Source of the DNA: Gemmatimonadota bacterium
Lineage (GTDB): Bacteria; Gemmatimonadota; Gemmatimonadetes; Gemmatimonadales; GWC2-71-9
Direction of reading: 5' to 3'
Assembly (NCBI GenBank): GCA_039588295.1
Contig: JBDHAB010000040.1
Location: forward strand, 1 to 54,784
DNA length: 54,784 nucleotides
Part shown: piece by piece, positions 1-54,784 of the stretch
Layout: each line of letters starts with the position of its first letter
How positions within the stretch are numbered: position 1 is the stretch's first letter
Notes under the pieces: generated by a model
The model's database searches: none
Told to the model about the DNA's origin: nothing
Seen by the model: only the letters and a program-made list of their open reading frames with translations
Translations under genes and position numbers: made by a program

Positions 1-183
1 GACCAGTTCCTGCTCGATCGGACGGATGAGGGAATCGTACACCTGCCCGATAGTGGCGATTTCCGCTTGAGGGCACTGCCACTGGGAGACGAACATGCCT
101 CGCGGCAACTCGGCTTCCTGCGCTTGCGCGCCAACGGGGATGAGTAGTGCGAGAGTGAGTGCGGTGAGCAGGGTGCGACGCAT
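1..183 (-). CDS. Secreted hypothetical protein, 5' part only (runs off window)
   Basis: Manual translation MRRTLLTALTLALLIPVGAQAQEAELPRGMF... shows a Sec signal peptide (AQA cleavage). AAGGAGG RBS precedes the ATG at 183. Confidence 0.75.
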   Translation of the reverse strand, partial: MRRTLLTALTLALLIPVGAQAQEAELPRGMFVSQWQCPQAEIATIGQVYDSLIRPIEQELV

Positions 184-215
184 GACGACCTCCTTGGAGG
201 GGAATCGCACCAAAC

Positions 216-809
216 CTACGGGACGCGTCCTGCGAGAAATAGAGAAAGAGTCGTCGGCTTTGCCGCGCGCGGCCGCCACGCGCTACAACTGTGTTTCGGT
301 GCAGGTGCACCGGATGATCGGTGGGAAGTGTGGCGCTGCGAGGCGTGTGGAGTCTGCGCGGTGTTGCAGGGTAGCAGAAGAAACGCCCGGCTCGAATGTG
401 GAGTTTGGCCCTGGCTCCAAACGTTGATTGCCTCAGGGGTTCGGACAACAATCTGTGGCGTCCCTCTGTATTCGCTGATTCTCCCTGCAACGCAGATGCG
501 CATGTCTGCGTAGGCCTGCTCAGGCGGCTCCGGAAAGTCGCTGCGATTCCCGCCCCAGATGACGACTGTGAATGGCTGGCTTGGGTACGGCTTGTCGAGG
601 TTGAGAAACGTCGGCTTGCCCCTGGAGCCGGACACATATCGGGCGCTGGCGACCAAACCACAAACTGTCGCCTGCTCGCCGACGTGGTTCTTCGCCTCAG
701 TTGCCGACAGTTCTCGCTGTTGTTCCTGCGGTACTACGGAAGATGCGCCGGCGGCTAGCACGACAGTGGCAACCGCGAGCGCAAGTGGTGCGACGAGCCG
801 CTTGTACAT
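216..809 (-). CDS. Secreted OB-fold nucleic-acid-binding-type protein with probable read-through C-terminal tail
   Basis: Signal peptide, then EAKNHVGEQATVCGLV...PTFLNLDKPYP..FTVVIW...GRISEYRGTPQIVV, typical of small OB-fold proteins. GGAGG RBS before ATG 809. The tail after ~AINV reads antisense through repeat copy 1. Confidence 0.75.
   Translation of the reverse strand: MYKRLVAPLALAVATVVLAAGASSVVPQEQQRELSATEAKNHVGEQATVCGLVASARYVSGSRGKPTFLNLDKPYPSQPFTVVIWGGNRSDFPEPPEQAYADMRICVAGRISEYRGTPQIVVRTPEAINVWSQGQTPHSSRAFLLLPCNTAQTPHASQRHTSHRSSGAPAPKHSCSAWRPRAAKPTTLSLFLAGRVP
265..363 (+). repeat. Diverged direct repeat copy 1 (start-less Zn-ribbon gene fragment)
   Basis: 85/99 nt identical to 2857-2955 by manual alignment. 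Encodes ARGRHALQLCFGAGAPDDRWEVWRCEACGVCAV. Confidence 0.85.
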
Positions 810-994
810 CGTCGCCTCCACGCTAGGAGACAGGAGGGTGGGTTACCTCGATGTTAGGACGTTGCTGTCGTGCCGCCAGAGTCTTTTACGACTGCACCTC
901 TCGGTTTTGCTATGTGTTGATGCTGTGAGCCGCGCCGCGCCGCTATGCGCAACCGAAAGCCCCGAACGCCGGGTGACGCTCGGGGCGCGAAACA

Positions 995-1023
995 ACAGCG
1001 CCCAGCACGGGGCCGGGCGCTGT
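995..1023 (-). terminator. Hairpin, probable intrinsic terminator of the lipoprotein gene 1074-2489
   Basis: ACAGCGCCC...GGGCGCTGT inverted repeat followed by TGTTT on the minus strand. Confidence 0.55.
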
Positions 1024-1073
1024 GTTTGAGATGACACTGTGACCCTCAGAGCCAGAGGGCCTCGCAGATACCG

Positions 1074-2489
1074 TTACGGCTTGTTGCCGTGCGGCTGATC
1101 GTAGTGGGCCTGCAAGTTGCCGTTCACAGTGAAGTCGAAGGGCACGTAGACAACTGGGTCATCGATGCTTGGATCGGCTCCGACCGCCCAAATCTTGAGC
1201 CCAGCCTTGTCGTTGTTGCCTCCTGGTTCGCCCGCGTCCTGCAGCTTGAACCAGATGTACGATCCCCACACACCGTCGAGCCTCCCAAACGCGTTCGCTT
1301 CGAACGTGTCGAACGGAGCCGGCGGCGGCTCGGGAGTGACATCGGGGTCATCGGTGCACGAAATATTCTCCAAGCTCTCCTTTTCAATGTGCCACTGCCT
1401 GCCGCCCCAGTTGATCTCCAGGTTGTTGGAGAGGGTGTTATCACAGTGCAGCGTGAACCCGTGCGTGAACCTGACGAGATCGCCGTTGATATCGAGAAGG
1501 CGCACGACGCCGCCTCCGGTCATCCGTCCTTCAGCGAAATGATCAGGTGGGACAGAGAGGCCGGCGGTAATCCACGCGAGGGATGCCGGGGACTTTCCTG
1601 AGAAGTCATTGTACGAGTGGAGCTGAACCGTCATCTGGTCCGCACCTGCCGGTATGGTGACGGGCACATGCTTGGTGTCCCATTCGGGGCCGTTGCGGCC
1701 ATCCGCCCCGTCACCGAATGCATCGAAGGTCCCCTCGTCCTCACCGGTCACGTACCACTGTGTCTGGCCGTTCACCGTCACTTCAATCTTGTTGGGTCGG
1801 CTATTCTCAACGTCTCCCACAATAAGCCATAGGTCAGCCACGCGATCGACAGACGAGCTTGCGAAGAAGAACGTCTGGGGCTCCGTGGTCATGAGTTCGT
1901 CGAACAGCCACAGACAGGCGAAGTCCTCACCGTCCCGGATCTCAATTGCTGAAGTCGATCCATCATCGAGAACGACGAGCACCGAGGCACCGTTTGGGAA
2001 CGCGAAATCCGGGAACACCGAGGCATCGATCTCAAGGCTATTCGCCCCAGGGGTGATCAGGTCTGTAATGTCAGCACGGTAGGCGAAACTCCGACCGTTG
2101 GGCAGCTCGGGGTTGTTCCCACCGATGAACTGCCCTGTGACCGGTTGACCGTCCACATTGATCACCTGGAAGTACGCCGGGTCATGGGGCCCACCTGGGT
2201 CATCCCGCAGTTCCCAGTAGAGAAGAGCCATCGCTACATCCACATCGGTCGGAATGTTGATGTCCACCGTACCTATGCCAGTGCTCGGCTCACCCAGGGC
2301 TACACCGCCAGCCACTAAGCCTGAACCTGAGATCACAAGATCAGTGCTGAGACCGTCTATTTCGGCGGGGACCATGGCAAACTGAGGTGTGCTCGGCAGC
2401 AGTTCCGACGGTGCCGATGTGGTCTCACAGCCGAGGACGGCGAGCGTCGCTAAAGCTGCCAAGGGCGCTAATGTTGGTTTGCTCCGCAT
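1074..2489 (-). CDS. Acidic beta-rich surface lipoprotein (471 aa) with a C-terminal GRMTGGG...GNLQ domain (possibly post-COAP-1-like)
   Basis: Lipobox LAVLG-C. GGGAGG RBS. Long ORF rich in Asp and Gly. Confidence 0.8.
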   Translation of the reverse strand: MRSKPTLAPLAALATLAVLGCETTSAPSELLPSTPQFAMVPAEIDGLSTDLVISGSGLVAGGVALGEPSTGIGTVDINIPTDVDVAMALLYWELRDDPGGPHDPAYFQVINVDGQPVTGQFIGGNNPELPNGRSFAYRADITDLITPGANSLEIDASVFPDFAFPNGASVLVVLDDGSTSAIEIRDGEDFACLWLFDELMTTEPQTFFFASSSVDRVADLWLIVGDVENSRPNKIEVTVNGQTQWYVTGEDEGTFDAFGDGADGRNGPEWDTKHVPVTIPAGADQMTVQLHSYNDFSGKSPASLAWITAGLSVPPDHFAEGRMTGGGVVRLLDINGDLVRFTHGFTLHCDNTLSNNLEINWGGRQWHIEKESLENISCTDDPDVTPEPPPAPFDTFEANAFGRLDGVWGSYIWFKLQDAGEPGGNNDKAGLKIWAVGADPSIDDPVVYVPFDFTVNGNLQAHYDQPHGNKP

Positions 2490-2799
2490 CAGAACCTCCC
2501 TACATCAGGATCATCGGTTCGGGCGATTAAGTCGCACACGGCAACGCCACCGGAGAACACCCAGTTACCGTTACCGCAGTTGAAACAATGACGGTTGCCA
2601 GAGGCGATAACCTAGGTTGCAGCGCGGCACACGAGTCCGCAAGACTGGCGTTTGCGCAACGCTGTGGCATCCCTGCGATGTGGTGTTCAAGGGTCGCGGC
2701 ACCGCCGCAACTGAAGTGAAATAGTCGTATTTTGCGCTCGCGATTTGAGAGTCTTGTCGCTGTTGAGCCTGCGTTGACACCCTCGTCCTACCGTCACGC

Positions 2800-3036
2800 A
2801 TGGAGACGGCAGTGGACCGCATCTGCTGTTTCTGTGGCGACGTGATGACCTGTAGGGCGCGAGGCCGCTACGCGCTTCAACTGTGCTTCGGTGCGGGTGC
2901 GCCGGATGAGCGGTGGGAAGTGTGGCGCTGCCCGGCGTGTGGGTTCGTGGCGGTGGCGTCGAATGGTGGACGCCGCTGCACGAAGGCGCACGGGCAGCGA
3001 TTGACCACGCGCTGGGGGACCCGCTGCGGCGGTTGA
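2800..3036 (+). CDS. Small Zn-ribbon-like protein (CxxC...CxxC)
   Basis: CCFC and CPAC motifs. The paralogous copy at 265-363 differs by many synonymous changes, supporting this reading frame. The 3' end overlaps the integrase remnant. Confidence 0.55.
   Translation: METAVDRICCFCGDVMTCRARGRYALQLCFGAGAPDERWEVWRCPACGFVAVASNGGRRCTKAHGQRLTTRWGTRCGG
2857..2955 (+). repeat. Diverged direct repeat copy 2
   Basis: 85/99 nt identical to 265-363. Confidence 0.85.
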
Positions 3037-3338
3037 TGCGGTCGCCCTACCTGTTCCCGTCCCCACGCAGTCCGCGCCAGCACGTTAGCCGGGACAAGGC
3101 TAGGCGTTGGCTGTTGGCGGCCGAACGGTTGGCGGAACTGCCGAAGCTGAAAGGTGGCTGCTGGCACCCGTTCCGGCGGGCATTCGCCAGTTCCATGCGT
3201 CACCTACCCCTACAGGATGTGATGTACCTGGGCGGGTGGACTGACCCGACATGCCTACAGACCCTGTACCAGAAGCCCGACCGGGCGGACCTGTACCAGG
3301 CATTGACCGACGCAAGGCCAGTGCGGACAGTCACATGA
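2913..3338 (+). pseudogene. Tyrosine recombinase/integrase, C-terminal fragment
   Basis: YLFPS, HPFRR (HxxR), LGGW and catalytic-Tyr region LQTLYQ are present. The N-terminal domains and first catalytic Arg are absent. Adjacent to a tRNA. Confidence 0.8.
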
Positions 3339-3343
3339 CGGAG

Positions 3344-3367
3344 TTTTCGCAAAGATTTTCGCAAAGA
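3344..3367 (+). repeat. Perfect tandem 12-mer (TTTTCGCAAAGA x2), candidate integrase arm-binding sites
   Basis: Directly after the integrase stop and ~80 bp from the tRNA 3' end. Confidence 0.6.
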
Positions 3368-3444
3368 GGCCCGATTTGGGCTTATTGGATGGTCCCCTGC
3401 TGCCGGGGTCTAGGCAGTGATTTCACAACCACTTAGCTAGTCAG

Positions 3445-3518
3445 TCGGGGCGGCCGGATTTGAACCGGCGACTTCCTGCTCCCAAAGCAGGCGCGCTACC
3501 GGGCTGCGCCACGCCCCG
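3445..3518 (-). tRNA. tRNA-Pro(TGG)
   Basis: CGGGGCG acceptor stem, anticodon arm CCTGC-TT-TGG-GA-GCAGG, T-arm GCCGG-TTCAAAT-CCGGC. CCA not encoded. Confidence 0.97.
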
Positions 3519-3939
3519 AGGAAGCTGTCAGCTGTCAGTGTGCCGCTGAACGGTACATGGTGAACGGCCGACGGACAACGCAGGAGGGTGGCTCATCACA
3601 TGTCCGCCTCCGCTTCGCTGCCCCGCAGACGGTGCATCAAGGCGGCCACGCTCTGAGAGGGTCTCACAGCCCCGCCGGGACCTGGGCAACGCGCCCTTCA
3701 CCACGAGTGCGATGTTCGCGGCCAAGAAACCAGCGCACGCGTCAACCACGGGAAGCACTTCCGACTCTTGCGCTCCCGATTCCAGCCAGCATATTCACTG
3801 CTGATTCCGCGGTGGCTCCTCCCGGCCCCGCCGCCTGACAGACGTCGCAGTTTGACGCCCGCCCGACGACGCGTCTCGCGAGACCTCCGCAGCCACACAT
3901 AGAGCGTACAATTCTCACACCCTCCCGAGGAATAGCTTT

Positions 3940-4473
3940 ATGCGTATGATCCGCAGCGTAGCGTCCGTATTCGTCATCGGCGCCCTGGTCGCGTCGTGCA
4001 GCGATCAGCCCGCAAGTCCCGCAGTCGACAGTCCCCAGTTCGACGCCCAAGGCCCCTTGGCTCACCATGCGTCCCTGGGTGGCGCGGATGTCTGTGAAGC
4101 CTTCGGCCTCCCCACCGGCTGCGATGCCAATTTCTCACTGGTCGCGAATGAGTCTGCCGACGGCAGTGTATCGGGGCAATGGCAAGATTCGTTCGGGCAT
4201 GGCAATGGTGGTGTTCACGTCGCGGTTGACTGTATCACCGTTGTTGGCAACGCAGCAGTGGTCGGCGGTGTGGTAACTAAGTTTGACCCCGACCCCACCC
4301 AGGTCGGTGAACGCGCTATCACGGCGGTTGTGGATAATGGCACGTCGGCCAACGATCCCGCGGATCAGCTCAGCTTCTCGTTCTTTCCCGTGGGAGACCT
4401 TGTCTGCGCCGATGTCCCCCTTGGCGCCTTTCCGCTCAACGATCTGACCAACGGACAAGTGCGAGTCTGGTAA
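3940..4473 (+). CDS. Hypothetical lipoprotein
   Basis: Lipobox LVAS-C. GAGGA RBS. Downstream hairpin. Confidence 0.8.
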   Translation: MRMIRSVASVFVIGALVASCSDQPASPAVDSPQFDAQGPLAHHASLGGADVCEAFGLPTGCDANFSLVANESADGSVSGQWQDSFGHGNGGVHVAVDCITVVGNAAVVGGVVTKFDPDPTQVGERAITAVVDNGTSANDPADQLSFSFFPVGDLVCADVPLGAFPLNDLTNGQVRVW

Positions 4474-4500
4474 CAGAGCTCCGGCTCAAAGCCACGACTG

Positions 4501-4534
4501 AAAAGCAGCGCCCGGCCTCTACGCCGGGCGCTGC
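4501..4534. terminator. Intrinsic terminator between convergent genes
   Basis: 12-bp stem GCAGCGCCCGGC/GCCGGGCGCTGC with TTTT on the minus strand. Confidence 0.7.
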
Positions 4535-4671
4535 GCTATTCGGTCGGCGTCCTGAACTTTGCTTCTTTCTTCCCAAAGAGAATCTGCAAGAAAGAAAGTT
4601 CAGAAAACTGTGACTTGAGAGGGGGTTCAGCTGTCGAGCAGCAGCCCTCGGTAGCGTTCCCCGGCAGCCCC

Positions 4672-5292
4672 CTACAACGGGTGTTGCCGCAGCCATTCGG
4701 CGAAGGCTCGGAACGCCCTGCCCCGGTGGCTCACGGCGTGTTTCTCAGCGGCGCTCGCCTCCCCAAAGGACTGCTCGAGATCGTCGGAGTAGAACAGGGG
4801 GTCGTACCCGAAGCCACTGGTGCCGCGGCGCTCTTCGAGAATGAACCCAGTGCACGTGCCCTCGAACGTCCGTGCCGGTGCGTCCGGCCGCGGCACGAAG
4901 GCCACCACGCAACGGTAGCGAGCGCGACGCCGCTCTTTCGGCAACCCGGAGAGGCGCCGCAGCAGCTCGTCGTTGTTCGCCTCATCCTGTTCATCCGGAG
5001 AGCCGACGGGCATGACGAACCGGCGCGACTTGACGCCGGGGAGCCCGCCGAGCGCGAGCACCTCCAGCCCGCTGTCGTCGGCGACCGTGGGTCCGCCCAC
5101 GATCCGCGCGAAGTGGTCGGCCTTGCGTCGCGCGTTGCCCGCAAAGGACTCCGCGTGTTCCAGGGTGGCTTCCTCCGGGCGCTCGCCGATGCCGGTCTCG
5201 CTCAGGAACCGCAGGGGCAGATCGGCAAGGATCTCGCGAATCTCCCGCTGCTTCGGGAGGCTGCGGGTGGCTACGAGCAGCGTCGTGGTCAC
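4672..5292 (-). CDS. rdgB: Non-canonical purine NTP pyrophosphatase (RdgB/HAM1)
   Basis: ADDSGL, GLPGVKS, GFGYDPLF and SHRG motifs. GTG start overlaps the rph stop (GTGA). Confidence 0.93.
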   Translation of the reverse strand: MTTTLLVATRSLPKQREIREILADLPLRFLSETGIGERPEEATLEHAESFAGNARRKADHFARIVGGPTVADDSGLEVLALGGLPGVKSRRFVMPVGSPDEQDEANNDELLRRLSGLPKERRRARYRCVVAFVPRPDAPARTFEGTCTGFILEERRGTSGFGYDPLFYSDDLEQSFGEASAAEKHAVSHRGRAFRAFAEWLRQHPL

Positions 5293-5999
5293 CGACCCAA
5301 CACGTGGCGCTGTGCGGCGAACAGTTGGCCGATTCCGTCCTCGGCAAGCTCCAGCATGCGGTCCAGGTCCGGGCGGCCAAACGGTACGCTTTCCGAGGTT
5401 CCCTGCACCTCGACGTACCGATCGGGCTCGAGCATCACGATGTTGGCGTCGACGTGCGCAGTCTTGTCTTCCGCGTAGGACATGTCTAGGCACACTTCGC
5501 CGTCTACGATTCCCACCGACACCGCGGCAACCAGCCGCTCGAACGGGTTCTTCAGGCCCGCCTCACGTGAGAGCCAGGCGCACGCGTCGGCGAGGGCCAC
5601 CGCCCCACCGGTGATGGCTGCGGTCCGCGTTCCCCCGTCGGCCTGAAGCACGTCGCAGTCCACGGTGATGGTGCGCTCGCCAAACCCGAAGCCCTTGAGC
5701 GCAGCGCGCAGGCTGCGACCGATGAGACGCTGAATCTCGGCGGTCCGGCCTCCGGGCCCACGGCGCTCACGCATCGAGCGCTGCGTGGTAGCACGGGGAA
5801 GCATGGCATACTCGGCCGTGACCCAGCCCTGACCGCGCCCGCGCCGCCAGACGGGTACGCCATCCTCCACCGTGGCGGTACACATGACGAGAGTCCCCCC
5901 CGCGCGCACCAAGCAGGAGCCCTCGGCGTAGGGGTTCACCCCACGCTCCAGTGTGAGCGGTCTCAACTCGTGAGCACGTCGGCCGTCGGATCGCATCAT
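5289..5999 (-). CDS. rph: Ribonuclease PH
   Basis: GWVTAEYAMLPRAT, EIQRLIGRSLR and DCDVLQADGGTRTAAITG motifs. Confidence 0.97.
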   Translation of the reverse strand: MMRSDGRRAHELRPLTLERGVNPYAEGSCLVRAGGTLVMCTATVEDGVPVWRRGRGQGWVTAEYAMLPRATTQRSMRERRGPGGRTAEIQRLIGRSLRAALKGFGFGERTITVDCDVLQADGGTRTAAITGGAVALADACAWLSREAGLKNPFERLVAAVSVGIVDGEVCLDMSYAEDKTAHVDANIVMLEPDRYVEVQGTSESVPFGRPDLDRMLELAEDGIGQLFAAQRHVLGR

Positions 6000-7381
6000 T
6001 CAGGTGGTGGTGGAGGTTGCCCGGTCGGTTGTGGTGCGGGTTCCAGCGGTTTCACCGGTCCTTCCCGAACAGCGGTCGGATCCGTGGTGCCCCAACGTCC
6101 GAATCCCCACTTCAGGAGCGGCGGCGCGATGAACGTGGTCCCCATGACCATGATGAGGATCGCGCTGAACAACTCGCGAGTGAGCACACCGGAGACCAGT
6201 CCGATGTTCGCGAAGATGAGTCCCACCTCTCCGCGCGGCACCATCCCAATGCCGACGCCGGGGCGGTTGAACCGCAGCCACGGCACCGCCCATCCAGCGA
6301 GCACCTTGCCGATGATCGCGATGACGAAGAGGCTGAGCCCGATCCCAAGCACCGCGACATTGTTGTCCACCAGCGGGTTGAGCAGGCTGACGTCGAACTG
6401 GGCTCCGATGCTGAGGAAGAATATCGGGGTGAAGATGTCGGCCACCGGCTTGATCCGGCTGTTAATCGTATCGAACTGATTGGTACCGGACAGGATGATA
6501 CCGGCGGCGAACGCACCGATGATCATGGCCGAGCCGGCGAGCTGTGCGGCGGCGGCCATGAACAGCAGGAACGCGAAGGCGGCGACCAGGAGGAACCCGC
6601 GTACCCGCATGCGATCGAGGAGCCCAAAGATCCTTGGCGCCACCGCCAGGCCGATTCCCACGGCCAGCACGAGAAAGCCGACCGCGATGCCGACGGACTG
6701 CCCGAGACCCAACACCGACACCGTCTGGCCGGCGATGAGCGACGCCACGAGGCCCAACAGCAAGATCCCAATGATGTCGTCGATCACCGCGGCGCCGATA
6801 ATCAGTCGTGCCTCGACGGAGTGCATCACACGAAGGTCCTGCAGCACCCGTGCAGTGATGCCGACCGAGGTGGCCGTGAGTGTTGCACCAAGGAAGATCG
6901 CCGTCGTCGTGACGTCGGCGTTGCTGTACTCGGGACCGACGAAGGGCGAGAGCCAGAACACGATGCCGCCGACCAGCGGGACCACCACACCAACGGTCGC
7001 CACCGACGCCGCAGCGCCACCGACTCGGAACATCTGCTTGAGATCCGTTTCCAGGCCGATCTCGAACAACAGGATCACGACGCCGATCTCGGCGAAGATC
7101 TGGACGATTTCGGTGAGCGGCTCCTCGGCCGCGGTCGGGATGATGCCGATGACGCTCCCCCCGAGGATGATCCCGGCAATCAACTCGCCCAAGACCGCGG
7201 GCTGACCGATCCGCTCGAACAGCTCTCCAGAGAACTTCCCCGCAAGTAGCATCACGCCGAACACGAGGAACAGATTCATGATCAGATTGCCGCCCTCGGC
7301 GTTCGCGGACATCGCCCACACTGGGGACGGTGCCGCCATCAGCAACAGAAGGGCGGGTCCAAGCGTGCGCAGTATGTTCAT
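5996..7381 (-). CDS. Cation:proton antiporter (CPA2/NapA-KefB family)
   Basis: Many TM helices. LLFEIGLE, ATSVGITARVL, AAVIDD and MVPRGEVGL motifs. Confidence 0.9.
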   Translation of the reverse strand: MNILRTLGPALLLLMAAPSPVWAMSANAEGGNLIMNLFLVFGVMLLAGKFSGELFERIGQPAVLGELIAGIILGGSVIGIIPTAAEEPLTEIVQIFAEIGVVILLFEIGLETDLKQMFRVGGAAASVATVGVVVPLVGGIVFWLSPFVGPEYSNADVTTTAIFLGATLTATSVGITARVLQDLRVMHSVEARLIIGAAVIDDIIGILLLGLVASLIAGQTVSVLGLGQSVGIAVGFLVLAVGIGLAVAPRIFGLLDRMRVRGFLLVAAFAFLLFMAAAAQLAGSAMIIGAFAAGIILSGTNQFDTINSRIKPVADIFTPIFFLSIGAQFDVSLLNPLVDNNVAVLGIGLSLFVIAIIGKVLAGWAVPWLRFNRPGVGIGMVPRGEVGLIFANIGLVSGVLTRELFSAILIMVMGTTFIAPPLLKWGFGRWGTTDPTAVREGPVKPLEPAPQPTGQPPPPPE

Positions 7382-7398
7382 CCAAGTCGGTCGATCAC

Positions 7399-7788
7399 TC
7401 AGAGTGGCGCCCGAGCTTCGGCCCGGAAGGTGTAGGTGTACTCGTAGAACGGGAACGTGAAGGTCACCTTGTAGGACGTCCTGAGCACGATCTGTGGGGG
7501 TCGGGCCGTCCGTCGCACCGTGAGCCTTCGCGCTTCGGATGGGAGGTCGAGGTCCACGATCCGGTCGAGCACGCGGCGCCGAATGGTGGCGTCGTCGTTC
7601 GTCGCTGCGAGCCGGGCCTGGGTATTCATCTCGTCTTTCAACTGGTAGTACTTGAACACCTGTCCGGCGACGCCGATGCCGTAGAAGATGACCACGGCGA
7701 GCAGGGCCAACGCGAGAACGCACCCGATCTTGCTCTTCCCTCGAGCGTTCCTCCACCTCCCTCGCTGCAACCGTCGCACGCTTACCAT
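7399..7788 (-). CDS. Hypothetical membrane-anchored protein with a pilin-like N-terminus
   Basis: Basic leader ...RG, then one hydrophobic helix. Fits the operon between lptE and the antiporter. Confidence 0.7.
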   Translation of the reverse strand: MVSVRRLQRGRWRNARGKSKIGCVLALALLAVVIFYGIGVAGQVFKYYQLKDEMNTQARLAATNDDATIRRRVLDRIVDLDLPSEARRLTVRRTARPPQIVLRTSYKVTFTFPFYEYTYTFRAEARAPL

Positions 7789-8312
7789 TGGGACTGCGCT
7801 CCATCGACAATGTCAGAGATCAGTTTCTCGAGGGCCACACGCCGTCCCTCGGCTTCGAGAGGCGGGTCGTACTCGCCGTCCACGATCAGCCGCGAGCGAT
7901 TCCACAGGGGTCGTCCCTCCTGCTGATCGAAGATCTCCACGTTCAAGGTAAGGCGAACGCGCCGCCGCGTAACAGTCACGTTCCCCAGCGCGCCGGGCTG
8001 TTGTGCCAACAGAAGATCGGGGTCGTACCGCACGATCGTACCGCGCACGACCGCGTCGGCAGATTCCTCACCTGACAATCGAAGCCCGAGCCGACTCTCC
8101 AGGGCGCTTTGGACGGCGTCGGCCACCTCCTGCGTGAGCGTCGGTTCGGCCGTCTGATTGTCGAACGGAAGGATGGCCACGGTGCGAATGTGGCCGGGAA
8201 GTCCGCCCCCTGCGAAGCCGTAGAGGCACGCGGAAGTGGTCAGCGCCGCAGCGGTCACGAGTGCGAGGCTGACGCTACGGTTCTCTCCAGATTTGCGGAT
8301 CCACCCCCGCAA
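7782..8312 (-). CDS. lptE: LPS assembly lipoprotein LptE family (start uncertain, TTG chosen)
   Basis: TSA-C-LYGF lipobox. IRTVAILPFDNQT and ADAVVRGTI motifs typical of LptE-like proteins. Confidence 0.7.
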   Translation of the reverse strand: MRGWIRKSGENRSVSLALVTAAALTTSACLYGFAGGGLPGHIRTVAILPFDNQTAEPTLTQEVADAVQSALESRLGLRLSGEESADAVVRGTIVRYDPDLLLAQQPGALGNVTVTRRRVRLTLNVEIFDQQEGRPLWNRSRLIVDGEYDPPLEAEGRRVALEKLISDIVDGAQSQW

Positions 8313-8991
8313 GGGAATCGATCGCCTCAACTGTGAAAAAGACGGCACTCGCCGATGGTGGGAACACCATCTGCGCGCTGGCCGGCCGCATGATGGAATC
8401 CGGGAACTCCACTTCGACGAATCCAACAATGTCTCCCGCCTGCCGCAGTTCGGCGCTCAGGGTTGTGCCATCGGTCCACACCGCACGATACGTCAGCGTG
8501 TCTCCGGCCGCCGCGTACCGCCATGCCCGCTGCTGGTCCGCTTCCCGACCCGACACCGACGCCTCTGGGCTCGGATACCGCGGAATGCCGAGCGCAGCCC
8601 AGAAGAGCGGCGCCACCTGAATGAGCTGGTCCGCTTCGCCTTCGGGACGCGACCATTGGATCTCGTCCCCCACTATGACTGCGGCGCCCGATCGGCCGAA
8701 GGGCCCGCGGTAGTCGAAGCGACCCGAATCTGGCGGAGCGAACCGCACGCTCGCTCGACCGCGGACACTACCCTGCTGCGTTTGAAACGTCCACCGAAGA
8801 TCGTAGCGCCGCGGCGACGTCGGGGTGAAGCTGTCCACCCACGCCGCGACCTCCGCGTGAGTCATCGGTGGCAGCGCATCCGGCGCCAATCGTTCGGTGC
8901 GCACCCCACACGCAGCCAGGGTCATGCCGCCAACCGCCACGAGATAATAGAAGGACTGGGTGAGATGGTCAAGCGCAAAGCATTGCCGCAT
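8275..8991 (-). CDS. Lipoprotein, possibly LolA/LolB-like fold
   Basis: Lipobox LAA-C. Beta-strand pattern with PPDSGRFDYRGPFG. Confidence 0.7.
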   Translation of the reverse strand: MRQCFALDHLTQSFYYLVAVGGMTLAACGVRTERLAPDALPPMTHAEVAAWVDSFTPTSPRRYDLRWTFQTQQGSVRGRASVRFAPPDSGRFDYRGPFGRSGAAVIVGDEIQWSRPEGEADQLIQVAPLFWAALGIPRYPSPEASVSGREADQQRAWRYAAAGDTLTYRAVWTDGTTLSAELRQAGDIVGFVEVEFPDSIMRPASAQMVFPPSASAVFFTVEAIDSLAGVDPQIWREP

Positions 8992-11831
8992 CAGTAGTTA
9001 AATCCGAAGAAGAAATCCACGAACCAGCGATCCTCGGACGGATCGACCACGGAGTACCCGAAGGTGTCGCCGAACGCAAAACGCCAGCCCATGTCCAGGC
9101 GAAGGACGAGCGGGAACCCAATGGGCATGCGCAGTCCGAAGCCGCCGCTCCCGATAATGCTGCGCCCGACGGACTGCGCGTTCCATGCACCGCCCACATC
9201 AACGAACAGCGCGCCCTGCACCCCCGGGAACCGCACTTCGCCGAATGGGAACCCGAGGGACACGAAATTGGTGATCGGGAATCGGAGCTCCTGATTGAGC
9301 ATGAACGCGCGACTGCCGCCGACGTTCCCGATACGCGGGTACCCCCGCATCCCCCACGGTCCACCGATGCTCACGCGCCGCGGCCGGCTCCCTCCCGCAT
9401 AGTACCCGAGGGCGCGAACGGCGTACGTCGTCTGCAAGCCGATGCGCCAATACTCGCGGTGATCGAGCGACAGGGTCCACGAATCGAACCGTCCGTTGCT
9501 CAAATCGTTCGTCAGACCGGCGGTCACATTGGTGCGTGAGCCGTCGATCGGCCCGCTGGGAAGCCACAGGGAGTTGTCGTGCACATAGCTCACGAAGTTG
9601 GACGCGAGCCACCCGACGCGGCGCTGATCACCATCCTGCACCAGCCGCGAGATGTCGAACCGATTGGATCGCTCGATGCGGATCTGCCCCTCGACCCGCT
9701 TGAACCGCGAAAAAGGCCAGCGTACGGAGCCAAAGCCGCCGACCGACGTCTCCTCGTACAGCGTGGCGAAATCGCCTTCATAGAACAATCCGCGCAGCCG
9801 GAACGCCCCGGCCCCCCAATTGAGTCGGTGCTTTCGGTTCAGATAGAAGACCGATCCGTTGATGTTGTCGATCAGACTCCCGAAGTTCTGGCCCTGGAAT
9901 GTCGAGCCCGTGACGTACAAGAGATGGTCGCTCAACAGATCGGAAAACTGGAAGACGATTCCCTGGGCCGACCCGACACCCGGGGCGATGACCGCGTCGC
10001 CGAACGCGAAGTCCAAACTGAGTCCGGGCTCGTACGGCTCCGGGTCGGCTCGGATGTACGGGGAACTCACGAGTTCCGGCCATCTCCACGTGACCGTGTC
10101 GACCGTCTCGGGCAGCGCCAACACTTGTCCGTTCGCCCGCGCCGAGTGATCCGGCGCCCCCCGGTACACCTTGAAGGTGAGGTCGGAGAACCCGCTGTAC
10201 AGGAGGCTCTGCTCTTCGGCAACCCACTGCGGGTCGAACGCGCCCGTGAGCGCGTTGGTCTCGCGGCGCCCGTGTCCTTCGGGGTCGACCGAATAGATGT
10301 CAAACACGCCGAGGCGATCGGACGCGAAGTAGATCCGGCCATCGGTGGCCCAGCGGGGTGATTGGTCCCGCCACGCCCCAAACGTCAACGGTCGTCGCTC
10401 GTTTCCGCTCAAGTCGAGGACATAGAGGTTGAGGGCACCGTCGGGCCCGAAGGGCGTGCGATCGGATGCGAACACGATCGACGCGCCGTCCGGGCTGAAG
10501 CTCGGATCGATGTCCTGATACCGATCGGCGGTAAGCTGTTCGCGACGTTCCTCGGCAATCCAAAGCCGGTAGAGGTCGGAGTAGCCTGACGTAGTGAGTC
10601 CGCTGAACACCACGCTCTCGCCGTCCGGCGCCCATGTGGGTGAGAGAATGGAGACGAGTTCCGGGAACTGATAGCGTCCGACGACGCGATTCTCGGTGAG
10701 GTCCCAGAAGAACAACGCATCTCGGTCGAGGTAGCGACTGGAGAAGACCGCGATGCCCTCTTGCACCTCGAGGCGCGATGCCTGTGAGTGAAAGGACTCG
10801 AACTGCTCGCTGCGCTCGCCCTTGACCTCGATGGTGCGCTGATCCGGCGCTCCGAGGATACCGGAGTAGATGTTCATGTAGCCGGAGCGTGGTGACAGAT
10901 ACAGGTAGCGCGTGACGGAATCACCGGGAAGGCGGTAGGCCACCGGCTTCACCGCCACCTCCGCCAGCGGCATGGCGGCGACATCCAACGGCTGCCGATC
11001 GGCCACCTGCGGGTAATAGGTCTGCTGAAAGTGAAAGGCGAGCTCATTTTCCAGCTCTGTGATCGGCACCCCGTACACGCCTTCCAGCGCGTCCGCAAAT
11101 GTTCGGTACTTCCAGAGATCGCGATACAGCACCTGGACCCGCCACGCCCCGAACCGCTCACCGAGCCAGCGATGAATGGCTCCGCCCAGCGGATAGACCA
11201 ACCCGCTGGTGAGCAACGCGAGGGATCGCAGCTTCGGCATACGACCCGAGAGCGTGATGTCCCGGAGCACGGCCTCGTCCAGCGCGTCCTCCCCACCCGA
11301 CCAGTACTCGGCAAGGCCCTCGGACCACCAGAGCGGCAATGACGGCCGCGCGGTTCTGGGATACCGGATCCGTGATTCGGTGAGCACACTCAGCTGGAAT
11401 GCGTGCACGAGCTCGTGCCGCAGCGTATGCCGAAACTCCGCGTAGTTGCCGTTGAACGGAACGGCAACGCGGCGCTTCAAGAACTCCGTCACCCCGAGGA
11501 TTCCCTCCGGCGGCACGAACGGCAGGATGTTCGTCTGCTCGAAGTCGGCGTGGAGTGCGTAGATGATGAGCGGAATCCGACGGCGGGGCGAGTGTCCGAA
11601 CTTCCGTTCCAGAACCCGGAAGCTCTCCTCGGTATAGGCGAGTGTGAGCGACGCGAGCTCCCGCTCTTCCGGGTAGAAGTGGACGTCGATGTGCTCTCCC
11701 TTGAGCACCTGCCAGTCGAAACTCCGATACTGGACCTTGTTGCGTCCGAAGTACCCGAGTTGGGCCCTGGCCGGCGCCACGAGCGTCAGGGTCGCGAGCC
11801 ACGCGGCAACGGGTATGATCCACCGGGCCAC
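8991..11831 (-). CDS. Omp85/BamA-TamA family protein with N-terminal HExxH peptidase-like and TolB-like propeller domains
   Basis: Signal peptide, HELVH, PD40-like repeats (PSFSPDG), MRGY lid motif, aromatic C-terminus FFFGFNY. Confidence 0.88.
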   Translation of the reverse strand: MARWIIPVAAWLATLTLVAPARAQLGYFGRNKVQYRSFDWQVLKGEHIDVHFYPEERELASLTLAYTEESFRVLERKFGHSPRRRIPLIIYALHADFEQTNILPFVPPEGILGVTEFLKRRVAVPFNGNYAEFRHTLRHELVHAFQLSVLTESRIRYPRTARPSLPLWWSEGLAEYWSGGEDALDEAVLRDITLSGRMPKLRSLALLTSGLVYPLGGAIHRWLGERFGAWRVQVLYRDLWKYRTFADALEGVYGVPITELENELAFHFQQTYYPQVADRQPLDVAAMPLAEVAVKPVAYRLPGDSVTRYLYLSPRSGYMNIYSGILGAPDQRTIEVKGERSEQFESFHSQASRLEVQEGIAVFSSRYLDRDALFFWDLTENRVVGRYQFPELVSILSPTWAPDGESVVFSGLTTSGYSDLYRLWIAEERREQLTADRYQDIDPSFSPDGASIVFASDRTPFGPDGALNLYVLDLSGNERRPLTFGAWRDQSPRWATDGRIYFASDRLGVFDIYSVDPEGHGRRETNALTGAFDPQWVAEEQSLLYSGFSDLTFKVYRGAPDHSARANGQVLALPETVDTVTWRWPELVSSPYIRADPEPYEPGLSLDFAFGDAVIAPGVGSAQGIVFQFSDLLSDHLLYVTGSTFQGQNFGSLIDNINGSVFYLNRKHRLNWGAGAFRLRGLFYEGDFATLYEETSVGGFGSVRWPFSRFKRVEGQIRIERSNRFDISRLVQDGDQRRVGWLASNFVSYVHDNSLWLPSGPIDGSRTNVTAGLTNDLSNGRFDSWTLSLDHREYWRIGLQTTYAVRALGYYAGGSRPRRVSIGGPWGMRGYPRIGNVGGSRAFMLNQELRFPITNFVSLGFPFGEVRFPGVQGALFVDVGGAWNAQSVGRSIIGSGGFGLRMPIGFPLVLRLDMGWRFAFGDTFGYSVVDPSEDRWFVDFFFGFNY

Positions 11832-11832
11832 G

Positions 11833-13926
11833 TCAGGGTCTCCTCACCGTGCGGATCCGGTCGCCCTGGGTGACCCGATCCACGACGTCCATGCCGGACT
11901 GCACGGTACCGATGACCGTGTAGGTCCCGTCCAGGTGGGGTTGCGGGGTGTGGGTGATAAAGAACTGGCTGCCACCCGTGTCTGGCCCGGACAGCGCGAT
12001 GCCGACGGTTCCCCGGCCGTAGCCGCGGCGACTGACCTCATCCCGGATGCTGAAACCGGGGCCGCCCCAACCATCGCCGCGAGGGTCACCGCCCTGAATC
12101 ACGAAATTGGGCACCACGCGGTGCCAGACCCCGTTGTCAAAGTACTGTCGGTCTACAAGCTCGAGCAGCGCATTCACGGTCAGTGGGGCGTCCGCTGCAA
12201 ACAGCTGAATGACGATGCGGCCGCGGTCCGTCTCGAGCACGAGGCTGGGTGTCTCCACCGCCCGTTCCGCGGGCAGCAGGAGGCGCCGCGCGATATCCCG
12301 ATAATCGCCGATGTCTCGCCCGGTTTGGATCGGGTGCGCCCCGCCCCAGCGGCGCGCCGCCATCGGTAGGTGCTCCTCCGCCGCACCCCGCACCAGGTAG
12401 TCCTCGCAAGTCGGGTACCGACCGAGAAACGCATCCTCGACCTCGAACGCCTGGGACGGACCCAGCGCCGCGATGGCGCCGAGGGCTTCGACGACGGCAA
12501 CGCGGGCATCGGGAATCGGATCGCCCAGGGCGAGCTCGTAGGCGGCGATGAGTCGGGCCAAGTCACTGGGGCGCGGCCAGCGACGTACGCGCTCGGCCGC
12601 GTGGCGACGTACGACCGGATCCCGATGTGTCAGCAGCTCTCCCACGAGGTCACGGGTCGTCACACTGTCGGCTCCATCGAGAACGCTGAGCGCGCTTGCC
12701 ACGACCCGTCCGTCGGAATCCTCGAGCAGCAGCTCGAGCCAACCCAACGCCGTGTCGCCGCCGATCACACCGAGGACCTGCGCACCGCCCGAGCGGAGCC
12801 GCCAGTCGGCATTCGTGATCCACGCCGCCGTCTTGACAAGCGCAGTCGCGCGGTCCACGCGCGCGAGACCCGCAAGCGCCTGTTGACGGGCCGCGAGGAG
12901 GCGATCGGCCTCGTGCTGGATCAGCACATCTCGGGATTCCGAGTCGGCGAGTCGCGCCAATGTGGCGAGCGCAACCACGCGAACGTTCGGCTCCGGATCC
13001 GATAATCGGTCGATGACCGGCCCCGCGAGCGCCCGGTCATCATAGGTGCCAAGCGTGCGCAGGGCGTTCACGCGCACACCCATGACGGAATCCTCCGTGA
13101 GCCGGGTCAGTGCCTGCGCAGCGGCGGCCCCGAGCCCCGAGGAGTCAGCGAAGCTGCTGGTGAGCGCACGCGCGGCGTGGTCCCGAATCTCCGGATCCGC
13201 ATGATTGGCGGCATTGAGCAGCACGCCACCGGCCTGCCGCGGGCGCAGGCGTGACAGCGAATACAGTGCCCGCCGGCGCACTTGCAGCTCCCCCGACTCG
13301 GCGAGCTGCACGAGCGTCGTCACCGGCGCATCCGCACCGAGTCGCCACGCGTCCCCGACGGCCCGCACAGCGACCGCAGGCGCACCACCGGATTGCAGCG
13401 TGGATGTGGTCTGCGTGAACACCTCGGCGAAGATGGAGCCGGCCTCCGGACCCCCGATCTTCGCGATCGCCGAAATGGCCTCGTCGCTCACGCCCGTCTG
13501 ACCGGCCGTGACGGCGCTCAGCACCCGCGTCCGCAACGGGCCGAGCGCTGAGGGGTCGGCGATCAGGCCGAGTGCGAAGGCCGCGTCCTGTTGCACGATG
13601 CTGTCTTCGTCGGTCAACAGGTCGAGCAGGGTGGGAAGTGCCGCCGGATCGCCAATACGTCCCATGGCCAGGGCCGCGTGGCGCCGAACGATCGGGTCAG
13701 GGAATCTCGCGGCTGCTGACAGCACCGCGCCATTGTACTGGCGTGCGTCTTCGGCTGCCAGCACGCCGGCCAACTGGTCGACCACGGCCTCGTCCTGCGC
13801 CCGGAGGGCAGCGGCCGGCAGCCCGGTCGCAAGGACGAGCAGGAGGAGATGGACGCTAGAGCCGCACGGGATCGGGTGCCTGGATGAACTTCTTCCGAAT
13901 GCTCGCGGGGATCGCGGTGGGAACAT
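11833..13926 (-). CDS. Exported HEAT-repeat protein with C-terminal cyclophilin-type peptidyl-prolyl isomerase (start uncertain)
   Basis: HEAT repeats. HRVVPNFVIQGGDP, GSQFFIT and HLDGTYT motifs. Confidence 0.9.
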   Translation of the reverse strand: MFPPRSPRAFGRSSSRHPIPCGSSVHLLLLVLATGLPAAALRAQDEAVVDQLAGVLAAEDARQYNGAVLSAAARFPDPIVRRHAALAMGRIGDPAALPTLLDLLTDEDSIVQQDAAFALGLIADPSALGPLRTRVLSAVTAGQTGVSDEAISAIAKIGGPEAGSIFAEVFTQTTSTLQSGGAPAVAVRAVGDAWRLGADAPVTTLVQLAESGELQVRRRALYSLSRLRPRQAGGVLLNAANHADPEIRDHAARALTSSFADSSGLGAAAAQALTRLTEDSVMGVRVNALRTLGTYDDRALAGPVIDRLSDPEPNVRVVALATLARLADSESRDVLIQHEADRLLAARQQALAGLARVDRATALVKTAAWITNADWRLRSGGAQVLGVIGGDTALGWLELLLEDSDGRVVASALSVLDGADSVTTRDLVGELLTHRDPVVRRHAAERVRRWPRPSDLARLIAAYELALGDPIPDARVAVVEALGAIAALGPSQAFEVEDAFLGRYPTCEDYLVRGAAEEHLPMAARRWGGAHPIQTGRDIGDYRDIARRLLLPAERAVETPSLVLETDRGRIVIQLFAADAPLTVNALLELVDRQYFDNGVWHRVVPNFVIQGGDPRGDGWGGPGFSIRDEVSRRGYGRGTVGIALSGPDTGGSQFFITHTPQPHLDGTYTVIGTVQSGMDVVDRVTQGDRIRTVRRP

Positions 13927-14284
13927 GTGTAGAATCTACCGCGACAAGCGCCGTTTGTGCCGTCGCCAGGATCGTTCCGGCTGCGCCATCCTCCACGAGG
14001 TAGCCGAACACCACGCGCCGACTCTCGACCTGCCGGACCCAGCAGCGCACCTGGATCACATCGTCGTACCGGGCCGGTTGCCGGTATCGCACGTGCGCCT
14101 CGACCACGGGAAGGCGCAGCCCCTGTTCCTCGAGGTCCCGGTAGCGGACTCCCAAGCGACGCATGTGATCGGTGCGAGCCTGCTCACACCACACCAGGTA
14201 GTTGGAGTGGTGCGCGACACCCATCTGGTCGGTTTCGGCGTAGCGTACGCGAAACTCGATCGTGGTCACGGCGTTCGGTTCCAT
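13856..14284 (-). CDS. Acyl-CoA thioesterase (YbgC/FadM hotdog family)
   Basis: RVRYAETDQMGVAHHSNY motif. Confidence 0.92.
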   Translation of the reverse strand: MEPNAVTTIEFRVRYAETDQMGVAHHSNYLVWCEQARTDHMRRLGVRYRDLEEQGLRLPVVEAHVRYRQPARYDDVIQVRCWVRQVESRRVVFGYLVEDGAAGTILATAQTALVAVDSTHVPTAIPASIRKKFIQAPDPVRL

Positions 14285-14323
14285 GCTCCAAGTTGCCTTA
14301 CCGGAGGATGTGAGCGGTTGCTC

Positions 14324-14596
14324 CTACTCGACGAGCACCACCTCGTCCACCACACCCGCGATGACGGCTCTCACCGCACCCGGGTCGATTCCCAGAATCT
14401 GCCGGGCGCCGTTCCCTTCGTCGATCACCAGCACGGTGTCGCCGGGTCCCGCCTGCGCCACGTCTACCGCGATGTCGTAGCTGCCGGTCTCCTGGCCGTC
14501 GAGGTCCAACTGGTTCACGAGCAGCAACCGGCGCCCCTCGAGGTGAGCGATCTTGATGGTGGCGACCACCGAGCCGACGACCTTGCCGATGTACAC
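14324..14596 (-). CDS. BMC vertex protein (BMC-P, EutN/CcmL family) #3
   Basis: GKVVGSVVAT.K...AVD..QAGPGD.VL...GVVD. Confidence 0.93.
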   Translation of the reverse strand: MYIGKVVGSVVATIKIAHLEGRRLLLVNQLDLDGQETGSYDIAVDVAQAGPGDTVLVIDEGNGARQILGIDPGAVRAVIAGVVDEVVLVE

Positions 14597-14598
14597 GG

Positions 14599-14928
14599 TC
14601 AGCGCCCCGTGGCCGGTGGCCGGTGCCACGTTGCCGTCGGCCGGTCGCGGCGGATCCCCTGCTCTACGCTCACCTCGTCGATGATCCCGGTGATTGCCAG
14701 GTCGACGGGAACGACCACTTTGGGCAACGCTTGTGCCCCTTCGCGGCTCGCCACCATGCAAACGAGGTGCCCCGGGCCCGCTTGCGCGGTTGCATCCGCG
14801 GCAACCTCGGGCGCACCGCGCGGCCGTCGCTCCTCATCGAGCGGCTGGACCACCAAGAGCTTGATGCCCTCGAGGCCCTCGTACTTGTGGGTGGCCACCA
14901 CCGTCCCGACTACACGCGCGAATTTCAC
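14599..14928 (-). CDS. BMC vertex protein (BMC-P, EutN/CcmL family) #2 with C-terminal extension
   Basis: ARVVGTVVATHK...PVDLAITGIID. GTG start overlaps the upstream stop. Confidence 0.92.
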   Translation of the reverse strand: MKFARVVGTVVATHKYEGLEGIKLLVVQPLDEERRPRGAPEVAADATAQAGPGHLVCMVASREGAQALPKVVVPVDLAITGIIDEVSVEQGIRRDRPTATWHRPPATGR

Positions 14929-15515
14929 AGCCGCTCCAGCACCCGTGCGCTGAACCGTGTGGCGTCGGACACGTTCTCCCACATCTCCCGATGCAGCTGC
15001 GAGATCACGACCTTCCGCACGAGCAGCCCGGGTCGGTGGAGCGCCCGCACGCCGATCTCCACCGCCGCTTCCACGTTCGCCACCAGGCCGGAATAGAGCA
15101 CGATTCCCTTGCCGCCGAGTCCGTCGGCCAGCCGGACCTCGACCAGGCGCACGTCCGCGCCTTTGATGCCGGAGTCAGCGGCGTGGATGGCGGCGGCGAC
15201 GGTCGTCGTCTCCACCACCCCGAGTGCGTCGGTGACACTGGGCACACGGCCACCGCCGATGGCCTGCACGACATCGCCGTGGACGTGCGGCAGGAAGACG
15301 TGGTCGAGCACGGCATCCCCGCCGACTTCCCGCCCCGCGGCGAGTGACTCCTGAACCTCCGCCACGGTCCCGCCGATCAGCACCAGGTACCGGCCCGGCT
15401 GGACCGTTCCGGCTCGCAGGACGTCAATCTCGGCGCGCTTGACCATCGCGTCTGCCGCCTGGATGCCGACCGCGATACTGCTGAAATCGACCAGCGCAAG
15501 AGCAGGTTCAATCAT
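14925..15515 (-). CDS. BMC trimer shell protein (tandem BMC domain, PduT-like BMC-T)
   Basis: SIAVGIQAADAMVK...PGRYLV and ALGVVETTT..AAI.AAD...LADGLGGKG. An alternative ATG lies at 15542. Confidence 0.92.
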   Translation of the reverse strand: MIEPALALVDFSSIAVGIQAADAMVKRAEIDVLRAGTVQPGRYLVLIGGTVAEVQESLAAGREVGGDAVLDHVFLPHVHGDVVQAIGGGRVPSVTDALGVVETTTVAAAIHAADSGIKGADVRLVEVRLADGLGGKGIVLYSGLVANVEAAVEIGVRALHRPGLLVRKVVISQLHREMWENVSDATRFSARVLERL

Positions 15516-15546
15516 GCTGTGTGGTTTTCCCTTGGTCGCCATGTGG

Positions 15547-17022
15547 TCACACGATCCGGAAAGAGTCTTTCAGCACACAGCGCCGGATGCGACTGAAGCT
15601 GATCGGGCTGGTGATCCCTTCGCCGGTCGGGCTCGCGATGGTGAAGGAGCAGAAGCCCTCACCGCCATAGCCGAGCCCGTCGAACGACGCACCATTCTTG
15701 ACGAAGATGCTGCAGTCCATCTCGCGAGCCATGCGACTCAGATGGTCGAGGTTCTTGGAGTGCATGACCGCCGTATGCCGGAACCCGTGCTCGGCCTGCT
15801 TCGCGAGATCGATACCTTCGTTTGCGTGCTGCACACGAACGAGCGGCAGGATGGGCATCATCTGCTCCGAGAACACCAAGGGGTCGTCCCGCTCGACTTC
15901 GGCGAGAACCAACCGCACCTCGTCGCCCGCCTCGATACCGGCTTCACGCAGGAGCACGGAGGCGTTCTTCCCGATGAACTCGATGTTCATGGTTCCGTGA
16001 CGACCGGCCTGTGGTGTGTCCTTGAAGATCGAGCGCCGCAAGCGGTCCAGCTGACGGCCGTCGACCTCCACGGCCCCGTGCGCCTGCATGACGCGCTTGA
16101 GCTCGTCGGCAATGGTGCCGACGGCAAACACTTCCTTCTCGTCAGTGCACACAATGTTGTTGTCGAACGAGGCGCCCCGCGTGAGGTCACGGCCCGCCTG
16201 CTCGAGGTCTGCGGTCTCGTCCACCACCACGGGTGGGTTACCCGGTCCGGCGCAAATCGCCCGCTTGCCGCTCGCCATGGCCGCGCGGACCACGGCGGCG
16301 CCGCCGGTTACCGTCAGCAGGTTCACCTCCCGGTGCGCCATGATCTGCTGGGCGGTCTCGAGGGTCGGTTCGGCGATCGCACAGACGAGATTCGCCGGAC
16401 CGCCGGCCTCAACCACGGCATCGTTGATGAGCTGCACGACGCGGTTCGAGCAGCAGCGCGCCCCGGGATGGGCGTTGAATACCACCGCGTTGCCGGCCGC
16501 CACCATGCTCACGCTATTGCAGACGACGGTCGAAATCGGGTTGGTGCTGGGGATGATGGATCCGATGAGACCGTACGGTGCGAACTCAACCACCGTCAGC
16601 CCTCCATCGCCGCTCCACGCGCTCGTATCGAGGAACTCTGTTCCCGGTGCCTTGTTGGCGTTGAGCAGCACCTTCTCGATCTTGTCCTCGTACCGGCCCA
16701 TTCCCGTTTCTTGCCATGCGTCGTACGCCAGCGGCTGGGCGTTCTCGCGAACCGTTCGCCGGATGTGGGCGATCATCTGTTCGCGGACCGAAAGCGGAAG
16801 GTTCTGGAGCTCCTCGAAGGCTTGACGTGCGGCACGTACCGCACCGTCGACGTCGGGGAACAGGTTGTCGCGGTGGCGGGGCTCCGCTGCCGGCTGCGGC
16901 GGGACGGCAGGCGGCGTCGGTGTAGGTGACGGACGGGGACCGTGCCGGACGCGCTCCGAGTGCTGCAGCTCGGACATCACCCGGTCGATGACGGCCCGAA
17001 TTTGGACGTCGTCCATGGTCAC
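15547..17022 (-). CDS. CoA-acylating aldehyde dehydrogenase (EutE/PduP family) with N-terminal encapsulation peptide
   Basis: PSTNP, AGPGNPP, catalytic [11 protein letters not shown] and [10 protein letters not shown] motifs. N-terminal helix [16 protein letters not shown] plus Pro-rich linker. Confidence 0.95.
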
Positions 17023-17318
17023 CGATCCTTGGCCTTGTCGTACTTCACGTCACCGTCGACCTCCACGGTGTCGACGATCGCCATGATGACGCCATCGACC
17101 GGACGCCGATCGGTCATTTTGGTCTGTCGTGCCGAGCTTCCCGTGGCGTACAGCACCACCTCTCCCAATCCGGCGCCGACGGCGTCGGCTGCCACCTGGT
17201 AGCCACCCGTTTCCTTCCCCTCGACGTCCAGCTGCTTGAGGACAAGGAACTTTACGCCGTCCAAGGAAGGTTCTTTGCGCGTTGCCACGAGTGTCCCGAC
17301 CACTCTTCCTAGCAGCAT
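17019..17318 (-). CDS. BMC vertex protein (BMC-P, EutN/CcmL family) #1
   Basis: [12 protein letters not shown]...[17 protein letters not shown]...PVD.VIMAIVD. Confidence 0.95.
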
Positions 17319-17432
17319 AGCCAGCTCCGTTCGCAAACCGGAGGACTCCCACGGCCTTCGGAATCGGGCGCGCCGTCGGCCCGCCCGTTGGACGGACCGA
17401 CGGCCGCAGGGCCTCCGGGGCCCAGCAGTGGG

Positions 17433-17759
17433 TTACTTCTTACCCGACTTCCCGCCGTCGCCACCTTGGCGACCGAGCGGAAGGGCGCGGTCCACGTTTG
17501 CGTGGGGCCGCGGGATGACATGAATGGCCACGAGCTCGCCGACCTTCTTGGCACCCTGCGCACCGGCTTCGACCGCGGCCTTGACCGCGGCGACGTCGCC
17601 ACGCACCACGGCGGTGACGTGCCCTCCGCCTGTCTTCTCGTACGCCACCAGCTCGACCTTGGCCGCCTTGACCATGGCATCGGCCGCCTCGACCATTGCT
17701 GGATAGCTGCGCGTCTCGATCATGCCGAGCGCTTCGATCGCCAGATACTCCTCAGCCAT
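17433..17759 (-). CDS. BMC hexamer shell protein (BMC-H, PduA/EutM family)
   Basis: ALGMIETR...[11 protein letters not shown]...[11 protein letters not shown]...HVIPRPH. Confidence 0.96.
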
Positions 17760-17801
17760 TACTGCCTCCCGACGTCGGTTGGATGATCACGTTCCCCACT
17801 A

Positions 17802-18440
17802 TCAATCACGGCGCTTTGTCTCGACGGTTCGGCCACTGACTCCCTCGATGGCGGCCACCGCCGCACCGTACCCTGCCATGATGTCCCGTTCCTCCCCGCC
17901 CAAGTACACTCGCCCGAAGCTGCCGAACGCGCGGACGTCCAGAATGCTGATGTTGGCTTCTTTCTCCGCCTCGTTGGCGGCAAGCGCCGCGTAGCCGGCG
18001 GGCTCAACCTCCAGCACGTACAGCGTCTGGCCAGCCAGCAGCATGTGGCCGTACCGCATGCGGTTGACCAGCTGTACCTGATGGGCGTCGACGTGCCGAA
18101 TGATCTGACTCGAGACGACGCGCGGTTGGATGCGATCGGACTCGGACACCCCGAGCGCGCCGAGGATCGCCGCACCGGCGGCCCGTACCTCGGCCTGGAC
18201 TTCGTGATGCACCTCCAGCAGTCCGAACAATCGCTCGACGACCTGCATTCCGGGACGGACCCTCGTGGACTTGAGGGCGATATCGGTGATCCGGTTGATC
18301 TCGATGCCGGGAGAGATCTCTACCCACAAGGACGTGTCTCCCGGCAGCGGGAGGAACCCGCGCGCCACCGTGCCCAGGTACGCCGCATGCTGCGGCTGCA
18401 GGTTGTCGAGGAACGCGTACGTACGAAGATCAACTGACAT
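17802..18440 (-). CDS. BMC permuted trimer shell protein (CcmP/CsoS1D-like double-stacking BMC-T)
   Basis: [32 protein letters not shown] and AANEAEK...FGR motifs. Confidence 0.9.
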
Positions 18441-18449
18441 TCGCAGTCC

Positions 18450-19319
18450 TCACGATTCGGATTCCTGAATGATCTTGACGCTGGCACTGGCGCCGATCCT
18501 GCTGGCCCCGGCCGCGATCATCTTTTGTGCGTCGGCGTAGCTACGGATCCCGCCCGCCGCTTTGACTCCCATCTTGGGGCCTACCACCCGGCGCATCAGC
18601 GCGACATCGTCGGTCGTCGCGCCGCCGGGTCCGAACCCGGTGGACGTCTTGACGAAATCGGCGCCGGTCATCTTGGCGAGCTGGCTTGCAGCCACCTTCT
18701 CCTCGTCGGTGAGGAGCGCAGCCTCGATGATCACTTTGAGGATCGCACCGCCGGCATGGCACGCCCGCGCCACCGACGCGATGTCGCGCTCCACCCGTTC
18801 ATAGTCGCGTGACTTGAGTGCGCCGACGTTGATCACCATGTCGACCTCCGTGGCACCATCCCGAATCGCTTTCTGGGCCTCGAACACTTTCGCGTCCGTC
18901 GAGGTCGCACCCAGCGGGAACCCCACGACGGTGCAGATGAGCACGTCACTGCCCTTCAAGAGGTCGGCACACAGCTTCACGTTGGACGGGTTGATACACA
19001 CCGAGGCGAACCCGTGCTTGCGAGCTTCGTAGCAGAGTTGCGCGATCTCATCTTGGGTCGCGTCGGGCTTGAGCAACGTGTGATCGATCATGTGGCTCAA
19101 GGTGCCGTCCGTGGGCGCGGCGCCCAGCGTGCTCGCAATGCGGTCGGCGCCCGCGTTGACGACCGGCTGCACCCGGTCGACGTAGTTCTGGGGGGACAGG
19201 GTCGGTGCGCCGTTGCCGCCCGTCTGATCGGGGGACACGCGCTGCTCCTGCACCAGGACCAGGACCTGGTGTGTGATCTGCTCGATGAGCCGCTCGAGGG
19301 TCTCGTCGTCAAACTGCAT
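18450..19319 (-). CDS. deoC: Deoxyribose-phosphate aldolase with N-terminal encapsulation peptide
   Basis: [28 protein letters not shown] and GVKAAGGIR motifs. ~70-aa N-terminal extension starting [17 protein letters not shown]. Confidence 0.96.
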
Positions 19320-19361
19320 GCCCGGCCCGCCTCCGTTGCGTCCGGTCGCTCGCCACCGCTC

Positions 19362-20126
19362 TCATCCTTTGCGCTGAAACCGTCGTTCGATATCCATGAT
19401 CTTCCCGACACGGCGCGCGTGCCGACCACCGCCGGTCGGGGTCTCCAGCCAGGTGCCCACGATTTGCCGAGCCAACTCCGGGCCAATCATGCCCGCCCCG
19501 AGTGTCAGCACGTTGGCGTCGTTGTGCGAGCGGCTATTCACGGCCGTTGCCCGGTCGTAGCACATGGCGGCTCGCACTCCCGGCACTTTGTTGGCGGCCA
19601 TGCACGAGCCAATACCGGCGCCATCCACCAGGACCCCGCGCCAGGCGCGGCCTTCGGCCACCAGTTGCCCCACGGCCAGGGCGAAATCGGGGTAATCGAC
19701 CGATTCAGCGCTGTTCGTCCCACAGTCGATGGTGGTGTAACCCAACTCCCTGAGCTGGCCCTTGAGAAACTGCTTTAACTCGAATCCGCCGTGATCCGCG
19801 CCAATCGCGACGGTCTTGTCCTCGGTCCGGGCGACCGCGGGTGGTGTGCGCTCGGCGTTGCAGACGGTACCGCCGGCCCCGGCCTCGACCACGGTGATGC
19901 CGCGTTCCATGGCAGCCTGCCGAGCGAGCGGCGTGACGATCGCGCCGTCGGGGATCTCGAACTCTCCGCCCGGTGGCACGCCTTCCAAATCGTGCCCCGT
20001 CACCAGAATGCGTTCCCGCGCCGGTGCGGCCGGAGGCGGCCTACCGACCGCTCGGTAGACGACGCGACGCACCATGTCGCGAATGGTCTGCTCGTCGAGC
20101 TGTCGACCCGGCAGGACGCTGGTCAT
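19362..20126 (-). CDS. rpiB: RpiB/LacAB-family sugar-phosphate isomerase with N-terminal encapsulation peptide and extra domain
   Basis: IGADHGG, DYPD, AANKVPGVRAA, HNDANVL and GGRHARRV motifs. ~100-aa N-terminal extension. Confidence 0.9.
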   Translation of the reverse strand: MTSVLPGRQLDEQTIRDMVRRVVYRAVGRPPPAAPARERILVTGHDLEGVPPGGEFEIPDGAIVTPLARQAAMERGITVVEAGAGGTVCNAERTPPAVARTEDKTVAIGADHGGFELKQFLKGQLRELGYTTIDCGTNSAESVDYPDFALAVGQLVAEGRAWRGVLVDGAGIGSCMAANKVPGVRAAMCYDRATAVNSRSHNDANVLTLGAGMIGPELARQIVGTWLETPTGGGRHARRVGKIMDIERRFQRKG

Positions 20127-20139
20127 GCGCGCGGCCTCG

Positions 20140-20853
20140 TCACCAGGTGCGCCATTCCGGGCGATCGATGTCCGGCGCCCGCTGGCCCGAAACCGAGGGC
20201 CTCGCGCCCTCGGGAAGTCTCGTCGCGTCACCGCGCTCCCGACGGGCACGGTCCTCCAAGAACTGGATGTGGGACCGAAGCTCCGCGACGGATGCGTCAA
20301 ACGGTTCCAGGCCGCCGTGGGCCCGAGCCTGCATCACTCCACCTTGCATTACGGAGAGCACGAACCGAGACAGCGCCGCGCGATCGAGGTCCGCCGGCAA
20401 TCGGTCACCGGCGGCTTCGAACCAGCGGCGGACGCCGTGGGTCCAGCCAGAGAAGTACCGATCGATGAGCACTCGCACCTCCGGCAGGCGGTCTCCCACC
20501 TCCAAGGCCAGGTTCCCCACGGGGCAGCCCATGGTGCAGCCAGACATGACCAGGCCTCTCCGGTAATGCTCGAGCAGCGCCAATACCCGCGCGACGGGAT
20601 CATCGGCCGCACGTTCCACGGGTTCGAAGATCGTGGGCCGCAGTTGGGCCAGATGGCGCTCCACGACGGCCGCCAGCAAGGCCTCCTTGTTGGCGAAGAA
20701 GTGGTACAGACTCCCGCTCTGGACGCCCGCGCCTCTCAGGATCGTCGCGACCCCGGTCGCGCCGTAGCCCCGCTCATGGAACAGGCGGGCAGCCAATGCG
20801 AGAATGCGATCTCCCGTATGAGCGCCAGAACGCTCAGTTGATTGATCGATCAA
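20140..20853 (-). CDS. TetR/AcrR family transcriptional regulator heading the BMC operon
   Basis: HTH (GSLYHFFANKEALL) and C-terminal GCPVGNLALE motif. TTG start uncertain. Confidence 0.92.
   Translation of the reverse strand: MIDQSTERSGAHTGDRILALAARLFHERGYGATGVATILRGAGVQSGSLYHFFANKEALLAAVVERHLAQLRPTIFEPVERAADDPVARVLALLEHYRRGLVMSGCTMGCPVGNLALEVGDRLPEVRVLIDRYFSGWTHGVRRWFEAAGDRLPADLDRAALSRFVLSVMQGGVMQARAHGGLEPFDASVAELRSHIQFLEDRARRERGDATRLPEGARPSVSGQRAPDIDRPEWRTW
20838..20853. promoter_or_regulatory. Palindromic candidate TetR operator
   Basis: TTGATTGATCGATCAA contains the perfect palindrome TTGATCGATCAA and overlaps the tetR start. Confidence 0.55.
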
Positions 20854-20945
20854 GCAGATGATCTCATTTATAGTGCTGCCAAGTCATACTGGTTACTTGA
20901 ACAATCATTCACCTTTCGGGAAGATTGTCAACCCCTCGCATAAGG

Positions 20946-20974
20946 TTGCGGCCGTTTGGGACCCCTGCCATACT
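20946..20974 (+). promoter_or_regulatory. Sigma70-like promoter for the lpxH-like gene (leaderless)
   Basis: TTGCGG-N17-CATACT, 6 nt before the ATG at 20981. Confidence 0.55.
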
Positions 20975-20980
20975 CCGGCC

Positions 20981-21715
20981 ATGCTTCCCCACGCTGCCGT
21001 CATCGTGTCGGATGCCCATATCGGCTATGCGCCCCCTGACACGGTCGCGGCATTCCACCGATTCCTCAGGTCCGTACCGGAGCTCGCCAACCATCTGGTC
21101 ATTAACGGGGATCTATTCGAATTCTGGTTCGAGTACCGGTCAGTCATCCCCAAAGCGGCGTTTGGCACGTTGGAGTGCTTGAGCGCCGTACGCCGTGCCG
21201 GGGTGAAGCTCACCCTCACTGGCGGCAACCACGACCGGTGGGGCGGTGAGTTCTGGACCCGTGAACTCAAGGCGAGGTTTGGACCCCACTCCCTGGAGAC
21301 CGAGCTGGTTGGGCTCACCGCGCTCGTCGCGCATGGCGACGGAATCGGCGACCGGCAGTTGAGTGCGAGGGTTCTGCAGGCCATCACACGCCACCGGGTG
21401 GCGACAGCCTTGTTCCGGCTGGTGCATCCGGACCTGGGCCACGCGATGGTACGTCGCCTCTCTCCGTACCTCGCCGGCAAGGCCCGCAACGAGGCGGCCC
21501 GAATGGAGGCTGCGGCACACCAGCGTGAGCACGCGCGGCGGGTGCTCTCAACACGTCCCGATCTCAACCTGGTGGTCCTGGGCCACACGCACGTGAGCGC
21601 GCTGCTCGAGGTCGGGCCCCGGCAGTGGTACCTCAACCCAGGTGCCTGGGCCGAGGGGCTGTGTTACGCGAGGGTGGTGGAGGACGGGCCCGTCTTGGAA
21701 CGGTTCGACGGGTAG
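20981..21715 (+). CDS. lpxH: UDP-2,3-diacylglucosamine diphosphatase (LpxH-like metallophosphoesterase)
   Basis: SDAH, GDLFEFW, GNHD, AHGD, GHTH and NPG motifs. Confidence 0.85.
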   Translation: MLPHAAVIVSDAHIGYAPPDTVAAFHRFLRSVPELANHLVINGDLFEFWFEYRSVIPKAAFGTLECLSAVRRAGVKLTLTGGNHDRWGGEFWTRELKARFGPHSLETELVGLTALVAHGDGIGDRQLSARVLQAITRHRVATALFRLVHPDLGHAMVRRLSPYLAGKARNEAARMEAAAHQREHARRVLSTRPDLNLVVLGHTHVSALLEVGPRQWYLNPGAWAEGLCYARVVEDGPVLERFDG

Positions 21716-21732
21716 GCGCTGGCCGGCCGGAC

Positions 21733-22236
21733 CTACCGCCAGTACACCTTGAATCCTGCCGCGAGATCGCCGCTGGGGAGCCGATCCAGCTTCAGATCGG
21801 CGGGGAAATCCCAGAGGTGGGTGGACACGTAGGCTTCTGCAGCGGCGAGCAGGTGGTTGAACGCCAGCAGAACGGCCCAATCCTGAATCTCCGACCGCTT
21901 CCCTTCCACCGTTTCCCCGTCGGCGTCGGTCCGCTCCTGGTAATCCAGCTGATGAATCGACTTGACCGTCATGGTCAACGTGAGCCCCTCCCAAAAGAGG
22001 AAGATCGCTCCCGTTACCCGGCGACCCGCGACCGATTGGCCCCACCCGGGAAGGAGCAGCGACCGGAGCGCGGCACCGATAGGCGAGACTGGTGGGTCTT
22101 CGCGGAAACTCGGAACCTGGATGGTGTCACTGGGCTGCGGCTGTCGCTGCGGTGGTGGCCGCGTCGGAATGATCTGCGCCGCAGCCGCCGTGGTGACGAC
22201 GGCCAGTAGTACGGCGGCTAGGCCGAAGGCGCGCAC
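21733..22236 (-). CDS. Hypothetical exported/membrane protein (DUF5683-like)
   Basis: Signal peptide. SLLLPGWGQ and EAYVSTHL motifs. GAGG RBS before GTG. Confidence 0.7.
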   Translation of the reverse strand: MRAFGLAAVLLAVVTTAAAAQIIPTRPPPQRQPQPSDTIQVPSFREDPPVSPIGAALRSLLLPGWGQSVAGRRVTGAIFLFWEGLTLTMTVKSIHQLDYQERTDADGETVEGKRSEIQDWAVLLAFNHLLAAAEAYVSTHLWDFPADLKLDRLPSGDLAAGFKVYWR

Positions 22237-23160
22237 AGCACCTTGAGGTGCCTCGGCAAGAGGGTCACCTCGATGGAATCGGATTCGGGGTAGCGTAGCT
22301 CGCCGTCGACCTGAACCGTGAGAGGGCCCGAGAGGCCGCTCACGCGAACCTGCTGGCTGCGAAACAGGGTGACCTCGGGGAGATGGAGGTGCTTGCCGCG
22401 GACCACGCTTGGAACGTAACGAAGAAACCGAGCCAGACCCACCCGCCGGATGACGCACACGTCGAACAGCCCGTCGTCCAGCAAGGCGTCAGGTGTGAGC
22501 CGGAATCCCCCACCGGCCGTCGCCCCGATCGTAATCGCGAGCATCATCATGCGTGAGCGCTCCGCATGCTCACCCGACTGCACCTCCAGATCCGGCGGCG
22601 TGAACGACCCGAACGTCTTGTAGGCGGCGACGAGGTACAGGGCGAACCCGCGCAGGTGACTCATGCGCAGCGTCTGTCTGACCACCTCGGCGTCAAAGCC
22701 AACGCCCATGCCATTGACGAAGTACTCGTCGCCCACGCGTCCGACATCGAGCCGGCGCCGCGTGCCATCGAGCACCAATTGGAGGTTCCGTTCCGGCGGT
22801 GCCCGTTTCAGCCCCAGCGCCCGTGCGTAGTCGTTTCCGCTCCCGACCGGGACATGGCCCAACGTGACGTTGGTCGGTCCGTCGCCAAGAATGCCGTTCG
22901 CGACGTTATGCACCGTCCCGTCCCCTCCGGCGGCAATGATGACCGGCCAGCCTGCGGCGCGCGCCTCCGCCGCGAGGGCCACCTCTTCCCCCGCATGTCG
23001 CGTGGTGCGGACGACCGCCTCCCACCCAGAGGCTCGGGCGCTGCTGGCGAGGGGATGCTCGAGGCCCTCTCCTCTCCCGCGACCAGCCTTGGGGTTGAGG
23101 ATAATGAAGGCCCGATTGGGGGTATCGGTCGGCGCAGGTGCTCCAGTAGGGTCGAGCCAT
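22218..23160 (-). CDS. Diacylglycerol/lipid kinase family (YegS/BmrU); the only upstream ATG is out of frame
   Basis: IILNPKAG, AAGGDGT, GSGNDYA and VDGE motifs. The frame is open back to a TAA at ~23160 with no in-frame ATG/GTG/TTG before the NP motif. Confidence 0.8.
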
Positions 23161-23300
23161 TACGTTGGCTGATCGGCCAACGGAGTTCAAGCGATTGCCG
23201 AATCGGCGGGCCGCAGGGTGCGGACCTCTGGTGCCGATGCGGGGTGAAACCATCCCGGACTTCCATGACGAGGCCTGCGACAAGACCTGCCAAGACCGTA

Positions 23301-24443
23301 ATGCGCCGGCTCCTCATCGCTGGCGGTCTCCTGCTCGCTGCGTGCGTGGGTGGGCGGCCCGACGCGTCGCGCGACGGCCTGCCGGCCCGAGCCCAGACGT
23401 TCCGCTTGGATTCGGGGTTTGCACAGCTCATCGAGCAGCTCTCTGAGCCTGGCGCCTACTTCGACACCGATAATTTGATCTCGAACGAGCGCTCGTACCT
23501 TCACGTCATGGGAGCCCTCGAACGCCCCGGCGGGCGCGGCGGAGCGTACCTCGGGGTGGGCCCGGACCAGAACTTCTCCTACATCGCCGCCGTTCGGCCG
23601 GACATCGCATTCATCGTGGACATCAGGCGCGAGAACATGCTTCAGCATCTGATGTTCAAGGCCCTCTTCTCGCTGGCCCGGAACCGCATGGAGTACCTGT
23701 GCCTGCTCCACGGTCGGACCATGCCTGCCGATGACTCGGCGTGGACGGAGCGCCCGGTAGAGGAGTTGGTCGCGTACGTGGACAGCGTCGGAGCGGCTCG
23801 CGAGACGGCGGCGGCATCCCGTAACGCCGTCTTGCGAACGGTGCAGACGTTCGGTGTCCCCCTATCGGACGAAGATCTCCGCACCATTGGTGACTTCCAT
23901 GGGCGCTTCGTCCAGGCAGGTCTCGGGCTGCGATTCCAGAGCCATGGTCGTGTTCCCCTGCCCCACTACCCGACGTATCGCGAGCTGCTGCTCGAACGCG
24001 ACCTGGCGGGCAATCGCGCCAGCTACGTCGCCAGTGAGCGTGCCTTTCAGCGCGTGAAGTTGCTGCAGGCCCAGGATCGCATCATCCCGGTCGTGGGAGA
24101 TTTCGCCGGGGATCATTCGCTGGCGGCCATCGGCGCGCTCTTGAGCCGCCGAGGCGAGAAGGTGACGGCGTTCTACCCGTCGAACGTGGAGTACTACCTC
24201 ATGCGTGGCGGCGGCTTTGAGCGTTTCGTGGCCAACGTTGGTCGACTTCCGCACGACGATCGGAGCATGATCATCCGTAGCTTCTTTGGACGAAACTTCG
24301 GGTTCGTGCATCCACAGACGGTGCCCGGCTACTACACGGTACAGCTGCTCCAGTCGACGCGGCGCTTCCTCAGGGACCAGACCGAGGGCACCTACCGCTC
24401 CTATCTGGACCTCGTCACACGGGACGTAATCGAGCTGCGGTAG
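23301..24443 (+). CDS. Conserved hypothetical lipoprotein
   Basis: Lipobox LLAA-C. 380-aa ORF with FDTDNLISNE, GVGPDQNFSYI and SNVE motifs. Terminator follows. Confidence 0.8.
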   Translation: MRRLLIAGGLLLAACVGGRPDASRDGLPARAQTFRLDSGFAQLIEQLSEPGAYFDTDNLISNERSYLHVMGALERPGGRGGAYLGVGPDQNFSYIAAVRPDIAFIVDIRRENMLQHLMFKALFSLARNRMEYLCLLHGRTMPADDSAWTERPVEELVAYVDSVGAARETAAASRNAVLRTVQTFGVPLSDEDLRTIGDFHGRFVQAGLGLRFQSHGRVPLPHYPTYRELLLERDLAGNRASYVASERAFQRVKLLQAQDRIIPVVGDFAGDHSLAAIGALLSRRGEKVTAFYPSNVEYYLMRGGGFERFVANVGRLPHDDRSMIIRSFFGRNFGFVHPQTVPGYYTVQLLQSTRRFLRDQTEGTYRSYLDLVTRDVIELR

Positions 24444-24445
24444 AA

Positions 24446-24482
24446 CAGGAAACGAGGCGGCCGAGGGCCGCCTCGTTTCCTG
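24446..24482. terminator. Perfect 17-bp hairpin, bidirectional terminator
   Basis: CAGGAAACGAGGCGGCC-GAG-GGCCGCCTCGTTTCCTG between the convergent CDS and tRNA-Sec. Confidence 0.8.
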
Positions 24483-24488
24483 CAGCGG

Positions 24489-24585
24489 TGGCGGGAGCGT
24501 GTGGGAATCGAACCCACCGGAGTCGCCTCAGGCGCCTCCCAGCGGTTTTGAAGACCGTACGAGCCACCAGGCCCGATCCGCCCCC
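24489..24585 (-). tRNA. selC: tRNA-Sec (anticodon TCA)
   Basis: 97 nt. Anticodon loop CT-TCA-AA, long variable arm, GTGGG-TTCGATT-CCCAC T-arm, extended acceptor stem ending GCCA. Confidence 0.92.
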
Positions 24586-24592
24586 ACGCGAC

Positions 24593-24982
24593 TCACGGCC
24601 CCGCGCCGCCGAGGTGCGCGACGGCCTCGATCTCCACGAGGCCGCCCTTCGGGAGCGCGGCCGCCTGGAGCGCAGCCCGGGCTGGCCGATGGTTGCCGAA
24701 GTACCGCGCGTACACCTCGTTCATTGCCGCGAAGTCCGCCATGTCCGCCAGAAAAACGGTGGTCTTCACCACGTCGGAGAAGCCGCAGCCGGCGGCAGTG
24801 AGCACAGCCGAGAGGTTCTCGAACACCCGCTCCGTTTGCGCGGCGACGTCTGAGGCGACCATTTCCATCGTGGCGGGATCCAGCGCGATCTGTCCCGCCG
24901 TATACACGAATCCGCCCGCGATCACCGCCTGGCTGTATGGTCCGATCGCCGCCGGGGCTTTGTCCGTCGAGACGAACTGCAT
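24593..24982 (-). CDS. ridA: RidA family enamine/imine deaminase
   Basis: APAAIGPYSQA, GQI, KTTVFL, PAR and VEIE motifs. Confidence 0.93.
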   Translation of the reverse strand: MQFVSTDKAPAAIGPYSQAVIAGGFVYTAGQIALDPATMEMVASDVAAQTERVFENLSAVLTAAGCGFSDVVKTTVFLADMADFAAMNEVYARYFGNHRPARAALQAAALPKGGLVEIEAVAHLGGAGP

Positions 24983-24992
24983 CACCACCTCC

Positions 24993-26632
24993 CTAGAAGA
25001 GACCCTCGATCGTGCCGTCCTTGCCGAGACGCATCTTCTCGGCGGCGGGCGTCTTCCCGAGGCCCGGCATCGTCATGATGTCGCCGGTGAGCGCCACCAC
25101 GAATCCGGCACCGGCTGACGGGGTGATGTCACGCACGCTCACGGTGAATCCGCTCGGGGCTCCCAGTTTGGACGCGTCATCCGTGAACGAATACTGCGTC
25201 TTGGCCATGCACACCGGCGTCTCGCCCAACCCGAACGCAGCGAGCCGCTCCGCGGCGCGCGAGGCCTTTGGCGTGTAGCTCACGCCGTCCGCGCCATAGA
25301 TCTCCTTCGCCACCCGCTCGATCTTCTCCATGATCGACAGCTTCGTGTCGTACAGCGGTGTGAACTGCGCACCGCCCGCATCGAGGGTCTCGATCACCGC
25401 CTGGGCGAGCTCGATGCCGCCGGCGCCGCCCTGTTCCCACACGTCACACAATGCCACCTTCGCCCCCAGCGACACGCAGCCCGAGCGAACCACCTCGACT
25501 TCTTCATCGGTATCCGAGAGAAACCGATTGATGGCTACCATCGTTGGGACGCCGAACTTCGCCACATTCTCGAGATGCCGAGCGAGGTTGCCGAAGCCGC
25601 GCTCTACGGCTTCGGGGTTGGGCTCGGTCAGCTCGCCTTTCTTGGCGCCACCGTGGAGCTTGAGCGCTCGGATGGTTGCCACGACGACCGCTGCCTCCGG
25701 GTTCAGCTCACCCACACGGCACTTGATGTTGAAGAACTTCTCCGCGCCCGGGTCCGCCCCGAATCCCGCTTCGGTAACGACGAGGTCGGCGAGACGGAGC
25801 GCCGTAGCGGGGGCGATGACGGAATTGCCGGCCCGCCCTCGAGCGTCTGCACGAGGTTGGGAAGGATCGCGTCCTTGAGTAGCAATGCCATCGCTCCCTG
25901 CGCCTTGAGCTCGCGCGCCCGGACCGGTTCCCGATCTCGCGTCATGCCGACGATGATGCGACCGAGCCGCTCCTCGAGGTCGTCCGCGTCTCGGGCCAGC
26001 GACAGGATGGCCTGAATCTCGCTGGCCGGGGTGATTACGAACCGATCCTCGCGCGGCACGCCGCCGAGGAATCCTCCCAACCCGATGACGATATCGCGCA
26101 GCGCGCGGTCGTTCATGTCGATGGTCCGTGGCCACGTGATGCGTCGCGAGTCGATGCCGAGTCCATTTCCTTGGTGCAGATGGTTGTCGAGCATTGCCGA
26201 GAGCAGGTTGTGCGCGCTCGTGATCGCGTGGAAGTCGCCGGTGAAGTGGAGATTGATGTCTTCCATGGGCACGACCTGCGCGTACCCGCCGCCCGCCGCC
26301 CCCCCCTTGATGCCAAACACCGGTCCGAGAGATGGCTCCCGCATACACAGTACGGCGTTGTGCCCCAGCTTCCGAAGCGCCTGCGTGACACCGACCGTCA
26401 CGGTAGACTTCCCTTCGCCGGCTGCTGTCGGATTGACCGCGGTCACTAGCACGAGACGCGCTCGCCGCGGTCGCTCGTCGACGTTCTTCAGTCGGACTTT
26501 GGCTTTGGAGTCTCCGTACGGGATCAGCTCGTCGGGTCCGAGACCGAGGTCGGCGGCCACGTCGGTGATGGAACGGAGTTTGGCTGCCTGCGCAATCTCG
26601 ATGTCGGGCGGTACCGTCTTCGTCGTAGTCAT
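24993..26632 (-). pseudogene. fhs: Formate--tetrahydrofolate ligase, disrupted by a frameshifting deletion at ~25826 (or assembly error)
   Basis: N-terminal frame ([24 protein letters not shown]) ends at QTLEGGPA. C-terminal frame resumes at NSVIA...[23 protein letters not shown]. Confidence 0.9.
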
Positions 26633-27420
26633 CGCGTCGTGTCAGATGGTTGGGTCACGCGGGGCCCGAAGCATCGGCCTGCGTTGACCGTGGTTTGCCT
26701 GATGAGCTCGTCGATGGTGACTCCCCGAAGCTCCGCGACGCGTTCGGCGACGTGCCGCACAAGAGCCGGTTCGTTCCGTTTACCCCGATGTGGTACCGGA
26801 GCCAGATATGGCGCGTCCGTCTCCACTAGGAGACGGTTCGCCGGGCAGTCGGTCACTGCTGTGGTGTGCGCAAACTTCTTGAACGTGACCATGCCGCTGA
26901 ATCCGAAATAGGCCCCCATCCGCATCCCCGCGTCAAAGACGGCTTGGCCGGAACTGAACGAATGTAGCACGATGGCAGCCACCTCGGTGCCCCACGTTTC
27001 GAGCATGGCCGCAATATCCGCATCGGCTTCCCGCGCGTGGACCACGACGGGCTTCCCCGTTCGTGCCGCCAATGCCAGCTGGGCTTCGAACACCCGTCGT
27101 TGGACGGGTCGGGGCGAGTGATCGTAGTGGTAGTCGAGTCCAGTCTCGCCGATCGCGACAATCGTTGGGTCCTCGAGCGCGTGCTCGACGCGTTCGGCGG
27201 TGGGAGGAGACCACGTGGAGGCTTCGTGGGGGTGCACGCCCGCTGTGGCGGACAGCGAGGAATCCCGGCGGGCCAAACCGATGGCGCGATCGGTGGCTTC
27301 CGCCGAATCCGCAATCGTCACCACATGGGCCACACCCGCCGACCGGGCGCGCGCCAGGACGACGTCGCGGTCACCATCGAACTGGCGGTCGCCGAGGTGG
27401 CAGTGTGTGTCGACCAGCAC
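26629..27420 (-). CDS. tatD: TatD family DNase/hydrolase
   Basis: DTHCH, GVHPH, GETGLDY and VETDAPYL motifs. Confidence 0.93.
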
Positions 27421-27446
27421 CGTCCGGCTCCCCCAAGTCCCCGTGT

Positions 27447-28415
27447 TCAGGACGTGGCGGGTGCGCCTCTGGGGGCGATGGCTTTCGCGCCTCTGACATC
27501 CTCGCCCGGCCACCGTCGTTCGATGACCCGCAGCAGCGGCGAGGCGATGAAGATCGACGAGAACGTTCCCGTGATGATGCCGAACGTCATCACCCATGCA
27601 AACGGCCGGATGACGCTTCCTCCCAGGAACAACAAGGCCAGCGTGGCGGCAAGGGTGGTCCCTGAAGTGAGCACGGTGCGTGGCAGGGTCTCGTTGATGC
27701 TGCGATTGAGAATTTCGTTGATGTCCTGTCGCTTGTACTTCTTGAGGTTCTCGCGCACGCGGTCGAAGGTGACAATCGTGTCGTTCAGGGAGTATCCCAC
27801 GATCGTCAGCAGCGCGGCTACGACCACCAGGGACACTTCGAGGTTCAAATAGGACACAAAGGCCATGGTGCTGATGATGTCGTGGACGGTGGCCGCCACG
27901 GCCGCGAGACCGAAGCGCCACTCGTAGCGAAACCACAGCACGAGGAAGATCGCCCCAAATGCCATGAGTAGTGCCGACACGGTGCGCTGACGCAGCTCGG
28001 CGCCGACCTTCGGGCCGACGGCCTCCGTGCGCGCAATCTCAAACGCCTCCGCGCCAAACGCGTCGCGCAGGGCTGCCTCGACCGCCCGGGCTGTTTCCTG
28101 GGTCGTCTCCTCGGTGACATCGGCGCGCGGATCGAGTCGAGCACGGATCACGAACTCGTTTGGAGCGCCGAACGTCTGAATCTCCGCTCCTTGAATCCCC
28201 TGCGACCCGAGTGCCGAGCGGATGGAGCTGGTTCGGACCGCGTCATCGACGGCGTGGATCTGAATCAGGGTTCCGCCGGTGAATTCGATACTGGTATTGA
28301 GTCCGCGAATCGCGAGCAGGATGAGTCCCGGAATCGCGAAGGTCGCGGTGATCGCGGCCGCGGTTCTCCAAACCCTGAGAAAGTCGTAACGCGCGCTATC
28401 AAACAGCCGAAGCAT
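27447..28415 (-). CDS. secF: Protein translocase subunit SecF
   Basis: EFTGG, VGPKVG, GYSLNDTIVTFDRVRE motifs. Confidence 0.96.
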   Translation of the reverse strand: MLRLFDSARYDFLRVWRTAAAITATFAIPGLILLAIRGLNTSIEFTGGTLIQIHAVDDAVRTSSIRSALGSQGIQGAEIQTFGAPNEFVIRARLDPRADVTEETTQETARAVEAALRDAFGAEAFEIARTEAVGPKVGAELRQRTVSALLMAFGAIFLVLWFRYEWRFGLAAVAATVHDIISTMAFVSYLNLEVSLVVVAALLTIVGYSLNDTIVTFDRVRENLKKYKRQDINEILNRSINETLPRTVLTSGTTLAATLALLFLGGSVIRPFAWVMTFGIITGTFSSIFIASPLLRVIERRWPGEDVRGAKAIAPRGAPATS

Positions 28416-30064
28416 TAGATCGACAGCTCCTTCGTCACGGACCGCTGATGCAGCCAGACGAGGAAGAAGGTCTTCGTGACGAACACGGCCGTAACGAGCG
28501 AGGCGATAATGCCGACGATCAGCGTGATGGCGAACCCCTTGACCGGTCCGGTCCCGAACTGAAAGAGGAACGCGGCCGTGATCACCGTGGTGACGTTCGC
28601 ATCGATGATGGCCGGCATGGCGTGTTGAAAGCCCCCGTCCACGGCAAGCCGCGGCGTCTTGCTGAGCTTGAGCTCTTCTCGAATCCGCTCGAAGATCAGC
28701 ACATTCGCATCCACCGCGATCCCGAGCGTGAGGACGAAGCCCGCGAGTCCGGGGAGCGTGAGGGTCGCACCGAAGCTCGCGAGCCCACCGAGGGTGAAGA
28801 GGATGTAGAATACCAGCGCCAGGATCGCGAGGATGCCCGCGAACCGATAGTAAAACGCCATGAGGAGGACGACGAAGACCGCCGCCAGCATGGCAGCACG
28901 CTGGCCTTGGCGGATTGAATCGCGGCCGAGACTCGGGCCGACGGTCCGCTCCTCCACGATCTCGAGGGGTGCCGGAAGCGCGCCTGCACGCAAGACCAAC
29001 GCGAGGTCCTGCGCCTCCTGCAGATCGGCCGTCCCCAATTCGATCTGTCCGTTACGCCCGATCTCCGACCGAATGACGGGTGGCTGGCGGAACACCCGTC
29101 GATCGAGGATGATCGCCATGTAGTCGTTCACGTGCTGACGGGTCTCGTCGCGGAACCGCCGCCCCCCGGAGCGCGTCAACTCGAATTGTACGATCTGCTG
29201 ATTGGTGGACTGGTCGATCGTGGCCCTAGCATCCTGCATCGCCTCGCCCGTAAGGACGGAGCGTCGATCTACCGAGTAGAGTGGGCGGAAGGACCGCCCG
29301 CCCTGGGATACGGGCTCGGCCGCCCAGAGCAATTCGCGGCCGCGCGGCATGGCCCGATCCACGGCCGGCAGGCGGATGAGACTGTCCACCCTCGCAAAGT
29401 CCTCCTCCGGAACGAAGAACTCCCCGGGGATCTGCCCGTTGAACAGATAGGAACTGAGCGGACCGGCCTGATCGAGGAATCCAATCGTGTCCGTTACGGC
29501 CGTGTCGGGGGCCTGCGCTGCCGAATCGACTCCGAGGATCTGATCGAGGGTGGACGGCTGCGCCGGGATCGGGGTGTCAGGCGCCGCCTGGACCCCCGCC
29601 TCCGTGAGCGCCCGGTCGATCGCGGGGAGCGCGTCCCGGAACAGGTTCTCCATGTCGACGATCCGCCATTCGAGGAAGGCAGAGCGTTCCACGATCGCCT
29701 TGGCCCGTGCTGGATCCGTGATGCCAGCGAGCTCAACGACGATCCGCTGGTCACCGACCTTCTGAATCAGCGGCTCGGCGACGCCGAATTCGTCGACCCG
29801 GGACCGGATGACCGTAAGAGCCCGGTCCAGCGCGTCGGCGGGATTGGCGACAGGGCCCATGCTCTGATCCAACTCGAGCGCGAGATGGATACCGCCGAGC
29901 AGGTCGAGTCCCCGCTTGAGCGGGACGCGCTTGACGGTTGCGTCACGCATCGCGCCGTCGGGTCCTCGTTCCCGAATGGTGATCTCCCGAGGGATGAGCG
30001 AAATGACGCTCACCGCTACGAGGATCGCGATCACAATGAGACGACTACGTATGGTCGTGAACAT
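28415..30064 (-). CDS. secD: Protein translocase subunit SecD
   Basis: GLDLLGG, VGPSLG, AVDANVLIFERIRE motifs. Confidence 0.96.
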   Translation of the reverse strand: MFTTIRSRLIVIAILVAVSVISLIPREITIRERGPDGAMRDATVKRVPLKRGLDLLGGIHLALELDQSMGPVANPADALDRALTVIRSRVDEFGVAEPLIQKVGDQRIVVELAGITDPARAKAIVERSAFLEWRIVDMENLFRDALPAIDRALTEAGVQAAPDTPIPAQPSTLDQILGVDSAAQAPDTAVTDTIGFLDQAGPLSSYLFNGQIPGEFFVPEEDFARVDSLIRLPAVDRAMPRGRELLWAAEPVSQGGRSFRPLYSVDRRSVLTGEAMQDARATIDQSTNQQIVQFELTRSGGRRFRDETRQHVNDYMAIILDRRVFRQPPVIRSEIGRNGQIELGTADLQEAQDLALVLRAGALPAPLEIVEERTVGPSLGRDSIRQGQRAAMLAAVFVVLLMAFYYRFAGILAILALVFYILFTLGGLASFGATLTLPGLAGFVLTLGIAVDANVLIFERIREELKLSKTPRLAVDGGFQHAMPAIIDANVTTVITAAFLFQFGTGPVKGFAITLIVGIIASLVTAVFVTKTFFLVWLHQRSVTKELSI

Positions 30065-30087
30065 GTCGTAAGCAGAAAGAGAAGGCG

Positions 30088-31014
30088 TTAATGTCTACTG
30101 AGGCCGCGCCATCGTGTCAACGCGGCGCGAGCGGCCGCGAGGTCCTTGTCGAGCTGCCGCTTGAGCGAGCCCGAATCGGGGAACCGCACCACGTCACGCA
30201 GCCGCTCGATCCAAGACAGCTTGATCTGTTCTCCATAGAGCTGCACGTGCACATCGAATACGTGAGCCTCGATGCTCCGAGCCGTCTCTCCAAACGTGGG
30301 TCGCGGGCCCTGATGCATCATTCCGCCGGCACCGCCCCCGGACCACTCGACCCACACGGCGTAGACCCCGTCGGGGGGAAGCAGCTTGCGTGCGTCGGGG
30401 AGGGCTACGTTGACCGTCGGGTACCCGAGGTGGCGGCCACGCGTGGCGCCTCGGATGACCGGGCCGGTGAGCGAGTACGGTCGGCCCAGCAGCGCCGTCG
30501 CCGTCTCGAGATCTCCACCGGCGACCGCGCGGCGCACGAGCGTGGAGGACACCGGACGACCCTCTCGGTCGACCTCGTCCACGACGTCCACCGCGAATCC
30601 GAACTGAGACCCGAGTTGCTGAAGCAGTGCCTCGTCGCCAGCCCGCTCTCGCCCGAACCCGTGATCGTGTCCGATGACCAGCTCCCGCATGTGAAACCGC
30701 TCGATCAGCAGGCGGACGAAGGCCTCCGGCGGGTACTGCGAGAGCTCGCGCGTGAACGCCATGAAGACGGCCACATCTAATTCGCACTGTGCGAGGAACT
30801 CGCGCCGTTCCTGGGCCAACGTCAAAAGCGGGGGCGCGGCGGGCGGGTTGACGATCTCCATGGGATGAGGGTCGAATGTGACGAGGAGGCTTCGCCGGCC
30901 ACCCCGCTCCGCACGGATCGCAATCTCCTGCAGCACCCGGCGATGGCCGAGGTGGACGCCATCGAACGTCCCAACGGTGACCACCGTGCCGCGGCCGTCT
31001 TTGGGAAGCGCCAT
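30088..31014 (-). CDS. ribF: Bifunctional riboflavin kinase/FAD synthetase
   Basis: GTFDGVHLGH, VSSTLVR, LGYPTVN and EAH motifs. Confidence 0.95.
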   Translation of the reverse strand: MALPKDGRGTVVTVGTFDGVHLGHRRVLQEIAIRAERGGRRSLLVTFDPHPMEIVNPPAAPPLLTLAQERREFLAQCELDVAVFMAFTRELSQYPPEAFVRLLIERFHMRELVIGHDHGFGRERAGDEALLQQLGSQFGFAVDVVDEVDREGRPVSSTLVRRAVAGGDLETATALLGRPYSLTGPVIRGATRGRHLGYPTVNVALPDARKLLPPDGVYAVWVEWSGGGAGGMMHQGPRPTFGETARSIEAHVFDVHVQLYGEQIKLSWIERLRDVVRFPDSGSLKRQLDKDLAAARAALTRWRGLSRH

Positions 31015-31019
31015 GGGTC

Positions 31020-31880
31020 TCAGTTGCCGACCAGCACGACCCGCGGCTTGAGCCATGCGCCGCTCGGCTCGGCAACCGCGATCAACTGGTGATCGGACAC
31101 CAAGGCCACCGGACCGGTGGACGCACCCTCCGCCGGAATAGGTCGGCCACTCCGAACCGCCTCTCGCGCCTCGGGTGAGAGCTCGATCGTCGGGAGATGG
31201 GCAATCGCCCTGTGGAGCGGCAAGAGTGTCGGGAAGCCGCGATCCAGCGCCGATACTGGCAAGGCCTCGTCGACGCCAAACGACCCAACGGCGATCCGGC
31301 GGAGCTCTTCCAAGTGGGCACCGCACCCGAGTGACTCGCCGAGATCCCGAGCGAGGGCTCGAATGTACGTCCCGCTGCTCACCGTTGCCCGGAACCGGAC
31401 GGCTGGACCATCGCGGCCGGTCACCTGAAGCTCGGCAACCTCGACCTCTTGTGGTGTGAGCTCCACGGGTTCCCCGCGTCGGGCTCGGCGATGCGCCCGC
31501 TCGCCGCGCGTCTTCTTGGCCGAGTAGTCGGGCGGCCGTTGCCGTTGCCGGCCGGTGAGCGCCGCCATCTGGGTAGCGAGGGCCCCGGAGGAGACGGTCG
31601 ACCACCCGTCGTCGGTCGCGATCACCGCGCCCGATCGATCGTCCGTATCCGTAGTGACCCCCAACCTGATGAGGCCCGTGTAGCGTTTCGGAAGCGCCGC
31701 CACGAAGCGCGCGAGCCGCGTTGCCCGTCCCACGAGCACAATGATGAGCCCGGTCGCAAAGGGATCGAGCGTGCCGGCGTGACCGACCCGGCGAACCCCA
31801 TAGGTGCGGCGCACCATGTCCACGACATCGTGCGAAGTGGGACCCGAGGGCTTGTCGATCAACAGGAATCCGTCGCTCAG
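31020..31880 (-). CDS. truB: tRNA pseudouridine(55) synthase (probable CTG start)
   Basis: DKP.GPTSHDVV, GHAGTLDPFATG and GTYIR motifs. Confidence 0.95.
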   Translation of the reverse strand: MSDGFLLIDKPSGPTSHDVVDMVRRTYGVRRVGHAGTLDPFATGLIIVLVGRATRLARFVAALPKRYTGLIRLGVTTDTDDRSGAVIATDDGWSTVSSGALATQMAALTGRQRQRPPDYSAKKTRGERAHRRARRGEPVELTPQEVEVAELQVTGRDGPAVRFRATVSSGTYIRALARDLGESLGCGAHLEELRRIAVGSFGVDEALPVSALDRGFPTLLPLHRAIAHLPTIELSPEAREAVRSGRPIPAEGASTGPVALVSDHQLIAVAEPSGAWLKPRVVLVGN

Positions 31881-32242
31881 GATTCCTCTTCTCCCGCGGA
31901 CAAGTGATCGAGAATCTCGTTAATCCGTTGGGCGTGCTCGAGGCCGCGATCGAGCACGAAGTGGATCTCGGGGGCCACCTTCAGGCTGAGCACGCGGGAT
32001 AGCTGGGTGCGCAAGAATCCCTTTGCGCTCGCGAGTCCCTGCATGGCCTGCGCTTTCTCGTCCTCGTCCCCCAACACGCTGACGCGAACGTGGGCATGCG
32101 TGCAGTCGGGCGAAACGGTAACACCCGTGACCGTGACAAAGCCGATTCTGGGATCCCTGACCTCTCCTGACAGGATCTCGGCCAGGGTCTCGTGGACGAG
32201 GGTGGCGACGCGCTCGGGTCGGTGGCCGCGTGCCGGGCTCAT
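31877..32242 (-). CDS. rbfA: Ribosome-binding factor A
   Basis: RPERVA, DPRIGFVTVT and PEIHF motifs. Canonical position after infB. Confidence 0.95.
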   Translation of the reverse strand: MSPARGHRPERVATLVHETLAEILSGEVRDPRIGFVTVTGVTVSPDCTHAHVRVSVLGDEDEKAQAMQGLASAKGFLRTQLSRVLSLKVAPEIHFVLDRGLEHAQRINEILDHLSAGEEES

Positions 32243-32520
32243 AGGTACGAGATCGAGGAATCGATGATGCGGACGTGTCCGTTCTCGCCCACGAACCGAT
32301 CGGCCGCGCTGAGGACCTCGGCGGCGTGCTGCCGCTCGCGTGCCACGACGCCGCACGACAGCTCGGCGCGCTGCCACCGGTCATGGTGATCCGTCTCGGC
32401 TACCGAAACGTTGAACCGATGGTGCAGCCGATCCTTGATACTCTTCAAGACGCGTCGCTTGTCCTTGAGAGACTGGCAACCATTCAGGTGCAGCTCCCAA
32501 ACGGCAATACCGACCACCAC
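32239..32520 (-). CDS. DUF503 (YlxP-like) protein
   Basis: SLKDKR and FNVSVAE motifs. Between infB and rbfA. Confidence 0.9.
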   Translation of the reverse strand: MVVGIAVWELHLNGCQSLKDKRRVLKSIKDRLHHRFNVSVAETDHHDRWQRAELSCGVVARERQHAAEVLSAADRFVGENGHVRIIDSSISYL

Positions 32521-32521
32521 G

Positions 32522-35200
32522 TCAACCGTCTTTCGCCGCTCCGGCGGATTCGAGTGAGCGGGCAATCTCCTCGATACGGTACGCTTCGAGCAGGTCGCCA
32601 ACCTTCACATCGTTGAAGTTCTCGACGCCGATCCCGCACTCGAGGCCGTCCTTGACCTCTCCGACATCGTCCTTGAACCGCCGCAGACTCGCGATGGCGC
32701 CGCTGTAGACCTCCACGCCGTCGCGAACGACCCGGATCTTCGCGGTACGACGAATCTGGCCGCTCCGCACAAAGCAACCCGCGATGGTGCCGACGCCGGA
32801 GATCTTGAACAACTGGCGAACTTCCGCCTCGCCCAACACGATCTCTCTCTGCTCGGGAGCGAGAAGCCCCTCGAGCGCGGCCCGGATGTGGTCCACCGCC
32901 TCGTAAATCACGCGGTAGGTCCGCACGTCGACCCGCTCGCGCTCGGCCATGCTGCGGGCGTTCGCGTCTGGGCGGACATGGAACCCAACCACGATCGCCT
33001 CGGATGCTTTGGCCAACAGAATGTCGCCCTCGCTGATGGCACCCACACCCCGATGGATGACCTCGACCTTGACTTCTTCACTCGACAGCTCCGCGAACGC
33101 GTCGGCGAGCGCCTCGGCGGGTCCACTCTGATCGGCCTTGATGATGATCCTGAGTGCCTGCACGACACCCTCGTCGATCCGCTGGGACAGCTCTTCCAGA
33201 GACATCCCGCGTTGACTGCGTCGATGGGACGCCTCGCGGTCGAGGCGTTGCCGTCGTTGCGCAATGTCCCGTGCGTCCGCGGCTTCCGAAACGACGTGGA
33301 ACGTGTCCCCTGCCTGCGGCACACCGTCGAAGCCGAGTATCTGGACCGGAATCGAGGGACCGGCCGTCGTAACCCGCCCGCCGCGCTCGTCCAGCAGCGC
33401 ACGGACACGCCCCGCGAGGTTACCGCAGATGAAGTCCTGCCCCACCTCGAGGGTTCCGTTCTCGACGAGCACCGTCGCAACCGGACCCTTGCCGGGGTCC
33501 AGCGTGCTCTCGATGACGGTTCCCCGGGCCGCCCGCTGGGGGTTCGCCTGCTTATCCAGCAGCTCGGCCTGCAGCAGGATTTTTTCGAGCAGCTCCTCCA
33601 TGCCCTGCCCCGCCTTGGCCGAGATCGGCTGCGCCATGGTGTCGCCGCCGAACTCCTCGAGCACCACGCCGTTCGTCAGCAGGTCTTGCTTCACCTTCTC
33701 CACGTCGGCTGTGGGCAAGTCGATCTTGTTAATGGCTACGACGAGTGGCACACCGGCGTTCTTGGCGTGGCTGATCGCCTCGACGGTCTGCGGCATGACC
33801 TGATCATCCGCTGCGACCACCAGCACAACGAGATCGGTGACCTGTGCGCCACGCGCGCGCATTGCGGTGAACGCTTCGTGTCCCGGCGTATCGAGGAAGG
33901 TGATGCCCTGCTGGCTGGGGAGCGTGACGTGATACGCACCGATGTGCTGTGTGATCCCTCCCGACTCTCCCGCAATGACGTTGGTCTTGCGGACGTAGTC
34001 GAGCAGCGAAGTCTTGCCGTGGTCCACGTGCCCCATCACGGTGACGACGGGTGGGCGACGCTGCAGATCTTCGGCCTGATCCTCCGCCTCGTGGAGGATG
34101 GTCTCGGCCGGAACATACTCCTCTTCTCGCTGCGCCTTGAATCCGAACGCCCCTGCAATCAAGTCAATTTGATCGAAATCCAGTCGTTGGTTCACCGTAA
34201 CCATCATGCTCAGCTCTTTGAAGCAGAAGGTCACGATATCGGTCGGCGTCAACGACAGCACTTCGGCAAGCTCGGACACGGTGATGAATTCGTTCACGCG
34301 CACCACGGTCTTCTCGCGCTCCTGCTCCTCGACGCGCCGCTGTTCCGCGAGTTCTCTCGCGCTCGGCTCGTCCTCGCGGCGGCGCGCGCTCTTCTTGCCG
34401 CCAGGTCCCTTGATGGACGCTAGCGTTCGGCTGATGTTCGCCTGCACGGCTTGCTTGTCGACCTGGGAGCGCTTGCCCTTGCGTCTGCGCTTCTTGTCTC
34501 GCCGGCGCTCTTCGGCAATCTCGCCCGGCGCCGCCGACGCGACTGGTCGAGGACCAGACGGGGCTGCCGGTCGCGTACGGGGTGGCGGTGGAGCCGTGCG
34601 TTCCACCCGGAGGGGCTTGAAGGGTGCGGTTGGCGGCTCGCGATCAATCACTGGAGGCTCGACGTCGGAGACCGCCGGTGCTTCAGCCACGTCGGGTGGC
34701 TCTGCGGCCACTGGTTCGCCGGACGACGCGTCAACGGCGATTGCCGTTTCCTCCCCGACCTGCGGTTCGTCCTTGAAGAGGGCTGCTGCACGCTCTTCCA
34801 TGGAGGGCTTCTCCACCGCCGACAGATCGAGCCCGGCGTCCACCGTCTCTGGTGCCTCCGCGACGGCCTGTCGCTCCGCCTCGTCGGCCTCTGCGGCGGC
34901 GCGCGAGGCGACCTCGGCTGCCGTCCGGCGCCGACGTTTCAGTCGCGCCTTGGGTTGCGGCGCCTCGACTGCGGGGGCCTCCGCCTTCTTGCGGCGGCGC
35001 GTCCGGCTCTTCGTGGCGGGCCCCGCCTTGCTGCGGCGCTTCTCACGCTCCCAGCGGGTCCGGACGCGAGCGACTTGCCCCTCATCCAATCCAGAGAGGT
35101 GGCTGCGGACGTGGATGTCCATGTCGGCGAGCAACTCAATGAGTCGCGCGCTCTCCATGCCAAATTCCGCGGCGAGGTCGTGAATCCGCGTTTTGCCCAC
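32522..35200 (-). CDS. infB: Translation initiation factor IF-2
   Basis: [27 protein letters not shown] and NKID motifs. Confidence 0.98.
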
Positions 35201-35520
35201 TACTGCCTCCTGGATTTCACCGACGCACTGTCGATGATGCCGGCGGCGAGGCTGGCGTCAGCCACACCGACCGCCTGTACGCTGTGCCTCCCGACGCGAT
35301 GGCCGAGCCGGTCGGCGCGCGGGCCCACGAGCGTCGGAACCTGCCGCGCCCGCGCGAGGCGGAGCACCTTCTCTTCGGTGCGCGCCCCATGATCGGATGC
35401 GACGACGACGAGCTTCGTCTGCCCGCGCTGAATCTGTGCTCGGACCCCGCTCGTGCCCAGCACGACCGTTCCGGCGCGGACCCCGAGACCGAGCATTCCG
35501 AGCGAGGCCTCGCTCATCAC
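35200..35520 (-). CDS. L7Ae/YlxQ-like RNA-binding protein
   Basis: LGL..RAG.VVLG and LVVVASD motifs. Between nusA and infB. Confidence 0.85.
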   Translation of the reverse strand: MMSEASLGMLGLGVRAGTVVLGTSGVRAQIQRGQTKLVVVASDHGARTEEKVLRLARARQVPTLVGPRADRLGHRVGRHSVQAVGVADASLAAGIIDSASVKSRRQ

Positions 35521-36881
35521 GCCGACGACGGCTCCTCCGGGGGTGCATCCTGACCAGTCACCTCGGCCGATTCCTGCGCGGGCTCGGTGTTCTCTTCGGT
35601 CAGTTCCGTCAGAAACGCCATGAGCGAATCCGCCTGGTCAGCCGTGATTCCCTCGACCTTCAACACATCATCGCGCTCGAGATCCAGAATGTCGCGCAGG
35701 GTTCGCATGCCGGTCGCTTCGAGCGTCGTGACCAGATCCGCAGGCAGTCCTTTCAGCTCGTTCAGCTGCACGTCCACGACGAACTCATCCTCCGGTGGCA
35801 GCGGAGCAAACAGCGGTCCCTCGCCCCCGCGTTCCAGCCATTCCCGGCTCGAGTACAGATCGATCTTCCACCCAGTGAGCTCCGACGCCAGCCGAACGTT
35901 CTGACCGTTCCGGCCGATGGCGAGCGAGAGCTGGTCCTCGTCGACGATCGCCTGAATCGTCTTCGTGTCCGGATCGGAAAACACCCGGGACACCCGCGCC
36001 GGCGCCAGGGCCAGCTTGGCAAACCGCTCTGGGTCGGGTGACCACGGTACAATGTCGATCCGCTCGCCACCCAGCTCATTCACCACCGCCTGGACACGAC
36101 TGCCCTTCATGCCAACGCAGGCCCCGACCGGATCGATCGCGTCATCGCGGCTCGAGACGGCCACCTTCGTGCGGCTCCCCACCTCGCGGGCCGCCTCGCG
36201 AATCTCCACGATCCCCTGTTGGATCTCCGGAACTTCGAGTTGAAACAGAGCCTGGACAAACAGCGGATCGCCGCGGGACAAGATGAGCCGGGGACCCTTG
36301 GGCGTTTCCTCCAGCCGCTTGAGCACGGCGCGGATGGCATCACCCTGGTGAAAGTGTTCGCGCGGATTCTGCTCCCGATAGGGAATCAGCGCTTCAGCCT
36401 CGCGGAACTGATTCAACATGATGACGAGCCGCCCGCGCTCGATCTGTTGGACCTCACCCGAGACCAGCTCACCAACCCGATGACCGAATTCTTCTCGGAT
36501 GCGGGTACGCTCTCCTTCACGAACCCGCTGTATGATCCGTTGCTTCGCCGCCTGCACGGCCAACCGTCCGAACGCCTCGAAGGGAACTTCCTCCTCCAGC
36601 ACGTCGCCGACCTGGAACTCGGGATCCTCCCAGCGCGCTTCCTCGAGCACGATCTGCGAGCCGGGATCCTCGACCTCCTCGACGACGCTCTTCAGCGCAA
36701 CGGTCCGAATCGTGCCCTTGAGATCGTCGATCTCGATCTCCGAACGCACATTCGGCCCGTACCGCTTGATCAGCGCCGCGTGAATGCCGTCTCGGAGCAG
36801 ATCGATCAACTCCGCCCGATCGAGCTGCTTCACATCGGCAAGTTCCCGGAGTGCTTTGAGCACCTCACTGGGACTCGTCAT
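35517..36881 (-). CDS. nusA: Transcription termination/antitermination factor NusA
   Basis: FGR.A.QAAKQ, DPVGACVG and LSLAIGRNGQNVRLA motifs. Confidence 0.98.
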   Translation of the reverse strand: MTSPSEVLKALRELADVKQLDRAELIDLLRDGIHAALIKRYGPNVRSEIEIDDLKGTIRTVALKSVVEEVEDPGSQIVLEEARWEDPEFQVGDVLEEEVPFEAFGRLAVQAAKQRIIQRVREGERTRIREEFGHRVGELVSGEVQQIERGRLVIMLNQFREAEALIPYREQNPREHFHQGDAIRAVLKRLEETPKGPRLILSRGDPLFVQALFQLEVPEIQQGIVEIREAAREVGSRTKVAVSSRDDAIDPVGACVGMKGSRVQAVVNELGGERIDIVPWSPDPERFAKLALAPARVSRVFSDPDTKTIQAIVDEDQLSLAIGRNGQNVRLASELTGWKIDLYSSREWLERGGEGPLFAPLPPEDEFVVDVQLNELKGLPADLVTTLEATGMRTLRDILDLERDDVLKVEGITADQADSLMAFLTELTEENTEPAQESAEVTGQDAPPEEPSSA

Positions 36882-36898
36882 CCAGACTCCTTATGCAC

Positions 36899-37405
36899 TC
36901 AGTGACTCGTTCGCTCCGCAGAACGCTCGACGGCTGACCAATCGACGACGAGCGTGGCCTCCTGTACGTCTTCCATCGGGACCTCGAGGGGGTCCGATCC
37001 GTCCATTGGCTGCAACACGATCACGTCAGCCTCGTCTTCCACGCGCACGATCGTTGCCGTGAAGCGGCCCCTGCCAGCCACGCGGACCCTCACGTCCCGT
37101 CCGCGATACCGAAGCCAATGCTCCCGCCAGCGCACCGGCCGCTCGATCCCCGGGGACGACACCTCCAGCACGTAGCGCGTTCCCAGGGCCTGCTCCCCGT
37201 CCAGCCACCGTTCGAGCTCGCGGCTCACAGCGGCACACTCGTCCACCGTGATGCCATGCCCTGGTGCCGCGTCCGGGTGATCAACCCGTACTTGGAGACG
37301 CACACGCGTCCCGGCGCCACGCTGCCGCATGTCGACCAGCTCGTATCCAAGCCGCGACACGCGAGATCTGAGTTCCGCGAGTAGCTGGTCCAGTCCCGGC
37401 TCCAA
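36899..37405 (-). CDS. rimP: Ribosome maturation factor RimP (TTG start chosen)
   Basis: ITVDEC..VSR and YVLEVSSPGIERP motifs. Confidence 0.93.
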   Translation of the reverse strand: MEPGLDQLLAELRSRVSRLGYELVDMRQRGAGTRVRLQVRVDHPDAAPGHGITVDECAAVSRELERWLDGEQALGTRYVLEVSSPGIERPVRWREHWLRYRGRDVRVRVAGRGRFTATIVRVEDEADVIVLQPMDGSDPLEVPMEDVQEATLVVDWSAVERSAERTSH

Positions 37406-37410
37406 ACGGC

Positions 37411-37441
37411 AAAAAAAAGCGCGGGCCGACTTCGCCCGCAC
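37411..37441 (-). terminator. rimP-nusA leader attenuator hairpin with U-tract
   Basis: GTGCGGGC-GAAGTCG-GCCCGCGC followed by T8, between the promoter and rimP. Confidence 0.75.
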
Positions 37442-37454
37442 TGCACAACGGTGT

Positions 37455-37483
37455 AATCTAGCGTCTCGCTAAGCCCGGTTCAA
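37455..37483 (-). promoter_or_regulatory. Sigma70-like promoter of the rimP-nusA-infB operon
   Basis: TTGAAC-N17-TAGATT. Confidence 0.6.
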
Positions 37484-38244
37484 GCGGCGGGGCGTCCCAA
37501 ATAGGCGACCATTCGACCCGCGGCGGCTTGCTGCCCTCGGTGGGAGTAGAACCGGCCTCCGTCGTGCGCCGTACACCACCGACTGATTGTGCCACGCCGG
37601 ACGCCGATCGCCGAGGCACGCGCCGCGAGGGCGGCCCTGAGATCCAGTGTAGCGGGCCCTGGAGCGCGATTGCCGTGCACCGCTTCCAACACCTCAGGTC
37701 CAACTTCATAGCAGTTACCGCAAATCCCTATTCCACAATGTATTACAACATCTGTTGGCTGGCATCCAGCGGCAGCGCACAGCTGCTCGACCCCGACTTC
37801 GAGGATCCGGTTCGCCACCCCGCGCCACCCCGCATGCAGCAACCCGAGGGTCCCGCTCGGCGGATGAAGCAGATACACGGGAATGCAGTCCGCAATGGTG
37901 ACCGTCAGGAGCAGGGCGGGCTGGGCCGTCACGTGGCCATCGAACCCATCTCGGATGAGCACACCGGATGGGACCTCCGGGTACGTCCCGATGGCGGTCC
38001 CATGGACTTGCCGGCTGACCACCGCCGCTCCGAAGGCCGGGCCAAGGGACTGCGCGAGTCCAAGCCAGCGGCGCAGAACGTCCCCGGTTGGGCGTTCCGA
38101 GGTCAGGGCAAAGTCCTGATTCGCCGCCCGGGCCGTCACGCCGGCGACGACTCCAAACGCTGACCGCCAGCCTGGTAGCTCGAAGTGCGTGAGCGTGCCC
38201 GAGATAGCCTGCTGCTCTTCGATCGTCTCGAACCCCTCCGTCAT
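37480..38244 (-). CDS. pgeF: YfiH/PgeF polyphenol-oxidase-like family protein
   Basis: QVHG, ADCIPV, HAGWRG and FYSHR motifs. Confidence 0.9.
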   Translation of the reverse strand: MTEGFETIEEQQAISGTLTHFELPGWRSAFGVVAGVTARAANQDFALTSERPTGDVLRRWLGLAQSLGPAFGAAVVSRQVHGTAIGTYPEVPSGVLIRDGFDGHVTAQPALLLTVTIADCIPVYLLHPPSGTLGLLHAGWRGVANRILEVGVEQLCAAAGCQPTDVVIHCGIGICGNCYEVGPEVLEAVHGNRAPGPATLDLRAALAARASAIGVRRGTISRWCTAHDGGRFYSHRGQQAAAGRMVAYLGRPAA

Positions 38245-39539
38245 CCCTGGCTCGGCTGGTACGGTATCCGTTCAATGTTGGCGCCGAGTGCTCGCAGGCG
38301 TTCGTCGATTCGCTCGTACCCGCGGTCGATTTGGCGGATGTTGTGGATGATGCTCTCGCCGTCGGCGGCCAAGGCCGCGAGCAGCATACCCATCCCGGCC
38401 CGAATATCCGGGCTCTCAACGGTGCCACCACGTAGCTGCGACGGACCGGCGACCACCACCCGATGAGGATCGCAGAGCACTAGCCGAGCTCCCAAGGCGA
38501 CCAGCTTATCGACGAAGAACAGGCGCGACTCGAACATCTTCTCGAACACCAACACGAGTCCCTCACATTGTGTCGCGACCACGACGGCGATTGACGTGAG
38601 ATCGGCTGGGAAAGCGGGCCACGGACCGTCTTCGATCTTGGGGACGTGTCCCCCGAGATCCGGCATGATGCGTCGTTCCTGGCTCGCGTCGACGATCAGG
38701 CAGTCACCGTCAAACCTCGGGCGGACGCCGAGACGCTCGAAGGTGTACAAGATGCTGCGGAGATCCTCGGGCCGCGTGCCCTCGATGGTCAGCTCCCCGT
38801 TGGTCGCGGCCGCAAGACCGATGAAGCTGCCGATCTCGACATGGTCGGGGCCCACCGTCAGCTCGGTACCTCGCAGGGTCGCCCCTCCCTCAACCGACAG
38901 CAGGTTCGTGCCGATACCCTCGATGTGCGCTCCCATCGTGACGAGGGCGTGGGCGAGATCTTGCACGTGCGGTTCGGACGCCGCGTTCCGGAGCACGGTC
39001 CGACCCTCTGCCCGTACGGCGGCCATCAACGCGTTCTCAGTCGCCGTGACACTCGGCTCATCGAGAAAGATGTCGGCGCCCGTGAGAGATTTGGCTTCCA
39101 GATGGTATTCCGTGCCGATATCGACCTCCGCGCCAAGTCGCTCGAGGGCGAGGAAGTGCGTGTCGAGTCGCCGTCGGCCGATGACGTCGCCACCGGGCGG
39201 TGGCAGCGTCACCATGCCAAAGCGCGCGAGCAGCGGCCCCGCCAGGAGAATCGATGCCCGGATGCTGGCGCACAGCTCGGCATCGAGCGGCTTCGATTCC
39301 AGACCCGACGGATCGACTTTGACGCTGTGCTCGCCTGTCCAGCTCACCTCGCCGCCAAGATCCGCGACGAGCGCGAGCAGCGACTCGACGTCTCGGATTC
39401 GCGGCACGTTGTGTAGCTGGCTTGGCCCGTCGGCCAAGAGGGAGGCGGCAATCATGGGCAGCGCCGCATTCTTGTTGCCGGACGGGCGAACGGTCCCGTT
39501 CAGCGGGACCCCACCGGTGACGCGGAAGCATTCGGCCAT
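38241..39539 (-). CDS. murA: UDP-N-acetylglucosamine 1-carboxyvinyltransferase
   Basis: GNKNAALP, RASILLAGPL, SVTATEN, DIRAG and IDRGYE motifs. Confidence 0.95.
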   Translation of the reverse strand: MAECFRVTGGVPLNGTVRPSGNKNAALPMIAASLLADGPSQLHNVPRIRDVESLLALVADLGGEVSWTGEHSVKVDPSGLESKPLDAELCASIRASILLAGPLLARFGMVTLPPPGGDVIGRRRLDTHFLALERLGAEVDIGTEYHLEAKSLTGADIFLDEPSVTATENALMAAVRAEGRTVLRNAASEPHVQDLAHALVTMGAHIEGIGTNLLSVEGGATLRGTELTVGPDHVEIGSFIGLAAATNGELTIEGTRPEDLRSILYTFERLGVRPRFDGDCLIVDASQERRIMPDLGGHVPKIEDGPWPAFPADLTSIAVVVATQCEGLVLVFEKMFESRLFFVDKLVALGARLVLCDPHRVVVAGPSQLRGGTVESPDIRAGMGMLLAALAADGESIIHNIRQIDRGYERIDERLRALGANIERIPYQPSQG

Positions 39540-39549
39540 GGTGCGGCGT

Positions 39550-39618
39550 ACCATAGGGCCCGCCGTGTTGGCGCGCAAGCGGGCGTCGCTTGACAGTACG
39601 CCCGGGAGCGCGGATTAT
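39550..39618. promoter_or_regulatory. Divergent sigma70-like promoters (murA / P-II-like operon)
   Basis: Minus strand: TTGCGC-N17-TATGGT (39578-39550). Plus strand: TTGACA-N17-GATTAT (39590-39618). Confidence 0.6.
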
Positions 39619-39653
39619 CCTCCTCGCGCTCCAGCCGGACGGCCGTGCCCACT

Positions 39654-40004
39654 ATGGAAGTACTGGTCTGTGTCCTCAATCGAGAAGAGGATGTGAATCG
39701 GATCCTCGAGGGATTGCTCGATCTTGGCGCCACGGGGGCCACCGTGATCGAGAGCACGGGGCTGGCCCGGCTCATCGATCGTAAACTCCCCGTCCTGGCG
39801 GGGCTCCAATCGCTCCGCGACCGCGCCCGCCCACACAACGCCACGGTGTTCTCGGTCATCGAAGATCGGGCCACACTGGAGCGCGCCATGCAGATGGTGC
39901 AGGACGTGTGCGGCGATCTCGAAAGTCCCGGAACCGGGATCGTGTTTACCATTCCCGTGTCCAAAGCCGTCGGCTTAGCACGGCGCTCCGAATCGCGCGA
40001 GTGA
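39654..40004 (+). CDS. P-II-like protein
   Basis: GATGATVIESTG and C-terminal PGTGIVFTIPV typical of the P-II fold. Confidence 0.75.
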   Translation: MEVLVCVLNREEDVNRILEGLLDLGATGATVIESTGLARLIDRKLPVLAGLQSLRDRARPHNATVFSVIEDRATLERAMQMVQDVCGDLESPGTGIVFTIPVSKAVGLARRSESRE

Positions 40005-40154
40005 CGCTGGGCGTCCGCTGGCTGGGCGACGGTCGTGGGCGTTGAGGATCGGATTTCATTAGCTTGCGGGGTGGCGCGAATCCGATGGATCTGATTGTGT
40101 TGCTGATCCGCTGGAGGCAGCGCAGTCGGTGAACCGGCCGGAGGAGGTCCAACC

Positions 40155-40601
40155 ATGGGCTGGGCGGAAGTAGTCACAGCGATCTCGACGGCGATCATCG
40201 CCCTTGTGGTCCTGGCGGTAGGCGTCGGGCTGCTGCTCTCCTTGCAACAAGTCAAGGAGCTGCGCCGTGTGGTGGACCGTACCATGGATCTCTTGGAGCA
40301 TGACGCCCGACCGGCACTGCAGTCTGCCAAAACGATGGTCGACGATGCGTCCAAGGTCGTCGCAGCCGTTCGCTCGGAGGCGCTGGGGATCACCGATGCA
40401 TCGAAGGACGTGCGCGGCCGGGTGGAACGATTGATGGAGCGTACGGAGGAACGGCTTCAGGACCTCGAGTCGCTGATCGATGTGGTGCAGTTCGAGGTCG
40501 AGGAAACTGCGCTGGACGTCGCGGCCGCCCTGCGCACGACGCGCCGCGGCACCTCGGTTCTGCGCGCGATGAAGCGCGCCTTCCTCGGGCGGGGCCGCTA
40601 G
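40155..40601 (+). CDS. DUF948-like membrane-anchored coiled-coil protein
   Basis: N-terminal TM helix plus heptad repeats. Strong GGAGGAGG RBS. Confidence 0.75.
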   Translation: MGWAEVVTAISTAIIALVVLAVGVGLLLSLQQVKELRRVVDRTMDLLEHDARPALQSAKTMVDDASKVVAAVRSEALGITDASKDVRGRVERLMERTEERLQDLESLIDVVQFEVEETALDVAAALRTTRRGTSVLRAMKRAFLGRGR

Positions 40602-40604
40602 CGC

Positions 40605-41585
40605 GTGAGCTGGCGCCGGCTAGCCGTGACCACTGTGGTGGCGTTGGCAGCCATCGCGGTATGGCCCGCTGTCGCGCACGCGTGGACGCCTGGAACGCAC
40701 ATCTTCCTCGGCGAATCCGTGCTGGCCAACCTCGCCATGCTCCCGGCGAGCGTGGCCGGCCTGTTGCGGGCATATCCGTTCGATTTCCTCTACGGCAACA
40801 TCGCCGCCGACACGTCGATCGCGAAGAAGTACGCGCCGGTAGGGCGCCACTGTCATTCCTGGCACGTAGGGACGGAGATTCTCGATCGTGCCGAGACCGA
40901 AGCGTTGCGCGGGTTTTCCCTCGGCTACCTCTCGCATCTCGCCGCCGACACCGTGGCGCACAACTTCTTCGTGCCGCGTCAGCTCGTGGTGACTTCCTCG
41001 ACGATCGCCCTCGGCCACTCCTATTGGGAGAGTCGATTCGAGACCCATCTCGGGGACCAGTATGCGCGTGAGGCGATGGATTTGATCCGGAGGGATCACA
41101 CGAGCGCCGATACGCTGCTCGACCGCGTGCTTGCACCGACTATCTTCTCCGTTCGCACCAGCCGTCGGCTGTTTCGTGGGATGGTCGGTCTCATCGAAAC
41201 CCAAAGCTGGCAGCGGACATTCCAGTTTCTCGCCGAAACGAGTCGCTGGGACTTGACCGATGAGATGGTCGAGCGACACATGGGGGTGGCGTTCCAGCTC
41301 ATCATGGAGGTGCTGGGCGAACAGGAAACCCTCGCCCGTCGCCTCGATCCGTCGGGCGACGCGTCGCTCCACCTTGCGAAGCGGATTCGCATGGACGTGA
41401 TGCGGTCGCGGATTCCTGGCGATCCCTCTCGCCTCAGCACCCTCGCCGGACAGCATTTTGGGTTACCCGCCTATGACCTCTCGCTCTGGGAGGGCTCCGG
41501 GGCGCAACGTCCATGGCGGGACCGCGGCAATGGTACCGGTGTTGCCGCGCCAACACCTCCGGCCTCCGTCACCGCCGAAGCCTAG
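40605..41585 (+). CDS. Zinc-dependent phospholipase C family protein
   Basis: Signal peptide, then W-T-P-G-T-H. GYLSHLAADTVAH and HSYWE Zn ligands. Confidence 0.85.
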   Translation: MSWRRLAVTTVVALAAIAVWPAVAHAWTPGTHIFLGESVLANLAMLPASVAGLLRAYPFDFLYGNIAADTSIAKKYAPVGRHCHSWHVGTEILDRAETEALRGFSLGYLSHLAADTVAHNFFVPRQLVVTSSTIALGHSYWESRFETHLGDQYAREAMDLIRRDHTSADTLLDRVLAPTIFSVRTSRRLFRGMVGLIETQSWQRTFQFLAETSRWDLTDEMVERHMGVAFQLIMEVLGEQETLARRLDPSGDASLHLAKRIRMDVMRSRIPGDPSRLSTLAGQHFGLPAYDLSLWEGSGAQRPWRDRGNGTGVAAPTPPASVTAEA

Positions 41586-41637
41586 TCGAGAACGTCCCCT
41601 CGCATCGGCGCCGGAGGATTCCGCCGCGCGACGCGAC

Positions 41638-43848
41638 TCAGGCCCCCTCCACCGCTCGTTGCAGGCCGGCGTAGGCCACGAGCAGTTGTTTGCTGCCGAT
41701 TGCCGCATCGTCGAATTCCACGACGACCTTGAGATCCGATCCGCGACCGGACAGCGACCGGATGGCGCCCGACCCGAACCTGCGGTGTTGCACGCGCTCT
41801 CCCTTCACGTAGCGGGGAGCGTCTTGGGATTCTTCCTCGGGCTCGGACGGGACATCGACGAACCAGGACGACGGTTCTGAAGTCTTGCGATACCACTCGC
41901 CGCCGAACACGCCGCTCGTGCGCCGTTCCTCCACGACGCCCGGCGGTAACGCTTCGAGAAACCGGGATGGAGCGCCCGGCATCAATTGTCCCCCCCGTCG
42001 GCGGGTACGCGCCCACAACAGGTACAGGCGATCCTGTGCCCGCGTGACGGCGACGTAAGCGAGCCGGCGCTCCTCCTCGAGGCCGTCGGGGGTTTCCATC
42101 GAACGGCTGAGCGGGAACAACCCGTCCTCGAGACCCGTGACGATGACGATGGGCCATTCCAGGCCCTTAGCGGTGTGGACGGTCATCAAGGTGACCCCGT
42201 TGAGGTCGCCCTCGGTCATCTCGTCAGACGTGATGAGTGCGGCGCTCTGCAGAAATCGCTCTACGGGCGATCCGGGCTCATCGTCCTCCGGCTCTTCCGA
42301 CCAGTCCGCTGCGGCGGCGATCAACTCGCGGACGTTCTCCAGCCGTTCGATACCCTCGAAGCCCATGTCCTTCAGGTACTGCTCGTACCCCGTTTGCTCC
42401 ACGATCCGTTCGAGCACCGTAGCCGGGGATGCATCCGTCGCGTCGTGGCGCAGCGCCGTAAGCTGCTCGGCGAACTCGCGGAACCCCTCTCGTACCTGCG
42501 GTCGGAGGCCCGCGATCCGATCGGCGATTCCTGCGGTGTTGAGCAGCGGCTGCTGCCATTGGTCCGCCGCTTCCTGCAGCGTTCTGAGGCTCCCGGTACC
42601 GAGTCCGCGTCGCGGGACCTGCACTGCTCGCAGAAATGCCTCATCGTCCGCAGGGTTGGCGATGAGGCGGAGGTACGCGAGTACGTCCTTGACCTCCTTG
42701 CGGGCGTAGAAGCTGACGGCCCCAACCAGTCGGTACGGGATCGCGGTGCGTCGAAATGCTTCCTCGAGCGCTCGCGATTGCGCGTTGGTCCGGTAGAGCA
42801 CCGCCAACTCCGTGAACTCGCGGCCGTCTGCGGCGGCCCGCTCCCGACACTCCCGCGCGACCCATTCCGCCTCATCGCGTTCGTCGGCGGCGGCGACGAC
42901 TACGACCGGATCACCGCCGTCCCGTACCGTGTACAGCGTCTTTCCCAGTCGCCCACGATTCTCGGCGATAAGCGCGTTTGCGGCATCGAGAATCACCTGC
43001 GTTGATCGGTAGTTCTCCTCCAATCGAATGACGGCAGTGTCGGGGAAGTCGGTGTGCAGGTCCAGCATGTTGCGAAGGTCGGCGCCGCGCCAGCTGTAGA
43101 TCGATTGATCGTCGTCGCCGACCACGCACAGGTTCCGATGCTCCTGGGCGAGCTGCCGAACCAACAGGTATTGAGCGCGGTTCGTATCCTGGAACTCATC
43201 GACCAGCACGGCGTCGAACCGTCGTTGGTAGAACTCGAGACGGTCTGGGTGCTCGCGAAACAGCGTCAACGGATGGAGCAGGAGATCGTCGAAGTCCATC
43301 GCATTGGCTGCCACCAGTGCCCCGGTCAGCTCGTGGTAGATCTCCGCTGCGACACGCGTGAGCCGGTCGTCCGCCGAGGCGCCAAGTTCGGCGGCACTCA
43401 CCAAGTGATTCTTCGCGCCGGAGATGATCGATTGGACGTGACGCGGCGGAAACGTGCGTGGCGAGTGCTCTGCCTTTTCCAGCAGCCGTTTGACGAGCGC
43501 GAGGCGGTCGTCCTCGTCGTAGATCGTGTACTGTGGCGTGAATCCGAGTCGATGAGCCTCGCGACGCAACAGGCGGGCGCACAGCGAGTGGAAGGTGCCG
43601 ATCCACAGCCCGGTCGGGTCGCGGTCGAGCAGCGCGGCGACCCGGCCGCGCATTTCGTGCGCCGCCTTGTTGGTGAACGTGACGGCCAGAATCCGCTGAG
43701 GGGGGACGCCGTGGTGGCGAACCAGGTGTGCTATCCGTGCCGTGAGGACACGGGTCTTCCCGGAGCCAGCGCCTGCGAGCACGAGCAACGTGCCGCCGTC
43801 GTATTCCACCGCTTCTTGCTGTGCATCGTTGAGCCGCAGCTCACGCAT
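41638..43848 (-). CDS. uvrD: ATP-dependent DNA helicase UvrD/PcrA
   Basis: AGAGSGKT, DEFQD, GDDDQSIY, NYRS, HTAKGLE and EERRLAYVAVTRA motifs. Confidence 0.95.
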   Translation of the reverse strand: MRELRLNDAQQEAVEYDGGTLLVLAGAGSGKTRVLTARIAHLVRHHGVPPQRILAVTFTNKAAHEMRGRVAALLDRDPTGLWIGTFHSLCARLLRREAHRLGFTPQYTIYDEDDRLALVKRLLEKAEHSPRTFPPRHVQSIISGAKNHLVSAAELGASADDRLTRVAAEIYHELTGALVAANAMDFDDLLLHPLTLFREHPDRLEFYQRRFDAVLVDEFQDTNRAQYLLVRQLAQEHRNLCVVGDDDQSIYSWRGADLRNMLDLHTDFPDTAVIRLEENYRSTQVILDAANALIAENRGRLGKTLYTVRDGGDPVVVVAAADERDEAEWVARECRERAAADGREFTELAVLYRTNAQSRALEEAFRRTAIPYRLVGAVSFYARKEVKDVLAYLRLIANPADDEAFLRAVQVPRRGLGTGSLRTLQEAADQWQQPLLNTAGIADRIAGLRPQVREGFREFAEQLTALRHDATDASPATVLERIVEQTGYEQYLKDMGFEGIERLENVRELIAAAADWSEEPEDDEPGSPVERFLQSAALITSDEMTEGDLNGVTLMTVHTAKGLEWPIVIVTGLEDGLFPLSRSMETPDGLEEERRLAYVAVTRAQDRLYLLWARTRRRGGQLMPGAPSRFLEALPPGVVEERRTSGVFGGEWYRKTSEPSSWFVDVPSEPEEESQDAPRYVKGERVQHRRFGSGAIRSLSGRGSDLKVVVEFDDAAIGSKQLLVAYAGLQRAVEGA

Positions 43849-45025
43849 CGTCTGCCGCGGGTGGTTCGAGTGGTATCTCCGCCACGAGCGTCGCCCCTTG
43901 GCCGGACGGGACGACGTGGAGCCGTCCCCGATGGACGCCCTCGACAATCCGCCGCGCGAGGGCGAGCCCGATGCCCCACCCTCCCGCCTTCGTTGATACG
44001 CCGGGCTCGAATAGCTTGCGACGAACTTCGACGGGGATACCGGGGCCGTCGTCCGCCACGCGGATGCGGGCGCATTGACCGTGATCCGCGACCGCGAGCT
44101 CGATCGTTCCCCCGCGCCCACTCAGCGCGTCCACGGCGTTCCGCACCAACGCCTCGAGCGCCCATTCGATGAGCACCGCGTCGCCGATGACGTACGGCCC
44201 GGCGGCCGGCGCGTCGACCTTCAGCGACACGGCGTGCGCGTGTTGCGGCAGGCGGGGCCGGAAATAGGTGGCAACGCGCTCGGCCACCGCGCCGAGCGGT
44301 ACGCGATCGCGCCGCGCGGGCCGGCCAACCCGCTCGAACCGTTGCGCCACTCGATGCAGTCGCTCGAGGTCCGTCGACAAATGCCCGGCCGCCTCCTCGA
44401 CCGCCGTGGAACCGTCTGCCAGTCGATCCACCCAGGCCGCCGCGCTCATGAGCGGTGTGCCCAACTGATGCGCCGACTCTCGCGCCATCGCTACCCAGAG
44501 ACGGTCCCGGTCCCTGGTCACCGCGCTGCGGTATGCCCAGATTCCCACCGCCAGTGCTGCGATCAAGACGCCGGCCTGGAAGATTCCCAGACGCGTGAGC
44601 AACCGCGCGACCGGCAGTCCACCATAGTGCAACCGCCCCACGCCCGACAGCTCGATCGGCTCGTTGAGCCTGTCGAGTTCCCTGACGTACTCGGCAACGC
44701 GTGTATCCGTGACGTCGGCGTCGAACGGAAGGTTGTGCGCGGCCGCCGGGATCCCGGTGGGGTCGGTGACGATCAGTGGGATCCCCGTGCGCTTGATGTC
44801 CTCTACCAGCGAAAGCAGGGTGCCCGCGTACTCTCCGACGGACGTGTCGGCGAGCGCTGCCGTGACCCGGCCGTAGATCCGCGACGTTTCCCGAGCCTGC
44901 TGCCGAAGATGGCTGGCCACAACCCACCACTGCCAGGCGGAGACACCGGCGAATATGGCCACGAGCACGAGCACCAGGGCCGGGCCGAAGCGCCGAAGAC
45001 GGCCGACGAGCCTACGGACGTTCAC
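43841..45025 (-). CDS. Membrane sensor histidine kinase
   Basis: 2 TM helices. H-box AHQLGTPL, N-box RNAVDA, DDGPGI, GWGIGL. Confidence 0.92.
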   Translation of the reverse strand: MNVRRLVGRLRRFGPALVLVLVAIFAGVSAWQWWVVASHLRQQARETSRIYGRVTAALADTSVGEYAGTLLSLVEDIKRTGIPLIVTDPTGIPAAAHNLPFDADVTDTRVAEYVRELDRLNEPIELSGVGRLHYGGLPVARLLTRLGIFQAGVLIAALAVGIWAYRSAVTRDRDRLWVAMARESAHQLGTPLMSAAAWVDRLADGSTAVEEAAGHLSTDLERLHRVAQRFERVGRPARRDRVPLGAVAERVATYFRPRLPQHAHAVSLKVDAPAAGPYVIGDAVLIEWALEALVRNAVDALSGRGGTIELAVADHGQCARIRVADDGPGIPVEVRRKLFEPGVSTKAGGWGIGLALARRIVEGVHRGRLHVVPSGQGATLVAEIPLEPPAADDA

Positions 45026-46295
45026 GCGGAGTCAGGCGCTCCTTGCCAAAATATGGAACGAGGGCCGGAGGAATCCGGACGCTGCCGTCGTGTTCCTGGT
45101 TGTTCTCGAGCAACGCGATGATAGTCCGCGGCAGCGCGACACCGGAGGCGTTCAGCGTGTGCACGAACTCTGGCTTGAGATCGGGTCGGGGACGGTACCG
45201 AATACTCGCACGACGTGCCTGAAAATCGGTAAACGTGCTCGCACTGGACGCTTCCAGCCACGTCCCGACACCGGCCGCCCATACTTCGAGATCGTACGTC
45301 TTGGCACTCGCGAATCCGAGGTCGCCGGCCGCGAGCAACACGACCCGATGGGGCAGCTCGAGACGCTGCAGCACCACTTCGGCATGCGCGAGCATGCGTT
45401 GGTGTTCCGCCTCGGAGTCCTCCGGTCGCGAGAACCGCACCAGTTCGACCTTGTCGAACTGGTGGACGCGGATCAACCCGCGTGTGTCCTTCCCGTGGGC
45501 ACCGGCCTCCCGACGGAAGCACGGTGTGTAGGCGACATACGCCCGCGGAAGGTCGCTGGCCACGAGGATCTCGTCACGATGCAAATTGGTGACGGGGACT
45601 TCGGCGGTGGGGATGAGGTATAGGCCGTCCACCGTCACATACATGTCCTCCGCGAGTGTGGGAAGGTTGCCGGTTCCCTGTGCGGCCGCCTCGGTCACGA
45701 GGAGTGGCGGCGCGATCTCCACGTAGTCATGCTCTTGGGTGTGGAGGTCCAACATGAAGTTCACCAGCGCCCGCACCAGGCGCGCTCCGTCTCCGGTGAA
45801 CAAGGGAAATCCACTGCCCGACACCTTGACCCCCCGTGGCAGGTCGAGGATGTCGAGGTCCGCCCCGAGGTCCCAATGGGCCTTCGGTCGGAACCCGAGC
45901 GACGGCGTCTCACCCCACGTGCGAACGATCTGGTTCGCCGACTCACCACCGGCGGGCACGTCGTCCAGCGGCAGGTTTGGCAAGCGCAGGAGACGGTCGT
46001 CGCGCCGTGCCTCGAGGTCCCGCAGCTCCGCGTCCAGCTGCTTGATCGCGTCGCTGACGCGCTTGAGGTCGGCTATGAGCGCAGCGGCGTCGTCATGCTG
46101 CTGCTTGCGGCGTGCAACCTCTTCGGACGCGCGATTGCGTTCCGCCTTGAGCTTCTCCGCCTGTTGCAGCAGCTGACGAAGACGTGCATCCAGCTCCAGA
46201 AGGGCGTCGACCTCCGCATCGTAGCCGCCGCCACGACGGGAGAGCGCCGACCGGACCCGATCAGGCGTGTCGCGGATGACGCGGATGTCGATCAT
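45012..46295 (-). CDS. serS: Serine--tRNA ligase
   Basis: LIPTAEV, FRREAG, GLIRVHQFDKVE and HTLNAS motifs. Confidence 0.98.
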   Translation of the reverse strand: MIDIRVIRDTPDRVRSALSRRGGGYDAEVDALLELDARLRQLLQQAEKLKAERNRASEEVARRKQQHDDAAALIADLKRVSDAIKQLDAELRDLEARRDDRLLRLPNLPLDDVPAGGESANQIVRTWGETPSLGFRPKAHWDLGADLDILDLPRGVKVSGSGFPLFTGDGARLVRALVNFMLDLHTQEHDYVEIAPPLLVTEAAAQGTGNLPTLAEDMYVTVDGLYLIPTAEVPVTNLHRDEILVASDLPRAYVAYTPCFRREAGAHGKDTRGLIRVHQFDKVELVRFSRPEDSEAEHQRMLAHAEVVLQRLELPHRVVLLAAGDLGFASAKTYDLEVWAAGVGTWLEASSASTFTDFQARRASIRYRPRPDLKPEFVHTLNASGVALPRTIIALLENNQEHDGSVRIPPALVPYFGKERLTPRERP

Positions 46296-46298
46296 GCG

Positions 46299-46880
46299 TC
46301 ACGATGTCGGAAGCCCTGGCGTGAGGTCTCGGTACCCACAGTTGACGTTGACCATGAACTCGAACGTAATGGTTCGCGCGACGGTATCGATCGCGAGCAC
46401 GTGGAACTTGCCATAGCGAGGAACGGAACCCACGAACACGTTGCACAGCGAACCGGTCGCGCGGGAGCGAACGAGAAACGTCGAGTCTTCCGCGACTGTG
46501 GTGATGCTGTCGACCACATAGTCGTCCAGCGGCGCCCGGGTGATCTCCTCGAACGTCTCGGAGGAATGTTGGATGCCGGCGGTGGGTCTTCCGCCCAGCA
46601 GACTCGCCGGGTAGAGCACGGCGGCCCCCGCCGAATCGAGATCGACTGCAAGGTCAAACTGGTTGCCCAGCTCGAGCCGGGTCACCACGCCTGCTGCGAC
46701 GTCGAAGGCGGAGGGGGTACCCACCGGTGTGCCGTTGAGGGCAAACAGCGTTGCCGTGTCGACGACGTTGTCGATCGTCGCGGGCGGGAGACCCGTGGAA
46801 TCGCCGCAGGCAGCGGCGGTGACGAGGGCGGCTGCGGCGGCAGCGCCCAAGCAAAACGGAGACAATGATATACGGGGCAT
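46299..46880 (-). CDS. Hypothetical lipoprotein
   Basis: Lipobox-like TAAA-C-GD. Promoter directly upstream. Confidence 0.75.
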   Translation of the reverse strand: MPRISLSPFCLGAAAAAALVTAAACGDSTGLPPATIDNVVDTATLFALNGTPVGTPSAFDVAAGVVTRLELGNQFDLAVDLDSAGAAVLYPASLLGGRPTAGIQHSSETFEEITRAPLDDYVVDSITTVAEDSTFLVRSRATGSLCNVFVGSVPRYGKFHVLAIDTVARTITFEFMVNVNCGYRDLTPGLPTS

Positions 46881-46892
46881 CGGAACCGCCGA

Positions 46893-46964
46893 ACACTACC
46901 CCTCACCGGGGACACGGTCAAGCCACTTCGCGTGCTTGACTTCGCTCCGGGCCACGCCTAGCTT
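46893..46964. promoter_or_regulatory. Back-to-back sigma70-like promoters
   Basis: Minus strand: TTGACC-N17-TAGTGT (46921-46893). Plus strand: TTGACT-N17-TAGCTT (46936-46964), 7 nt before ATG 46972. Confidence 0.65.
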
Positions 46965-46971
46965 GGCCGCC

Positions 46972-47325
46972 ATGCCGACGATTCGTGACGTGGTTCAGAC
47001 GTTGGGGCAGCGGGATGGCGTCGAGGCCGTCATCCTGCTGAGTCGTGACGGTCTCACCATCGATGCACATGCGGCAAACGGGGTTGATACCGAGGGGCTG
47101 GCCGCGCTTGTCCCTTCGGTCGTCGCGGCCTGCGGGCGGTTGGGCATGGCGGCGCGTCGTGGCGACTTCGGCGCGAGTCTCGTCGAGTATGCCGATGGCA
47201 TGGTGTTGGTGGCAGAGCTCGGCGCCGACGCACTTCTGACCGTCTTCTTCCGCCGTGGCACGAACGTGGGCAGTCATCTCTTCGAGCTCCACAAGCACCG
47301 CGCAGCCATTGCCGAGTTGCTGTAA
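46972..47325 (+). CDS. Roadblock/LC7 (MglB-like) domain protein
   Basis: GVEAVILLSRDGL.I...LAAL pattern. 117 aa. Confidence 0.85.
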   Translation: MPTIRDVVQTLGQRDGVEAVILLSRDGLTIDAHAANGVDTEGLAALVPSVVAACGRLGMAARRGDFGASLVEYADGMVLVAELGADALLTVFFRRGTNVGSHLFELHKHRAAIAELL

Positions 47326-47358
47326 GCGCAGACACTCCCGCTTCGGATCGACCCGCCG

Positions 47359-48336
47359 ATGAGCGCCTGGGCCGTCATCCTCGCCGGCGGCTCCGGCACC
47401 CGGTTCTGGCCTCTCTCGACTCGGTCCCACCCGAAGCAGTTCTTGTCTCTGGTTGGCGAGCGGCCTCTCTTGACGCAGGCGGTCGACCGCCTCGACGGAC
47501 TCGTACCCCCGGAGCGCGTGCTCGTGGTAACGGCAGCGGCGTTGGTGGATCGAACACGCGCCCTGCTTCCCGGGCTTCCGGCGGAAAACGTGTACGGGGA
47601 GCCGCGGGCAGCGTCGACGGCTCCCGCTCTTACCTGGGCTACCTGGGTCGCCCGGTCGCGTGATCCGGAGGCAGTCGTGCTCTCTATCCACGCTGATTGG
47701 TTTGTGGGAGACGATGGGGCGTTTCGGGTGGTGCCGAGTCGACCGGAGGTGGGATACGGCTACATCCAGCTCGGCGATCAGCTGGGTGAGAGCGCCCACC
47801 GCGTGCAGCGGTTCGTGGAGAAGCCCGACCGTGAAACGGCACGGGCGCTCATCGACGCCGGTGCGCTGTGGAACAGTGGCCTGTTTGCTTGGACGGCACA
47901 GCGCTTCGTTGTCGAGACCGAGGCCGTCGCACCGGAGGTGGCTCCTCATGTTGCCCGATTGACCGATGAGGACGTGAGTGGGTTCTTCGACCATGTGACG
48001 CCGATCGCAGTCGACGTCTCCCACTTCGAGCGGAGTGCTCGAGTCGCCGTGGTGCGCGGCACGTTTCCCTGGGACGACGTCGGGACCTGGGCGGCGCTCG
48101 CTCGGGCCCGACCTCTGGACCGGTCCGGAAATGTCGTTGTCGGCGAGGCCGTCGTTCGCGATGCCTCCGAGTGCGTGGTGTGGGCCGACGATGGACCGAT
48201 CGTCGTCGACGGGGCACGCGGTCTCGTCGTGGTGCGCGCCAACGGCGTGACCCTGGTGACGACGCACGACCGTGCCGCCGACCTCAAGACGTTGCTGGAG
48301 GCATTACCCTCGCACATCCGCGATCCGTCATCATGA
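47359..48336 (+). CDS. Mannose-1-phosphate guanylyltransferase (GMP domain only) with an apparent in-frame internal deletion
   Basis: LAGGSGTRFWPLS, PKQF, GYGYI, FVEKP, WNSG and WDDVG motifs. Confidence 0.88.
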   Translation: MSAWAVILAGGSGTRFWPLSTRSHPKQFLSLVGERPLLTQAVDRLDGLVPPERVLVVTAAALVDRTRALLPGLPAENVYGEPRAASTAPALTWATWVARSRDPEAVVLSIHADWFVGDDGAFRVVPSRPEVGYGYIQLGDQLGESAHRVQRFVEKPDRETARALIDAGALWNSGLFAWTAQRFVVETEAVAPEVAPHVARLTDEDVSGFFDHVTPIAVDVSHFERSARVAVVRGTFPWDDVGTWAALARARPLDRSGNVVVGEAVVRDASECVVWADDGPIVVDGARGLVVVRANGVTLVTTHDRAADLKTLLEALPSHIRDPSS

Positions 48337-49496
48337 CTGACATCTATCTCGTTGAGCCCGAACCATCTCCCCAGTGGTCCCCATTCCAGGAGTGCCGACC
48401 CATCGCGGAAGTTCGTGCTGGCGCGTGGCTGGTGCGGGAACGCTGGGAGGCGATTGGCGGAGGAGAAACGCGTGCGATCTTCGGCCCTCCCCACCTGCAT
48501 GGCTTCGCCGAAGAAGGCGTGCCGGCAGTCACGGCGGCGGAGCGCGTGGCGGGTCCGGCCCTGATCGGCGTTTCAGCATTTGCTCCCTCCGGTGAGCGCC
48601 CGGAACTGCCATCGCGTCCGGCGCGGTTGGAAAACGACGACGAGACCGTTGGCTGGTGGATTCCGTTCGGTTCCCATTGGGAACCGGGCATGGCTATCGC
48701 CGACGCGGTCACCCTCGATGGGCTCGTGTTGCGGGGCAGTTACGATTTCGTCACTGCGCTCGAGCACTTACTCGTCGCCGACACCGCCGACTTCACGCAC
48801 GAGGCGGGCGACCCACTCCCCGATGGTTCGCTCGTGATCGGCGATCCGACCGATGTTGTCGTCCTCGGGGCGGCGATCGAGCCGGGCGTGGTGTTCGACG
48901 TGCGCGCCGGCGCGGTGGTCGTCGAGCAGCACACCCATGTGCGCAACGGCACACGATTGGAAGGTCCGGTGTACATCGGCCCCGGGTGCGAGGTTTTAGG
49001 GGGCGATGTAGGACGCTGCAGCTTTGGACCCCGATGTAAGATTCGGGGTGAGATCCATGGCAGCGTGATGGTGGGCTACGCGAACAAGGTGCACGAGGGG
49101 TACGTGGGACACTCCGTGATCGGTCGGTGGGCCAATCTGGGTGCTGGCACGACCACGTCGAATCTGAAGAACACGTACGGCCCGATCCGGCTGACCGTTC
49201 GCGGCGAGCGCATCGAGACCGGTCTGCAGTTCCTCGGGACGCTGGTCGGCGACCACGTGAAGACGGCGATCGGGACCTTCTTCGACACCGGCTCCGTTGT
49301 CGGGGCCGGGGCCAACGTCTTTGGCGCGCTCCGTCCTCCGAAATACCTGCCACCGTTCGCGTGGGGGCCTGGGGACGAACGGATGACGCGCGACGGGTTC
49401 ATGGCGGTTGCCGAGCGCGTCATGCCGCGACGTCAAGTCACCGTTACCGATGACGTGCGAGCCACGCTCGAACGGATCTACGACCACGCGGTGTGA
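48333..49496 (+). CDS. GlmU-like sugar nucleotidyltransferase / hexapeptide acyltransferase
   Basis: RPIAEVRAGA N-terminus, left-handed beta-helix repeats, NLGAGTTTSNLKNTYG. Confidence 0.85.
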   Translation: MTDIYLVEPEPSPQWSPFQECRPIAEVRAGAWLVRERWEAIGGGETRAIFGPPHLHGFAEEGVPAVTAAERVAGPALIGVSAFAPSGERPELPSRPARLENDDETVGWWIPFGSHWEPGMAIADAVTLDGLVLRGSYDFVTALEHLLVADTADFTHEAGDPLPDGSLVIGDPTDVVVLGAAIEPGVVFDVRAGAVVVEQHTHVRNGTRLEGPVYIGPGCEVLGGDVGRCSFGPRCKIRGEIHGSVMVGYANKVHEGYVGHSVIGRWANLGAGTTTSNLKNTYGPIRLTVRGERIETGLQFLGTLVGDHVKTAIGTFFDTGSVVGAGANVFGALRPPKYLPPFAWGPGDERMTRDGFMAVAERVMPRRQVTVTDDVRATLERIYDHAV

Positions 49497-50302
49497 TGAT
49501 CGTCCGCGTCCTCGGGTCGGGAAGTCGTGGGAACGCGATCGCCGTCACCTCCAACGGTTCCACCCTACTCATCGATGCGGGCTTCGGGCTCCGGACGCTT
49601 CGACGGCGGGCTGAGTCGGCCAACCTCGATCTCAGCACGATCGCCGGGATCCTGCTGACGCACGAGCACAGCGATCATGCGCGTGGCGCCGCCGCGATGG
49701 CCGGCCACGTGGACTGTCCGGTGTATGCCTCGCCCGGGACGTTGCGGGCGCTGCACGCGAGTCTCACCGATTTGCAGGCGGTTCCGCTCTCTCCCGGCGC
49801 GACGGTGCGCATCGGCCCGCTCGAGGTCACCGCACGGCGTACGAGCCACGATGCGGCCGAACCACTCGCCGTGCGCGTTTCGGACCTGCGCACCGGCGGT
49901 CAGATGGGAGTGGCGTACGACCTTGGCTCCCCGACGGCGGGGGTGCGTGACCTGCTGCGCTCGGTCTCGTGCCTCATCGTGGAGGCCAACCACGATGACG
50001 AGTTGCTACGGACGGGACCGTACCCCAGGACTGTGCAACACCGCATTGCCGGACCGTCCGGACATTTGTCGAACCGCGCGGCCGCTGCGTTCGTCTCGGA
50101 TCTCTGGCACGATCGTCTGCACACCATCGTGCTGGCCCACGTGAGCCAAGAGTGCAACCGTGCGGATCTGGCCGAACGGGCTGTGCGGGAGGCACTCGCA
50201 GCGCGCGGGTTTCGTGGGATGATCTGCGTGGCGAAGCAGGGCGAACCGCTCGAGGGGATCGAGGTGGGCGCCGTACAGTATTCGCTCGACGTGTTCGCCT
50301 AG
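49493..50302 (+). CDS. MBL-fold metallo-hydrolase (YycJ/WalJ-like)
   Basis: GSGSRGN, THEHSDH, HDA, EANHD and GHLSN motifs. Confidence 0.9.
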   Translation: MMIVRVLGSGSRGNAIAVTSNGSTLLIDAGFGLRTLRRRAESANLDLSTIAGILLTHEHSDHARGAAAMAGHVDCPVYASPGTLRALHASLTDLQAVPLSPGATVRIGPLEVTARRTSHDAAEPLAVRVSDLRTGGQMGVAYDLGSPTAGVRDLLRSVSCLIVEANHDDELLRTGPYPRTVQHRIAGPSGHLSNRAAAAFVSDLWHDRLHTIVLAHVSQECNRADLAERAVREALAARGFRGMICVAKQGEPLEGIEVGAVQYSLDVFA

Positions 50303-51480
50303 GATGCGGGTGGGGAGGGGTCTTCGGTGGGCGCTGCTTCCCGATCGGTGACGGTAACCGGTTCCCAAGCACGGATCATCTTCGTGAACGCCCCCACGAG
50401 CTGCCCATCGAACTCGGTCCCGGATCGTTCCTCCAGGTACGACAACACCTTCTTGAATGGCCAGGCATCGCGATACGGACGCCTGGTACGGAGTGCGTCG
50501 TACACATCGCACACGTGGACCAGCTTACTCCCCGTGTGGCAGTCGCGCTCGTAACGCAGGGCCGGGTAGCCGCCACCGTTCAGCATGATGTGATGCTCAT
50601 ACGCCACGACTGCGGCGAGGTCCAGGTCGGGCTCTGACGAGATGATGATGCGAGCTCCTTCGGTCGGGTGCTGGTTCATCAGCCGGCGCTCGTCCTCTGT
50701 GAGCTTGCCGGGTTTCGTGAGGATCTCGATCGGAATCTTCACCTTTCCAAGATCGTGGAGTAGTCCTGCAACGCCGAAGGAGCGCACATCCCGCGCTCCC
50801 ATGCCCAACCACTCGGCGAGCGCCATGGACAGCACGCACACATTCATGGAATGCGTGGTCGTGTATTCGTCGAACCGCCGGATCTGCAGCAGTGGGAGGA
50901 TGATCTCCTGGTCGCCATGCATGGCCACCCCGAGTGCCCGGACCACGGCCTCAGCCTCGGCCAGCGGAAGATCCTTGCCACCGGAAATCTCGTCGTGGAG
51001 CCAGCGGATGGCGTCGGCCTCCTCGGCGACGTGCAACGCGATGGTCGCCGTCTCGAGGTGCCCACCGAGGTCGGCGTCGAGCCCTTGGAGGCCAATCGCG
51101 CCATACCGGATACCACTCGGGCGCATCTGGCGCGCCTCGCTCGTATCGGTCGGCCGGTTCGCCACCCGTGAGAGGATCAGGTCGAAGAACTCCTCGAGCT
51201 CTTCGGTGGTCACGGTATCGTCGAACTGCACGCGCTGCAATCCGACACTCGCGAGTTTTTGACTCCACTCCCAGTCGCGGAGTTCTCGAACCGGCTGGTC
51301 GTTGTACAACACCTCGTCCCCGAGGTACGAGAACACCACCCCCTCTGCGCCCAAGAGATCGCTGAGCTTGCCGTACGCCGTCTCGACCGCGCGTTCCCGC
51401 GACGCATGTCCTTCCGGATAGAGCGCCATCGCCGACAATGCCTGCGCCATCGCCATGAGAAACGCTACCGCGTCAGTCAT
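50299..51480 (-). CDS. HD-GYP domain phosphodiesterase
   Basis: YTTTHS, LHDLGK, HH...GGGYP and DVYDAL..RPYR motifs. Confidence 0.92.
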   Translation of the reverse strand: MTDAVAFLMAMAQALSAMALYPEGHASRERAVETAYGKLSDLLGAEGVVFSYLGDEVLYNDQPVRELRDWEWSQKLASVGLQRVQFDDTVTTEELEEFFDLILSRVANRPTDTSEARQMRPSGIRYGAIGLQGLDADLGGHLETATIALHVAEEADAIRWLHDEISGGKDLPLAEAEAVVRALGVAMHGDQEIILPLLQIRRFDEYTTTHSMNVCVLSMALAEWLGMGARDVRSFGVAGLLHDLGKVKIPIEILTKPGKLTEDERRLMNQHPTEGARIIISSEPDLDLAAVVAYEHHIMLNGGGYPALRYERDCHTGSKLVHVCDVYDALRTRRPYRDAWPFKKVLSYLEERSGTEFDGQLVGAFTKMIRAWEPVTVTDREAAPTEDPSPPAS

Positions 51481-53561
51481 TCCCCCTCCCCCTCCCGGCT
51501 CGCCGGTCTGGCTGCCTCGGCGATCTCCGGGTCGCTCGACTGCGCCGCTCGGTCCAAGATGCGTTGCGCGTCCGGGTCACCCCCAAAGGCGCGCAGCGCT
51601 CGCAGGGCGGCCAGGTACGTCGGGGTGTTCGCGACGGCCCGCGCCCTTCGGAAGAAGCTCCGTCGCGGCGCGGTGAGCCGCAGCAGTGCGCGCAGCGCCA
51701 TGGGGTCGCGAGCGCTGGCGAGCACTCTGACCGCCAACGTGCGGATGCCTTCGTCTGCATCGGACAGCGCCCGCGACACGACCTGCGGTACCGCGCCGGC
51801 AGGACACCCCTCGAGCGCGGCGGTGAGCCCCATCCGCACGATGCGCTGGTCACCGTCCGCCAGGGCATGCCCGATGGCTCGTCCGCGCCGCTCCGGGTTC
51901 GAGAGGAGAATGCGCACGGCCTCTACCCGCACGCGGGCGTCGGTGTGCTGCAGATACCGCTCCGGATCGAAGGATTCTGGAAGTTGCCCCAAGTCTCCCA
52001 GGAGGCGAAGCACGTTCCGCTCGACGTACCATGGCGCCCCGCCGAGGCGCTCAATCGCGAGCGGTCCGACGGCGGGGCCCAGTCGCGTCAGTCGATGCAG
52101 CAGCAGGCGCCGCGTTTGGGACGATTCGGATTCGATCAACGTATCCAGCATCGGCGTCGCCGCGTACATGCCGACCTGCTGGAGCATGAGATCGAGCACT
52201 TCCGTATCGAGCGGCTCGGTCCGAAGCACCTGCTTCATGACATCGGCAGACTGCAGCCGATCCCACGTAGCGTGGACGACCGGCGACGGATCCGAGGTGT
52301 GCAGGAGTTGCAGCAGCCACTCGAGCGATCCGTCGTTCACAATCTCGTCGATCGCCTGGCCGATCCCTTCCCCGATCTCGTCGACCTCGAGTGCCATTTC
52401 GATCATGCGGCGTGGCTCCGGACGATACCGCTGTTCGGGTGACACAGCATAGAGCGACTCCGCAGCCGACATCCGCGCCAACGCCCGGCCGTAGGCCCCC
52501 GGATTGGGATCTTCCAGCGACCAGCCGTGAATCAGCTCGGCTACCTGCTCTCGCAACGCCGCGTCCGCCTCGACGCGACGCCGCACGCTGGCGGACCCCG
52601 TGTGCTGCGCCAGTTTCTGCAGCACGCGCAGGAAGGAATGCGATACACCCTCCTCCTCTGACTGACTCGCCGCGCGCACTAGTTCCAACACGGAATCGAC
52701 GGCCAGACTCTCCGCCGCGCTGAGGAGGAAGCGACGTCGCTGGTCCGTATCACCGCCCATTTCGAGGAGTTGTTCGAGGGTCGCGGGATCCAGCGCGTTG
52801 ACGAGCCGGGACATCCGTTTCTGCAGCTCTTCGGTTTCGCGGCCACCGCCGGCACGCAGCTCTTCGGCAATTTGGAGCATGTACCCCACGATGACCTGGT
52901 CGTAGGCCGCGCCGCGTCCGTGGTCGTCGATGGCCCGTGCGACGACCGACGGTTTCGCAGACTCGTCGACTTTGTCGAAGGCGTCTGCGGCCATCGCCGC
53001 CCGTGCCAAGCCTACCCAGAGCTGTGTGGCCTGCGACTCCCGTGTCCGACGGAGGATCTCCTTCTCCGCCTCGTCGTCGGCGAACTCGAGCCTTCCGTAA
53101 GAGAGCGCGTGGAGCTCGACGTGCGGCCACGTCGGAATGGCGTCGGCTTCCCGCAACCCGATGGGCTCGCCCGCCCGTTCCGCGTCAGCGGCGAGCGTAT
53201 ACAACGCGCTGCGCACCTCCTCGAACGTGGCGCCGGCGCGAAAGGACATGGCGCCCAGGTGGTGCCGATGCAGCCGCAGCGCCAGTTCCCGGAGCACGGG
53301 GTTGCCGGGGTCGGTCCCGACCCCTTCGATGACCAGTTGATCGCGAGCCACGCCCAGTGAAAGCGAACCGCGAGACGCGAGCAACGGATTCAGGCGGTCC
53401 AGCAGTCGCACGGCCGCCGGTTCGAGCGATGGGTGGCCCTGCGGATACATAGCGTGCCTGTTGAGTGCGATCGAGAGCTCGATCAGAAAATCAGATAGAT
53501 CGCGCGAGAGCGTTGCGCGTTCGCTCTTCTGGGGTGACGAACCCTGGGTCGGCTCGGCCAA
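51477..53561 (-). CDS. HEAT-repeat protein, translationally coupled to the HD-GYP gene
   Basis: C-terminal HEAT repeats (PWYVERNVLRLL, DARVRVEA). ATGA overlap with the HD-GYP gene. Confidence 0.85.
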   Translation of the reverse strand: MAEPTQGSSPQKSERATLSRDLSDFLIELSIALNRHAMYPQGHPSLEPAAVRLLDRLNPLLASRGSLSLGVARDQLVIEGVGTDPGNPVLRELALRLHRHHLGAMSFRAGATFEEVRSALYTLAADAERAGEPIGLREADAIPTWPHVELHALSYGRLEFADDEAEKEILRRTRESQATQLWVGLARAAMAADAFDKVDESAKPSVVARAIDDHGRGAAYDQVIVGYMLQIAEELRAGGGRETEELQKRMSRLVNALDPATLEQLLEMGGDTDQRRRFLLSAAESLAVDSVLELVRAASQSEEEGVSHSFLRVLQKLAQHTGSASVRRRVEADAALREQVAELIHGWSLEDPNPGAYGRALARMSAAESLYAVSPEQRYRPEPRRMIEMALEVDEIGEGIGQAIDEIVNDGSLEWLLQLLHTSDPSPVVHATWDRLQSADVMKQVLRTEPLDTEVLDLMLQQVGMYAATPMLDTLIESESSQTRRLLLHRLTRLGPAVGPLAIERLGGAPWYVERNVLRLLGDLGQLPESFDPERYLQHTDARVRVEAVRILLSNPERRGRAIGHALADGDQRIVRMGLTAALEGCPAGAVPQVVSRALSDADEGIRTLAVRVLASARDPMALRALLRLTAPRRSFFRRARAVANTPTYLAALRALRAFGGDPDAQRILDRAAQSSDPEIAEAARPASREGEGE

Positions 53562-53587
53562 GCGCGTGGGTCCGGTGTTCTTTGGCC

Positions 53588-54022
53588 TTAGGGTGTCGTC
53601 GAGCGACCCGCCGCGACGGGTTGTGTCGGGATCGGCGGAACCTCGACGCCTTCGGGCCGGGGCGTTGCAGGTCCAATGCGCCTCAGTTCAACGGGCTCCT
53701 CGAGATCGCCCCCAGACAACACCAAGACGCGACCCCGGAGGACATAGTTGTACCCGACCCATTCGTCCCCGAACGCCAGATACACCGTATCGGCTGCGAC
53801 GCGCCACCGGAGAATCTCTTCACCGAAGCTCGCCGACGAATCACCGCGGACGACAATCTCCTGCGCTCCGTCCGGCATCGCGGCTTGCCACGTGCCCGAC
53901 AAATCGGGCAGTTTGTGGTCACCGGAGTTCTGCGCCAGTGTCGCCAGCGGGGTCACGCTCACGAGGAGCACCCCCATGACCGTGGCGCGGGCGACGATCT
54001 TCGATTTCGATAATTCAGCCAT
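53588..54022 (-). CDS. Hypothetical secreted protein
   Basis: Signal peptide (TLA-Q). LSGTW lipocalin-like start. Confidence 0.65.
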   Translation of the reverse strand: MAELSKSKIVARATVMGVLLVSVTPLATLAQNSGDHKLPDLSGTWQAAMPDGAQEIVVRGDSSASFGEEILRWRVAADTVYLAFGDEWVGYNYVLRGRVLVLSGGDLEEPVELRRIGPATPRPEGVEVPPIPTQPVAAGRSTTP

Positions 54023-54083
54023 GCGGTTCTAATACTCGTGGTACGAGGGCGGTGACGCAATATACCCCAGGAGGAACGATCTG

Positions 54084-54784
54084 ATGCGACTATTGGCCCT
54101 TGCCGGTCTGATCCTGACCACCGCCGCCCACCAGCTCCACGCGCAGCAGGACATCTCGAGCCGCCCGGTCGCCACCTATTCGATCGTGGCGGTCGACAGT
54201 GCCACCGGTGAGATCGGTGTGGCGGTGCAGTCGCACTGGTTCAGCGTGGGCAGCGTCGTGCCCTGGGCTGAGCCCGGGGTGGGGGCGGTCGCGACCCAGT
54301 CATTCGTCAATCCGTCGTACGGGCCGCGCGGCCTGTACCTCATGCGGACCGGGACACCGGCGCCCGACGCCCTCGCGGCGCTGCTGCGGGCCGACCCGGA
54401 CAGCCAGGTCCGCCAGGTGGCCATGATCGACGCACAGGGGCGGGTGCTTGCGCACACCGGCTCTCGAGACATCCCGGCTGCCGGTCACCTTCTGGGTACT
54501 CGCTACGCCGTGCAGGCCAATCTGATGCGCAACGACGGTGTGTGGCCCGCCATGTCCGACGCGTTCGAGTCGGCGAGTGGTGACCTCGCGGAGCGGATGC
54601 TCGTCGCGCTGGAGGCGGCGGAGCGTGCCGGGGGCGATATCAGGGGGAAACAGTCGGCCGCGCTGGTCGTCGTGAGCGGAGATCCCAACACCGCCCCGTG
54701 GGAGAAGGTGTTCGACCTCCGGGTGGAAGATCATCCCGATCCCCTGGTGGAGCTGCGCCGGCTATTGACGATGGCACGCGCCTA
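54084..54784 (+). CDS. DUF1028 (Ntn-hydrolase-like) secreted protein, 3'-truncated by the window edge
   Basis: AGGAGG RBS. Manual translation gives a signal peptide, then TYSIVAVD..TGEIGVAVQSHWFSVG, GAVATQS, GGDIRGKQSAAL and DLRVEDH. Confidence 0.85.
   Translation, partial: MRLLALAGLILTTAAHQLHAQQDISSRPVATYSIVAVDSATGEIGVAVQSHWFSVGSVVPWAEPGVGAVATQSFVNPSYGPRGLYLMRTGTPAPDALAALLRADPDSQVRQVAMIDAQGRVLAHTGSRDIPAAGHLLGTRYAVQANLMRNDGVWPAMSDAFESASGDLAERMLVALEAAERAGGDIRGKQSAALVVVSGDPNTAPWEKVFDLRVEDHPDPLVELRRLLTMARA

What the first reader, a model, noticed from the sequence alone, without database searches (positions are those of the whole stretch)
14324..20853. Complete DeoC/RpiB (sugar-phosphate) microcompartment operon in an unusual host
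Seen: tetR-rpiB-deoC-BMC-T-BMC-H-BMC-P-aldDH-BMC-T-BMC-P-BMC-P, all co-oriented and sitting among housekeeping genes. Established: DeoC cleaves 2-deoxyribose-5-P to glyceraldehyde-3-P and acetaldehyde, and EutE/PduP enzymes convert the aldehyde to acyl-CoA. DeoC+RpiB loci have been catalogued bioinformatically as SPU-type BMCs, but to my knowledge their in vivo substrate is not established. Inference: an organelle for catabolising nucleic-acid-derived (deoxy)pentose phosphates that sequesters acetaldehyde. This minimal TetR-headed arrangement may be an undescribed subtype.
Basis: partly seen in the sequence, partly recalled or inferred. Interest (0 to 1): 0.85.

Follow-up and report, generated by a model that had tools for sequence, protein, structure and literature searches.

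The report
Known DNA-sugar organelle, tryptophan-tailed repressor
This intact ten-gene operon fits the already catalogued SPU3 type of bacterial microcompartment, predicted to break down the sugar of DNA inside a protein shell; the new detail is its repressor gene, which carries a conserved palindrome that the repressor likely binds and ends in a tryptophan motif that close relatives away from the operon lack and that might dock on the compartment.

Summary
The novelty claim is not. Enzymes and shell proteins fit the published SPU3 subtype point by point, SPU3 is already listed for Gemmatimonadetes, and the same nine-gene order stands in 26 of 80 related loci. DeoC keeps its catalytic residues and is the only deoC found in this genome and in 13 of 13 operon-bearing relatives. 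RpiB has the Cys-to-Asp change of the near-inactive SPU paralog (68 of 68). This scan has already reported SPU3 operons on other DNA.

What I did not find in print concerns the TetR head. A 16-bp palindrome covers the -10 box and the start codon (16 of 17 upstream regions). The TetR keeps the cysteine at NemR's C106 position. Its flexible tail ends in W-[RK]-x-W in all 28 operon-linked copies and in none of 8 close relatives with no operon gene nearby; tailed proteins form one clade. This recalls McdB's carboxysome-binding terminal tryptophan; binding is untested. Verdict: new member of a known kind, with one testable lead.

The parts
20904..20931 (-). sigma70-type promoter, TTGACA-16 nt-AATGAT (predicted)
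   Evidence: The only such site in 13800-21200, 10 of 12 matches; shuffles give 0.9 on average, so the count alone is not significant. A TTGAC[ATG] hexamer lies 16-23 nt before an operator copy in 16 of 17 upstream regions.
20893..20908 (.). degenerate operator copy over the -10 box (predicted)
   Evidence: 4 mismatches to the palindrome, 16.7 bits; the same position holds 0-1 mismatch copies in several relatives.
20838..20853 (.). strong operator copy over the tetR start codon (predicted TetR site)
   Evidence: 1 mismatch to TTGATTGATCAATCAA, 29.6 bits, best site in the genome; best site outside this promoter 16.9 bits.
20140..20853 (-). TetR repressor of the NemR/YxaF/LmrA group, 237 aa, TTG start; Cys110 at the position of NemR C106
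   Evidence: Pfam; PDB 4YZE alignment; AlphaFold2 model, nine helices to residue 206, pLDDT 92.
20143..20154 (-). C-terminal W-R-x-W motif at the end of a 30-residue low-confidence tail
   Evidence: In 28 of 28 operon-linked TetRs and 0 of 8 non-operon relatives; Arg and stop codons vary; tail pLDDT 56-67.
19362..20126 (-). RpiB paralog, 254 aa: N-terminal helix, small folded domain (residues 37-82), isomerase domain with Asp168 in place of the catalytic Cys
   Evidence: site residues; small domain.
18450..19319 (-). DeoC/DERA, 289 aa, about 70-residue N-terminal extension, catalytic D160, K224, K253 present
   Evidence: TIGR00126 282 bits; PDB 6D33 E 1e-79 from residue 73; motif positions spaced as in the tested SPU6 enzyme (D165, K229, K258).
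17802..18440 (-). BMC-T(dp), CcmP-like gated shell trimer
17433..17759 (-). BMC-H hexamer with KAAK, GGG and PRPH motifs
17019..17318 (-). BMC-P pentamer 1
   Evidence: PF03319.
15547..17022 (-). CoA-acylating aldehyde dehydrogenase (EutE/PduP group) with N-terminal helix and Pro-rich linker; catalytic Cys present
   Evidence: PRK15398 over cut-off; PDB 4C3S E 1e-122 from residue 51, with the Cys at the column that is Ala in 5DBV.
14925..15542 (-). PduT-like BMC-T(s) without any cysteine (Gln48 at the pore-Cys position)
   Evidence: Gln in 25 of 29 loci examined; the pattern found nothing in 4.
14599..14928 (-). BMC-P pentamer 2
   Evidence: PF03319.
14324..14596 (-). BMC-P pentamer 3
   Evidence: PF03319.

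Best explanation
The operon is an intact SPU3-type microcompartment locus, predicted to build a protein shell in which DeoC likely splits deoxyribose 5-phosphate from nucleoside salvage into glyceraldehyde 3-phosphate and acetaldehyde and the aldehyde dehydrogenase likely turns the acetaldehyde into acetyl-CoA, under a TetR that likely represses its own promoter. Shown here: gene set, order, intact frames, catalytic residues of DeoC and the dehydrogenase, Cys-to-Asp in RpiB, feeder genes elsewhere in the genome, the conserved palindrome and the TetR tail. Inferred from published relatives: DERA activity, a DERA-RpiB complex with RpiB as packing scaffold, and encapsulation by the N-terminal helices. 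Inferred only: with no phosphotransacylase or alcohol dehydrogenase in the locus, acetyl-CoA/CoA and NADH/NAD+ would have to pass the gated CcmP-like trimer. The TetR dimer would sit on the -10 box and on its own start codon and leave when Cys110 is modified by a thiol-reactive signal, perhaps leaked aldehyde. The W-R-x-W tail is most likely a short binding motif for a product of the operon.
For: Fit to the SPU3 text in every feature I could test. Same order in 26 of 80 related loci. Published activity of a SPU6 DERA, near-inactive RPI with Asp, and their complex; Asp in 68 of 68 RpiB here, with His100, Arg134 and Arg138 of the aligned core invariant. The genome has a CNT nucleoside transporter, pyrimidine-nucleoside phosphorylase and phosphopentomutase and a separate RpiA. 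The operon deoC is the only deoC found here and in 13 of 13 operon-bearing relatives, whereas 355 of 401 phylum genomes have a deoC, so it appears to have replaced the housekeeping enzyme. Operator; similar sites precede 6 of 8 tail-less relatives in other contexts, which ties the site to the TetR and not to the operon.
Against: No experiment exists on this locus or, in what I read, on any SPU3 locus; the tested enzymes are SPU6. No transporter or nucleoside gene lies in the operon, and no second strong operator was found in the genome, so nothing links regulation to nucleosides. Cys110 is as conserved in tail-less relatives (60 of 61) as in operon copies (74 of 81), so it is family heritage; in E. 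coli NemR, C106 answers to reactive chlorine while C21/C116 answer to glyoxals. The amphipathicity test of the N-terminal helices did not separate them from an ordinary TetR helix. The operator consensus was read from the same regions it was then counted in. The tail arose once, so its tie to the operon is one event, not 28.
Confidence: 0.8

Rival explanations
1. The compartment handles another sugar phosphate: the Asp-type RpiB is active on an untested substrate and feeds DeoC.
For: The RpiB pocket residues and the Asp itself are invariant in 51 aligned sequences (68 of 68). The authors of PMC11585597 leave other substrates open.
Against: SPU5 lacks RpiB altogether, and the SPU6 DERA has a Km near 0.1 for deoxyribose 5-phosphate. 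This deoC is the only one found in a genome that has deoB and a nucleoside phosphorylase.
Confidence: 0.12
2. The operon is mainly a stress or aldehyde-detoxification unit, induced by oxidants or electrophiles through the NemR-like cysteine, with deoxyribose cleavage secondary (for example during DNA-damage turnover).
For: The TetR aligns with NemR, cysteine included, and several homologs are labelled 'repressor of nem operon' by their source. The operator regulon appears to be this operon only.
Against: The cysteine predates recruitment to the operon. The same nine genes run under GntR-type regulators in Anaerolineae. No reductase or glyoxalase is in the locus.
Confidence: 0.1
3. For the tail only: W-R-x-W is a C-terminal degradation tag, or folds into the TetR dimer's own ligand pocket, and has no contact with the compartment.
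For: C-terminal hydrophobic motifs commonly act as protease tags (recalled, no call). GntR regulators of the same operon have no shared tail motif. No patch co-conserved with the TetR group stood out on any operon protein.
Against: The motif appears on the same branch as recruitment to the operon and is kept while the 30-83-residue tail around it diverges freely. The single-chain model leaves it at low confidence. No other likely gene of this genome ends in W-[RK]-x-W.
Confidence: 0.5

Closest known systems
SPU3 bacterial microcompartment loci (Sutter et al. 2021, PMC8217296, supplementary file 4; Dwyer et al. 2024, PMC11585597, locus table)
   Same: AldDH + pfam01791 + pfam02502 in the order RpiB-DeoC; one standard BMC-H; three BMC-P; CcmP-like BMC-T(dp); BMC-T(s) with no PduS and no pore cysteine; N-terminal extensions; Gemmatimonadetes among the hosts (E2O48_ in the table).
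   Different: RpiB and DeoC are unfused here (both forms are described). The text I read names no regulator for SPU3; the TetR, its operator and its tail are not mentioned.
SPU6 locus of Chloroflexi bacterium GWB2_54_36 (PMC11585597), the one biochemically tested
   Same: Regulator-RPI-DERA head, DERA catalytic triad spacing, Asp-type RPI, three BMC-P.
   Different: GntR/UTRA regulator, C-terminal encapsulation peptide on AldDH, blue-clade BMC-T(dp), no BMC-T(s), and a short linker on RPI instead of the folded 45-residue domain.
E. coli NemR (PDB 4YZE; review PMC5297802)
   Same: TetR group, and the Gly-Cys motif at NemR C106.
   Different: Distant (E 2e-13). No C-terminal Trp tail is seen in the aligned range. 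NemR controls nemA-gloA.
McdB carboxysome-positioning adaptor (Basalla et al. 2024, PMC11321042)
   Same: Poorly conserved protein region ending in an invariant Trp with acidic residues nearby (D/E at position -8 in 57 of 81 tails).
   Different: No homology claimed. The motif is W-[RK]-x-W, not R(V/I)WPD; it is carried by a sequence-specific repressor; I noticed no ParA/McdA gene among the window genes I annotated; binding is not shown.
Eut_hyp (TIGR02536), PduM and EutT accessory proteins
   Same: Weak profile matches to the small domain of RpiB in 23, 20 and 10 of 44 members.
   Different: E-values are only 8e-5 to 0.1, the window's own copy did not match, and no solved structure matched.

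Membership tests
SPU microcompartment | DeoC/DERA (pfam01791) with N-terminal extension in a shell-gene locus | tested here: met
SPU microcompartment | Acylating aldehyde dehydrogenase in the locus | tested here: met
SPU microcompartment | RpiB (pfam02502) with catalytic Cys replaced by Asp | tested here: met
SPU microcompartment | At least three BMC-P, two of them adjacent | tested here: met
SPU microcompartment | Shell assembly, encapsulation and DERA activity | not testable with these tools
   Needs expression; shown only for SPU6 enzymes and for archaeal SPU-like shells (passages of PMC12747264).
SPU3 subtype | [quoted passage not shown] | tested here: met
   KAAK at 31 and PRPH at 83; single BMC-H gene.
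SPU3 subtype | BMC-T(dp) of the CcmP-like clade | tested here: met
   Best PDB match CcmP E 9e-91 against CsoS1D 3e-60; NCBIfam CcmP over cut-off. By similarity, not by tree.
SPU3 subtype | BMC-T(s) without pore cysteine and without PduS | tested here: met
   No Cys in the protein; no PduS-like gene between or beside the operon genes. PduS was not searched genome-wide.
SPU3 subtype | No PTAC in the locus | tested here: met
   None in the locus; PF06130 not found in the 96%-complete genome.
SPU3 subtype | N-terminal encapsulation peptides on AldDH and DeoC | tested here: inconclusive
   Extensions are present (solved homologs align from residues 51 and 73), but the hydrophobic-moment test did not discriminate.
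SPU3 subtype | BMC-P from green, grey and orange clades; BMC Caller type HMMs | not testable with these tools
   Those HMMs are not among the libraries; two supplementary archives of PMC8217296 were too large to read.
SPU6 subtype | C-terminal encapsulation peptide on AldDH; blue-clade T(dp) | tested here: not met
   The extension is N-terminal and T(dp) is CcmP-like.
SPU2 subtype | A fourth BMC-P; T(s) usually with pore Cys | tested here: not met
   Three BMC-P and no Cys.
FRAG8 / MUF2 (other Gemmatimonadetes BMC types) | Scattered loci with C-terminal-EP AldDH (FRAG8), or PTAC and class II aldolase (MUF2) | tested here: not met
   Single compact locus, no PTAC found.
McdB-like adaptor | Invariant C-terminal aromatic residue | tested here: met
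   Trp at -1 and -4 in the 81 tailed rows, which were selected by that motif; 28 of 28 operon-linked copies, which were not.
McdB-like adaptor | Binds the shell; works with a ParA-type ATPase | not tested
   No job was run with a shell protein, and no genome-wide McdA search was made.

The most novel reading that the evidence does not exclude
On recruitment to the SPU3 operon, this TetR gained an McdB-like tryptophan tail that binds the microcompartment itself (shell or enzyme core). The organelle would then titrate its own repressor, or be tethered by it to the operon's DNA: direct feedback between an organelle's assembly state and its transcription, which I did not find described for any bacterial microcompartment.
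Probability: 0.25. Interest if true: 0.75.

Novelty: new member of a known kind. Interest (0 to 1): 0.3.

Why it matters
As an organelle it adds one more example of a catalogued type. It is a compact one (one promoter, ten genes, 6.5 kb), so it suits the open test of what SPU compartments consume in vivo. The observation that it supplies the only deoC found in 14 of 14 carriers makes deoxynucleoside growth the obvious assay. The defined operator gives a reporter for finding the inducer, which would point to the true substrate or signal. If the tail binds the shell, it would extend the McdB terminal-tryptophan rule to a transcription factor and give a four-residue tag for attaching proteins to shells.

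Tried and rejected
Complex prediction of the TetR tail with two RpiB cores and two DeoC cores: no answer, score 0.00, controls not folded; no evidence either way. RNA runs: none was listed. Regulon search with the operator matrix: 22 sites at 13 bits or more, none above 16.9 outside this promoter, so no distant regulon members. Idea that the operon RpiB is the genome's only pentose isomerase: rejected, RpiA is present. Second PF01791 match: by its sequence an LsrF-like aldolase (label recalled), not matched by TIGR00126 or by tblastn. Idea that W-R-x-W is a by-product of the rpiB ribosome-binding site or reading frame: rejected, because Arg codons (CGC, CGT, CGG, AGG; once AAG Lys), stop codons and the distance to rpiB vary. 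Search for a patch co-conserved with TetR-bearing loci: scattered positions, confounded by kinship. Shared tail on GntR regulators: none, though two end near a Trp with acidic neighbours (L026, L029). Structure searches for the RpiB small domain: no match at E 0.001, best Z 4.0; Atlas best 0.79; no EutQ model among the NCBIfam hits. Plasmid search with DeoC: best identity under 60%, 1 of 274 records covering 80% of the query. The first alignment of upstream regions was spoiled by a slicing error for L012 and was redone without it. The careful tree did not finish; the quick tree is reported.
Full report
Observation. The ten genes are present as described, on the minus strand from 20853 to 14324, with open frames and tight spacing. 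The 212-aa gene has no Pfam hit but is a CcmP-like double-stacking trimer. The 205-aa gene is PduT-like and has no cysteine. No other BMC-domain gene was found in the genome (4.5 Mb, 96% complete). The host is inferred to be a Gemmatimonadota: the closest DeoC loci are mostly so labelled, and two such loci, L020 and L032, share five flanking genes on both sides.

Family. PMC8217296 (seen: passages of the main text; supplementary file 4, parts 3 and 4 and searches; two archives too large to read) defines SPU3 as AldDH plus pfam01791 and pfam02502, one standard BMC-H, a BMC-P triplet, a CcmP-like T(dp), and a T(s) without PduS or pore cysteine. It lists Gemmatimonadetes among the hosts. Each point I could test is met; clade colours could not be tested. 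PMC11585597 (seen: parts 1-4 of 10 of the main text; locus table whole; supplement 2 part 1 of 2, where the counts of Table S1 did not come through) lists a Gemmatimonadetes SPU3 locus. It shows a SPU6 DERA active on deoxyribose 5-phosphate, a near-inactive RPI with Asp for Cys, and a complex of the two. Locus diagrams in supplements I could not see may show the TetR.

Distribution. A scan with DeoC kept the best 80 of 522 relatives and stopped after 21 of 64 parts of the collection. Of the 80 loci, 26 hold all nine structural genes in this order and 14 of those begin with the TetR. Of the 80, 17 have the TetR beside rpiB: 16 labelled Gemmatimonadota and one Akkermansiaceae. Among loci without it, 8 Anaerolineae/Chloroflexota-type loci matched a GntR pattern, two more looked alike by eye, and others had no regulator there. 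In a sample of the phylum, 14 of 401 genomes carry the T(dp), in two families, so the operon is patchy. The tallies over 401 genomes include G157, flagged unpublished; no other claim rests on it.

Enzymes and pathway. DeoC keeps D160, K224 and K253, spaced as in the tested enzyme. The dehydrogenase is of the acylating EutE/PduP group with its catalytic cysteine. All 68 of 68 RpiB sequences found have Asp at the Cys position, while pocket His and Arg residues are invariant in the 51 aligned. The genome encodes a CNT nucleoside transporter, pyrimidine-nucleoside phosphorylase, phosphopentomutase, RpiA and acetate kinase; PTAC was not found. The operon deoC is the only one found here and in 13 of 13 operon-bearing relatives, while 355 of 401 phylum genomes have one. 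This argues that deoxynucleoside catabolism runs through the compartment. Cofactor exchange through the gated trimer is the published hypothesis for PTAC-less subtypes and is untested. Hodarchaeales SPU-like shells have been reconstituted (PMC12747264, passages).

RpiB extension. A TPLA-like motif lies ahead of the isomerase domain in 51 of 68 sequences (a loose pattern); I aligned 43 of these with the window's copy. The model is a compact beta-alpha fold, pLDDT 86. Weak matches went to Eut_hyp (23 of 44), PduM (20 of 44) and EutT (10 of 44); other families hit one member each, and the window's own copy hit none of the three. No solved structure matched. EutQ's N-terminal domain links shell and cargo (PMC12487888, passages), but I did not show homology to it. 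A linker role is plausible and untested.

Operator. A palindrome, TTGATTGATCAATCAA, lies within 250 nt upstream of the TetR helix in 16 of 17 regions at 3 mismatches or fewer; 200 doublet shuffles gave a mean of 0.005. L012 (contig edge) and L078 (unrelated TetR) were dropped. The consensus was read from these regions and the hosts are kin, so the control flatters. Typically one copy follows a TTGAC[ATG] hexamer over the -10 box and another covers the start codon. Here these are 20893-20908 (weak) and 20838-20853 (strong, best in the genome; the matrix included the window's own sites). Sites of 20 bits or more also precede 6 of 8 close TetR relatives in unrelated contexts, as expected of an autoregulatory site. 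Binding is inferred.

Sensor. Cys110 aligns with the Gly-Cys motif of E. coli NemR, whose C106 responds to reactive chlorine while C21 and C116 respond to glyoxals (PMC5297802, passages and section 3.2). The cysteine is found in 74 of 81 tailed and 60 of 61 tail-less rows, so it predates the operon link. Aldehyde sensing is a guess.

Tail. Every operon-linked TetR ends in W-[RK]-x-W: 25 distinct sequences by script plus three that its pattern missed (L022, L105, L113), 28 of 28. None of 8 relatives at 43-57% identity without operon genes in the fetched flanks (1.5-4 kb) has it, and the seven of these from whole genomes had no T(dp) match. Among the 120 best database homologs 67 have it (the ranking favours tailed ones). 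On a tree of the core alone (142 rows, 136 distinct, quick search), the 81 tailed rows form one side of a branch with SH-aLRT 99: one gain, so no statistic across genomes applies. The 30-83 residues before the motif are unconserved and low-confidence. Synonymous codons vary, so selection is on the protein. Of 4838 likely coding frames in this genome, 4 end in W-x-x-W and only this one in W-[RK]-x-W. McdB uses an invariant C-terminal Trp to bind carboxysomes (PMC11321042, passages); the likeness is an analogy. Against it: GntR heads of the same operon share no such motif, and no co-conserved patch was seen. Literature searches (seen as listings) and look-ups in this scan's notes returned nothing on this regulator or tail; 'tetr' does not occur in the main text of PMC8217296. 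Subscription journals are mostly outside the library.

Verdict. A new member of the known SPU3 kind, already met by this scan on other DNA. Interest 0.3, most of it for the operator and the tail. The bold reading, that the organelle binds its own repressor, is put at 0.25.

Noticed in passing
window 24993-26632 (-): The formate-tetrahydrofolate ligase gene is in two frames: Pfam positions 3-266 and 279-556, with about 12 positions missing near 25825. Either a real internal deletion with frameshift or an assembly error.
   Followed up: partly
L028:1860-2980: The RpiB of this Anaerolineales locus carries the small N-terminal domain in about three tandem copies.
   Followed up: no
L056-L060, L064, L066-L068, L070, L073, L074, L076, L077, L083: Mostly Acidobacteriota loci with Asp-type RpiB next to DeoC and no shell gene in the fetched DNA; most keep the small domain. 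Probably split microcompartment loci.
   Followed up: no
L015; L089; L090: A TetR-headed operon on a contig labelled Akkermansiaceae, with two near-identical metagenome copies: transfer or mis-binning.
   Followed up: no
L111, L114, L115 (downstream of TetR); L088: Tail-less relatives of the TetR precede small glycine-rich, hydrophobic proteins of 110-130 aa, a candidate ancestral regulon.
   Followed up: no
L026:5351-6175; L029:2432-3307: GntR regulators of the same operon have short C-terminal extensions ending in acidic residues plus Trp (DSGWP, EDWLSS); not shared by the other GntRs.
   Followed up: partly
window 20126-20157 (-): An ATG overlapping the tetR Trp codons opens a 10-codon frame whose stop overlaps the rpiB ATG; possibly chance, possibly translational coupling.
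   Followed up: no
G000:C25:37733-39580: The acetyl-CoA synthetase match spans one TAG stop; not examined.
   Followed up: no
window 22566-24443 (+): A long ORF with two DUF7790 stretches, a protein of unknown function.
   Followed up: no
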